Source: Sminthopsis crassicaudata (taxonomy: Eukaryota). Taken from it: a DNA stretch of 64,000 nt. The stretch is from contig NC_133618.1 of assembly GCF_048593235.1 (NCBI RefSeq), forward strand, positions 12,626,468 through 12,690,467, read 5' to 3'. The notes beneath the pieces were generated by a model, which did not search any database, was not told the origin of the DNA, and saw only the letters and a program-made list of their open reading frames with translations. Below, piece by piece: positions 1 through 64,000 of this stretch (its first letter is position 1; every line of letters begins with the position of its first letter). The position numbers and the translations under genes are program-made.

Positions 1-379
1 AGCATAGTTGCCTGGCACACAGTAGGTGCTAAATAAATACTGACTAGATTGGATCATTGATGCCTTTCCAGATAGAGTTTTCTCAAGCTTGGGCTCCATT
101 GGCATACCTAGAAGCTGAGCTCATTTGCATATCAACATGAAGTACAGAAGCATCTGAGTGGAGGTATTAAACTTATAACCATTTATTAATCACTTACTGG
201 GAAGCAGGATTATAGAGTGGTTAGAGAATCCCTAAGCCCTGGAATCTAGACATCTCTCTGACCTAGACTACCATGTGATCCTGGCCAAATCAAAGGTTCT
301 AGGTTCTAGACCACTGACATTGCTTGAAGGGATTTCCCACACTGATGACATCTTAGTGCTACAACGATCCCCTCCTCAA

Positions 380-720
380 TGAAAAAACAAGAACAAGAAC
401 AAACAGTCCTCAAACAAGCAATCTTATTGTGGCTAAGGCAAATATAAAATAATTCTGGACCTTAAAGGATTTACTTTCTACTGGAGGAAAATATGTTCTT
501 AAATGAAAAAATAAAAACTAAACTGAAGGGAGAGAGAAGACTAGCAGGGTTTGGGAATCAGGGAAGGCTTCTAGAAGAAGGAGGAACTCTCAGGTGAGTC
601 TTTGACTAGAAAGAAACTTGAAGCAATCGAGGTCACGTTCAAGTACCTCGCAAGCAAGCAGGGCGGCATATACAAAGGTGTGGAGGTAGGAAATAGAATT
701 CCAAGGTTAAGTGTAGCGAG
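380..720 (-). mobile_element. L2 LINE fragment
   Basis: atcagggaaggcttctagaagaagg... and atacaaaggtgtggaggtaggaaa resemble the reverse strand of the L2 3' region; an L2/MIR-type 3' end (gcctggcacacagtaggtgctaaataaat) lies at 10-40. Confidence 0.55.
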
Positions 721-1802
721 CTGTTGTCTCCAGAAGCTGCTGGATTGCTCTCTGGGAAGAGATCTGCTATGTCTACTCAAATCTCTCAGACAGATTCTTC
801 TTCCTGTAGGGAACCGTTGTCTCCAGGCAGTTGCCGTTAACTCTTATCCAGAGAAGTGAGAGAGCCCGTCAGGCCTGATGTAATGCAGAGACTTCTCCTC
901 TTCCTGGAGTGCTGTCCTCCAGCCCTTGTCCTTCCCCAGTCCAGAATGCTTGTCCAGGCCTAATGTTGCCTCTTTTATCCTCCCAGAGAATGGGCGTGGG
1001 ATAATGCAAAGGCTTCTGGGAAGAACCACTTCAACCAATGAGCTTGCTCCTTCTAGGATTCCCTTTACAGGTCTGAGCCAGAGAACTGTCAGGTCAACCA
1101 GAGTTCTCACCTTGTAATTGTCCAGACAACCTGAATTCTCACCTAGTAATCCTAACAGTTAAGGGAATAACTAGTGATTCAGTTTGGTTCCAATGAAAAA
1201 TGGTTGAAGAATAATATGGGAAAACTGAAGAGAACACATTTGTTAGAATTTGTAAATAGAAATCATATAGGCTTTGAGAATGCAAAAATATTATGGGGAT
1301 TGATGGGCACTTTTCTTTGTGAACAATTTGCATGTGACAGTCGATCTGGTTGATGGCATCCCTCGTGCTTTTACAGCATGGACAGTGTTGTGACTAGGAA
1401 ATCTTTTAAAAGGACAAAGAGAAAGTAGTGCTGGTTGAAAAATACTGCTTTTCCCCAGGTGCTGAGGGAGGGCCCTATACGCTTCCTCAGCCCGGGATTT
1501 CAACTCTTGCTAGCTGACACCAGAATCTGCTGACGCTACCTCACTTTGCTTTTAGCTTTTCAGGCAAATCTGCAGAGAAATCCAGATGTCAGGCAGTGGG
1601 TGGGTGGGGGAAGGAGAAGACTCGCATGTTATCTACCAGATCCACAAGTTATATTCTCCCATGAGGGGCCTACCCTATCAGGCAGAGGACCTGACATAAT
1701 TCCAGCCAGAGTGAGCCGTCTTATCTCTCAAATAAAATTTGAACCATGACCTCCTCTTGGACTTCCTCTCCCTTTCTGAGAGAGTCCCACCAGGTTTATG
1801 AC

Positions 1803-1920
1803 CAGAGATTTGGTGATGGAAAGTACCATCAAGTCCAAATCCCTCATTTTACAGATGAGGAAACTGAGGCCCCAAATCACATATAGCAAGAAGCAAGTCC
1901 AAATGACCTTTCTACTATAG
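1803..1920 (-). mobile_element. MIR3/CORE-SINE fragment
   Basis: ccctcattttacagatgaggaaactgaggccc CORE motif (reverse orientation). Confidence 0.75.
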
Positions 1921-2789
1921 TAGAAAGATATCCTTGTAAGAGGAATGGTAATTGTTAAAATTGTTAGGCAAGGGAAGAACGGCACCAAAATGCTTCCTTA
2001 GCTGGTGACTTGTTTAGGGCTTCTCTGCAAAGAGCAGGAGTTAAGGGTTTTGCTAATCCTAATTTGTTAAAGGACTGTTCCTTTATTTATTTATTTGTCT
2101 GTTTATTTATTTATTTTTCATATGGTTTACATTTGTGATGTGGGAAAACTGCATCTAGTGGGAGGATAGAAACTGACTTTGAGATTTCAGTTGGGGAAAG
2201 TTATGTAGCAGGCCAAGCCAGGGCGGATGTTCCAATGGAGAGATGCTTATTATACTTCTATCATGTATTATTATTATATGGATAATATTATCATATCTAT
2301 CATACAGACCTGCCTACGCACCCATCTACGTACTGAGCTGGAACTAGGGCAGGTGACCTGGGCTTTTTCTAGGGGGCTGACATCCAAGGGAGTGATACAT
2401 TGAATTCTAGTGAGGACTCCATTTATTCAGCATCCTTGTTGCAGGTATCTTTCCAGAAACATCAGGTGAGTTTTCCCAAGTCCACTCCAGCCCTGACCCA
2501 CTCTATTTCTATATCTCTCCCTTTTTTCCAGAAGCACATTCTACGGTGGCCATCTTGTGGCCTTGTTTTTGCTGTTCCCCTCCTCCCCATTGGTCAGTCT
2601 GTGTCCTGACAATGGAAATATCTGCTCTCAACCTCATTGCTTCTCTTCCCAAGTTGAATTTACCCTTCTGATTTGCTAGTCACAACACTGTCCATGTAAA
2701 TACTGAGTGCCTGGAAGACCTTCCCTGCCCCCTCCCACAATGGTGATGATTTTCATTTATTTGCCACCTAAAGGGTGGAATTAAATCAC

Positions 2790-2956
2790 AGAATCAGAGC
2801 TTCGGAGTTGGAAAGAACCTCAGAGCTCGTCTGATCCAAATTCCTCATTTTACAGTTGAAATTGCAGCTGAGTGGTTAAATAGTTTGTCCTGAGTCAGAA
2901 GTGGCAGGGTCTGGATTGGAACCCGGTCCTCTGGTCCCAAAGTCAAGCCTCTAGAC
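2790..2956 (-). mobile_element. MIR3 SINE (host of the hAT MITE)
   Basis: agagcttcggagttggaaagaacctcagagctc...ttcctcattttacag...ggattggaacccggtcctctgg. Confidence 0.7.
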
Positions 2957-3121
2957 CAGTGGTCCTCAAACTTTTTAAGTAGGGGGCCAGTTCACTGTCC
3001 CTCAGACTGTGAGAGGCCGGACGAGTAAAAACAAAAGCTCACACTTTGTCTCCCCCCTCAGCCCATTTGCCAAAACTCTGCCGCTGCATCTGGCCCACAG
3101 GCCATAGTTTGAGAACCCCTG
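2957..3121 (+). mobile_element. hAT/Charlie non-autonomous DNA transposon (MITE), OC1/OposCharlie1-like, 165 bp
   Basis: 16-bp TIRs CAGTGGTCCTCAAACT / AGTTTGAGAACCCCTG (2 mismatches); 8-bp TSD CTCTAGAC (2949-2956) / ATCTAGAC (3122-3129) fitting NTCTAGAN; internal ggccagttcactgtccctcagactgt matches recalled OC1 MITE consensus. Confidence 0.88.
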
Positions 3122-4984
3122 ATCTAGACCTTTACCATAGGAGGCTGCCCCACCATCCCTAAGGAGGGAGGCCGCTTGTGTTTGGGCCAGGCCACCTTAT
3201 TGTCAAACCTGTGTTCTCTGGCCTTTTCCCAAGAATGGCACCTAAGGTAAAGGCGCCTAAAGCTGCTTCCCTCCCTGGGCCGCCAGAGGCATCCGTTTGA
3301 AAATCATGGACTATGGGAGTCACTCTGATAGTTTTTCTGACCTTGACTGGGGTGGGGGGCAGAGCCTTTTGTTTGGGCACTGGGGAGACTACTTCCCTTC
3401 CTCCCTTCTTGCCCTTCCTCCTCCCAGTACCTTCCACCTTCTATCCTTTGGGCTGCCTGCTGGAGGCCTCCTTCCTTGTCTCTCCATTATTCCTGCTGGA
3501 GTTCCTTTAAAGGTGGGGGTGGTTAGGACCTCCTCAGATCTGCTGCTTGCTTTGGAGGAGAGGGGAAGTGAGCTTTTGGGGACTCTCAGGGATTTGGGGG
3601 CAGCCAGGCTTCTCCCTGTAGGGTATCTTAGGGCCCCTGGCTTGACTGAGGAATGGTGAAGGGTTGCTGGAGCTCGGGAAGATCTCCCCTCGGGTCTAGA
3701 TTTGGAGTCATAAATTGAGGGCTGCCTGGGCCTCGGCCGATCTAGCTCTGTACCCCACCTTTACAGGTGAGGAGCTGACTTGCCAAGGACACCCAGGTAA
3801 CAAGCAGCACGGGGGGGGGGGGGCAGCATTTGGGCCTCAGGGCTCTGATTTTAAGGCCATTCCCTTGATGCCACAAAGGCCCGGATCGCAATCCCAGCTT
3901 GCTGTGCGACTTCAGTGTCACTGCCCCTGGCTGGACCCCACTCTTCTCTTCCGTAAAAGACCCGATGGCCCCAGAGGAAACCTTCTAATAAATAGCTCTG
4001 GGTATGGGAGGGGCCTCCCCGGGCGGGATCGGGCCCTGGAAGGCCCCGGACTTCAGGCTGGGTGATGGGCATTTCCTGCAGCAGCATCTCACGTCGGCCT
4101 GGCTGCAGCCCAGCCTCCCCTGGCATGCCTCCCGCCCCCAGGTTCCAGAGGACCTCTCCTTCTTTTAAATGCAGCTGCCCAGCAACGGCGGCCGCGAGCC
4201 CCCTCTCCTCGCCTCCCTTCCCCGGTTTTGCATCTTGCAGAGCCCCGCCCTCCCTGGATGCTCCGCGCACTCCCCGGAGCTGGTGCGCCACGCCGGCCGC
4301 AGCATCCCCGCGCGCGGGGGGCTCGGGCTCCGCAGAGCGCAGGGCGTGGCCCGGCTGCTGCATCGCTCGCCCGCGGCTCGCGCCCCCGTTCCCTCCCTGC
4401 AGGGCGGTTCCGGCCCCCAGCGCGAGCCTTCCCGGAAGGGAGGGAGGGAGGAGGGCTGGGTCGCTGGGGCCCCTCCCGCAGCCGTCCGCCCAAGCCATTG
4501 GCTCTGCGGCAGTCACCCTACGCGGGGCCGGGGACGAGGACGGACGGGAGCTGCCAGCTCGCGGGAGAGGCGTGCATGCGCGCGTGCCCACTCCCCGCAT
4601 GCACTTCTGCAGCGGTCCCACTCCTCCCCTCCCCCCGTTCTGGCAGGGCCTCCCCCCCAGCCCCAGGGCGCTGCAGAGTCTGCCTCGGGGACTGCTGCAG
4701 CTGCAGGACTGCGGGATGGCGCGAGCGCGGCAGCGGCGGCTGCAGTTGGCGCGAGCCCCAGTCCCCGGCCGCCCCAGCCCCGGGCCTCGCTCGGCTCCCG
4801 GGCCCAGCCCCTCATTGCACCACTTGCTTAGTCATTTGCATACCCCTTTCGCCTCAGCCAATCAGCGCCCGCCCCCGCCGAAGCGGACGGCTTTTGCCGA
4901 GGAGGAAAGGGAGTGGTTGGTGGCGCATGCGCCGCGGCATCAGCCTGGAACCCAGGCTTTTATTGCTGTCTCTACGCCCGCACC

Positions 4985-5263
4985 CCCCCTCCCATCTCTC
5001 TCGCGCTCTCCCTCTCCCTCCCTCTCTCCCTCTCTCTCTCTCTCTCTTTTTTGCTCTGAGCCGGGGTTGGGCTTGGAGCAGAGGAAGAAAGAGAGGCAGC
5101 CAGAGCGCGGGTCGCATTCGCTCCCCGTCGGCGCCCTCGGCTAGCAGCCTCCGCACCCGCCCGCCCGTTCCTGCATCCTGCAGAGAGCCGGGCTCCTCTC
5201 CGGGCACCCGCGGCCGGCCGAGCGGCAGTTCCTTGCGGTTTCTGGTCCCCGAGCGCGAGCGCG
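4985..5263 (+). other. DPYSL2: DPYSL2 exon 1 5'UTR (start approximate) with pyrimidine/(CT)9 repeat
   Basis: ATG-free stretch before 5264; (CT)9 at 5030-5047 followed by a T-run and gaggaagaaagagag, resembling the human DPYSL2B 5'UTR as recalled; TSS not determinable from sequence. Confidence 0.65.
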
Positions 5264-5302
5264 ATGTCTTATCAGGGGAAGAAAAACATTCCGCGCATCA
5301 CG
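5264..5302 (+). CDS. DPYSL2: DPYSL2/CRMP2 short (B) isoform coding exon 1 (MSYQGKKNIPRIT, codons 1-13)
   Basis: ATG at 5264 (gcgATGt), 13 codons giving the canonical CRMP N-terminus; donor gtgagt at 5303; lies inside a CpG island. Confidence 0.98.
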
Positions 5303-5799
5303 GTGAGTCCGGGGACGGAGGCGCCCTTTGTGCGGCGGCGAGAAGGGAGAGGGCGGGCGGGAGCGGGGGAGAGATTAGTGGGGATCCCTCCCCAGGACTA
5401 ATCCGCCGCTGAGCGCAGGCTTTAAGCGCGGAGCGTAATTGCATTACGGTTTCCTGCTTTGGGGGCCGAGCCTCACACGGCCCTCGGTGGCCGGGGCGGC
5501 GGGGATGCTCCAGCCCCGATTGCGCCGGTGTCGGAGCGGAGGATGCCCGGCCCGGGGGCTGCGGTGGGGCCCGGGGCGGGGCGCTCCCCCTCCCAAGAAA
5601 AGGTGTCAGCCTCCCCCTCCTCCCCTCCGGAGAAAGAAGGGTGTGTGCGGGGCGGGGTGGGTGATGGGGCAGGGGGATAATGACAGAAGAGGACGGAGGG
5701 GGAAATCCGGGACGTGCGTGTCCGGGGGGATGATGGAGAGCCCGCGAGGCTCCGTCGGTGGGGCCGTCCTCCCCCGCCCGCGGCGGGTTTTGTTACCTC

Positions 5800-6420
5800 T
5801 TTCCCTGTCTCTCATTCCTCCTTTTTCCTCCCCATCCCTGTGAGCTCTCCTCCCTCCTTCCTCTCTGCTGCTTCTTTCTCTCTCCTCCTCCCCCTGCGCA
5901 TTTCCCCTTCTCTTCTCCCTCCTCCTTCGTCCCTGGCTTCTTTTACTTCTTTCTCCCCTTCCTCATTTGTCCCCTCCTGCCCACTCCCTTTTCTCCCTTC
6001 ACCCACTTTCTCTCCCCTTATTTCCTCTTCCTTCCTCCATCCCTTTTCTTCCCCTCATCTCTTTTCTTCCTCATCATTCTCTCTCCTCCCCTCAGTCTTT
6101 TCCTCCTCCCTCATTCCCTCTCCTCCCCTCAGTCTTTTCCTCCTCTTTCAATCCCTCTCCTCCCCTCAGTCTTTTCCTCCTCTTTCAATCCCTCTCCTCC
6201 CCTCAGTCTTTTCCTCCTCTTTCAATCCCTCTCCTCCCCTCAGTCTTTTCCTCCTCTTTCAATCCCTCTCCTCCCCTCCGTTCTTTTCCTCCTCCCTCAT
6301 TCCCTCTCCTCCCCTCAGTCTTTTCCTCCTCCCTCATTCCCTCTCCTCCCATCCTTGTCTTCCCCTCCCCAATCCGTGTCCCTGGATCCGTCTCCCTCCG
6401 TCTCTCCCTCTTTCCTCCCT
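5800..6420 (+). repeat. Polypyrimidine tract containing a 37-bp minisatellite (7 copies + partial, 6081-6350)
   Basis: Unit ctctcctcccctcagtcttttcctcctctttcaatcc (variant ...ccctcattcc) starting at 6081, 6118, 6155, 6192, 6229, 6266, 6303. Confidence 0.93.
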
Positions 6421-7100
6421 GGGCTTGGCGCTCTTTCTCCTGGCGCCGCTGCTGTGGCGGGGCTCCTGGGTTCCCGAGCTCCCCATCCCTCCCCCGCTGC
6501 CCTCCTTTTGCCCGCCCGCCAGCCCCGGCTCATACAAAGAGGCTCTCGCCGTCAGGGCAGCGCCGGGTGTTTGTCCGGAGGGAATGGCGCTGCTCCCGAG
6601 CCCGAGCGGAACAGATGGCCCCTGAGCTGCCGTCCCCTCCAGCCCCGCACAAAACAATGATGACAAAGGGTGGGAGGATGCTGCGGCCGCCGCTGCTGCT
6701 GCCTCCTCTTCCCCTCCCCCCTCCTCCTCCCTCCTTTTACAAATCATCACAAAAACAAATCCACGTCTTAGAGCCTCAGAGAAGGGTTTTTGCCCCCTCC
6801 CCGCCCCCATCGTCCTCCCTGGACACATCTCGCCAGCTCTTGTGCATCCCTGAGTGGGGGGGGGGGAGCGGGAGCGGGAGCGGGAGGGCCGGAGGGAGGG
6901 AGGGAGGGCGGTCATTGTTATGTAACTCTGTGTTTTTCTCCAGTCCGGTCCCAATTTCTGGGTAGAAGGCTGAGGAAGAGGCCTTGGACCGGTCCCCAGC
7001 GGAAGGATGCTCGCGCTGGGCCATCCTCCGGGCCTCTCTCCCTGCAGGGAGAGTCCGGCCTCCCCAACCGGAGGGCACACCCATCTCTGCTTCTTTCCTT
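6420..7100. promoter_or_regulatory. Second CpG/GC-rich block in intron 1 (candidate alternative promoter or enhancer)
   Basis: CpG-dense, G-runs, SOX-type motifs (aacaatg, acaaag near 6653-6668; cattgtt near 6914-6920). Confidence 0.45.
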
Positions 7101-7474
7101 CCTGGGAGAAGGGGGGGGGGAGAGGGCGCCCAGATGCATGTGAAGCTGGAATTTGGGTGGGAGATCTCTGTGGGCCGACCTGAGGGGGAACTGGCTGCTC
7201 CTTAACCCAGGGATGGGCATTTCCCCGCCCTCCTCCATGGCGACCCTTCTCTCCTGGAAAAATAATCTCTCTCACTCTGTAAGAGCTCCGGGGTGGGGGG
7301 GGGCTGGCTGGCTGGGTGAAGCATGGGGGCGTTGCACCCCATTTAAGCCCCATTTAAGGAGGCCTCACTAAGTGAAAAAAAATGTATTTTAAAAAGGAAA
7401 GGGGAGGGAGAATGGCAAGTCAATGTAAAGCCTCGCCTTTGGAAAGACTTTAGTGTTATTTTTCATAAAAAAAG

Positions 7475-9822
7475 CAAAAAATAAATAAAATCAGATTTTT
7501 TCCCCCTCTCTTCCATTCTCTCCCCCCTTCCCATTCCCCTTCTCCCAGTAGCATCTGTAGAATGTATGAGCCCTGTAGCATGACCTGCATGGGATGACGG
7601 AAGCTGGAAGGAACCTCAGAGATCATCTCCACTTTGGTATACAGAAACTGAAGCCAGGGAGGGTTAAAATGGTATTTTTTGTAAGAAAGAAAAAAAAATA
7701 AAATAAAGTCAGATCCTCTTCCATCCTCTCCAATTCCCCATCTCCCAGTAGCATCTGTAGCATTGTATGATTCCTCTATAGCATGACCAGCATGCTGGAA
7801 GCTGGAAGGAACCTCAGAGATCATCTCACTTTGGTATACAGAAATTGAAGCCAGGGAGGTTAAAATGGTATTTTTTTGTAAAAAAAAAAGCAAAAAAAAA
7901 ATGAAGTCAGATCCTTCCCTTCTCTTCCATTCTCCCCCCAATTCCTCATCTCCCAATAGCATCTGTAGAATGTATGATCCCTTGTAGCCTGACTAGCATG
8001 GATGACGGAAGCTGGAAGGAACTTCAGAGATCATCTCCACTTTGGTATACAGAAATTGAAGCCAGGGAGGTTAAAATGGTATTTTTCATAAAAAAATAAA
8101 CTCAGATCCTCTTCCATCCCTTCTCCAATTCCCCATCTCCCAATAGCATCTGTAGAATGTATGATCCCTTGTGTATGACCATCGTGGGATGACAGAAGCT
8201 GGAAGGAGCCTCAGAGGATCATGACTGCTTCAGTCTATAGAAACTGAAGCCCAGACATAAGAAAAGCAAAAAAATCAAATCAAATCAGATTCTTCCCTTT
8301 CTCTTCCATCCCCTCTCCAATTCCCCATCTCCAAGAGCATCTGTAGAATGTATGATCCCTTGTGTATGACCATCGTGGGATGACAGAAGCTGGAAGGAGC
8401 CTCAGAGATCATGACTGCTTCAGTCTATAGAAACTGAAGCCCAGACATAAGAAAAGCAAAAAAATCAAATCAAATCAGATTCTTCCTTTCTCTTCCATCC
8501 CTTCTCCAATTCCCCATCTCCCAAGAGCATCTGTAGAATCTATGATCCCTTGTGTATGACCATCATGGGATGACAGAAGCTGGAAGGAACCTCAGAGATC
8601 ATCTCCACTTCAGTATACAGAAACTGAAACCAGGGAGGTTAAAATGGTATATTTCATAAAAAAAAAATAAAATCAGATTCTTCCTTCTCTTCCATCTCTT
8701 CTCCAATTCCCCATCTCCCAATAGCTTCTGTAGAATGTATGATCCCTTGTGTATGACCAGGAAGGGATGACAGAAGCTGGAAGGAACCTCAGAGATCATG
8801 ACTGCTTCAGTATGTAGAAACTGAAGCCCAGACATAAGAAAAGCAAAAAAATCAAATCAAATCAGATTCTTCCTTTCTCTTCCATCCCTTCTCCAATTCC
8901 CCTTCTCCCAGTAGCATCTGGAGAATGTATGATCCTTTGTAGCCTGACCAGGAAGGGATGACAGAAGCTGGAAGGAACCTCAGAGATCACAAACATTTCA
9001 GAAACTGAAGCCCAGGGAGGTTAAAATGTTATTTTTCATAAGAAAGCAAAAAAGAAATAAAATCAGATCCTTCCCTTCTCTTCCATCCCCTCTCCAATTC
9101 CCCATCTCCCAATAGCATCTGTAGAATCTATGATCCCTTGTGTATGACCATCATGGGATGACAGAAGCTGGAAGGAACCTCAGAGATCATCTCCACTTCA
9201 GTATACAGAAACTGAAACCAGGGAGGTTAAAATGGTATATATATTTCATAAAAAAAATAAAATCAGATTCTTCCCTTCTCTTCCATTTCTTCTCCAATTC
9301 CCCATCTCCCAATAGCTTCTGTAGAATGTATGATCCCTTGTGTATGACCAGGAAGGGATGACAGAAGCTGGAAGGAGCCTCAGAGATCATGACTGCTTCA
9401 GTATGTAGAAACTGAAGCCCAGACATAAGAAAAGTAAAAAAATCAAATCAAATCAAATTCTTCCTTTCTCTTCCATCCCTTCTCCAATTCCCCTTCTCCC
9501 AGTAGCATCTGGAGAATGTATGATCCTTTGTAGCCTGACCAGGAAGGGATGACAGAAGCTGGAAGGAACCTCAGAGATCATGAACGTTTCAGAAACTGAA
9601 GCCCAGGCATAAGGATAGCAATAAAATAAAACTCCGATTCTTCCTTTCTCTTCCATCCCCTCTCCAGTTCCCCTTCTCCCAATAACAGCTGTAGAATGTA
9701 TCATCCTTTGGAGCATGACCATCATGGGATGACAGAAGCTGGAAGGAACCTCAGAGATTATGAGCACTTCAGTCTACAAAAACTGAAGTCCAGGGAGGTT
9801 AAAATGTTACTTTTCATAAGAA

Positions 9823-9870
<48 letters not shown>

Positions 9871-10040
9871 TCTTTCCCTTTGCTTCTATCTCCTCTCCAA
9901 TTCCCCATCTCCCAATAGCATCTGTAGAATCTATGATCCCTTGTGTATGACCATCATGGGATGAGAGAAGCTGGAAGGAACCTCAGAGATGATCTCCACT
10001 TCGGTATACAGAAACTGAAGCCCAGGGAGGTTAAAATGTT
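7475..10040. repeat. Tandem array of about 195-bp units (13 copies) containing a MIR3 fragment
   Basis: agctggaagga(a/g)c(c/t)tcagag recurs 13 times at 180-231 bp spacing; A-run spacers incl. A43 at 9826-9868. Confidence 0.93.
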
Positions 10041-11968
10041 CACAGAATCTCCCCGAGGGAAAAGGCTTCAGCCATTACCCAGTCCGATCCTCCATTTAAC
10101 ACAAAGGGAAACTGAGGCTGAGAGTGGTTCCTCTATGGCATGGGGCCTCAGATAATTAGACTGGATGGCCATTCTGATAATGCAGTCCCTCAGGGAATGG
10201 CTGATGCAGGGCAGGGTCCACTTCCTGGAGGTGAGATTGAGCCTGAGCTCAACAGAATATTCATTTGCTTATTTGATACCGTATTTGAATCCGGCCTCTC
10301 TGAAAAGATGAACTAGAAGAAAGAGGCCTGTAATGTTCTGCTTTTCCATGTATTAGTGGCTTTACAGCCTGAGAGGAATCTGTGGAAATGGGTTCTAGAT
10401 TAAAATGAATAAATAGAACATTCCCTTTTTCCCCCCCCCCCACCCCCAAACAAAAATATTATATTGCCAGGAAAGAACTCCAGATTTGAATTTGATTCCT
10501 GTCACTGCTACTTACTGACCCATGTGACCTGGGATCACTTACCATTTTGGGGCCTCAGTTTCTGATTTGTAAAGGGGAGAGGCTGGACTAGGTGGATGAA
10601 TCCCTTCCGGCTCTAGACCCAGAAATGGCCTCTGGTCCTATTTTTATACACCCTCCAAACCCTCACACACATGCAGACCAAATCTTCATCTTTATACATC
10701 CTTGCTGATTTGTCACACATGAGGGAACCGTCCTCAGGAGTGGATTTCCTGGGGAACGTGGCCTCCGTGCTTGGCCGGCACCTTTGGAGATAGCACCCAC
10801 ATGGGTGGAGTAATGGAGTCATAATTGCTGTCTTCCAACCCTGAAGGGAGCCAGGAATTTATCACTTAGCCATCCTGTTGGTAGCCAAAATATGAGTACT
10901 TCTTTTAAACTCACAGTCCCATAAAATGTCATGGTCTGGTCCGGCTTGCACGGCTTCCATTTAATCCAGAATAATAGATGTTTGTGGACATACGACATTA
11001 ATTTTGCATTTAATTGGGAACAGTTGTGGGGGGTCACGCTGCATTTCTACTTCCCAGCCTCCCTTGAGGTTGCTGAATAGCTTTCACAGACATTCTGCAC
11101 AGATACCTGCCAAGGAGAGAATATGGGCAATGAGACCTTGGTAGGGGGGTTCTGCTGGAGATCTTTGCTGTCACTTCTGCATTTCCAGAGATACATCTCT
11201 GTTTCACATCCTCTTGATAATTCTTATTGGGAAGAGAGTGAGGCAAAGAGGGGAAGGCGGCACGCGAGAGTTGTCTCGGAACCTAGGAAGAGGATCTGGG
11301 TTCAAGGGCTGTGTTTGGTACAGCCCTTTGTTACCCTGTTCAGTCACTTAAGATCAGGACCAGACAACTCTCTTAAACTCTTAAGCTTCAGAGAAGGTGC
11401 TGCCTTTCATGGGTAGAGAGGCTTTTCTCACCTGAAAATACCTACTCATCCACCTTATTAAGAAAAAAATAGAGGTCTTCCTTTACTACTTTGCAATTTG
11501 CCTAGAAGGGAAGACTTTGGAACTGTCTACAGCTGGATTAAATGAGTTTGTTTGTGTTGAGTTACCAATAGCAACAGACTTTTCGTCAATTTTTCTGACT
11601 GTAACCGACTCAAATTTAGCCAAGAAGTGACTTTACTATGTGTGGGTGTGAATAATAATGTTTTTTTTTTTTAAAAGAGGATCTGCTGGAAAACCATTAT
11701 CTCTTCCATCTGAAACTATGTTCCCTGCTTTTCAATGGCTGATTGTTTGAGTTTGTTTTTATGAGTTTGCAGGTATGACAATAAAAAAAAAAAGTCTTTT
11801 ATCTAGGAGGAAATGGATAATCATGTGCAGCCTCACCCCACTGCCTGAATTTGCTTCCTGATTATCTTATTCCAGCATCACCTGGGACTCATGTACAGAT
11901 TTTCCCATCTCCTTCTCACAGGTCAGAATGAGCTGAATGTTATTGATCGGTTCCCTTTTTTGTTTTAG

Positions 11969-12058
<90 letters not shown>

Positions 12059-13229
12059 TAAGTATTTTTTTTTTTTTTAGCTAATGATAGTTTTCATTTT
12101 TATTTTATTTTTATAAATTTTATTGTTTTAAAATAATAATCGTTTTTGAACATTTCTTTGCTGTTATCAGCCAACAAAGAAAGAAACAGTGAAGAAGAAA
12201 GTCACTATCGCCCTGACAATGTTAGCGATAGTCTTCCCCAAAGTATTCATTGTTTAGAACTGTTTACAAATAGCTTTTAAGAGCTGAAAGTGTGATGGGA
12301 GGAATTCATTCAGTCTCACTCTCTCAACATGTTTTAGATAAGGAAATTGTCCGAGACCCCATAGTGAGTTCGCAGAAGAGCTCGGGTCACTGTACTTGAG
12401 TTTCCTAACTCACTTCAGTGCCATTTGTACCACTAACCTTGCCCGTTAGCCAGAGTAATCTTATCATAGCATTTTGAAGTGTTAGGGCTCTTTGAGATCA
12501 TCTTGCTAAACTTAGTATTGAGGAAACAAGCTTGGGGTGGAGGAGGAGTGTTGATAGTAAGGGGGTAAAGCAAAGGTTCCAAAGATAGGAGAAGAGTCAG
12601 AATTTGGATCCAGGTCTTTGGACACCCGAATCCATGTTCTTTCTGCCATATGATACCACATTTTTTCATATAGGATTCCAGATGTTGAGCTGAAGGGGAC
12701 GTTAGTGGTCATCTAGTTCCACTATTTCGATTTATAGATGAGGAAACTGAGGGTCAAACAGCCTAGCTGATGGTGAAATAGGTAGTAATGTTTAGAGGTA
12801 CAGTTCTGATTCTCTTAACTCCAAGTTCAGGGTGCTTTCCTCTGTGCCATCTAAACTTTAAATTCATTGATATGTCATTGTAATCCTTCAGGGCTATGCT
12901 GTTTTTATGGGTTTGTATTCTTTCATTGCTGATAGAAATCGGACCCCTTCCGTCTCAAGTGAAGATTGCTGCGTGGTCTTTGAGAGGATCTTCAGTCAAA
13001 GTATTTGTCATGTGATGACCCAACTGTGGTTGAGCCTTCTGGGGCTGACTCTTAGACCACAGCTGCTCCACTCAAAGGCCTTCCAGCTCGGTTGGCCTTG
13101 TAGGGACTAGGCTAGCCTTCAAGAACCCCCTTCTTGCCCATGAAGCATCCTAGAAAGATTTTCAAGGAGGGAATATGGTGTCAGATTATATTGAGAACAA
13201 CAAACAACCTGATGCCCTTTTCTTCTTCT

Positions 13230-14113
13230 TCTTTTTTTTTTTTAAATGATAGCTTTTATTTTCAAAATACACGCAAAGATAGTTTTCAACATTCACCCTT
13301 ACAAAAGCTTGTGTCCCCAATTTTTCTTCCTTCCTTTTCTCCACTCCCTTCCCTAGACAGCAAGTAATCCAGTACATATTAAACGTGCAATTCTATGCNN
13401 NNNNNNNNNNNNNNNNNNNNNNNNNNNNNNNNNNNNNNNNNNNNNNNNNNNNNNNNNNNNNNNNNNNNNNNNNNNNNNNNNNNNNNNNNNNNNNNNNNNN
13501 NNNNNNNNNNNNNNNNNNNNNNNNNNNNNNNNNNNNNNNNNNNTGAGGGAAAAAACCAGAAAGCAAGAAAACCACAAAAAAGTGAAAATACTATGTGTGA
13601 TCCACACTCGGTCCCCATAGTCCCCTTTCTGGGTGCCGATGGCTCTCTCCATCACAAGACCATTGGAACTGGTCTGAATCATTTCATTGTTGAAAAGAGC
13701 CATGCCCATCAGAATTGATCACTGTATAATCTTGTTGTTGCCCTATATAATGATCTCCTGGTGCTGCTCATTTCCCTCAGCATCAGTTCCTGTAAGTCTC
13801 TCCAGGCCTTTCTGAAATCATCCTGATGGTTATTTCTTACAGAACATAATATTCCATAATATTCATATCCCATAACTTAATTCAGCCATTCTCCAACTGG
13901 GCATCCATTCAATTTCCAGTATGCTACAAACATTTTTGTACATGTGGGTCCCTTTCCCTTTTTTAAGATCTTTTTGGGATACAGGCCCAGTAGAAACGCT
14001 GCTGGATCAGAGGGTGTGCACAGTTTGATCCAAATTGCTCTCCAGTCATTGGATCAGTTCACAACTCCACCAACAATGTATCAGTGTCCCAGTTTTCTCA
14101 CATCCTCTCCAAC
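13230..14113 (-). mobile_element. Marsupial L1 3' fragment (contains N-gap 13399-13543)
   Basis: Poly-T at left end, followed by typical reverse-strand marsupial L1 3'UTR/ORF2 end (ctgctcatttccctcagcatcagttc, ttcacaactccaccaacaatgtatcagtgtcccag). Confidence 0.85.
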
Positions 14114-15299
14114 CTGACCAGTAACATGTGATGAATTTAAAAAATCCTGTTTGGGAAGGCTTAGGAATTAAAAGTTAACAAACAGTTTGCATTTTCTTCT
14201 TCTTAAAGAGTGGTCCCAATCAGGCAAGCTGGAAGACAGTCTGAGTCCAGGGGCGGGCAGCAGTCACCAGAGGGAGAGCTTTCCTGACTATTTAGCACTT
14301 GCCACTTCCTTCTTCCTCTTGGGATTGGGGTATGGGAGCTCACACATAGTTCAGTATTCTTCACTTGGTTGAAAGTGTGTATTTCTTATTCAAATACTCC
14401 AAGCATGGTATGTTAAGTGTCCAGAAGCTCCCTTGGAATGTGGTGCCGGGGGAGACTTGCTCCTTTGGGGCTTGGGAGTCTGGAATGTGACCTACTTGGG
14501 CCAGCACATCGACTTTCTTAATGAGGAGTCCATGGAGGAGGACGCCTAATTAATTACTATGAGGGACTAGAAACAAATCTTTCCAACGGGCTCTTTGGGG
14601 TCTCAGCCTTGATTTTGCACGGAACCTGGAAGACTGCCCTCAGCTGGCTGTGTGTTACAAGAGCAAAACCAGAGACCAAGGTGGCCGTGATACCTCGGGG
14701 TAGCTCAGGGGAGGGTTTGGTGCACACCGGGATGGAGGACACATCATCTCCTCCTCCACTCCTTCTCGTACTGTGAGAAGCTCACGTGTCCCTGAAGAAG
14801 CCGCACTCACTCTGATTAGGGACAAACATTCTGACAGGTGACATGATCTTAGTACCCAGCATGCACCGAGTGCCGTATACCACATCACCAGGGAAGGTGC
14901 AGCCTTGAGACACAGACACAGACGTTTAGTATACATTTACCATATGTATATAGAAAAATAAAAAACCCATACATACTAAAAACATACATTATTTATGAGC
15001 ATATTTATATATTATATTTATATAAATGCATTGCACAAAGAACACATGGTGATATTATATCAATATACCAAGTGAAATCGGGCTGGTCAATAAATCCTTC
15101 TTAAGCACCTTTTATTATTATTTTATCATATTATGTTATATCATATAAGATATTATATTATCTTATTTTATCTTATTATATTAAGCCCTTCTGTGCCAGG
15201 TGCTGTGTTAAACATGGCTTGGAAGTTAGCTATTACATTTCCATGCTTACCTCAATTCTTTTGAGGTTCATGAAGTCCATCTGTTTCAGACCTTGCCCC

Positions 15300-15543
15300 T
15301 GAACCCCCCGGGGCCTTTGGCTTATGTTCTCTGGACTTTGGGGGCTGCAGAGAGCAAGTATTGGAGTAGGGGTGTGGCCTCCAGTTCCCCCCCCCCCATT
15401 CCTTTGACTTATGTTCTCTGGACTGTTGGGCTGCAGAGAACAAGCACTGGAGTAAGGGTGATGCCCCCAGAACCCCTGGGGCCTTTGGCTTATGTTCTCT
15501 GGACTTTGGGGGCTGCAGAGAGCAAGCATTGGAGTAGGGGTGC
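15300..15543. repeat. Three-copy tandem repeat (about 70-95 bp)
   Basis: cttatgttctctggact(t/g)t(g)ggg(g)ctgcagaga(g/a)caagc/ta(t/c)tggagta occurs three times. Confidence 0.85.
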
Positions 15544-16489
15544 TGCCTTGGTCTCTGTCCCTGACTGGCCTTGGAGTGCCACTAATGTCCCCCTTTCTTG
15601 ATTTTCTCTCCTGTTTTGCAAAGAGATGCAGGGGGAGGAATTGAACGAATGAAGTTGAAACCCCATGCAGCTCTGAGATGTTTGGGGAAAATTTAGTTTT
15701 GGGGGGAGATCCGGATCTGGGGTTTCACTATCTGAGAGAACTGGCAGGGTAAACTTCCCATACTCTGATATGAATGAATGGATGAATGAAAAAGCATTTT
15801 TTAAACTCTTATCCTGAGTAAAGAACTGACTTCTAATCTTGGAGAATTATCAGTGACTTTTCCAGGGTCGTACAGTCAGTAGGAGTCCAAGGCAGCAGAA
15901 TTTTAAAATCAGGGCTTCTTGGCCTTGAAGGCCACCCTTCCACCTACTGCTTCACTGTCTTCAGTGTGAGATCCTGGGATCCTAGGGAGAGAGCGGGAAG
16001 AGACCGTCAAAATCATTCGGCGCAACCTCTCTATTTTACAAATGGAGTAACTGAGGCCAGAAAGGGAAAATGCCTTGCCAAGAGCATATAGGTAGGAAAT
16101 GGTAGAGTTTGGATTTGAACTCACTAGTATTAGTGACATTTTCTACAAATTGCCAGTAGCCTTGTTACACAGACACAGACACTAATATATAGTATATAAA
16201 TACTATGTGTCTATATAAAATATATAATCAAATACATATATAAAAATATATAATAAAAACCATGCATTATTTATGAATATATTTATATATTATATTTATG
16301 TAAATGTACTGTACAAATAATACATGGTCATATTATATAAATATGTTTGTATATTGTATGTATAATTTTATATACACTGATATCTACATATAGCCATATC
16401 TGTCTGTATATCTTTAACTACATATCTAATTTCTGTAAATAGAAGGCAGTCCATAATTCAAATCCTTCCTCAGTCAGAGACACAATTGT

Positions 16490-16690
16490 CTAGGTGCCTC
16501 AGTGGGTTTAGAGCATTGGGCTTCCATTTTTTTGTTGTGTGAAATCACTTAGCAGCCTCTGTTTGCCTCGATTTTCTCATCTGTAAAATGGGGATAATAA
16601 TATTTCCTTCCCCTCAGGGTTCTTGTGACCCTCAAAGGGAGATGTGTTTTTAGCACAGTGTCTGGCTGATAATCGGTACTAGCTAAATGT
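16490..16690 (+). mobile_element. MIR SINE
   Basis: gcctcgattttctcatctgtaaaatggggataataata...ttttagcacagtgtctggc. Confidence 0.75.
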
Positions 16691-17216
16691 TAGCTAGTCT
16701 CTCCTATTTTTTATTCAAATGAGGTCCTTTATTGGTTCTGTAGCAAGTCCCCTCCCTTTAGATGGACTCTCTGAGGGCTTCTGCAAAATTGCACTTATTC
16801 TGTGAGAGCATTTTAATGATATTTTCATATTTGTAATCGTCTAATCTTTCCATATTGAATTTAATCTGTCACAGAGAATACTCTGTCCTTGGGTATTGAT
16901 GACTCAATTTTAGTAAATTCATTTTTAAAGTTTTTCCATAGCGTCTGAATTAATCACCTAGAGAGCTAGTGGGCTCCCAGCCTTCTGGATTGATGGTAAC
17001 CTGGAGGCCGGAGCCTCCTGAGGGTGAGGGATCTTCTTAGGAATAAATGGAAATAACTTAGAAAAGTTCCCTCCAGCTCCCATCATGGCCCGCAGGATGT
17101 TCTTGAAGGCCAGAGCTGCCCCGGAGAAGGGGATGGATGTGCTGGGGTCGGGTGTGATCAAGGCCGTGTTCATGACTCTCTGTAATGAACCTCCTCGCTG
17201 ACCCGTGCTTGTTTAA

Positions 17217-17429
<213 letters not shown>

Positions 17430-18740
17430 TAAGCTGACCTTTAACTTGCAAGTGCCATTCTGGTCTGAGGATAAGTCTCCATTGTTTGGAGGGCCTTTCT
17501 AAGAGGCCGCCATTTGGCTTCTGGTCTGGTGGAAGTTCCAAGGAAGGGAGGTGGCGGGATGTTGTCCCCGGGAGGCATGCCATTCGACGGGGCATTTTCT
17601 GGTGGTCTGTGAGTTTTCCCAGTGGCCGAGGAAGATGCCTCTGGTTTTTCTGGTGGATTTCAGTAGGCAGAGAAGGGCTTTTGCCATCATTTTGGAGGCT
17701 AGAGGTTTGTTTTCCTCAAACAAAAATGTGATTCAGCGGGGATTATTTTCAGAACAATGGACTCATTTTTTGCATGATCCTCTGGAGCTGGATTCTTTCA
17801 AAAAAATTCCCAATAGTCAGTAGCTTTGTCATTATTAAATATTAAATATAGTGTCCTGAGACCTGTCTCCTCGTATCCTCCGGTTGCATAGCATTCTGGG
17901 AATGAGGATGGGAGATAGCAATATTGGACGAGGGACGTGGGATGGGACTTTGGATTTCTAATTTTTCCACTGATACTGGAAGGAATGAGGAACGGTCTTT
18001 GGGCCGGGCTGGAAATGACTTGAACTAAGGGCCTTTGGGAGAGTTGACAGGGCAGGACGGGCTATGGGGCTTCAGTAGAAATAGAAGACTCTCAATATAC
18101 CATCTTTTGGGTTAGAAGGTGTTTCTAGTGAGTCACGCCATTAATTGGGGATTTCTCTTTGCCTCCCCCATCTCCTCGTTAATTAGACATTCACGTGGCC
18201 TTTTTCTGAATCAACACAGTTGAGGACAACTGACTGCTAATTCGTCCACACTGGGAAAGAACCCGGTTTTTGCTCTCACTAGGATAGTGTAGCACAGAGA
18301 TTGGTAAATTATGCAGCCCACTGGTTCTAGGTTGCAGATCCCTGGTATAGGGTTGGAGCTGGCAGCAGGAAAATGTGGTAAACCCTGTCTCAGATCCGCA
18401 CTCACTTTGTGACCCGAGGCAAACCCCTTAACTTCTCTGAACCTCAGTTTCCCTTTTTGTAAAATGGGGACAGTGGCTCCTGCAGCACTTACTTATGGGG
18501 TAGTTGGGAGGCTCAGAAGGCAGCAATGCCTCTCGTGGTGCTTGGGGTTGTCATTTTTGTTATTAGCTTGTGCCATCACCAGTTCCTCATCCAGCTGAGT
18601 TGCTTGTGAAAACATCAACAAAAAGAGAGGAGAGAAAATTAAAAAAAAAAAAAAAAAGTTTCTTCCCATCTAATAATCCAAAGGTAAGGTTGAAACTATC
18701 GAAGCATCCCAACTAAAAGGGGGCTTTAAAATGTAGGCCA

Positions 18741-19530
18741 TCAGAGCTGGGGGAGCTTCCCAGCATGGAACATCAGAGCTGGAAGGAATCTCAGAACATA
18801 GAACATCAAAGTTGGAGGATTCTTAGGGCAGAGACCATCAGAGCTGGGAAGGATCTTAGGACATAGAAAATCAGAGCTGGAAGGAACTTTAAAACACAGA
18901 ACAGCAGAGCTAGAAGGGACCTTAGAACACAGAACATCACATCTGGAAGGAATCTCAAAACATAGAACATCAAAGTTGGAGGGTTCTTAGAGCAGAGACC
19001 ATCATAGCTGGAAAGGACCTTAGTATAGATAACATCAAAGCTAGAGGGGACCTTGGAATATACAACATCAGATCTGGAAGGAACTTCAGTACATAGAATG
19101 CCAGAGTTGGAAGATTCTTAGAACAGAGGCCATCATAAATGGGGAGGACCTCAGAACCCAGTACATCATAGTTGGAAGGAACATCAGAACATAGAACACC
19201 AGAGCTAGAAGGAACCTTAGAACATAGAATGCTAGAGTTTGGGAAGGACTTTAGAACATAGAACACCAGAACTGCAAGGAACTTTGGAGCAAAGAATGCC
19301 AGAGATCAAGGGCTCTTAGAACAGAGACTATCAGAGCTGGGAAGGACCTTGGAACATAGAACAGCAGAGCTGGATGGGCCTTGGGACATAGAACAGAGAA
19401 GGTAGAGCTAGAGGAGACTTTAGATCATAGAAGGTCAGAATTGGAAAGGTCATTAGAACATAGAACATTGAAGCTTAGAGCTGGAAGAGACCTTAGAACA
19501 CTGAGCATAGAATGCAGGAAGTCAGAATTG
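18741..19530 (-). repeat. About 33-bp minisatellite (about 23 diverged copies) made of the MIR3/L3 3' terminus
   Basis: Unit consensus agaacatagaacatcagagctggaagggacctt, the reverse complement of the MIR3 3' end. Confidence 0.88.
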
Positions 19531-20109
19531 GGAGAAGCCTCAGGTCATTGTTGGAGGGGACTAGAAGGGATTAGAAGATGGCAAATCGGATCAAGGTCTG
19601 CCTGCTGTTAGCTAATGGGTCTGATATCTGGATGTCTAATTACCGCCTTGCCCCCATTCCCCCCCATTGCCCTTGAGAGGCTGACCACATCACCTGCTGC
19701 ATCAGGCAGAGGAAGGGGCCAGAACACTGGGATTTCCTACGGGGCTTGCCCCAGTGGGATTGGTGGGTGGCAGGTTCTCGGGCCTGGTCTTCCTTCCACC
19801 GGTTTATTGGGCCTTCTCTCCCTTCCTCCACCTGATAGTCAGGGACAGTCCCCTCCATGGCTCTTGGCTAAGCTCTCCTGGCTAGCCCTTGCCCTTTTCT
19901 GGGGGTTGCTGTGCGCCACAGCCCTTGGCTGCCTCTCTGGGCCGGCCCTAGGCGGCTGAAGCCCCAGGAAGGGCCTCGTTGCTTGAAGCCCTTCGGGCCC
20001 ATCACCCGGGTGCTTTCCTGCAGCCTAGCCCCTCTGGGTCTCAATCCTGAACCTCAGGGTGTGGCTTTCCCCCACTTTTCCTGGTTCAGGGCTCTGGGCC
20101 AAGAAAGGA

Positions 20110-20400
20110 AAGTGAATTCCTCAGCCACAAGACAGCCCTGAAATACTTGAATATCTCCCCGGCCCAACCCTGCCCTCTGTACGCCCCTCCCCTCCCCCTT
20201 CTCTTCCAGGTTAAACATCCCCAGTTCCTTCAGCTTTTATGACGTGGGCTTGAGAGCCCGAGGGAGCTGGCTGCAGAGTTGGTCCGGTCCTCTAGCCCCT
20301 TCTCCCGAGGCTGGTCACTTTTACACCTGATTTGGGACTTTGCACAGCCTGCCTCACACATGGAGGCAGAACCCAGTGGAGGACGGTGGTTAGAGCACTG
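20110..20400 (-). mobile_element. L3/CR1 LINE fragment
   Basis: cttccaggttaaacatccccagttccttcagc matches reverse-strand CR1/L3 3' ORF2 region as recalled. Confidence 0.6.
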
Positions 20401-21409
20401 GGTTTGGAGTCTAGCTACCGGGGGGATGGCTCCCACCCGTGTGACCCTGAATAAATCCCGAGTCTCAGTACCTCAGTTTCCTAATCTGTGTGATGATAAA
20501 GTTGGCCGGGTGGGCTCCCTCTGAGCCCCAGCCTGTGTGATCTCGGTCCTCAGATCCCAGGATCCCAGTTTTGTGCCTGATTCTATTGGCTTCTCAGCGG
20601 ATCCAGATGCACCTTCTCTCAAGCCTTCTTGAAAGGCCGTGGCCAGGCTCTCCTCCATGTGGCTGCCTCCCTGGTCTCTGTTCTACTGATTGAGCCGCCG
20701 CCTCCATCTTGCTTCTTGTCTCCTCAATCTCTTAGTTATTATCAGCTTGGCTACAAAGAGCTGGGTGAATCTCCCCTCTGTTCTCCTCTCTGAGCAATTC
20801 TTCAAGCGCTCTAGACAAGGAAGTTCTAGATTCATGGCCCCTGAACTACTGCCGATTGGATGTCCAGAACAGAACCCTCTTAACAGAACCCTCATTCTCT
20901 TTAGTGGATTTAAGATCGTACATCTTTGAGGACTTCCCTAGGCTTTTGGGCCTAGGACTGCCCATCTGGGTCAGACTCCGATTGGGTTAAGAGTGCTGTT
21001 ACTGGAGGATGCTTCCTCCATTTCAGAGAGGTCACAGGCCTGACGCTACCCCTTTCCTATTAGCCTTGTCAGCCCTTGCTTTCAAACCAGTGGGAGTTCT
21101 GCTGCTTCCCGTCCCTTTGAGCCCCTCCTGGAGAGAGCCGGCCTTCTGCCGGGCCGGGCTAGCTCATATGAGGGGCTTGGGGGGGGATGTGGATGGGTGC
21201 CTCTGAGGACCAGGAAATTGAGATGGAGCTCCCCGCCAGGAAGGGGAAGTAAGAGAGATTTAGCCTGCAGAACAGAACTTCTTTTAGAACTAGAACAGTT
21301 TAACGTGGGCGTGGGAATCAGGGTGCAGAAAGTTGCTGGCCACGATTTGGGATGCATTGATGAGCTGGTATAGTGTCTTGATGCTTGTCCCTCCTCCCCC
21401 CGCCCCAGA

Positions 21410-21610
21410 GATGGAGTCAGGAGCACTCCTCTTCCTGAATTCAAATCCAGATTCAGACACGTATTAGCTGTGTGACTCTGGGCAAGTCACTTAAGCCAGT
21501 TTGCCTCAGTTTCCCCATCTATAAAATGAACTGGAGAAAAAAATGGCCAAGCACTATTTGCCAAGAAAGCCCCAAATGGGGTCATGGGGAATTGGACACT
21601 AAGTCAGTGA
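21410..21610 (+). mobile_element. MAR1-type (MIR_Mars) CORE-SINE with RTE-like tail
   Basis: B-box gaattcaaatcc, CORE ctgtgtgactctgggcaagtcacttaa, tail gccaagaaagccccaaatggggtcatg. Confidence 0.8.
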
Positions 21611-21829
21611 CTGGTCTGTAGGGGCGTACAGAGGCACAAGTGTCTCCACTCTCCATCAGTCTGTCTCGAAGGCAGGAAGCTGTCTCCTTTTGTATCCTGG
21701 CATGTAAGTGGTGCTTAATGTATGTTTATTGATTGATTGATTGATCTCCTCCTGGGGAATACAGCCTGTGTGTGGATAAGTAAATATAGAAGCGATTGAG
21801 AAGAAATATCCGGCGCTCTGGGATAGGTT

Positions 21830-22380
21830 GAGGAAATTGTTCCGGATGATTGATTTTCTGTTCGAAGGGAAAGTGTCTCAGATGCCGAGAAGGTAAAGGC
21901 CCGGAGGTGGGAGACGGAGCCTGGATAGACTGTAGAGTGTATGAGGGGAGGCAATGGGTCACTAGGTCGTAAAGAGTCTGAAATGCTGACGAGGGAGGTT
22001 GGTACTTCATTCTAAAGGCAGGGAGGAGCCTGAGAAGGGGGGACATGGGCAGCCCTGAGCTCTGGGAAGCTCATTTCTGTGGGATACACCTGGGAGGAGG
22101 CGGTTTGGAGGCAAGGAGACCCAGGAGAGGCTGTTTCAGAAGTCGGGTGAAGAGGTAATGAGGGAGTGAGCCAGGGCGGTTGTGGTAGGGATAGGAGGAT
22201 GCAGTAGTGAGTGGGGAGCAAGAGGGGGCAGGTGAGATTGACTCTTAGGCTGAGAACCCCACAAGTGGGGTCCCTTCAATAGAAACAGAATTGGGAGGGA
22301 GAATGGCTTTAGCTGAGAGGGAAACTTGCATTTATAAAGCACCTACTATGTGCCTGGCACTGTGCTAAGCGCTCTGCAAT
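21830..22380 (-). mobile_element. L2 LINE fragment
   Basis: Purine-rich reverse-strand L2 3' region; adjacent + strand L2 3' end at about 21697-21745 (cctggcatgtaagtggtgcttaatg...gattgatt). Confidence 0.65.
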
Positions 22381-24289
22381 GGTTATATCCTCACAACAAT
22401 TCTGTAGGTTGGTGCTGTTATTATCCCTATTTTACAGTTGAGGAAACTGAGGCACACGGCTCAGAATCACACAAGTAATAAGTGTCTGACTTCCTGACCA
22501 GGCCCAGGACTCTCTCAACTGATGAGTTCCAACTTGGACACGGTGAATTTGCTCCTGGGACGCCGGACGGTGATGTGTGATGCGCTGTGGGATGTGGATC
22601 TGGAGCTCAGCAGTGAGATTATGGCTAGATCTTTAACCTTGGAGCCTCCTGTGGAGGGTGACAGTTGAGCCTGGGGGAGCTGATGAGATTGCTAGGGGCC
22701 CAGGGCTCAGCCTCGGGGTTCACCCTCATTTTTGGGGCTTCACCCTCACTTTTGGGGCTTCACCCTTACTTAGGGCTTCCTTTGCAGACCTGTGAAGGGA
22801 GAAGTGGTCCGAAAGGTAGGAAGAAAGTTGTGTGAGATGTAGCCATTGGTCTTCTCAGGCTGCTTGAGGGCAGAGCTCAGTTGTAACTGGTAATTCGGTG
22901 CCCGCACCCCAGAATATGGGGGGGGGAGCAGGATCCTGAAGTCCAGAGGCAGGGAGATCACTGAGAAGGAGTGAGCGATCGTTGTTGGCAGATGGGGCAA
23001 AGGGATTAAGAAGGATGAGGCTGGAGGCTTCTCCTTCTTCCAGTGAAAGGATCGTGGGAGACAAGGGCCCCCGTGTAGTGACCGGCAAGCCGAGATGCTC
23101 GTGCCAGGTGCCGCCGGCTGTGGCGTGACGCGGCTCCACCGGGCACCCAGGAGCGCATTAAATGTAGCTCATTGAAACATGGGCGGGGGGCCACGTCAGC
23201 AGCACAAAATAACATTATTGCCTCGGAGACAGAGCTGTCTATTGAGGGCGGCACAATGGGGGCCATTGTGGGGAGGCCCCGGCTGAGGGCAGGAGGGGGC
23301 ACCCTTTGCCCTTTTCTGTTCGGTCTCTAGTTGGGGCCGAGAGCTCTAACTTTTCCAGTATAATCCATGGAGTCGTGATGAGGCGTCCTGGAGGAGTCCT
23401 TGATCTCTGGACTGCTTGTTAGCTGTTTTCTAAGTGCTTAGAAAGTACTAAGATCGGTCAGGAGTCTCAGAGGCTCCAGAAAGCACATCTCACCCATTTT
23501 GCAGAGGAAGAAACTGAGGGTAACAGAAAGGAAGTGACTTCCTTCCAGATACATCTTGTTTGGAGTGACCTGGAGGTGACCTTGGGCTTCCTAATCCAGG
23601 GTCTCTACAGGAAGCAAATAATAATAGTAACAATAAACATCCCTATTTTTTTTTTATTTTTAACATCAACATCATCTTTTTTTACTTATTTATTTTTATT
23701 TTTTAATTTATTTGTAGATTTTTAATTTTTTCTGAGGTCATCCCAGCTCCATTTCTGTGACCCTCCGTCCCTAAGTGAAGCCGAGGGAATCCCCCGTGGA
23801 GCACATTCCCCTCCCCTCTGGAAGTCACCGTAATCCTTAGAAATGGAGATCTGGCCAAGTCTTCGTGCCCTTTCCGGTCCTCCTGACTGACCCACAGCGA
23901 TGGGCTATATAACACCAACCTGGTGCTTCACATTTGCAAAGCTCTTTACAAGCATTCTCCCATTCAGTCCTCACAAAATCCTGGGGGGCAGATGCTCTTG
24001 GTGACCTCATTTCCCAGCTGAGGACGCAGGCTAAGGGCCAGTAAGGATGACCCCTGGCTCGCCCTGTTAGGATTCAGTGGGAGGATTCAAGCTCAGGTCT
24101 TTGCGACTGTCTCAGGGCTGTCGTCACCATCACCATGCCACGCGGCTGAGGTTGGGGGGAGAGTCCTCCGGCCGGAGAGTTACCAGGAACACGGAGAGAG
24201 TTCTTTCCTGTCACAAAACTGCTGCTCTCATTATGTTGGTAAAAATATATATGTATAAATATAAATGGGTATGTATTGAGTTATACATA

Positions 24290-25740
24290 TATATCTCTAG
24301 CTAAATATCTACATCTATCTCTATATCTCCATCTCCAGCTATATTTCTATATCTCCATCTATATATATATATATAATCTGTATAGCTATATCTATACATT
24401 TATATATCTCTGTCTCTATATTTTTCTCTATTTCTCTACAACTCTATCTCTATATCTCTATCTATTTCTATATCTCCATCTCCATCTATATTTCTATCTC
24501 TATATAGCTATATTTCCATCTATATCTATATCTTTATCTACATTTCTATAACTGTATATCTCTACATCTCTATTTATATCTCTTCTCTATCTCTTTCTAT
24601 CTCATCTCTGTCTATCTCTGTATCTGTCTCTATCTCTATCTTTATCTCTACATCTCTATCTGTTTCTCTACATCTATCTCCATTTCTATCTCATTTCTAT
24701 CTCTACATCTATCTCTGTATATCTCTATCTCTATTTCTATCTCATCTCTATCTCTATATCTCTATCTCTATTTATATCTCATCTCTATCTCTGTATATCT
24801 CTATTTCTATCTCATCTCTATCTCTATATCTATCTCTATTTCTATCTCATCTGTTTCTCTGTATATCTCTATCTCTATCTCATCTCTATCTCTGTATATC
24901 TCTATCTCTATTTCATCTCTATCTCTACATCTATCTCTGTATATCTCTATCTCTATTTCTATCTCATCTCTATCTCTGTATATCTCTATCTCTATTTCAT
25001 CTCTATCTCTACATCTATCTCTGTATATCTCTATCTCTATTTCTATCTCATCTCTTTCTCTGTATATCTCTCTCTCTATTTCTATCTCATCTCTATCTCT
25101 ATATCTCTATCTCTATTTCTATCTCATCTCTATCTCTGTATATCTCTATCTCTATTTCTATCTCATCTCTATCTCTGTATGTATCTCTATTTCTATCTCA
25201 TCTCTATCTTTGTATGTCTCTATTTCTATCTCATCTCTATCTCTATATGTCTCTATCTCTACATCTATCTCTGTATATCTCTATCTCTATTTCTATCTCA
25301 TCTCTATCTCTGTATATCTCTATCTCTATTTCATCTCTATCTCTACATCTATCTCTGTATATCTCTATCTCTATTTCTATCTCATCTCTTTCTCTGTATA
25401 TCTCTCTCTCTATTTCTATCTCATCTCTATCTCTATATCTCTATCTCTATTTCTATCTCATCTCTATCTCTGTATATCTCTATCTCTATTTCTATCTCAT
25501 CTCTATCTCTGTATGTATCTCTATTTCTATCTCATCTCTATCTTTGTATGTCTCTATTTCTATCTCATCTCTATCTCTATATGTCTCTATCTCTACATCT
25601 ATCTCTGTATATCTCTATCTCTGTATATCTCTAGCTCTATTTCTATCTCATCTCTATCTCTATATCTGTCTCTATCTCTCCAAATTTATCTCTACATCTC
25701 TATGTTTATATCTCTTTCTATCTTTCTCTCTTTATCTCTC
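24290..25740. repeat. Complex (TCTA/TATCTC)n simple repeat, about 1.45 kb
   Basis: Almost purely T/C/A low-complexity sequence; explains the L/Y/S/I-rich ORFs 25179-26142. Confidence 0.95.
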
Positions 25741-27687
25741 CCTGTCTCTTTTATTCCAGTGAATGCTCTCCAGTGTGTGAGTCAGCTGGGGGAACTTATT
25801 CTACCTTTTAGAAGTGGCCTTTTAGGGATTCCCCTGGCTCCCCGCCAGGCGGTGCAATGCTCAGCATTATTAGATTGCTGGGGGATCAGAGTTGTAATCA
25901 GAAATTCTGGTGCTGATACCCCAAATTATACCCCAGGGCCAGATGCATGGGAGCTTCCTTCAGATCACCTTTTCCCGATAAATTCCCTTGGGATGGGGAG
26001 AGCTGGAGAAAGGGCTTGGGCTTCAGGACACATAACCCTGGTAGGGAAGAGAAGCCAGGATACCAGAAGCCTCCTGCTGGATAGTTCTCTGGGGCCAGGA
26101 GTAGCTTATGTGGAAAGAATCCGGAGCCATTTTAGGAGATAGTGAGCTCCTTGTTGCTAGAGGGATTCAAGGAGAATCCTTTCCCTCTGCCTCGGAGATG
26201 ATATAATCCTTCATTTTGGGGGCCGATTGTGATTTCTTCTCTCTTTTCTGCCTCACATAAGGTTCTGTGTATGTCATATTGCTTTATGATTCTGTGGCAC
26301 AATTTGGCGAGCTGTCGCCCGGTCATTATTTCTAGGATTTTTTGGGCCATTCACAATGGGACAGATTGAGTAGCTTGGACTTTCCCTTGCCTGTGTCAGT
26401 AACGCCCTTGGTATAGTCCTAGGAATCCACTGCTGTCTCTTCTCAGGAAATGATTATTTATTTTCTGGATTTTGAGAACCGGGCTCCTGTCCTTGGCGAA
26501 GCCGCGCGGTCCCAAACCTGCTCCGAGTGACTGGACGGAGGGCCCTGATAATGGCGAGGGTCATTTCCGCCATCTAGAAACAAAGCTGCTTCTTGGCCGG
26601 CCCATTGGAAGGCAGCTCTCATTGAACCTGACTATCTCTCACCCTAATGATGTGGGGATGAGCCATGGGGATGTGGGTCTTGGGGCTGAGCATGTTGACT
26701 CAGTTAAATGAACTCTGAGGCCTTCTGGGAGCTGTTTCCAAGTTCTTTGCCGCCGCTCGACTCTTCCTGCCAGTGTTTTCTACCAGCAGGAGCTTGCCCT
26801 CGGGCTTCTGCCAGCTGCTGCCAACTTCAAAGAGGCGGAAGAGTACACAGCCGTGCCCGTGTCCTGACAGGCCGGCGGCCACTCCATGAAATGAAGGGTT
26901 TTGGAGGGAGGATTTATTTCTTTTAGTTCCTTATCTGTCCATAAATGTGGCTGAGCCCTGAGTGTGCCCAAAAGAGCCCGAGACGGAGCTTCAGCAGCCC
27001 TGGCTCCTGCTCTTGGGTAGTGCTCAGGTTCTGGGACCCCGAATCTCATAAGTAGCTCCCCGTGAATATTTGTGGAACGAATGAACGGATGCCAGCAGTT
27101 GTGTTCTCGGTGTCCATAGTGACCACACCCTGGCGAAGCTGGAACGAACGGCGTCATGGTGTTCTCACACTCATCTTGGGGTTCCCCTACAAGGGGAATG
27201 TCAACTTCTGGAGATTAGCAAGTGCTTCCTTTTTGTCTTTGCTCCCCCAGTGCTCAGCACGGTCCTTGGCGCGTCGGAGGCCCCAAGGAGAGATTTGGGA
27301 ACTTGAATGGTCTTTTGTTGAATTGGTGACTCGGTAGACCCTAGTGCTTGGACCAGGAATTCCTGGTGATTTCTTGTGAAGGTGTTTGAATAAACCTGAA
27401 CCATGCTGGAGGTGCCCTGGCACTCGAAAGCCAAGGTTCTGTTTATCCCTCAGATAAGTGGAAGATTTACCCTGGAGAGAGCTTTTGGAGATGGCCCCCT
27501 TCTGCCCCTATGCCCATCTCTCTCTTCTCCCTTCCATGGGGGACCCAGGCTCTTTATCTCTGGGATTCCCTTCGAGGCTGACGAGAGCATTTTGCACTTG
27601 GGACACTCTCCTTTGACAAGTGAAAAACGGTTGTGGAATGAGGAGCAAGGCTCAGTTATCTTCTCTTTGGATATTTTAGGAATAAAC

Positions 27688-28060
27688 AATGTCTTCTTCT
27701 GAAAGGTCTAGACTAGGAGTAGACTGTATCTCTTGAAAGATCTAGATTATGAGTAGACTATTTTTCTGAAGGTCTAGACTAGGAGTAGACTATCTCTTGA
27801 AAGATCTAGATTATGAGTAGACAATTTATTTTTCTGAAGGTCTAGACTAGGAGTAGACTATCTCTTGAAAGATCTAGATTATGAGTAGACAATGTCTTCT
27901 TCTGAAAGGTCTAGATTAGGAGTAGACTATCTCTTGAAAGATCTAGATTATGAGTAGACAGTGTATTTTTCTGAAAGGTCTAGATTAGGAGTAGACTATC
28001 TCTTGAAAGATCTAGATTATGAGTTGACAATGTATTTCTCTTGAAAGGTCTAGATTAGAG
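27688..28060. repeat. Dimeric minisatellite (about 32+36 bp monomers; 11 monomers)
   Basis: Alternating tgaaaggtctagactaggagtagactatctct / tgaaagatctagattatgagtagacaatgtatttttc; TCTAGA in every monomer. Confidence 0.92.
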
Positions 28061-28694
28061 TCTGGGATTGGATAGAAAGTAGGCTTTGGTCCCCTGAGAG
28101 CTGGAGGAAAACCTGGCTTTGAACACAGACTATTGTTACTTAGTCTCTCAGTGTTTTAGGAAACTATCCAAGTTTCTTGCCCATGGTCACGCAGCCAGTA
28201 TATGTCTGAAGCTGGATTTGAACTCAGGTCTTGATGCCAGGCTCCTCTATCCTCTGCCCTGGGAGTACCTTATCCCAGTGAAGTCAAAAATTTAATCTCA
28301 GTCTTTTGTCTCCCTCTTCCTCTCCTCCCCTCTTCCTTTTCCTGTCTCTGTCTCTCATTCTCTCTGTATATATATGTCCTCCCCACCCCAGTCTCTCTTA
28401 TTCTATCTTATTCTCTCTCTCTGTCTCTGCCTCTGTGTCTCTCTTTTTCTCTTTCTCTTTCTGTCTCTATTTCTCTATCTCTGAATCTGGCTTCCCACTC
28501 CCTCTGTCTCTGTTTCTTTGTCTCTNNNNNNNNNNNNNNNNNNNNNNNNNNNNNNNNNNNNNNNNNNNNNNNNNNNNNNNNNNNNNNNNNNNNNNNNNNN
28601 NNNNNNNNNNNNNNNNNNNNNNNNNNNNNNNNNNNNNNNNNNNNNNNNNNNNNNNNNNNNNNNNNNNNNNNNNNNNNNNNNNNNNNNNNNNCTA

Positions 28695-29040
28695 TCAGGA
28701 TCTTGAGAAAGCTGACTGGCAAAGCTGGGAAGGATCCTAGAGCATGGCACATGTAATGTTGAGGGACCTTAGAACATAGAACAGAGGATGTCAGAGTTAG
28801 GAGAGAACTCAGAACAGAGGACATAGAATTTTGGAACTGAGATGGACTTTAGAACATAGAACAGAGAATGCCAGAGTTAGGAGAGACTTTAGAACAGACA
28901 ATTGTAGAGCTGAGAGGGGCCTTAGAACATAAAACATAGGATTTCAGAGCTGAGAGAGACCTTAGAACATGGGATGTCTGAGCTAGGAGAGACCTTACAA
29001 CATACAGCCGAGAATGCCAGAGTTGGAAGGGATCATTAAG
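28695..29040 (-). repeat. Second diverged array of MIR3/L3 3'-end monomers
   Basis: Repeats of ccttagaacatagaacagag(a)atgccagagt/ctgg/ag..., same family as 18741-19530. Confidence 0.8.
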
Positions 29041-30228
29041 GCTGCGGTGACTGAGCTGGGGGCCACCTTAGAACTTTGGCTGTAGGAGCTGTTCCCGGGC
29101 TTGGGCAGTGCGGTGGAGTCTGAGTTTCCGACATGGGTCTCTCACGCGGCTCTCTTTCGTTTTTCCTTATTTGTTTTCTCTGGAAAATCCAGAGCCGAAG
29201 TTTCTTGACAGCACATCTGGCCCAGCAGATGTGTCACCAGGAAACAGACTCATCATGAAGAGGAGGGGGTTGGAATTGAATTTTCCAGTCCTTTCAGAAC
29301 TCGGGGCCGGTTTTCCCACCGTTCCTCTCTGGCCTGCTTTGTCCGGACTGGCCTTATTCCAGGCTGCCGCCAGGATGCCACCCCCTTTCCTCAGCCTGAC
29401 ACTCACACTGTGCTCCCAAGTGCGGGGGCTCACCCCCGCCTTCCCTGACCTTGTTTACATGGCGCTGGTGTCAGTGATGGACTTCCCCTGCCGGGTCTGA
29501 GAAAGGGAACCATCCTCAGAAAGGGAATGAGGCTGGCCCCGCTCAGCCGGGCCACGGGAGCAGAGATGTACAAGTAGGAAGGGCCTTTGCCATCCTGGAA
29601 GCCGGTGCCCTCACCATGGCGATGAGCTCCTATTGGGGGCCTGCAGAGTCCCATAATTGTACATGTTTCTCCCCTTCCCTTGCCCGATATTTCTGGCTGC
29701 TCTCTCTCTTATTTTCTTTGTTTTAATCATGCTTTTTGTGATAAATCAGCATTCTGGCCCATAGCAGACCTTCTTACTTATAATTGACTTGTGCATTTGG
29801 AACCATGATGCCCAATTTTGTTAGAACTATGTGTAAAATAATAATCACTAGGCTTTGAGTGAGGACCCGAGGATGTCTCATATAGAAAGAAGTACGTGAT
29901 CTCTTTGTGTGCCATCCCTTGTGCCTACTTCTAGGACCACTAACTTAAAGCTAGAACATAACTAAAAGACCACCCCTTATTTTCTTTCTNNNNNNNNNNN
30001 NNNNNNNNNNNNNNNNNNNNNNNNNNNNNNNNNNNNNNNNNNNNNNNNNNNNNNNNNNNNNNNNNNNNNNNNNNNNNNNNNNNNNNNNNNNNNNNNNNNN
30101 NNNNNNNNNNNNNNNNNNNNNNNNNNNNNNNNNNNNNNNNNNNNNNNNNNNNNNNNNNNNNNNNNNNNNNNNNNNNNNNNNNNNNNNNNNNNNNNNNNNN
30201 NNNNNNNNNNNNNNNNNNNNNNNNNNNN

Positions 30229-30361
30229 GAGGCAATTAGGGTTAAGTGACTTGCCCAGGGTCACACAGCCAGGAAGTGTTAAGTGTTTGAGGCCAGATTT
30301 GAACTCAGGCCCTCCTGACTTCAGAGTTAGAGCTCTATCCACTGTGTCACCTAGCTGCCCC
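30229..30361 (-). mobile_element. WSINE1-type tRNA-derived marsupial SINE
   Basis: Reverse complement of ggggcagctaggtgacacagtggatagagc...gagttcaaatc...ctgtgtgaccctgggcaagtcacttaaccc; tail lost in N-gap. Confidence 0.85.
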
Positions 30362-30444
30362 TCCACCCTTTATTTTCCAGATGAAGAATTGAGGCCCAGG
30401 GAGACAATAACTTAGTAGTAGTAATAATAATATTAACAATAAGG

Positions 30445-30660
30445 TGGTCCAATGGAACTGAAGTAGGATAGACCTGAATTCAAATTCAGACTCAGACATT
30501 TACTAGCTGTGTGACTTTGGACAAGTCACTGCATCCTGTCTGCCTCAGTTTCCACATCTGTAAAATGAGCTGGAGAAGGAAATGGTCAACTCCTCCAGTA
30601 TCTTTGCCAAGAATACCCTTCACAGAGAATCTGTTGTGAATGAGATGACTGAACAGCAGC
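30445..30660 (+). mobile_element. MAR1-type CORE-SINE
   Basis: gaattcaaattcagactcagac...ctgtgtgactttggacaagtcac...ctggagaaggaaatggtcaactcctccagtatctttgccaagaa. Confidence 0.8.
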
Positions 30661-31442
30661 AAACCTTAACAGCTGATCACATAAGTGATGTTGGGTATAT
30701 CAAGTAGTTTTATATTTATCTCACTAAATTCTCATAGCATTCTGTGAAATAAGTCCCATTGTTATTCCCATTTTGCAGATGAGAACACTGGGGCAGACAG
30801 GTGAAGTGACTTGTTCCTAGCTAGCTTCCTCATGAGGAAGGAGTTAAATTTTGTTTTTTCTGATTCCAAACCCACAGTTCTAGGCATTTGACTACACTAG
30901 GGTCACACAGAATCAAACTTGAATTCAGGTCTTCCGATTTCAGAACCAGGAGGCGTTCTATTGTACCTGACTGCCTCAACCTCCTTGTTCTTTCTTAGCA
31001 AGTTCTGTAATAGCACAAGGTGTTCTGTACCAAGAGCCAACCGCGTAAGATAGAGTAAGGAAGGGAGGAGGAGTTCTGGGTAGGCTGCGGTATTGCTGGA
31101 TCATGGGGTGTATACAGTTCAGCCACATAAATCACGGTCAATTAAAAACAAAAGCCAATTCCTGATCTTCTGGATTTTGCAGAAGGGGCGAGATGACCTG
31201 GCTTTTGTAGCTGCAGGGAGGATGGACTTTGGGGGATGGAGATGAGGTGCAAAAATGCTTGGAGGTAGGAAATCAGCTGCTCCTTTATTGTCTGCTTTTT
31301 GGCTTTCAAGCCCCCTCAATTTAACTCAGCAAATATCCAGAGGGGACTATTGCACCTAGTGCTACAAAACTGAAACAATAACAATCCCTGGTTACTGTGT
31401 CAGGCACTATGCAAAGTGCAGGGGATACAAAGAAATACAAAA

Positions 31443-31745
31443 GAAGTAGTCCCTGCCCACAAGGAGTTTACACTCTGTGTAAACATTAGTATATATCAGG
31501 GAATACAAAGTAACCAAAAGAAGGAGTCCCTGCCCACAAGGAGTTTACACTCTGTGTAAACATTAGTATATATCAGGGAATACAAAGTAACCAAAAGAAG
31601 GAGTCCCTGCCCACAAGGAGTTTACACTCTGTGTAAACATTAGTATATATCAGGGAATACAAAGTAACCAAAAGAAGTAGTCCCTGCCCACAAGGAGTTT
31701 ACACTCTGTGTAAACATTAGTATATATCAGGGAATTCAAAGTAAC
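31443..31745. repeat. 77-bp tandem repeat x4 inside a reverse-strand L2 fragment
   Basis: ccctgcccacaaggagtttacac starts at 31451, 31528, 31605, 31682 (exact 77-bp period). Confidence 0.95.
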
Positions 31746-31837
31746 CTCTAGAGGAAGCAAGCAGTAAAAATTGGGGAGAGGGGGAGGGGCTTCCTCTAGA
31801 AAGTATCACCTGAAGTGTGCTTTGAAAGAAGCTAGGG

Positions 31838-31953
31838 CGCAGTGGTTAGAACCCCAGCTCTGAAGTCAGGAGGACCTGAGTTCAAATGTGTTAACAATTT
31901 CTAACTGTGTGACCCTGGGCAAGTCACTTAACTGCAATTGCCTCACAGGAAAA
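31838..31953 (+). mobile_element. 5'-truncated WSINE1-type SINE with 13-bp TSD
   Basis: TSD AAAGAAGCTAGGG at 31825-31837 and 31954-31966; B-box gagttcaaatg; short A tail. Confidence 0.85.
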
Positions 31954-33401
31954 AAAGAAGCTAGGGATTCAACATCCTGGAGGTTAGGAGAGCATGGATT
32001 TCCTTGCAAAGTCAGGGAAGCTGGAAATGTGGAGTTGTATATGAGGAATAGAGCTGACCTCTCTCAACTCTGCATGAAATTCCTGTTCTGGGAAAGAAAT
32101 AATGGCATCCACAGGCTGGGTCTCGAGGCATGGAGATTTCATTTCTGAAGGGGGGTGTGCTATGTCCACTGTGGCAGTCATGAAAGAGGGCCATCTCTGT
32201 CTCAGATTTCTACTCTGGGTCCTGGTCCAAGTCTCCAACTCCTTGGCAAGATCCCTTTTGGGGCCATTCCTCATATCGAGCGTTCAGAAGTAAGTGAGCA
32301 CGACCCCTTTCAGCTGGGTGACCGTCCTTTGCCTCCTCCCATGAGCCTTTTCTGCTTCTTGGCTCGGGGGTAGATGGCATGGGTTATCGGTCTGTCAGCC
32401 TTCATGTGGGGGGACGCTTCCGAGTTTCCCATGCTGTCAGGGAGCCAAGCTTGCTTCTGTCTCAGCTGATGACCAGTGACTACCCAGACCCCATCTGGCC
32501 CCCTGAGGCTAAATGTCAAGCTATTCCCATTGGCCCTCACGCTCAACCCATGGCCCAGAGTATTCACCACTGGACGGATTTCCGGTTTGGATGGCTCAGT
32601 AATAAAATGAGGAACGAGCTGTTCTCAGTGACTGAAATGTTCTTTCATCTTCAGCTCTAGCTCTGGGACCCTCCGAGTTCCTTCAAGGCTCAGCTGGAGA
32701 GCCATGGCTCATGGGAGGCCCTTCTTGGTCCTCCTGCTTCTCTCTTTCCCCAATTTACTTTGTAGGGTATAGGAATCTCACTGGGGACTTGGGGATGAGG
32801 AACCTCCCTCATTGCTGATCAGCACCTTCTCCACAACCCGTGACAATTCCTAGCATTTATATCGCTTTAGGATCCGCAAAACACTGGACAGACATCTCAT
32901 TTGATCCTTATCGTGACCTTTGGGGGTATAACTATTATCTTCATCTTCCAAATGAATAAATTGAGGTGATATGACTTGTTCAGTGTCACACCACTGGGGC
33001 CTGAGGCTGAATTGGTGCTCCTTTTGCCTCTGGGTCCCACCCTTTATACATCCTACATCTTAGTGCCAGTCACTCAGTCAACATCCAATGGCTACTCTGT
33101 GCCAGCCACTGTTCTGGGCAGTGGGGATGTAAAAAAGAAGAAGTCGGGCCCCACCCTCAAGGAGCCCACAGTTTAGCTATATAAAAAGAAGAGAGAGAGA
33201 CAGAGACAGACAGAGAAACAGAGAGGATGAGGGCACCCAAAGGGGAATGATAAAGTGCAGAGCAGTGGGCAGTATAGCTGACCTTGAGCCTTCCTGTAAT
33301 GCAGGATCTAAGAGGAGCTCTAGCCTCTCCATTCTGAGCTTGAGGAGAAGGCCCTGAGAGGTTTTTTGGGGAAACACACACACTCAATGACAGTATTTTC
33401 T

Positions 33402-33827
33402 TTTTGTCTTTTTCTTTTTGAAATTGTTTTATTTATTTTTCTGGTTATACATGTACATTTAAAAATATACATTTCTTTACTAATCATGTTGGGAAAGAAA
33501 AATCAGAACAAAAGGGTAAAATCACAAGAGGGAAAATAAACAGGAGAAAAAGAAAAAAAAAAGCAATATAATGTGTTGATTTATATTCAGTCACTTTAGT
33601 TCTTTTTCTGGATGCAGATGGCGTTTTCTGTCCAAAGTCTACTGGGATTGCCTTGGATCACTGAACTGCTGAGAAGAACCAAATCTTTCATAGTTGCTCA
33701 TTGCACATTGTTGCTGTTACTGTATACGATCTATTCCTGCTTCTGCTTGTTTCACTCAGTATCAGTTCATGTAAATCTTCTCAGGCCTTTCTAAAATTGG
33801 CTTGTACATCATTTTTTATAGGATAAT
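33402..33827 (-). mobile_element. 5'-truncated marsupial L1 (426 bp) with perfect 16-bp TSD
   Basis: TSD AATGACAGTATTTTCT at 33386-33401 and 33828-33843; T-rich tail at left; marsupial L1 3' sequence. Confidence 0.9.
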
Positions 33828-34289
33828 AATGACAGTATTTTCTAGAATGAGAGGAGCTTGATTCCTTATGGAAAAGGAGGAAGGAGACTATTTTCTGGGA
33901 GGAGGGAGAGGGTAGTTCAGTGACTATCCAGGATCACACAGTCAGGATGTTTCCATGGTGAGACTTGAACTCAGGTCTTCTGGGCTCAGAGACCAGCTCT
34001 TTGTCCTATGCTGCTCTTTTGGATGTTTTTGATGTTTACTTCTATGGGTATATAGTTTTCTCCACAAAATGTAAGCTGCTTGAGGGTGGGTCTGTTTCCT
34101 TTTTATCTTGGTAACCTTCCTGTCNNNNNNNNNNNNNNNNNNNNNNNNNNNNNNNNNNNNNNNNNNNNNNNNNNNNNNNNNNNNNNNNNNNNNNNNNNNN
34201 NNNNNNNNNNNNNNNNNNNNNNNNNNNNNNNNNNNNNNNNNNNNNNNNNNNNNNNNNNNNNNNNNNNNNNNNNNNNNNNNNNNNNNCTA

Positions 34290-34510
34290 GTTTCTAGCAC
34301 TGCCTCTGCAGTCAGAGGGCTACAGTTCAAATTCAGCCTCTAACACTATTTACCTTTGTGATATTAGGTAAATTGAGATCCCTGAACCTCAGTTTCCTCA
34401 TGTGTAAAATGAGGATAATAGTGTTCACTTCACAGGGTTGCTGTAAGATTAAAATGAGATTAAAATGTGTGAAGTTCTTTGCAGTTCTCAAAGTGATATA
34501 AGAATCATCA
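34290..34510 (+). mobile_element. MIR SINE
   Basis: gttcaaattcagcctc...cctcagtttcctcatgtgtaaaatgaggataata...cacagggttgctgtaagattaaaatgag. Confidence 0.75.
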
Positions 34511-35164
34511 TCCCATTATCATCCTCATTGGTCCTCCATCAGAAGCTGGTTGCTTTCTTAGAGGCCAAATCCAGATCCTTCATTTTACAGATAAGGAATC
34601 TGAGGCTCAGGGAGGTTTAATTACTTATTCAATGTCACCCAGCATGCATCTTAGGAAGATTTGAATTCAGATCTTCCTGACTTGAAGTCCAGGTCCCATC
34701 TGCTTTTAGGCTAATCAGGACATTAAATTTCAACTAATGGAGGCTCTCTATTGGAGGAGCCTTTTCTGAATCACTGATTTTTCAGCGTCTTCCTAAAAGT
34801 CTCTTGTTTGTCTTTGGATGCTCTGCACTAAGTGTCTATAAGGCTGATAACAGTTGGTGTTTAATGAATGCTTATTGATTAAGAGTTAAGCATTCAAGCA
34901 CTTAGCTGTGCCCCTGATTAGCAAGCCCCATTAGCTTTCCAAGCTTTGCTTCTCTCATCCCGATGGAATGGGAGTGTCAGAACTGAGGGCATCTAAAGAC
35001 TCTCCCAGCCCCAGCGTTCTAAGGGATGATGCTACTCCCTCCCCATTAGTGAACTCTATTGAACTTGGCTGGTGTTAGAATCAGGCCCCTACGGCCTAAG
35101 GTTCGGTGGCGATGAACAGCTGAGATGACATAGAGCCCGAGGTGTTGGTGTAGTTTGGGAGCCC

Positions 35165-35604
35165 TCAGTATGTCACTACTACTACCACTAGTACTACTAC
35201 TACTAGTATCACTACTACACTGTTACTACTACTATACTATCACTACTACCACCACTACTACTACTGTACTACCACTACTACCACTATTACTACCATTACT
35301 ACTANNNNNNNNNNNNNNNNNNNNNNNNNNNNNNNNNNNNNNNNNNNNNNNNNNNNNNNNNNNNNNNNNNNNNNNNNNNNNNNNNNNNNNNNNNNNNNNN
35401 NNNNNNNNNNNNNNNNNNNNNNNNNNNNNNNNNNNNNNNNNNNNNNNACTGTTACTACTACTATACTATTACTACTACCACTACTACTACTACTGTACTA
35501 CCACTACTACCACAGTATCACTACTACTACTACCATTACTACTACTATACTATACTACCACTACTGTCAGTACTACTACCACTATTACTACCATTACTAC
35601 TACT

Positions 35605-35635
<31 letters not shown>

Positions 35636-36325
35636 TACTACTACTACTACCATTACTACTACTATACTACCACTACTGTCAGTACTACTACCACTATTAC
35701 TACCATTACTACTACTATACTACCACTACTACTACCATTACTACTACTATACTACCACTACTACCACTACTACTACTACTACCATTACTACAACTATACT
35801 ACCACTACTGNNNNNNNNNNNNNNNNNNNNNNNNNNNNNNNNNNNNNNNNNNNNNNNNNNNNNNNNNNNNNNNNNNNNNNNNNNNNNNNNNNNNNNNNNN
35901 NNNNNNNNNNNNNNNNNNNNNNNNNNNNNNNNNNNNNNNNNNNNNNNNNNNNNNNNNNNNNTCACTACTACTACCATTACTACTACTATACTACCACTAC
36001 TGTCACTATACTACTATACTACCACTACTACTACTACTACCATTACTACTACTATACTACCACTACTACCACTACTACTACTACTACCATTACTACTACT
36101 ATACTACCACTACTGTCACTACTACTACTACCATTACTACTACTATACTACCACTACTACTACTACTACCATTACTACTACTATACTACCACTACTACCA
36201 CTACTACTACTACTACATTACTACTACTATACTACCACTACTATCACTACTACTACTACTACTACTACCCACTACTATTACTACTACTATATTACCACTA
36301 CTATCACTACTACTACTACTATCTA
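35165..36325. repeat. (ACT/ACC/ATT)n trinucleotide microsatellite with two N-gaps
   Basis: Continuous actactacc/actatact units; explains ORF 35155..36435. Confidence 0.95.
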
Positions 36326-37409
36326 TACAGTTTGGTTGCTGCTCACTGCAGATTCCCTTTGAGGACTGTGGTTTCAAAGAGGGAACTCCTCTTTGGGACG
36401 GGAGGACAGGGAATGATCTACTTGATGGTCAATGACCATAATGATGAAAATATAAAAGAAGAGACCTCCCACCATCAGAAAATGGCTTAGTATTCATGAA
36501 ACTCAAGCCATAACTTCCCCCATCTGAAAAGTGGGGAGGGACTGACTCATTCCGAGTATTTTTTTGGACCGTGGCTATAGTGTCCTAGATGTGGTCCAAG
36601 TAGGACGGGCTACAGCTTAGTTCAGGGAAGAGTGTATTTCTTTGATGCGTTTTTAATAATTTAATATTTACTTAGACTCTTCTGTGTTTAGACATATCCT
36701 TCATAAAGTCATCACATCCAGCATTTCATGATGACATTGTTGTCGTATTAGGAAAACTTCAGTCTTCTGTAATGCTGTAATGTGTTTAAATCATCCATTT
36801 GTGACATTGTTCCCAATTGACCCCTGGAACGTTATTTCATCTAGCATCTTTTTTCCAGAGAGAGCTTAAGAGGGAAGGTGAGATTTTCCTACTGTTAGAG
36901 TTGTCCCAAAGTGCCCCCTTGGAGGGGCTTCCCCTTGCTGGGGATCTCCAAGCCCAGAGTGGAATGGGACTGACTTAGTGGGAGACTCGCTGAGGTTTGG
37001 ATTGGACCAGTTGGCTGCTGACGCTTCTTCCAGCTCTTATGTCCAGTGATAGCCCTCTGCCCCTGCCCTGCCCCCACCCCTTGGCCTATAACGGAATTAA
37101 AGCTGAAATTTTGGCGTCACTTCTCTAGAACGATGGAATCTTGGAGCTGGAAGAAACCTCAGTTCATTTCACTGGAATGGCCATTTGTCGGTTGTCGCCT
37201 CTGGGTTTAAGAGGGGATTATTTCATGCTTCTTACTCGTGTCCCCAGTGCCTGGAGTGGCGGACAGTTGGCACATAAAATGTTGGCTAATTAGTTGATTT
37301 ATTGGTGGAAGATACAAGAACAATGTATGAGTCCTCCAGTTTGTGAGCTCAGTGTAGAGGCAAAGCAGAGAAAGCACAAACTGTTTAGTTAATGCATAAA
37401 GTGGTATAT

Positions 37410-37830
37410 GCTACCACTACCACGATTACTACTACTACTGCTACTACCACTAGTACTGCCACTACTACTACTATTACTTTTAGTATTGTTTCTACTATTA
37501 CTAATTATTACTAGTTATTAATAATACTAATTATAATAATGCAATAGTAATTATTATTACTCCTTCTCCTCCATCTCCTATTACTACTACTACTTCTGTT
37601 ACTATTATTACTATTACTACTTTTACTATTGTTATTACTGCTTCTACTACAATCAACACTATTACTGCTTACTCCCACCACTATAACTCCTACTATTATA
37701 CCACTACTACTACCAACACCACCATTATGACTACAATTACTACTACCCAGTACTACTATCCCCATCCCCATTACTATTACTACAATTACTACTACTACCA
37801 CCACCACTACTTCTATTACTACTAGCACTA
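37410..37830. repeat. Degenerate (ACT/ATT)n microsatellite
   Basis: attactactac-type repeats; explains ORF 37511..37828. Confidence 0.88.
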
Positions 37831-40713
37831 ATATATATACAGCACTTTAAAGTCTATAAACCATTCATCGATATTAATTTGATCTTCACAATAATCCTGT
37901 GAAATAAGTGCTATTATTTAACCCATCTTACAGAAGGAGAGAGAAAACTGAGACTGAGAAAGGTTAGTGAGGAGCTTGTCTGGCATTACAGAGCTAATAA
38001 GTGGCAGAAACAGGATTAGAACCAGGATTGTCAAGATTGGAAGCTGAGGTTTTTAATGAAGTTAGAAGAGGAAATGTAGATTGTCATGAAAAGCTTCCTG
38101 GGAAACATGGGATCTGACCCGGCTCTAGGAAGGCAGGTGGGATGCATCCTGAGCAGTGGAAGGCTTTGCAGAAGGAGGGAGAGCAAAGCTCAGAGGAAGT
38201 GAATGCTGCTGGAATGTCCTGAGGACAGCAGGGCCGGCCGGGGTGGGGAGTGATGAGAAAATTGGAGAGATAGAGCAGGAATGAGCTGGGAGGACCATGA
38301 GTAACAGGCTGGAATGTGTCCCCAAAGCCCTGGGGGAGGGAGCTGCAAACTTGTGAGCTAAGCAGTGGAACCCTAGTGAGAAGGTCCATTCAGATGGAGC
38401 AATCCCTCCATTTCCCCTTTATTCCCACCNNNNNNNNNNNNNNNNNNNNNNNNNNNNNNNNNNNNNNNNNNNNNNNNNNNNNNNNNNNNNNNNNNNNNNN
38501 NNNNNNNNNNNNNNNNNNNNNNNNNNNNNNNNNNNNNNNNNNNNNNNNNNNNNNNNNNNNNNNNNNNNNNNNNTATGTATTTGTTCATTTTATTCATCCA
38601 TTTATTGATTTATTCATTCATTCATTTGTTTGTTCATTTATTTATTCATCCATTTATTGATTTATTCGTTCATCCATTCATTTATTTGTTCATTATTTAT
38701 TTATTTTATTCATAGCAGAAGGTACTAAATGACCCTTTCTGAGTCTCTGGCTTAGTCCCTCAGGCCATTCTTGTTTATAGGATCATACATTTAGGATCGG
38801 AAAGAACCTTAGAGATTGTTTATTCCAAACCTCTCATTTTACAGATGAGGAATCTGAGGCCCAAATAAGTTAAGCGCCTTGCCCAAAGTCACAGAACCAG
38901 TTGACAGGCGGGTCTTAAGTGCTCACTGTGTGCCAGGTACTGCACTAAAATCTGGGATTGCATATATTTATGAAAGAAAGGCATTCTTTGTCCTTAGGAA
39001 AGTTCCATTCTAATGGGGGAAGGTGAAGAGGGAGTGGGGAAAAGCTTGGAGGGTCAGGAGAGCTCTCAAGAAACGCTCTGTGTGGTGAGTGTAGGGTTGG
39101 GTAGAGCTGGTTCATGTGGCTCAGACTGGCCGTTGCTACCCATTTTCTCTTTTCTCATTTTCCCCATCCACGATTCTTTGTCACCCAGACTGCTCTCCTG
39201 CTAGCCGTCCTTCACAAACCTTCCCAGTCTCTTTACCCCTTCCCTGAAAACCATTCTTTCTCTCCTTGGGCTGCCCTGCTCTTCTAGCTCTAAGGATCTT
39301 CTTGGCTCAAACACCCCGTAGGATCATGGGATTCAGAGCCTATGGGGAGGAGCGCCAGGTAGGTGCATCTTGTTCCTTGGGTTTCTTTGATTTGGGGCCC
39401 GAGGGTGTCCCTTGGGTCACTGGGTTTCCCTCGGGGTTCCATCTTGGGTTTCCTGCTCTCTCCATTAGCACCCCAGATCTTCTGATGTTCCTGCCAGCTT
39501 TTTACCAATTTTGGCTGCCTTTAAGAAATGCCTTTGTGAGAACCTTGTGCCCTTGGCTCCTCCGAGCTTCGGTCCCCGAAGTGGAAGAGGATCTATGGGA
39601 GGAGGCCCTTTAAGTACACAGAGAGGAAGCCCAGGCCGGCTTTGGCTGAGGGTTTGAACTTTCGACAATCCAAACAATTGTGAAGGGTAATTAATGGGTC
39701 TCTGAACTCCCTGCCCCCTAATCTGGCCCAAACCCGTTGTCTAAACACACTAACTTCTCTTCAGCTATTGGGGCTGGGATCAGTGGAGGAGAAAGGGCCC
39801 TAGTCAACAGCCGGAGCCTGGCCCGAACTCGGCCAAGCCAGGGGCACACAATGGCACAATGGCCGTGTCCCAGAATAGAGACGTGTTGTGTTAAGTTCCT
39901 GAACTCGGTCCAGGCTCCTGGCGGGGCTTAGGGGTGGGAGAGCCTGTAAGTCCTGCTGGCTCTAGACAGACCCTAAATAACAGATGACGTCACCAGCACT
40001 TCCTGCCCTGATGGGCCGGCCTTCTCTGGGGGGCAAGTCAGAGAGTTGTGTAACCTTGGAAGTAGCCTTTGAGGCGGACCTCAGTGGGCCCCCACATCCT
40101 CAGCTGCAGGCTGACAGCTGGATTTTTCATACATGTTCCTAAGTAGGGGGGGGTTGGCAGGGAGCCTTGCGGCATCCCCAGGAGGAACAGTTAGGGCCTT
40201 CATTAATTAGGGACCTGTTTGTGAGTTGGCTGTTCAGTGTGGATTGTTTGAACTGGGCTCCCTTGTATTTGGAGCAGCCATCCTCAGCCACATCTGGAGG
40301 CTTGTGTTCGGTTCTGAGCACAATGGTTTAAGGGGGACACGGACCAAAGGGAGAGTGGCTAGGGGCGAGGAGGACGTGGAAGGGCCTCAATATCATGTCT
40401 AGCAGGGAGGGTGGAAGCCTGGAGAGGAGATGACAGCTGTCCACAAGGACTGGAAGGGCTGGCAAGAGCTTGGGATCAGCTTTGTTATTTCTGGCCCCAG
40501 AGGGCAGACGCAGGAGCAGTGGGGGTGGGGGAGTGGGAGATGCTCAGGCCAGTGTAGACATGGTGGGAAGAAAAACACCTGCTACTAATGAGAGCTGTCC
40601 CACAGGACAGCAGCCTCCTTAAGTGCGGCAGGACTGTCCTGCAGGAGAGTGGCCCACTTGGGGGAGGGAGAGCTGTCCCATGGGAGAATGGCCTTCTTGG
40701 GAGAGAGAAGGGG

Positions 40714-40918
40714 AAGTGAGATGTCCCAGTGCAGAATGGCCTCCTTAAGTGGAAGAAGAGGAGTGAGATGTCCCAGTGCAGAATGGCCTCCTTAAGTGGG
40801 AGAAGGGGAGTGAGATGTCCCAGTGCAGAATGGCCTCCTTAAGTGGGAGAAGGGGAGTGAGATGTCCCAGTGTAGAATGGCCTCCTTAAGTGGGAGAAGG
40901 GGAGTGAGATGTCCCAGT
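40714..40918. repeat. 47-bp minisatellite (4 copies + partial; degenerate copies upstream from about 40580)
   Basis: gagtgagatgtcccagtgcagaatggcctccttaagtgggagaaggg at 40761, 40808, 40855, 40902. Confidence 0.92.
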
Positions 40919-41149
40919 CCTTTTTAAGTCTCCAGGAAAAGCCTTTGCTGCTGAGTGTTTAGCCTAAGTGGGATCAGAGTTGTGAAGTGCTTTGCAGACC
41001 TTGAAGCTCTATACAAAGTGTGATTAGCCACTCCTTCCACCACTGCTAAGCCTGTTAATATAATATATTATATTTATTATTAATATATATTATATATTAT
41101 TATTATATAAATAATATATTTAAATTCTACAGTATGGCCACATTTTTGT

Positions 41150-41375
41150 GGTTGTTCATTCATTTGGACTCAGACTCTCTGTGACGCCATTTTCTTGGCC
41201 ATTTTCTTCTCCAGCTCATTTTACAGATGAGGAAACTGAGGCAGATAGGGTTAAGTGACTTGCTCAGGATCACGCAGCTAGGAAGAATCGGAGGCTGCAT
41301 TTGAACTCAGAAAGATGAGTCTTTCCAACTCTAGATCCAGCCTTTTTTCCCACTGCCCCACTCAGCTGCCCCAAA
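41150..41375 (-). mobile_element. MAR1-type CORE-SINE
   Basis: ttttcttctccagctcattttacagatgaggaaactgaggc...gttaagtgacttgctcaggatcac...atttgaactcag. Confidence 0.8.
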
Positions 41376-44300
41376 TTCAAATGTTACCAGTGTGTCATTT
41401 CAGAGTGGGAGCTCAGTTAATAAGTACATACAATTGTTGTAACTAAGAAAAATGAGAGAACAGAACTTGGCAGGTGGAGGTTTGATCTCCTGGCATATAA
41501 TGGGTGCTTAATAAATGCTTACTGACTTTCTCTTGACTGGTTCACTGGTTATTCTCTAGGCCACTCTTTTAAAACACATGAATTGCCAGTCTAATTTTGG
41601 AGGGAGTTTCCATACTGGGATTTCCCTATTCTGATGAAATCATAGATTCAGACTAAAAATTAAAAGATAATAATAATAAAAAAAAAAACTAGGCAGAAGA
41701 ACGACCGTCTTAGGCTAACAACTGATCACCCATGGCAACGACCATGTAAACAGGACCTGGTTCTACCCATTTGCTTATTGTTCTCCGCTGGCGGTTGAGG
41801 TCAGCCTGTGGTCTGCAGCCAGTGGAACATTTGAGCACATGTGTGTTTCTGAACACCCTGGCTCTAGGAGGAAGACGAAGGGCTCTCCGTCCCTTGGATC
41901 CCTTTCTCGGCAGGGAAGGGACAGGAAGGAAAGCTGTGAGACAGAGCTGGCCTTCAATCATGAAAGCAAAGCAGGCCGAGCTTTTGTGTGCGCTCTCTGC
42001 CACACAGTCCGGGAAGTTCTTATTTTTGGCAGGCCGGGCCCAGATCTGTGGTCTGGTATCCCTGAGCAACCCGGCGCTGAGACAAACAGAGGAAGTCCCA
42101 TTACTCACACACTTCTCTCAGCCACTTCATTATCATCCTGACACATCCAACCCTGGGGGACTCCAGAGAGGGGGTTCCCTGGCGGTTAAATCTTGGGGAA
42201 AGCAGATGGAGAATGGGATGGAGTTTTGTTTTAAGTGTATTGCTTTTGGGGTTCTTTTTGCTTGTTTCTTTCTAACTTGCCCCCAAGAATTTGTTCTCAC
42301 TTAGGCCTAGTTCCAAATGGAAAGTCCCTCCCTTTCCCAAAAACTACTATTGAAGATGGGGAAGTAGAGAGAAGAGTACAGCTCCGCACTCCCAGTTCCC
42401 CTAAAACGGACTCCATCGCCATTTATTAAACTCTTTCCTTTCCGTGGGCTGCCAAAGACACTGTTGCTGGGCAAACACATCTCTTTAGTCACACAATTCT
42501 CAGCCTGGAAGGGTTTTTAGTGCCCATCTGTGAGCTCTCTAAGGGACAGGGACCACCTTTTTGGTTTTTTATTCTGTCTCTAAGAAATATCAGCCCAGTG
42601 ACTCTGGAAAAAGCCTTTTAACCATTTTGGACTTTACCTTCCTCATCTGTAAAATGGAATTACCATTACCCTCCTCTTCCTCCCCCTAAGTCTATTTTGA
42701 GCCAAGAGCTGCTTTGTAAACCTTGAAGTAGAAAAGAGAGAGATTAGATCTGCGATTTCACTGGAATGAAGATCCCCTGCATGGGAAACTCCTGCCAATG
42801 CCGGCTGGCACCTCCTCTGTAATTTGTGGCATGAGGAAGTTGTCAAGGGCATCGAGGGGCCATAAGAGACTTGCCCAGTCAGTTTGTAAACCCTCTGTCC
42901 CTCATTTAGGTGACTTCGGAGTGCCTTCCTTCCCTCAGATCCTATGATTCTAAGAGTTCCCAGATGAGCTGCTCTGAGGACTCTGGATCAGTCAACCTTA
43001 GAATATGGTGTCCAGGAGCAGATCTCATCGATGGGATTTTAATTTTCTTTACCTGTTAGAGACTCCCCTCCCTCCACATCTTTAATATTTTACATATTAA
43101 AGCTCTTAGCTCCCTACTTGTTCTCTTCCCTCTTTTGCTACCTGACTGACCTTAAACTCCCATCCTCAGTTTCCTGATCTGTAAACCACAACTCAGAAAT
43201 GCAGTTAATAACCTTTGCAGTTTACCTCTTAAATTTGCTTTGGGGAAAGCAGTTTGTAAAGAACTACTTCTGTAAGCACTGTCGCTGTAGAACACAAGGG
43301 TGAGTGGCTGGTGACTCACTCGGTCCCTTTCTCCATCCCCTAGCAGGGTTGAAAGCCTCCCAGACCACTTTTCTCTCTCTGCCTTCTGGACCAGCTGGGA
43401 GACAGGAATTTTTCCTCTAGTCCCATCTTGTGCCGTTCTTTCTTTTCTTGGGTGAAGGTGGGGGAGCCAGTAGACATTGATTAAGGACTCTCCTATGTGT
43501 CAGATATTGTCCTAACTCTGTGATTACAAAGAAAGAGAAAAATTCAGAATTGAATGGGGAAGACAATATGTCAAAAGTAACTGGAAATGGGAAGTTGGGT
43601 ATCATGGGGTGGTGAAGGGGCTGCTGGGACCTTGCCTTGTGTGGATGAGCTGGGAGGAGCTCCACCCTTGTTCGTCCTCCACTCTGCTCTGTCAGAGGGA
43701 GGGAGGGACCCAAGGGGCAGGGAGTAATGCAGAGCTGTGAGTTTCAAGTGCATTTCATCCTAAAAGTATGGACTCTCCTAAGAACCTTAATATTGGTTTA
43801 GAGCAGTTTCAGGCTCTTTTAGTCATCAGGGAAACCAATACCCAGATCCACGTGAAATTCTGTTTCTGTTCTTAGGGAGTTAAAAGTTATAAAAATGATA
43901 ATAAAATTAGCTCACAGGGCCCCCAGGTTATCTCTGACTATCAAGCTAGTTAAGTTGGGCCCTAGCTCATATATTTTCTGAACTACAAAACTCCTTCAGA
44001 GCCATAAACTCCCGATCTACACAATTTGATTACAGTTAAACACATTGGTACAATTCAAGTGGTGGTGGGGGGGAAAACAGCTTTATTTTCCCCATCTGGA
44101 CCTTACTGCTGCTGCCTGCAGGGCATGAAGCTTCTGGTCACCCAAATTCTGTGCTGTGACTCCTTTCTCATCTCCTTCTCTGCCCATCTCTTGCATTTCT
44201 GGAGAGCCACAGCCTTCCCCAGTGCCCTTTCTCGCTCCCCCCCCCCCCCCATTCTAAGGTTTTACACATTTCAGGATCTTGTACTTTCTCACATAATGCC

Positions 44301-44474
44301 ATTATCTCAGTATTGCGCCATATCTCCCAGAGGATTCTGGGACCAGTTCCTAGAAGTTTGGACACTTGATCTGACCAATGAAAATGTTCCTTCCTTCTAT
44401 GAAAATTAATCCTTCGATGCCCATCAATTAGGGAGTGGCTCAATAAACTGAAGTATGTGTTTGTGATGCAATGT

Positions 44475-45020
44475 TATTGTTCTATGGGAAATGATGAGCA
44501 GGATGCTCTCAGAAATAAAAGAAAAATCCCTGTAAAGTCCTCCATGAACTCAAGCCAAGTGAAATCTCCTGTATACAGAGTAATAGCGATGTTCTTGGAT
44601 GACCAGCTGTGAAAGACTTTGCTGTTCTCAGTAGTACAATCCTCCATAACTACCCTGAAGGACTTAAGATGAAAACTCCTATTCATACCCAGAGAAGGAA
44701 CTGATTGTGTCTCAATATAGATCGAAGCATTCTCTCTGCCTCTTCTTAATTTTTCATGAAGGTTCTTATTTTTATCAGGGTGGGAGATCTATTTTTTTTT
44801 TTTACAACTTGACTTTTATGGAAATATTTTGCATGACTTCACATATGGTTTCTTAATTGTGAGTGGGAATAAGGGAGAGAACATACAACTCAAAAAATTT
44901 TAAAGCAAATGGAAAAAAATTGTGCTTTGAATATAGCGGAGGAAAATATTAGATCAGTAAAATTAAAAAAAATAAAAATAAAGCTGAATAGAAGAAAATA
45001 AACAAAAACAAAACAAAATT
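44475..45020 (+). mobile_element. Marsupial L1 3' fragment (sense to gene) with A-rich tail
   Basis: gaaatgatgagcaggatgctctcagaaa...ccagagaaggaactgattgtgtct...; A-rich end 44955-45020. Confidence 0.75.
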
Positions 45021-45459
45021 ATAGCCCTCCCTCTTAACAATAGCCTGTGCAATTCTGAATTCACTTTCCATGGTTGTTCCATAGAACCATTAAATGCATC
45101 GGAAGCCTTCTTGTTATTTTAAGTAAGAGAAAAGGGTGTCTCTTGGGCCAGAATCATTGAATTGGAAAGGACCTTGGAGGCCCTTTAGTCCAGGATTATA
45201 CTGTCCAACTTACTTGACAAGGTGTCATCCAGTCTTTGCTTAAAGACTGTCAAGGAAGAGGAGCAAACTACCTCTTATTGTAATTGGTGACAACTTTAAT
45301 TTTTCAGTTTTTTTTAATACCTAATACAGTACTTGGATAATTATGGGAAATATGACCTTCCCTGAAATTAATGAACTCTTTTAAGATTTTCTATAGCAAT
45401 TCATCCCTTCAATATGAATATATTTTCCAGTTACTCACCTTTCTCTGACCTCCTCTTTG

Positions 45460-45710
45460 CTGCCATTAAGTCATTTTTCAGTCATGTTTGACTATCCATG
45501 ATCCCATTTGAGATTTTTTTGGAGTGATTTGCCACTTTTTTCTCCAGCTCATTTTACAGATGAGGAAATTGAGGCAAGCAGGTTGAAGCATCTTGTCTAG
45601 GATCCCATAGCTAGCAAATATCTGAGGCCAGATCCTGAAATCAGGAGGATGATTCTTCCTGATTCTTAGTCTTGCAGTCCATCCACTCAGTGCTAACTAG
45701 CTGCCTCCCC
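45460..45710 (-). mobile_element. MAR1-type CORE-SINE
   Basis: gtcatttttcagtcatgtttgactatccatgatcccatttgag...tctccagctcattttacagatgaggaaattgaggc. Confidence 0.75.
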
Positions 45711-46833
45711 TCCCCTTTCCCATCTACAATTTCATTCCCATTTTTCCAGTGATACTCGCCATTAAATATCATTCTTTATCTTTCTTTTATTAAGTTTCTG
45801 TCCATCATTTAAAGCTTAGTAGAATACAGGCCTCTTTCCCTTTATATGCAGATATAAATTGTAGAATCTGTTGGGCTTATCGATAGCTCTGTCACAAGAT
45901 CCCAGGAGACTTCAAGCAAATTGCTTAGTCATTTGGGCTTAACGTTTCTCTTTAAAATTTAATTCCATTTTTTTCAATTAAAAATCTATTTTTGTTTCCT
46001 CCCCTTCCCCTCCCACAAAAAGTTGAGTTGAAAAAAAATAGAAAACTCTTGTAAAAATATGTATAGTCAAGCAAAACCAAATTCCCACATTTGACTATAT
46101 CAAAAATACACGTCTCAATCTATATCCTGAATCCATCCCCTCTCTGTCAGGAGATGGGAAGCATGTTTCAGTGTGAGTTTTTTGGAACCCTCGTCGGCCT
46201 TTCCCTTGATCAGAGTTCTAAAAATTTAAAAAGGTTTGTGTCTTTACAATATTGGAATTGTCTAATTGATTTTCCTCTTCCTTCCTTATTCTGCATTAGT
46301 TTATATGAGCTCTTAAACTTCTCTGAAGCCATTCCCTTCATTATATCTTACATTTAGCCTTTCTTCTCTCTCAAAGTTTGAAATATTACCATTTGCTTTT
46401 CATTTCATTATTAAAAAAATATGTGGGCACTATACTGTAATCCTAAGCCCTGTGGGAGTGAAAGTAATGGTCATGTTGGGATTTGTGGGAGATGAATGGG
46501 GTGGGGGGGAGATAGAGAAGCCAGCGGAAGAGGAATATGGCCCAAGCTGAGAGCCGAGTGCATAACTAGCAAGCCCTCGTAGCTGGAAGTACCCAATAGA
46601 ACACAATGGGGAATGAGGCAGAAGAAGGCTGGAAACCAGGCTATCAAGAGCTTTAAACTTCAAATTAAACAAACATCTGTAAGTATACGGATCAAGTAAA
46701 CCATGGCATTTAGAGGTGCCACGGAATCACTGGAGTTCATTAAGTTGGAAAGTTGACATGGTCGCTGGAGAGATTTGGGTTGTTTATTCAGGCTGGTGGA
46801 GTGCATTTTTGGAGCAAAACAAAAACAAAAGGA

Positions 46834-46969
46834 GGGGCAGCTAGGTGGTGCAGTGGATAGAGCACCAGCCTTGAATTCAGGAGGACCCGAGTTCAAATGT
46901 GATCTCAGACACTTAAGACTTCCTAGCTGTGTGACCCTGGGCAAGTCACTTAACCCCAGCCTCAGGGAA

Positions 46970-46985
<16 letters not shown>
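46834..46985 (+). mobile_element. Full-length WSINE1-type SINE with intact Pol III A/B boxes
   Basis: A-box TGGTGCAGTGG 46846-46856, B-box GAGTTCAAAT about 46889-46898, CORE motif, A-rich tail. Confidence 0.9.
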
Positions 46986-47000
<15 letters not shown>

Positions 47001-49759
47001 GAAGGAATGGTGATGGAATGATATCCAGAAAAATCTAGGAAATAGGAAATGCTACTTTCTCTGATGGAAGCAACTAACGATTCAAGGGAGACTTCTTCTG
47101 TACTTTGGGGATTCCATCACTAAATCCACAGTCACTAAATGTCTCCGAGCCTCAGTTTCTGCATCTGTAAAATGAGAGGGTTGGACGAAATGGCCTCTCA
47201 GGTCCCTTCTAGTTCTAGCTATATGAACCTATGATACTGGCTCTCTAGAAGAGGTAGAAAACTGGACAGTCCCTTTATGAGGATTTTTTTTTCCTGAATA
47301 ATCTTAAGACTGCAGTTTCTGGGCTTGGCCAGTGGTTTTATTTGACTGGCTGGAATTGACAGTAGTACAGCCAGTTTGACTGTGCAGACAGAACATGGGG
47401 GTCAGTGTGATGACTTCTCAGCTAGGCTGGCTGTTTCCTTAAATTACTTATTTTAGGAAAGGAGCCTCGGCTGGTGGGGGGGGATCTGGCTTATCTCTAG
47501 CTGGATGTCACCCATCTCTACTTTTGCTTCCCTTCTTCTTTGCCTTTCCAGGGCTCTTTTTCTTTTTTCATCTTCCCCTTTCTTATCCCCTTCCTCTTTC
47601 TTTCCCCCTTCTCTACTTCCTTCAGTTATTCAGGCTGATTTCTTCCACATGTGTGCTGCTTGAATTCCAAGTTACATGAAGGAACATCCTTATATAGATT
47701 ATAAGGAGTCACTACCTTCCCCTTGCTCCTTTCCCTTCCCATTCCCCATTCCTGCTATTGGATTCTTGTGGGAAAACTGTGCAGCATCAGATCAGCCTGT
47801 GGACTTGCTGGGAGGAAGCTGAGGAAGGCCTTTTTACTCTTGGGGCATGGGATCTTATTTCATATAGGAAAACTCAATAGAATAGTGTTCAGCCTGTTGG
47901 GAGATTTGGGCTCTTCACCCAAGGAACAGCCTTGAATGAGAAGAAAGGGGAAAGATGGGTAAATGGTGATTTGTCTCTTGGAAGGAATCAGATACATAAT
48001 ATTCTTCTGTTGCCACATCTCGTTAGCCCTTCTTTTCTTGGTTCAACAATCAGTTATTCAACAAATAATTTATGAAGCATCTGCCATTTTGTCAGGCTCT
48101 GTGCTAACCACTGAGGCTACAAATACAAAGAAAAAAAGGGGATTCTTTTCCCTCAAGGAGCTTGGGGGAGACCAGAAGCATGAATGTACACACATGTATA
48201 GAAAATTCATTTAATGTTGACCATCCACAATCTTGGAAAGCTTTATGTAATAGAGTACATGGGTGAACATTTTAAAGGACTTCTCCTGCCACAATTTTGT
48301 GAAGTAGGTGATAGTATTTCCCATTTTTACACACGAGGAAATGAATATGAGTTGCCCAGCCACACAACTAGCAATCCACGGAGCCAGGCTTTCCGAATCA
48401 AAATCTATCCCACACTCCAGTCTACCTCAAGTAGTGGGTCACTTACCGACAGTCCCCCATTCAAAGTCCATTTTTCCTTCAATGCAACAGATTTCTGGGA
48501 AGATTTCATGGCCTTCATGTTGCCCACAGATGTGCCAGAGGGACCCCGCCACTCTTTCTAAGTCTGGTTTCAATGATTCAAGGGAAAGACTTCTGTTCAT
48601 AGTTTAGTTCGTCACTCTTGAAGGATTTACACATTATAAATGACTCTTCATCGCTCTCTCCAGATCCCATCAGCCTCGCCTTTGATCTGAAGTGCCAGCA
48701 GGCATGCTGGGCATGGGCTGCCCCATCCTCAAAGAAAGAACATTTTATGAGGTGCTGAAGTTTTAATGCAACCCCTCACTGGCACCCCAAGTTGATTTGC
48801 ATTATTCAAGTTGGATCCTCTTTGCCATCTTCCCACTGTGCTGGGATCATTAGTTGACTCTAGGGATAGCTCCCATGTGTTTTACATGATCGGTTTGTTA
48901 GCATAATTGAAAAGAATACAGAAATTGGAATTGGGTCCTATTAATAGAAATGCTAGGAAGCTGGTCACTGCTGGGCCTTCCAAATGAAATGGAGTGCTTA
49001 GCCAAGGCTGAGCGTGGTGGACAATTAGAAAACGCTGTGTGTGCTTAGCCTCATATAAAAAGTCACGTTTTCCCCAAGAAGACGATGGAAGATGGGAATT
49101 TTTTGTCCTTGGGCATCATTGAACTTGGAAAAAGGTATTGTTGTCTCTTGATTAAAGTGACAGGATCATAGATTAGAACTGACTGGCACCTTAGAGAGAG
49201 GATTCTCTCAACCTTCTCATTTTACAAAAGAGGACAAGAATTCACCATATGGGGAATTTACTTGTCCAAGAGCTTCTAAACAGTTGAACGTCCTCTGGAT
49301 CAATGCTTTCCACTAAATAGTTGACTTTCCAACTGGTAAATTAGTGGGGAATAACATTATTTCCAGAAAAACTGGTTACCTTCATTAATATTAATGTGGA
49401 AATCATTATCATCATCATCATCATCATTATATTAATGTGGAAATCATTATTATTATCATCATCATCATTAATATTAATGTGAAAGGTTTCCTGAAGAGTT
49501 AAAATGAGTCTTCCGTCAGCCTCAGTTTCTTCATTTGTAAAATGGGAAAATAATAGTACCTACTTCGTATTATTGTTGTGAGGAGCAAATAGTGTATGTA
49601 AGCTCTTTGGGAACATTTAAGTGCTACATAATTAGTAGATAATAGTAATAATAATAAAAGGTGCAGAGATACTAGAATCTCAGCTAGAAGGAACCTCAAG
49701 ATGAACCTGGACAAGCAGTTAGAAAGCCTTTTCTTGAAGACCCCCAGAGGGGAGGCTCT

Positions 49760-50620
49760 TTCCACTTTTTTCAGAATTTTTTTTAATTGACAAAAGTTGA
49801 TTTTCTGTTCCCTGTCCCATTGATAAAAAAGAAAGCAAAAAGAAACCTAATAATAAATATGCATAGTCAAGTGGAAACAAATTCTTATATTTGCCATGAC
49901 CAAAAAAATGTGTCTTATTCTGTACTTGGAGTTCATCCCTTCTCTGTCTGGAGGTGGGTAAGAATCTTGCTCGATCAAAGTCTTTAACGCTTTCAAATTT
50001 GCCTTTATAGTGTTGGTATTGGGGCAGCTGGGTGGCTCGGTGGATAGAGCAATGGCCCTCAAGTCAGAAGGGCCTGAGTTCAAATCTTCTCTCTTAACAC
50101 TTCCTGGCTGTGTGACCCTGGGCAAGTCACTTAACCTCAACNNNNNNNNNNNNNNNNNNNNNNNNNNNNNNNNNNNNNNNNNNNNNNNNNNNNNNNNNNN
50201 NNNNNNNNNNNNNNNNNNNNNNNNNNNNNNNNNNNNNNNNNNNNNNNNNNNNNNNNNNNNNNNNNNNNNNNATTTTTTATTTTTACAATTTTATGTACTT
50301 TAATTTTTTTTTTTTTTTTACAGTGTTGGTATTTTATAGATTTTTTTCTCTTGGTTCTGCTTATTTGACTCTTATCAGCTCATCCCAGATTTTGCTGATC
50401 CCATCCCCTTCAGCGTTTCTTCCAACACAATAGAGTTCCATCACCTTTTATACCATAATTTCTTTGTCCATCCCCCAATTGATGGACACTCCTTAGTTTC
50501 CTGTTCTTTGTTGCTACAAAAAGAGCTGCTATAAATATTTCTGTGCATTTGAATCTGTCTTTCTTTGATGTCTTTGGGATATAGGCCTACTGGGGACACC
50601 TCTGAGTCAAAGGTTGACAA
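49760..50620 (-). mobile_element. Old marsupial L1 3' fragment interrupted by a SINE
   Basis: Reverse-strand L1 motifs (cttggttctgcttatttgactc, atcccccaattgatggacac) on both sides of the 50021 SINE. Confidence 0.7.
50021..50321 (+). mobile_element. WSINE1-type SINE insertion (contains N-gap 50142-50271) with 12-bp TSD
   Basis: ggggcagctgggtggctcggtggatagagc head; TSD AGTGTTGGTATT at 50009-50020 and 50322-50333. Confidence 0.85.
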
Positions 50621-53600
50621 ACATTTTGGCTCATTCCATTTTTGGATAGCTCTAATAGTTAGGGAGTTTTTCCCAACATCATTTACATTGTTTTTTAAAA
50701 ATAACTTCTATTCACTGTCCCTATTTCTGAGCCTTTCTGGGACTAAGGAGAAGTCTAATAGTCCTTCCCTTTGACAGCCCTTCACATATATGTATGTGTA
50801 TTGTGCTTTCTCCTTGAAAAAGAATTTAAATTTTCATTTCAATGGAATCCTTCTTCCACTCTGGGGCAGGGGCCCGCTTCTGTTTTATTCATTACAAACT
50901 TTGATGGTTCCGAGGGCCGGGCCAGGGACCAAAGGCCTTTCTGTCCCCCACAAAGCCTTCACCCATCGCTTCTACGGCTGTAGAATGTTTCAGGGCTGGC
51001 CGAGTGCCAGCTTTCACAAAGGAAAACCACCCAGATAAGCCAACAGTGTTCGTGTTGTCTCCCTTTGGATGCCGGCTTGGTTTTAATCTCTAGCTGATTA
51101 ATTTGCCCCAGAAGAAAGAGAGAGAGACAGACTCACAATCTACTTACATGCACACTGGAGTGGAGAGCAGGTGGTAATGACCGCTGGAGTGAGTGAGGGG
51201 CTGGCGATGGGGAGCCCCGATAGACGGCGTCCTGGGAATGGAACTGAACGTTGTCTGTGCTGGTGAATCAGACTTTTGTCCAGCTGGGACGGTGTGGGGA
51301 AGCTGTGCTGAGCCTGGGAAAAGGAGGGGCTTGGCTGGGAGCGGGGCTCTGGGGCCCAGGCTGTGGTGATTCATCTGAGGGAGATGGAGGCAGCACAGGG
51401 GAAAGGATGCTGATTTAAGGCCTAGAGAATCTGAGTTCAAATCCTACTTATTGGCCAAATCTCTTAGCTTCCCTGAGATTTCTGGGTCCTTTGTAAACTG
51501 AGCAGGTGAGGTGGAAAGGCAAAGGGTTTGAATTCGAAGCTCATGAATTTGTGTTTTTAATACTTTGATAATTATATTTCCATATAATCACTTTCCTTTG
51601 TAATCCATTAACAAAAATCAATTTCCTCTCCTTCCTCTTTTTGGAATAAAAAGAAAAATAAGACTCTTATCATAAACACAGTTGCACTATTTTATTTTCT
51701 TTTTTATTTATTTTATTTTATTTATTTAAAAACGGGATTTTGAGAAACAGCGCCTACATTTCAGCCGATCTCTGCTGTTCTAGCTCATGCTTCTCTGTGT
51801 TCTAGCTTCTGTCTTTTCTCTACAAACAGGTCCCCACCACCTGATAGATTTAGTTTTTAAACTTTATATTTTTACAATTTATTTATTTTTTTTTGTTGAA
51901 ATCTTTTGGTTTGACATCAGGTTCATTTCTGATTCTCTCTCCCCTCCCCTGTCCAGTGAGCANNNNNNNNNNNNNNNNNNNNNNNNNNNNNNNNNNNNNN
52001 NNNNNNNNNNNNNNNNNNNNNNNNNNNNNNNNNNNNNNNNNNNNNNNNNNNNNNNNNNNNNNNNNNNNNNNNNNNNNNNNNNNNNNNNNNNNNNNNNNNN
52101 NNNNNNNNNNNNNNNNNNNNNNNNNNNNNNNNNNNNNNNNNNNNNNNNNNNNNNNNNNNNNNNNNNNNNNNNNNNNNNNNNNNNNNNNNNNNNNNNNNNN
52201 NNNNNNNNNNNNNNNNNNNNNNNNNNNNNNNNNNNNNNNNNNNNNNNNNNNNNNNNNNNNNNNNNNNNNNNNNNNNNNNNNNNNNNNNNNNNNNNNNNNN
52301 NNNNNNNNNNNNNNNNNNNNNNNNNNNNNNNNNNNNNNNNNNNNNNNNNNNNNNNNNNNNNNNNNNNNNNNNNNNNNNNNNNNNGCTGAGGCTGCCAGTC
52401 TGTGCACTATTCTATACCCCGCTGACTCCCACCACTGCCACAAAGAGTAGGAAGCTTTTTTTTGCTTCTCTTTAGCCCAATTTGGATATTATAATTACAA
52501 AATATTCTGATTGATTTTTCATATGTCAGATTTTTTTTTCAAGTGGGTGTTCAGTGCTCTTTTTTATCATGATCTAGAAATATTTCCAGTGTGACATCTC
52601 AGCTGAAATTCCACTGATTAGTTCTTAGGACATAGAGTCCCAGGTCTGGCACTGGAAGGGATCATCCAGTGCAAGCTTGTCATATTACAGATAAAAAAGA
52701 CTGAAACTCAGATAAGTCACATGGGCTAGCAGAACTGAGACTTGATCCCAGGCTTTTTGTTCACTTTGAATTTGACATCTGACCCTTGATAGAGAGCTGG
52801 AAGGAATCTTTCATGGCTTCTAGTCAAAGGAGCGTAGATTTGGGCCTGGAGGGACCCTTGAAGTTCAACCCCCCCCCCTTTTTTTTTTTTTTTACAGATG
52901 GGTAAATCAAGACCCAAAGAACTAGGTGTCTTGCCCAATGGGAAAAGTTGGTAGGAAATAAGCATTTATTTAGAGCCGACTCTTCCAGGAACTTTGCTCA
53001 ATGCTTTTATAAGTCTAATCTCATTTGATCCTCAGAATAACCCTGAAATATAGGTGCTATTATTATTCCAAGTTTATAATTGAAACATGTGAAGCAAACA
53101 GATTCAATGACTCGACCAGGATCACACAGAAATAGAAGAGGATTTGAATTCAGCTCCTCCAACTCCAGTCAGTGCTCTTCCATTATTTTTCAGCTCCAAA
53201 TTGAATTCTGGTCTTTTGATTGTAACAGATTTATAACTTTGGGAAATATGAGTGTCTTTGGAAAGCCCCCCCCCTTTTTTTTCTTTTTAAGAGAACTCTT
53301 ACTATGCCTTTGTTTCCAGTTCCTAGAGACAAGCACTTCCAAGACATTACCTTAATGGGATTGCTTCCCAGCTCTCTTATAAATGGACTCTTGCAGGGAA
53401 TTTCTCTTCATTTCTAAACACCAATCTTCAAAGGACTTGTTTATAGCTGCCGGCTTGACAGCTCCTCCTGAAGAGAGGTTTTCTCCTGTGGCCTCAGGAA
53501 CTGAGTTTTTTCCTTATTCCCAATAAAAGTCTGNNNNNNNNNNNNNNNNNNNNNNNNNNNNNNNNNNNNNNNNNNNNNNNNNNNNNNNNNNNNNNNNNNN

Positions 53601-56592
53601 NNNNNNNNNNNNNNNNNNNNNNNNNNNNNNNNNNNNNNNNNNNNNNNNNNNNNNNNNNNNNNNNNNNNNNNNNNNNNNNNNNNNNNNNNNNNNNNNNNNN
53701 NNNNNNNNNNNNNNNNNNNNNNNNNNNNNNNNNNNNNNNNNNNNNNNNNNNNNNNNNNNNNNNNNNNNNNNNNNNNNNNNNNNNNNNNNNNNNNNNNNNN
53801 NNNNNNNNNNNNNNNNNNNNNNNNNNNNNNNNNNNNNNNNNNNNNNNNNNNNNNNNNNNNNNNNNNNNNNNNNNNNNNNNNNNNNNNNNNNNNNNNNNNN
53901 NNNNNNNNNNNNNNNNNNNNNNNNNNNNNNNNNNNNNNNNNNNNNNNNNNNNNNNNNNNNNNNNNNNNNNNNNNNNNNNNNNNNNGTTAGCCCAGGGCTG
54001 TGCATCCTGTCCCAGCCCTTCTCAGGGTCATCTCAAAGCTCAAAGGGTCATCCAGCGGGGAAGATCAGAGGACATTCTGTCCTTCCCCCTTCAGGCCCTT
54101 GTCTCCCAAGAGGACATCAAGAAACCAACACTGTGGGAAAACATGTGGGAGCATCTCAGAAACATGTTCCTAATGTCTTAAGTATTGAATTTTCCAGGGA
54201 AAGAGATGCTTTTCTGAAGTTCACAAACTTCAGATCCTTTCAGGAAATATATATTTTTTAAACAGGTAGAGTTTAAATCCCTTGTTTTTCACTTAAGACC
54301 TAGATTCAGCCTCTGAAAATTATTGGTGACAAATCCCACGTAGAAATCAGATTAAAGGCAGTGTTTATAGTGGTCGGAGAGCTTGTCTCAGAGCCAAGAA
54401 GTCTGAGGTTTAAGACCCATCTCTTCCACAGGCAGTAGGGTGTGTGACCCTAGTCTCTTAGTACTCTGAGCTACCCTGAGGCTATTATTAGAGTAGAAGG
54501 TGACCTGCTGGCTTCTGGGAGGCTTCTTATCTGGGAGTTCACAGGCCTAATCCCCTGCACTCCCCTTGTCTGTGATTGGAGTCTCCACCTTCCTTCAAGA
54601 CCCAACACTTGGCTCCCTCTTCTTCATGACCCTTTGTTGATGTCAAGCCTGGAAACTTGGGGAAAACTGGGTCTTTCTCAGCTCAGATCTGGTCTGATCA
54701 TTCTTAGCCCTTGGCCTGGGTCTCTTTTCAGTCCTCCCACTCTCCTGAGATAATAACAGACATTTCTATATCACTTTAAAGTGGTCCCAGGGCTAGCTTA
54801 CATTATCTTCCCATTTGATCATCACAACAAATTGGTGAGATTGGCCAATCTTGGTCCCATTACACATATGAAGAAAAGGACACGAGAAGGATCACATAGC
54901 TAGGAAAGCCCAGTATTTGGGCCACGGGCATGCAGTGCTTCCCAGGATCCTGGCCCTTAGATCCAGAGCTCCTCTAGGCCAGTCCTCCTCATTTTCTGTT
55001 GAGGAAACTGAGACTAGAAAAGACATAAATACTAGTCAGAGGTCCCATAGGCAGGAGACGGCAGACGTGGGACCTGAAAACAGTTCTCTGAGTCTCGTTC
55101 CTGTTCTCCTCCTGACCACATCATCCCTTCCCTTGTGTTAGAATCTGTGGTGATTAGATCTTCCCTTCTTTGAAATGTAATCTTCTTGAGGGCAGGATCT
55201 CCACTGGATCTCTTTTTGCATCCCCAACATGAACACCTGCACCTCCAAGTAGGCGCTCAATATTTATTTGTTCAGCATTTATTTATTTTATTTTTTATTT
55301 ATGGAATAAAACAAACAATTCCATAATGGCAAAATAAATAGACGATCGCATATGGAGTAAATATTGACTTCCATCCTTGGTTAGAATCATTTTCTGGTTA
55401 TCTTGCAGACTCTCTCTGAGCTCGTCCCTAATCTGGCTGGCTTCTGGTGGGATGATGTGGAGGTGGAGAGCTAGAGACTCTGCCACTTGCTGACTGGAGT
55501 TCTTGTTAAATTATTTGAATTCTTTATACCTCAGTTTCCTCATTGGTAAAAGGAGTGGGGAGAAAGAAGATGGAGAGTTGAATTCCATGAACGAATCAGA
55601 GGCAGTGTTGTTCAGCAGAAAGATCCAGAAAATCTGGAGTCAGAGAATCAGAAACTGTCTGGCCCAACTCCTCCATTTTACAGAGGAGAAAACTGAGGCG
55701 CGTGACATTTTCCAGAGAGGATCAAAGGATTGGACATTTTATCCAGGCCGCGGTCAAATTCTCCACTCTGCCAGGCAGAACCAGAGGAAAATATAATTAG
55801 GAAATGTTTAAAAATATAAACACCAATCCAGTACAACACAGATCACGTTAATTTGTGGTTTTCTAAGCCAATTTGTAGTCTGCATGGATATTAAGTGCCC
55901 GAGGCAGAATTTGAAGCCAGACCCTTCTGATGCTGAGCCCAGCGCTTTTTGTTGCAGTGGAGACTACGTGGTTTGGGTGGCTGCCGAGTCCCAGCTTTCA
56001 GATTCTGAGATTTTCTGGGTAATAGCAGACACAATGTGGGAGCGGCTTTTGAAATGCTTTGAGTTCTTCAGATGAAAGCTCCCACAGAAATACAGAGTCA
56101 TATTATGCTGTTGAAACTGGAGTGGGGGTGAGTCGCTTACTCCCTCCTGCCTTATCAGAGCCAGGGAAAGGGGATAGGGGAGGGAACTCTCAAGGCGACC
56201 ATTCTCCGTGGCCCCTTGCCCAGTTCAGCATCTTAAAGCATCTTGCTCATATTGGGAGGTGAATGTCCTAAAACCAGAGATGAGATTGTCTGGCCGGTCA
56301 CTCGACACTATTGCTGTGTCTAAGGAAACCTTGTCCGGAACATTTTCCCGAGGCCTAAGTTCTCATGGTCCTGAATGGGGAAACCAGATCGCGTCTTTCC
56401 CACGCAGTTTCACCCGTAAACTTTTGTAGCTGAGTTCTGATTTAGCCGCCCATCCTTAGTCATCAGGTTGCAGAAGTGGGCTCCTGGATACCAGCCACAG
56501 GGAGCGCCATCTTGGTTGGGTCGTTCTAATGGTGAGCGGTGATAAGAACGGACTCTTTCAGTAATGGCCATAATCCTTTGCTTCTTTTTTAG

Positions 56593-56757
56593 TCGATCAT
56601 GTTGTTCCCGAACCCGGGACCAGCCTGCTGACGGCCTTCGACCAGTGGCGGGAATGGGCAGATAGCAAATCTTGCTGTGACTACTCCCTGCATGTGGACA
56701 TCACAGAATGGCATAAAGGGATCCAGGAGGAGATGGAAACCCTGGTGAAGGACCATG
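56593..56757 (+). CDS. DPYSL2: DPYSL2 exon 4 ([56 protein letters not shown])
   Basis: tttttttag acceptor (56592), 165 nt, donor gtaggt at 56758; phase matches exon 3 (ATC A|TC GAT). Confidence 0.98.
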
Positions 56758-57369
56758 GTAGGTTGGCGGTGCCCCGTGGCCCTTGCGGAGAAGGCCTTTC
56801 TTGGGCCTCTTACTCATCCTGATGGGATATATGTATATATGTACGTTCAACAAACATTTACTGATCAGTCAACAAGCATTTATTAAGCACCTGCTACAAA
56901 GCAGGCGCTGTGATTGGTGGGTCATGTGATTGGGGAGGCAGATACAAAGAAAGAAACAGTTCTTGCCCTCGGGGAGCTTACATTTTGCTCATTTGCTGTA
57001 TGGGAATCCTAGGGATACAAGCCCTCCAGATGCTGGGTACAGGTACACAAATTGATGAATGAGTACCACGTGTCTGCCAAACTAATGCGAGTAGTCCCAG
57101 GGTAGGAGTCTTTGGACTTGGGCTATCAGGAAGACTCTTGGAGGAGACTGAGCCGAGCCTTGAATGATCTCCTTCAGTGTGCTCCTCTTGGATGCCCCTT
57201 AGTGGTGGGATTGTGGCTTCTCCCCAGGACATCACCGGCCTTCTTGTCCCCCAAGGTTGCAGGCCCTGCCATTGTCCTCGCATCCTCCCATTGCCTCGCC
57301 TTCCAGACTCAATTTCTCCTGAAGACATCTCCCATCCCCCCCTTCTGTAGGCACAAAATCTCCTCCCTG

Positions 57370-57660
57370 GGTCTGGCCCCATCTCTTACCTGGGCTCTTG
57401 CGTTGGCTTTCTAATTGGCTTCCTGGCTTCATGCTTATATCCCCATTCTATCCTCCCTATAGCCGCCATATTGGATTTTCCTATTATTTCCCCTCCCCCT
57501 CAATAAACTTTAACCCGTCACCTCTAGGATCAGATAGAAGCTTTGGGCATTCCAAGCCCTTCACAAACTGGCTTCAGCCGCTTCCTCAGCTCTACTGCTT
57601 CCCCCCTCCCTTCACACCCCCTTTGATCCTTAGTGCTCCTTACACAGACACATCTTCCCG
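57370..57660 (+). mobile_element. L2 LINE fragment
   Basis: ctttctaattggcttcctggcttc...ccattctatcctccctatagccgcc resembles L2 3' ORF2/UTR. Confidence 0.55.
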
Positions 57661-58770
57661 TCTCCCCTCAGTTCAGTGTTAGGAGGAGCCAGAGAAGAGC
57701 CATAAACAGTCTTTCCTAGAAGCTCTTGTATTTCCTGGGGATGTCATGCTGTGCAAGCTTGACTCAGACCTCCATTACGTACATCCGTGGGCCACAAATC
57801 AAGGATTTTCCAAAGCCCGTGCTGAGAAGATTCTGGTAGAGGAAGGGGAGGGACGTTAGCCCCCGTGAAAGGGTGCTTTTTTGCTCCTTAGTTCTTAGCT
57901 AGAGCCACAGTTGGGGGGGTGTGCTGGTGAGTATTTGAGTTAATGTTGACCTCCTTGCTCTCAGGGAAAAATGTATGTATGGCCCAACTTTCATGTTTAA
58001 GTTAAAACATTATTAACATTTTCTCCATCACTTTCCCAACTTTAGACAGTCAACAGAATGATAGACAAAGACCAGATCTGCAGTGTTTGCCCCTTTTTCC
58101 AGGAAATTTAACAATCAGCTTTTGGGGTCTAGAATAGTTGGCTTTAGTCATGTCCTTCCCTGCTGCGGTCACACGGACAAGTGAACTGATTCTGATCGTG
58201 TCGGAGCAAATTCTCTTCCCTGAGCTGACAGACTTATTTTTTACAGGCATTTCTTTAAAAAAAAGCTCAAGGCAGCTTGGTGTCAATGTGGATAGAGTGC
58301 TAGAGGTTGAGTCAGGGAGATCTGAGTTCAAGTCTTGCCTCAGATACTATCTTTGTGAACCTAGACAAGTCTCTTCCCTTCTCATCCTTACTATTCCTTC
58401 CATGAAATGGGGCTAATAAAAGCACCTAACCTGGGGTTTTTCTGAGGGTCAAATGTGATAACATGCAAAACCTCAAAAGTGCTAAAGAAATACTAATGAG
58501 TGCTATTATGTATTGGGAAAGGAAGAGAATATAAAAAACATAAAAAGAAAAACTTAAAAAATCAAATAGAAGAAAAACTGAATCGGTGTGGATTGGATGA
58601 AAGGGTCCTGGAAGAAGAGCAGCTTGGCATCGGTCAGTCGGTCAGCAAACGCTTGGCGCCCTTTGGAGGCAGCATGCCGTCCCAAGTCGTCCTCCCACTA
58701 AGGACAGGTTCCTTTCCCCCTCTGCCTTATTTGGTTGGTCTGACAGTTTCGTTCTCTCTCTGTTCCCCAG

Positions 58771-58832
58771 GCGTCAACTCCTTCTTAGTGTACATGGCCT
58801 TCAAAGATCGCTTCCAGCTCACAGACTCTCAG
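58771..58832 (+). CDS. DPYSL2: DPYSL2 exon 5 (GVNSFLVYMAFKDRFQLTDSQ)
   Basis: ccccag acceptor, 62 nt, donor gtagga; peptide visible inside ORF 58500..59132; Leu at the position of the carboxylated Lys of active amidohydrolases. Confidence 0.98.
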
Positions 58833-60201
58833 GTAGGAGTTACGGCCTTGTCTCCAAAGGGACTTGCCNNNNNNNNNNNNNNNNNNNNNNNNNNNNNNNN
58901 NNNNNNNNNNNNNNNNNNNNNNNNNNNNNNNNNNNNNNNNNNNNNNNNNNNNNNNNNNNNNNNNNNNNNNNNNNNNNNNNNNNNNNNNNNNNNNNNNNNN
59001 NNNNNNNNNNNNNNNNNNNNNNNNNNNNNNNNNNNNNNNNNNNNNNNNNNNNNNNNNNNNNNNNNNNNNNNNNNNNNTGTGACCATGGACCCTTCATTTC
59101 ACCTTTACCAGCCTCAGTTTCCTGATGTATAAAACCAGGGGCTGGACTAGATAACTGTGGAACGTGGAATTAGAAGGGATCTCAGCGGCCATCCAGGCCA
59201 GTCCATGTCCCCCAAAAGTGTTCATGATGACGCCCATCATGTGGTTTCCCGAGCCGCTGGTTGAAGATGTCTGCCTCTGCCTGAGACAGCCGGGTCCCTC
59301 TTGCACTCCTCTACCTTTTTTCCTGAGATCCAACCTCAGTTGGCTTCCATTTTCAGCTCCCACCCTGCCTTCCAGTGCTGTCTCCTGGAGCCAGAAGGTC
59401 CAGAATCCCTTCTAAGAATTGCCTTAAAGTATCCACTGTTCCTCCTCTTCACTCACACAAGTCTTTTCTTGTTCTGGCCAAAGGTGCCCGGTTCCCTTAC
59501 CCAAACTTCACGTGGCCCGGGGCTCCTTCGCCCCCTCACCATGCCTTTTGTCCTCCTCTGGACATTGGCCCTTGCCATGGGGCCCTGATGGAGCTGGACC
59601 TGGCGCTCTCCCTGATATCAGCCTGAGGGTCTTCTCAGGGACCTTTTCATCTCCATCCCATGAACATGTTTTCTCAGGGACCTTTTCATCTCCATCCTGT
59701 GAACGTGTTTTCTGCCTGTTGTCTGCTCCTGGGACGGCGCCCGCCTCCTGGGCCTGGAAGGGTCTTGCTTTGTTAGTGATGTTTTCTCCATTTTCCCAAG
59801 GCCTCCTTAGGGTTTCCCTGAGTGAGCCTCAAACAGCAGAAGTAATTCAGCAGCTTTGGGTCCCCTTCCAGGATTTTCTAGGTTATGCTGCCTCTGAAAT
59901 GCTGAGTGCCCCCCCCCCCCCTGCGAGAACCCTGCCCCATAAACGTCTCTTTGAGGGCTTGGAAGGAGACTTAAAGAGGCAGGGGAAGCTGTGTGGTACA
60001 GGGAGGAGCACTGACCCAGCAGCGGCGGGATCTGAGTTGAAATCCTGGCCCTCCCTTTTATGTATCTAAGTGCCCAGATCATTCCATTGCCCAGGGCCTT
60101 GGGGCACACATCTGTAAAGCAGAGACGGTCCTTCCAGCTAAAAAGCTGTGATTTGGGAGGGGGCGCCTGCCGTGGCCCTAACGGAGTCCACTCTCTTCCA
60201 G

Positions 60202-60282
60202 ATCTACGAAGTCCTGAGCGTGATCCGGGACATTGGCGCCATCGCCCAGGTCCATGCTGAAAATGGCGACATCATCGCGGAG
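60202..60282 (+). CDS. DPYSL2: DPYSL2 exon 6 ([27 protein letters not shown])
   Basis: ctctcttccag acceptor, 81 nt, donor gtaatg; peptide visible in ORF 60148..60402. Confidence 0.98.
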
Positions 60283-60746
60283 GTAATGTCTCCTTCTGAG
60301 TCCCCAACTGGAGGGGATCAGGCCCGGGGACCCCGGCCCTGCTGGGAACACAGCAGACAATGGCGGCCCGTTGGGCGTTGCCCTGGCCCGATACACCGGT
60401 AAATCCCATGGGCTCTCTGGAGACCTCAGCGGCACCTCTCTGCCGACCAGGGGACCGACCATTCCCTAATGACTGCCAGGCCCTTGGCTCTGGGGGGATC
60501 CATCCCTCTTGGGACAAGCCTGGACCCTTGGCCTTGGCTCCAGGACCAGGACAGTGTCCCTTCTCAGCCTTTCCCAGAGGCTTCAGACACGTGGGTGACC
60601 GTAACTCCCAGACCCCCTCAGTTTGACCTGGGTGCAGGCTCCTCACTGCTTCTCATGACTCTTTGTTGATGTCCCCTGGGGGATCCAGCTTGCCCCAAAC
60701 CTGCCTATCGGGCTTGCCACCCATCCCTGGTGAGTTCCCCAACTGA

Positions 60747-61076
<330 letters not shown>

Positions 61077-62009
61077 TGAGTTGTAGGAAGTGGAGACCAA
61101 AGAAGTGAGGTTGCTTGCCCAGGATTGAAGCCCAGGTGCCCTGCATCAGTCAGTCAATCTAGCATCTATTGTGCACTTACTGTGTGCTAGGCAGTGTAGC
61201 CTCTGGCAGCGACCTCAGAGGTCAGAGATCCAGCCCCACTTATTGAAAGAGGGAGAAGGATTCCATTGTAGACACAAGAAACAAGCACCTGAAGGTGGCA
61301 GAGGGCAAAAGCAAGGGTTGCCAAAGGAACGGTGATAGGACCGTCTGCTCCTTTGGTGACCCTTGTCTTTGTACTTTGAGGGCAGGATAGAAAGAACAGG
61401 GGAAAGAAGGCAGGAGGGAGAGGAGGGGGGTGTAAGTTCTCAGAGGGAGGAAGCTCAAGGGCTCTAATTCTGGCTCTGAAGCTGCAGAGGCCAGCGGTTC
61501 AATCATCTCATTTTACAGAATGGGAAACTGAGGCCCAGGGAAGTGAAGGGACTTTCTGAGGTTCCTCAGAGGCAGGATTGTAAAGTTTTCTCCCCAAACT
61601 CTTCCCCCTTCTCCAGCAGCTGACCCTCTCAGTCCCATTCCCATCTTATTATCTCCCCCTATCAACGGACAAGCTTTCATTCAATACCTGGGCTGGTCCA
61701 GTCATCCAAAAAGAAAATGGAATCTTTCCTACCCTCGGGATGTTCTATAGAACAGTTCTCAGCCCAAGACTTTAGCTTGAGACCGGATGGGGATTGTGGA
61801 GGAGGTCCGAGGAGCTGGGGCCATCTTGTTCCTGTTAAAAACAAGAGCAGGAACAGATGTGGCCCTCTGAGCACAGCTGGGTGGCCCTTAGCGCAGTCCC
61901 TGGGGACCATTTGTAGGGCCCAAGTCTTTTGTTGAATGTTCCAAGCCTTCCCGGTGGCTCTGCGCCCTGCTGCCCTTCCCCTTTGCACGAGGGCTCCGGA
62001 TTGCTGCCC

Positions 62010-63390
62010 AGATTTCCCTGGGCTCCCCTGCAGAGAGGGTTCATGTTAGCCTTCTTCCTCAAATGTTTCCCTTATAAAAGGGAAAAAACCCAAAATGATG
62101 TTCCAAAAGAGGGGAATAATATGTTTTCTAGATATTGCTGGGGCTCCCTTGCAGGGAGAGGGGTTCATGTTAGCCTTCTTCCTCAAATGTTTCCCTTATA
62201 AAAGAGAAAAAAACCCAAAATGATGTTCCAAAAGAGGGGAATAATATGTTTTCTAGATATTGCTGGGGCTCCCTTGCAGGGAGAGGGGTTCATGTTAGCC
62301 TTCTTCCTCAAATGTTTCCCTTAAAAAAGGGAAAAAACAAACAAAAAATGATGTTCTGACAGAGAATAATTTAGTGTTTTCTAGATATCGCTGGGGTTCC
62401 CCTGCAGGGAGAGGGGTTCATTTTAGCCTTCTTCCTCAAATGTTTCCCTTAAAAAAGGGAAAAAACCCAAAAAAATGATGTTCCAACTGAGAGGAATAAT
62501 GTTTTCTAGATATCGCTGGGACTCCCCTGCAGAGAGGAATTCATTTTAACTTTCTTCCTCAAATGTTTCCCTTAAAAAAGGGAAAAAACAAACAAACAAA
62601 AAATGATGTTCTGACAGAGAATAATTTAGTGTTTTCTAGATATCGCTGGGACTCCCCTGCAGAGAGGAATTCATTTTAACTTTCTTCCTCAAATGTTTCC
62701 CTTAAAAAAGGGAAAAAACAAACAAACAAAAAATGATGTTCTGACAGAATAATTTAGTGTTTTCTAGATATCGCTGGGGCTCCCCTGCAGAGAGAGGGGT
62801 TCATTTTAGCCTTCTTCCTCAAATGTTTCCCTTAAAAGGGAAAAAACCCAAAATAATGTTCTAACAGAGGGGAATAAGTTTTCTAGATATTTCTGGGGCT
62901 CCCTTGCAGGGAGAGGGGTTCATTTTAGCCTTCTTCCTTAAATGTTTCCCTTAAAAAAGGGAAAAAACCCCAAAAAATGATGTTCCGACTGAGAGGAATA
63001 ATGTTTTCTAGATATCGCTGGGACTCCCCATGAGAGAGGAGTTCATTTTAACTTTCTTCCTCAAATGTTTCCCTTTAAAAAAGGGAAAAAAAACAAACAA
63101 AAAATGATGTTCTGACAGAGAATAATTTAGTGTTTTCTAGATATCGCTGGGGCTCCCCTGCAGAGTGAGGTTCATTTTAGCTTTCTTCTTCAAATTTTTC
63201 CTTTAAAAAAAGGAAAAACCCCCCAAAAATGATGTTCTAACAGAGGGGAATAATTTAATGTTTTTTAGATATCACTGGGGCTCTCCCACAGAGAGCGGTT
63301 CCCTTTAGCCTTCTTCCTCAAAATTTTCCCTTAAAAAAAGGAAAAAAAAAGGATGTTCTAACAGAGGGGAATAATTTAGTGTTTATTTGG
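62010..63390. repeat. About 125-bp minisatellite (11 copies) in intron 7
   Basis: ttcttc(c/t)t(c/t)aaa anchor at 62052, 62176, 62301, 62429, 62552, 62682, 62812, 62931, 63054, 63183, 63311 (119-130 bp spacing). Confidence 0.95.
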
Positions 63391-63689
63391 ATAAAGTAAG
63401 ACCATATTCAGAGCCTCAGGAAAATTCTCTCCCTGATTGAAGCTGTCATCTTGAGCGTTTCCCAAAAGCTCTAGCAGCGGATTCACTTGGCCTCCTCAGG
63501 GGCTTGGCTGATCCGGGAAAACCAGTTGGGGTGGGCAGCGTGGAGGAAGGAAGCCCTCTCTCGTTTGCTTTGTGGGCTTAGAGTCAGGTGTAGAACTGGA
63601 GAGAGAGCTCCAAGATCCGCCATCATTAGAAATGTGTCCCAAGTGACCCGGGTCCCATGTTTGGCAGAGCCCTCAGTCATGGAAGGACT

Positions 63690-63840
63690 GGAGGTTAAGA
63701 GCTAGCTGCCCATTGGGCAGGGGATTACCTAGTGGTCGATTGCCCATCACGGCAGGCCTTTGAGTAGAAGCTGGATGAGCACTTGGAGGGTCAAGGCCTC
63801 TTGGCCGGAGCCACATGGATACTCTGAGACTCTGGTGTTT
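63690..63840 (+). mobile_element. L3/CR1 3' fragment
   Basis: cccatcacggcaggcctttgagtagaagctggatgagcacttgg resembles the CR1/L3 3' end. Confidence 0.55.
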
Positions 63841-64000
63841 GCTTAGTTCTTTGAATCTAGTGAACAATATTTCTTATGCATTCGTTTAATCAACAAGCAT
63901 TTATTCAGCACCATTCAACAAGCATATATTAAGTACTTACTATATACCTGGCACTCATAGGCAAACCCAATCTCTGTCCATAAGGAGCTTCCATTCTAAT

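What the first reader, a model, noticed from the sequence alone, without database searches (positions are those of the whole stretch)
2949..3129. OC1-like hAT MITE, from a family known for horizontal transfer, nested in a MIR3 about 2 kb upstream of the DPYSL2 start
Seen: a 165-bp element with 16-bp TIRs and a 7/8-identical 8-bp TSD of the hAT/Charlie NTCTAGAN type, splitting an older MIR3 near its tRNA head. Known: OC1/OposCharlie1 hATs have a patchy distribution (opossum, dasyurids, bats, galago, tenrec, lizard, frog, a blood-feeding bug) attributed to horizontal transfer. Inference: this is a lineage-restricted insertion beside a neural promoter, and it also points to a dasyurid source for the window.
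Basis: partly seen in the sequence, partly recalled or inferred. Interest (0 to 1): 0.7.

Follow-up and report, generated by a model that had tools for sequence, protein, structure and literature searches.

The report
OC1 hAT transposon remnant upstream of DPYSL2
A 165-base dead copy of the known, horizontally spread OC1 "cut-and-paste" transposon sits 2.1 kb upstream of the DPYSL2 start codon; it is missing at the same spot in four related species, so it is real and lineage-specific but ordinary.

Summary
Window 2957-3121 is a 165-bp non-autonomous hAT element. Its 16-bp terminal inverted repeats match 14/16, and its 8-bp target-site duplication is CTCTAGAC / ATCTAGAC.

Both ends match the published OC1_Das consensus (Gilbert et al. 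2013) on the minus strand: 52/54 at the 3' end and 33/36 at the 5' end.

It is not the common 192-bp OC1_Das-NA form. Its middle looks like a different internal deletion of the autonomous element.

In four other coded organisms, about 8.6% diverged in the flanks, one single-copy contig each bridges the site. Each is 173 nt shorter than the window, which equals the element plus one duplication. All four genomes carry thousands of OC1_Das-NA-type pieces, which supports a dasyurid source.

The DPYSL2 ATG lies at 5264, 2142 bp downstream of the element. The host repeat looks like an antisense MIR3-type SINE, but I judged that only by eye.

Nothing points to a regulatory role.

This is one of thousands of copies of a described family: already known, low interest. 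The scan's first readers noted OC1-like elements on two other pieces of this genome.

The parts
2949..2956 (.). Left copy of the 8-bp target-site duplication, CTCTAGAC
   Evidence: It fits the hAT pattern nTnnnnAn (established knowledge). The orthologous contigs of organisms B-E carry this stretch once only.
2957..3121 (-). Non-autonomous OC1 (OposCharlie1, hAT) element, 165 bp, minus orientation relative to the published consensus, with no coding capacity
   Evidence: The longest stop-free stretch is 42 codons.
2957..3010 (-). 3' terminal 54 nt of OC1_Das, including the 16-bp TIR (2957-2972)
   Evidence: 52/54 to the published consensus, with 0 chance matches in 100 shuffles. This stretch carries the largest pile-up of contigs from B-E (table 2).
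3011..3085 (-). Internal part that departs from the 192-bp OC1_Das-NA form. By eye it is made of the 3' subterminal region, autonomous-element positions about 139-167 and about 59-81
   Evidence: GAGACAGAGTGTGAG (OC1_Das-Auto 153-167) hits 3038-3052 on the minus strand with 1 mismatch, chance 0.02. Loose ends behind 3010 and before 3076/3083 show that most family copies leave this copy's sequence there. A 'TA put in behind 3022' appears in 9-12 contigs per run. The rest was aligned by eye.
3086..3121 (-). 5' terminal 36 nt of OC1_Das, including the 16-bp TIR (3106-3121)
   Evidence: 33/36 to the published autonomous consensus, with 0 chance matches.
3122..3129 (.). Right copy of the target-site duplication, ATCTAGAC
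2780..2956 (-). Left part of the interrupted host repeat: an antisense MIR-type SINE whose tail resembles the L3/CR1-like tail of MIR3
   Evidence: By-eye comparison with the MIR/MIR3 consensus recalled from memory. Contig depth is 20-30 times single-copy level at 2770-2883. There are weak matches to 38799-38848 and 1834-1858 of the window. No tRNA was called.
3130..3160 (-). Right part of the same SINE, the last bases of its tRNA-derived head; the end point is approximate
   Evidence: By eye only. It is contiguous with the left part in the orthologous contigs of B-E.
5264..5302 (+). Start of the DPYSL2 (CRMP2B-type) coding sequence, MSYQGKKNIPRIT, inside a CpG island at about 4000-7000
   Evidence: Exon 2 at 11969-12058 scores best against DPYSL2 chains.

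Best explanation
This is an inert, non-autonomous copy of the hAT transposon OC1 (OposCharlie1, dasyurid lineage OC1_Das), lying in minus orientation. It arose as an internal-deletion derivative of an autonomous OC1 that kept both termini. OC1 transposase supplied by another copy moved it in trans, and it integrated into the tRNA-derived head of an older antisense MIR3-type SINE. The staggered cut typical of hAT made the 8-bp duplication. Integration happened on the branch leading to the source organism, after that branch split from the four relatives compared here. The split is dated to about 14 My with the rate used by Gilbert 2013. The copy has since decayed neutrally, with one change in each TIR and CpG-to-CpA/TpG changes. 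The following are shown: the anatomy, the family membership of both ends, the empty orthologous sites and the abundance of the family in the relatives. The following are inferred: mobilisation in trans, the dating, neutrality and the horizontal origin of the family. The last of these comes from the literature and was not tested here.
For: The TIRs and TSD are present with a chance expectation of 0.003 per window. The published OC1_Das 3' terminal 54 nt match 2957-3010 on the minus strand with 2 mismatches. The 5' terminal 36 nt match 3086-3121 on the minus strand with 3 mismatches. Both searches gave 0 chance matches. The consensus was read. An internal 15-mer of the autonomous element is present. 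In each of organisms B, C, D and E, one contig at single-copy depth joins 2954 to 3137 with 9 letters between, which makes it 173 nt shorter than the window, equal to 165 + 8 (tables 5, 5c, 8). The flanks are 8.5-8.7% diverged, which gives about 14 My. Between 4,435 and 5,760 contig pieces per run pile on the element. Their loose-end consensus equals the internal sequence of OC1_Das-NA. That figure is in line with the 5,208 copies reported for the devil. Gilbert 2013 likewise found devil copies absent at the orthologous dunnart sites, without footprints.
Against: The ends are 5.6% from the consensus, which gives about 18 +/- 7.5 My. That is nominally older than the split of about 14 My, although 4 of the 5 changes at the 5' end counted against the NA form are CpG transitions and only 90 nt were compared. 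At the empty site, 6 of the 9 letters beside the junction differ between the window and B-E, far above the flank divergence (P about 3e-5), and I cannot explain this. I did not measure directly whether the source organism itself carries many copies; the only indication is two unchecked first-reader notes.
Confidence: 0.9

Rival explanations
1. The insertion is older than the split, and the element was excised or deleted in the common ancestor of organisms B-E. On this reading the 'empty' site is a repaired donor site, not a site that was never occupied.
For: 6 of the 9 letters at the junction differ between the window and B-E, against 8.6% in the flanks, which could be a repair scar. The divergence of the ends from the consensus (about 18 My) is nominally older than the split (about 14 My).
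Against: The B-E site has exactly the length of an unduplicated target, whereas hAT excision usually leaves most of both TSD copies plus a few altered bases (established knowledge of hAT footprints). All four organisms share the same 9 letters. Both TSD copies in the window agree on TCTAGAC, so the target already read that way at insertion. Gilbert 2013 saw no footprints at three comparable loci. The dating error bars overlap widely.
Confidence: 0.06
2. The element has been co-opted as a lineage-specific cis-regulatory element of the DPYSL2 (CRMP2B) promoter.
For: The only support is position: it lies 2.1 kb upstream of the ATG and about 0.9 kb upstream of the CpG island.
Against: The copy shows ordinary neutral decay, with TIR changes and CpG loss: 3 CpG are left against 26 TpG+CpA. 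Four relatives have the same gene and CpG island without it. No Rfam match or other signal lies over it. No expression or chromatin data could be consulted.
Confidence: 0.03
3. [quoted passage not shown]
For: [quoted passage not shown] Many hAT families share CAG...CTG ends. A metagenome MITE (L001-L003) shares only the first 34 nt with OC1.
Against: 90 terminal nt match OC1_Das with only 5 changes, and an internal autonomous-element 15-mer is present. The copies from B-E that pile on it continue into OC1_Das-NA sequence.
Confidence: 0.01

Closest known systems
OC1_Das autonomous element (OposCharlie1 of Dasyuridae; 2,571 bp; Gilbert et al. 2013, PMC3621081)
   Same: The 16-bp TIRs match 15/16 each. 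The 5' 36 nt match 33/36 and the 3' 54 nt match 52/54. There is an 8-bp TSD. The internal pieces look like positions about 59-81 and about 139-167.
   Different: It is 165 bp instead of 2,571 bp, has no transposase gene, and is therefore dependent on transposase from elsewhere.
OC1_Das-NA, the major 192-bp MITE of the devil (same paper, Additional file 1)
   Same: The termini and 3' subterminal region are the same, and so are the size class and the mode of origin by internal deletion.
   Different: The internal segment differs. The published form has breakpoints at 36 and 2337, while this copy keeps 5' material beyond position 36 and lacks the NA-specific middle. Copies in B-E leave this copy's sequence behind 3010 and before 3076/3083.
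Devil OC1_Das_NA insertions with empty orthologous sites in the dunnart (Gilbert et al. 2013, Additional files 5-7)
   Same: The pattern is the same: occupied in one dasyurid lineage and empty in another, with no obvious footprint.
   Different: This locus is occupied in the source organism and empty in four other organisms. The species names are coded here.
[quoted passage not shown] 2015, PMC4408412)
   Same: This is another horizontally spread hAT family with MITEs in Australian marsupials.
   Different: It has a different consensus and a wider marsupial distribution. Its sequence could not be compared here; it is excluded only by the strength of the match to OC1.

Membership tests
hAT superfamily (non-autonomous member) | Short terminal inverted repeats | tested here: met
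   The 16-bp arms match 14/16.
hAT superfamily (non-autonomous member) | 8-bp target-site duplication fitting nTnnnnAn | tested here: met
   The copies are CTCTAGAC / ATCTAGAC. The orthologous contigs are shorter by element + 8 nt.
OC1 / OposCharlie1 (OC1_Das) | Termini and subterminal sequence matching the family consensus | tested here: met
   The match is 52/54 at the 3' end and 33/36 at the 5' end against the published consensus.
OC1 / OposCharlie1 (OC1_Das) | Internal sequence derived from the autonomous element | tested here: inconclusive
   One 15-mer (Auto 153-167) matches with 1 mismatch, chance 0.02. The rest was aligned by eye only; no full computed alignment was made because the consensus has no reference.
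OC1 / OposCharlie1 (OC1_Das) | Multi-copy family in the genome and its relatives | tested here: met
   Thousands of contig pieces from each of organisms B-E lie on the element. For the source organism itself there are only two unchecked notes.
OC1_Das-NA (192-bp major MITE) | Deletion breakpoints at 36/2337 and the NA-specific internal sequence | tested here: not met
   The loose-end consensus of other copies (equal to NA internal sequence) departs from this copy behind 3010 and before 3076/3083. By eye the middle differs.
Horizontally transferred transposon | Identity between distant hosts too high for vertical descent, with a patchy distribution | not tested
   Taken from Gilbert 2013 and Gallus 2015. 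This single copy says nothing on it.
MIR3 (CORE-SINE with an L3/CR1-type tail) as host repeat | tRNA-derived head, CORE region and L3-like tail matching the consensus | not testable with these tools
   No Dfam/Repbase library was available. The resemblance is by eye to a consensus recalled from memory. ARAGORN finds no tRNA. A contig pile-up at 2770-2883 shows that the stretch is repeated.

The most novel reading that the evidence does not exclude
This copy may represent a second, undescribed non-autonomous OC1 subfamily. That subfamily would keep autonomous-element positions about 59-81 and about 139-167 and would have amplified specifically in the source organism's lineage after it split from the other dasyurids. 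This would mean OC1 transposase stayed active there later than the roughly 17-My burst described for the devil.
Probability: 0.15. Interest if true: 0.3.

Novelty: already known. Interest (0 to 1): 0.15.

Why it matters
It matters little beyond annotation. It is one more dated presence/absence marker for dasyurid phylogeny. It also adds one example showing that OC1 kept transposing, or sorting, after dasyurid lineages split, as Gilbert et al. 2013 proposed. It helps to place the window's source among dasyurids. There is no sign that it affects DPYSL2.

Tried and rejected
I looked for further copies in the window and found none.

I tried to obtain an OC1 copy by reference from public collections so that a full alignment could be computed. 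A 26-mer in metagenome contigs and a 25-mer in viral contigs found nothing. The 5' 23-mer found three contigs (L001-L003) carrying a different hAT MITE that shares only the first 34 nt, so it is no use as an OC1 reference.

The full-length alignment and the exact breakpoints are therefore by eye. Only three natural end or internal motifs were searched as patterns.

ARAGORN and Rfam over 2500-3600 gave nothing relevant. There was one sub-threshold pRNA match at 2541-2611, E 0.29, which I take as chance.

BLAST of the reconstructed pre-insertion SINE against the window gave only two weak matches, too few to build a local SINE consensus and polarise the junction differences.

The findings search by sequence was blank.

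The species names of organisms A-E are coded, so no named phylogeny could be given.

Full report
**Observation**

The sequence at 2949-3129 reads CTCTAGAC | CAGTGGTCCTCAAACT ... AGTTTGAGAACCCCTG | ATCTAGAC.
- The repeat finder reports the inverted arms and the direct repeat TCTAGACC at 2950-2957 and 3123-3130.
- The 16-mer occurs only at these two places in the window, once on each strand.
- BLAST of the 165-bp element against the window finds no other copy.
- A 14/16 TIR flanked by a 7/8 duplication is expected about 0.003 times per 64-kb window.

The anatomy is therefore real and not a chance match.

**Family**

Gilbert et al. 2013 (PMC3621081) give consensus sequences for the dasyurid OC1 autonomous element (OC1_Das-Auto, 2,571 bp) and for its major MITE (OC1_Das-NA, 192 bp). 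I read both.
- The last 54 nt of that consensus hit 2957-3010 on the minus strand with 2 mismatches.
- The first 36 nt hit 3086-3121 on the minus strand with 3 mismatches.
- Neither pattern matched in any of 100 shuffles.

The element is thus an OC1 copy in minus orientation. Each TIR is one substitution away from the consensus CAGGGGTCCTCAAACT.

Read against the NA form, four of the five differences in the last 39 nt are CG-to-CA or CG-to-TG changes. That is the usual decay of methylated CpG. I saw this in the sequence by eye.

**Not the standard MITE**

The middle of the copy (3011-3085) does not follow OC1_Das-NA. By eye it consists of three parts:
- the 3' subterminal region, with a two-base gap;
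- a stretch resembling autonomous positions about 139-167;
- a stretch resembling positions about 59-81.

The 15-mer at autonomous positions 153-167 hits 3038-3052 on the minus strand with one mismatch (chance 0.02).

Contigs of other copies laid on the element stop following it behind 3010 and before 3076/3083. Their loose-end consensus there is the internal sequence of OC1_Das-NA. In addition, 9-12 contigs per run carry a TA after 3022, where this copy has a gap.

The copy is therefore a different internal-deletion derivative that still kept both ends. The breakpoints are approximate.

**Empty orthologous sites**

The run search found the stretch in a source organism A. It found small shares in four other organisms, B-E, from three studies. 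I laid one run of each of B-E on 2200-3900 at 80% likeness.
- In every one of the four, a single contig at single-copy depth covers the left flank up to 2954 and the right flank from 3137.
- Nine letters (TTCCTCCCT) lie between the two flanks.
- The window has 2 + 7 = 9 letters there once 2957-3129 is removed. The orthologues are therefore exactly 173 nt shorter, which is 165 (element) + 8 (one TSD copy).

This is what a site that was never occupied should look like.

The flanks differ from the window at 129/1519 and 132/1519 positions (8.5-8.7%). With the neutral rate used by Gilbert 2013 (3.21e-9 per site per year), this puts the split at about 14 My. That is within the 14-23 My range quoted there for dunnart versus devil.

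The ends of the element are 5/90 (5.6%) from the consensus, which gives about 18 +/- 7.5 My. This overlaps the split date once CpG changes and the short length compared are allowed for.

**Family abundance and the source**

Between 4,435 and 5,760 contig pieces per run lie on the element in B-E. That is of the order of the 5,208 copies reported for the devil.

Their internal sequence is that of OC1_Das-NA, a form described from the devil and the dunnart. OC1 was not detected in wallaby or bandicoot, and among other Australian orders only in the honey possum.

Relatives only 8.6% away that carry this family make a dasyurid source the sensible reading. The species names are coded, however, so this remains indirect.

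Two unchecked first-reader notes report OC1-like elements on other pieces of the same genome.

**Surroundings**

The gene downstream starts with MSYQGKKNIPRIT at 5264. Its second exon at 11969-12058 scores best against DPYSL2 chains, just above DPYSL3. I searched the exons apart and made no joined model.
- 2142 bp lie between the element and the ATG.
- A CpG island spans about 4000-7000, so the element lies about 0.9 kb outside it.

The host repeat reads, by eye, as an antisense MIR-type SINE with the L3/CR1-like tail of MIR3. The insertion sits about 20 nt from the SINE's 5' end, in the tRNA-derived head.

This rests on a consensus recalled from memory. The only computed support is a 20-30-fold contig pile-up at 2770-2883 and two weak matches inside the window. 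ARAGORN calls no tRNA.

**Mechanism**

Shown here: TIRs, TSD, family ends, the empty sites, and the absence of an ORF (longest open stretch 42 codons).

Inferred from established hAT biology:
- a deletion derivative made during repair of an autonomous copy;
- mobilisation in trans by OC1 transposase;
- integration with an 8-bp staggered cut;
- neutral decay afterwards.

The horizontal origin of the family comes from the literature. A single copy cannot test it.

**Unexplained**

The nine letters at the junction differ at 6 positions between the window (ACCTTTACC) and B-E (TTCCTCCCT). That is far above the flank divergence (P about 3e-5).

Both TSD copies in the window agree on TCTAGAC, so the window's reading predates the insertion. 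The length is unchanged, which argues against an excision scar. Even so, this keeps a small probability on the rival that the element was lost in the ancestor of B-E.

**Regulatory role**

There is no evidence for one. Four relatives have the same promoter region without the element. The copy shows ordinary decay, and no Rfam match lies over it. Expression and chromatin data could not be consulted.

**Verdict**

The finding is an ordinary, already described kind of element: one of thousands of OC1 copies in dasyurid genomes. Its small points of interest are its use as a presence/absence marker and its non-standard internal structure.

Noticed in passing
L002:5801-6035 (also L001:3729-3806 and L003:5829-6063): Three JGI metagenome contigs of one ORF-poor, eukaryote-like organism carry a hAT-type MITE of about 235 bp. 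Its first 34 nt are nearly identical to the 5' end of OC1_Das-NA, and the rest is unrelated. Its flanks ACCTATGG / GCCTACGG look like an 8-bp TSD.
   Followed up: partly
window 2955-2956 and 3130-3136 against the orthologous contigs of organisms B-E: 6 of the 9 letters next to the insertion point differ between the window and all four relatives, against 8.6% in the flanks. The length is unchanged and the cause is unknown.
   Followed up: partly
window 7529-9806: A tandem array with periods of 190 and 387 bp lies in the first intron of the DPYSL2-type gene, followed by a 43-nt A run at 9826-9868. The scan has already noted it as s1-153632.
   Followed up: no
window 2770-2883 and 3397-3453: Contigs of the four relatives pile up 10-30 times above single-copy level here, marking repeated SINE-type sequence on both sides of the element.
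   Followed up: no
window 4000-7000: A CpG island (GC 0.57-0.73, CpG observed/expected 0.5-0.9) surrounds the first coding exon of the DPYSL2-type gene.
   Followed up: no
window 13399-59077: Eleven runs of N (2,363 bases in all) lie in the gene body.
   Followed up: no
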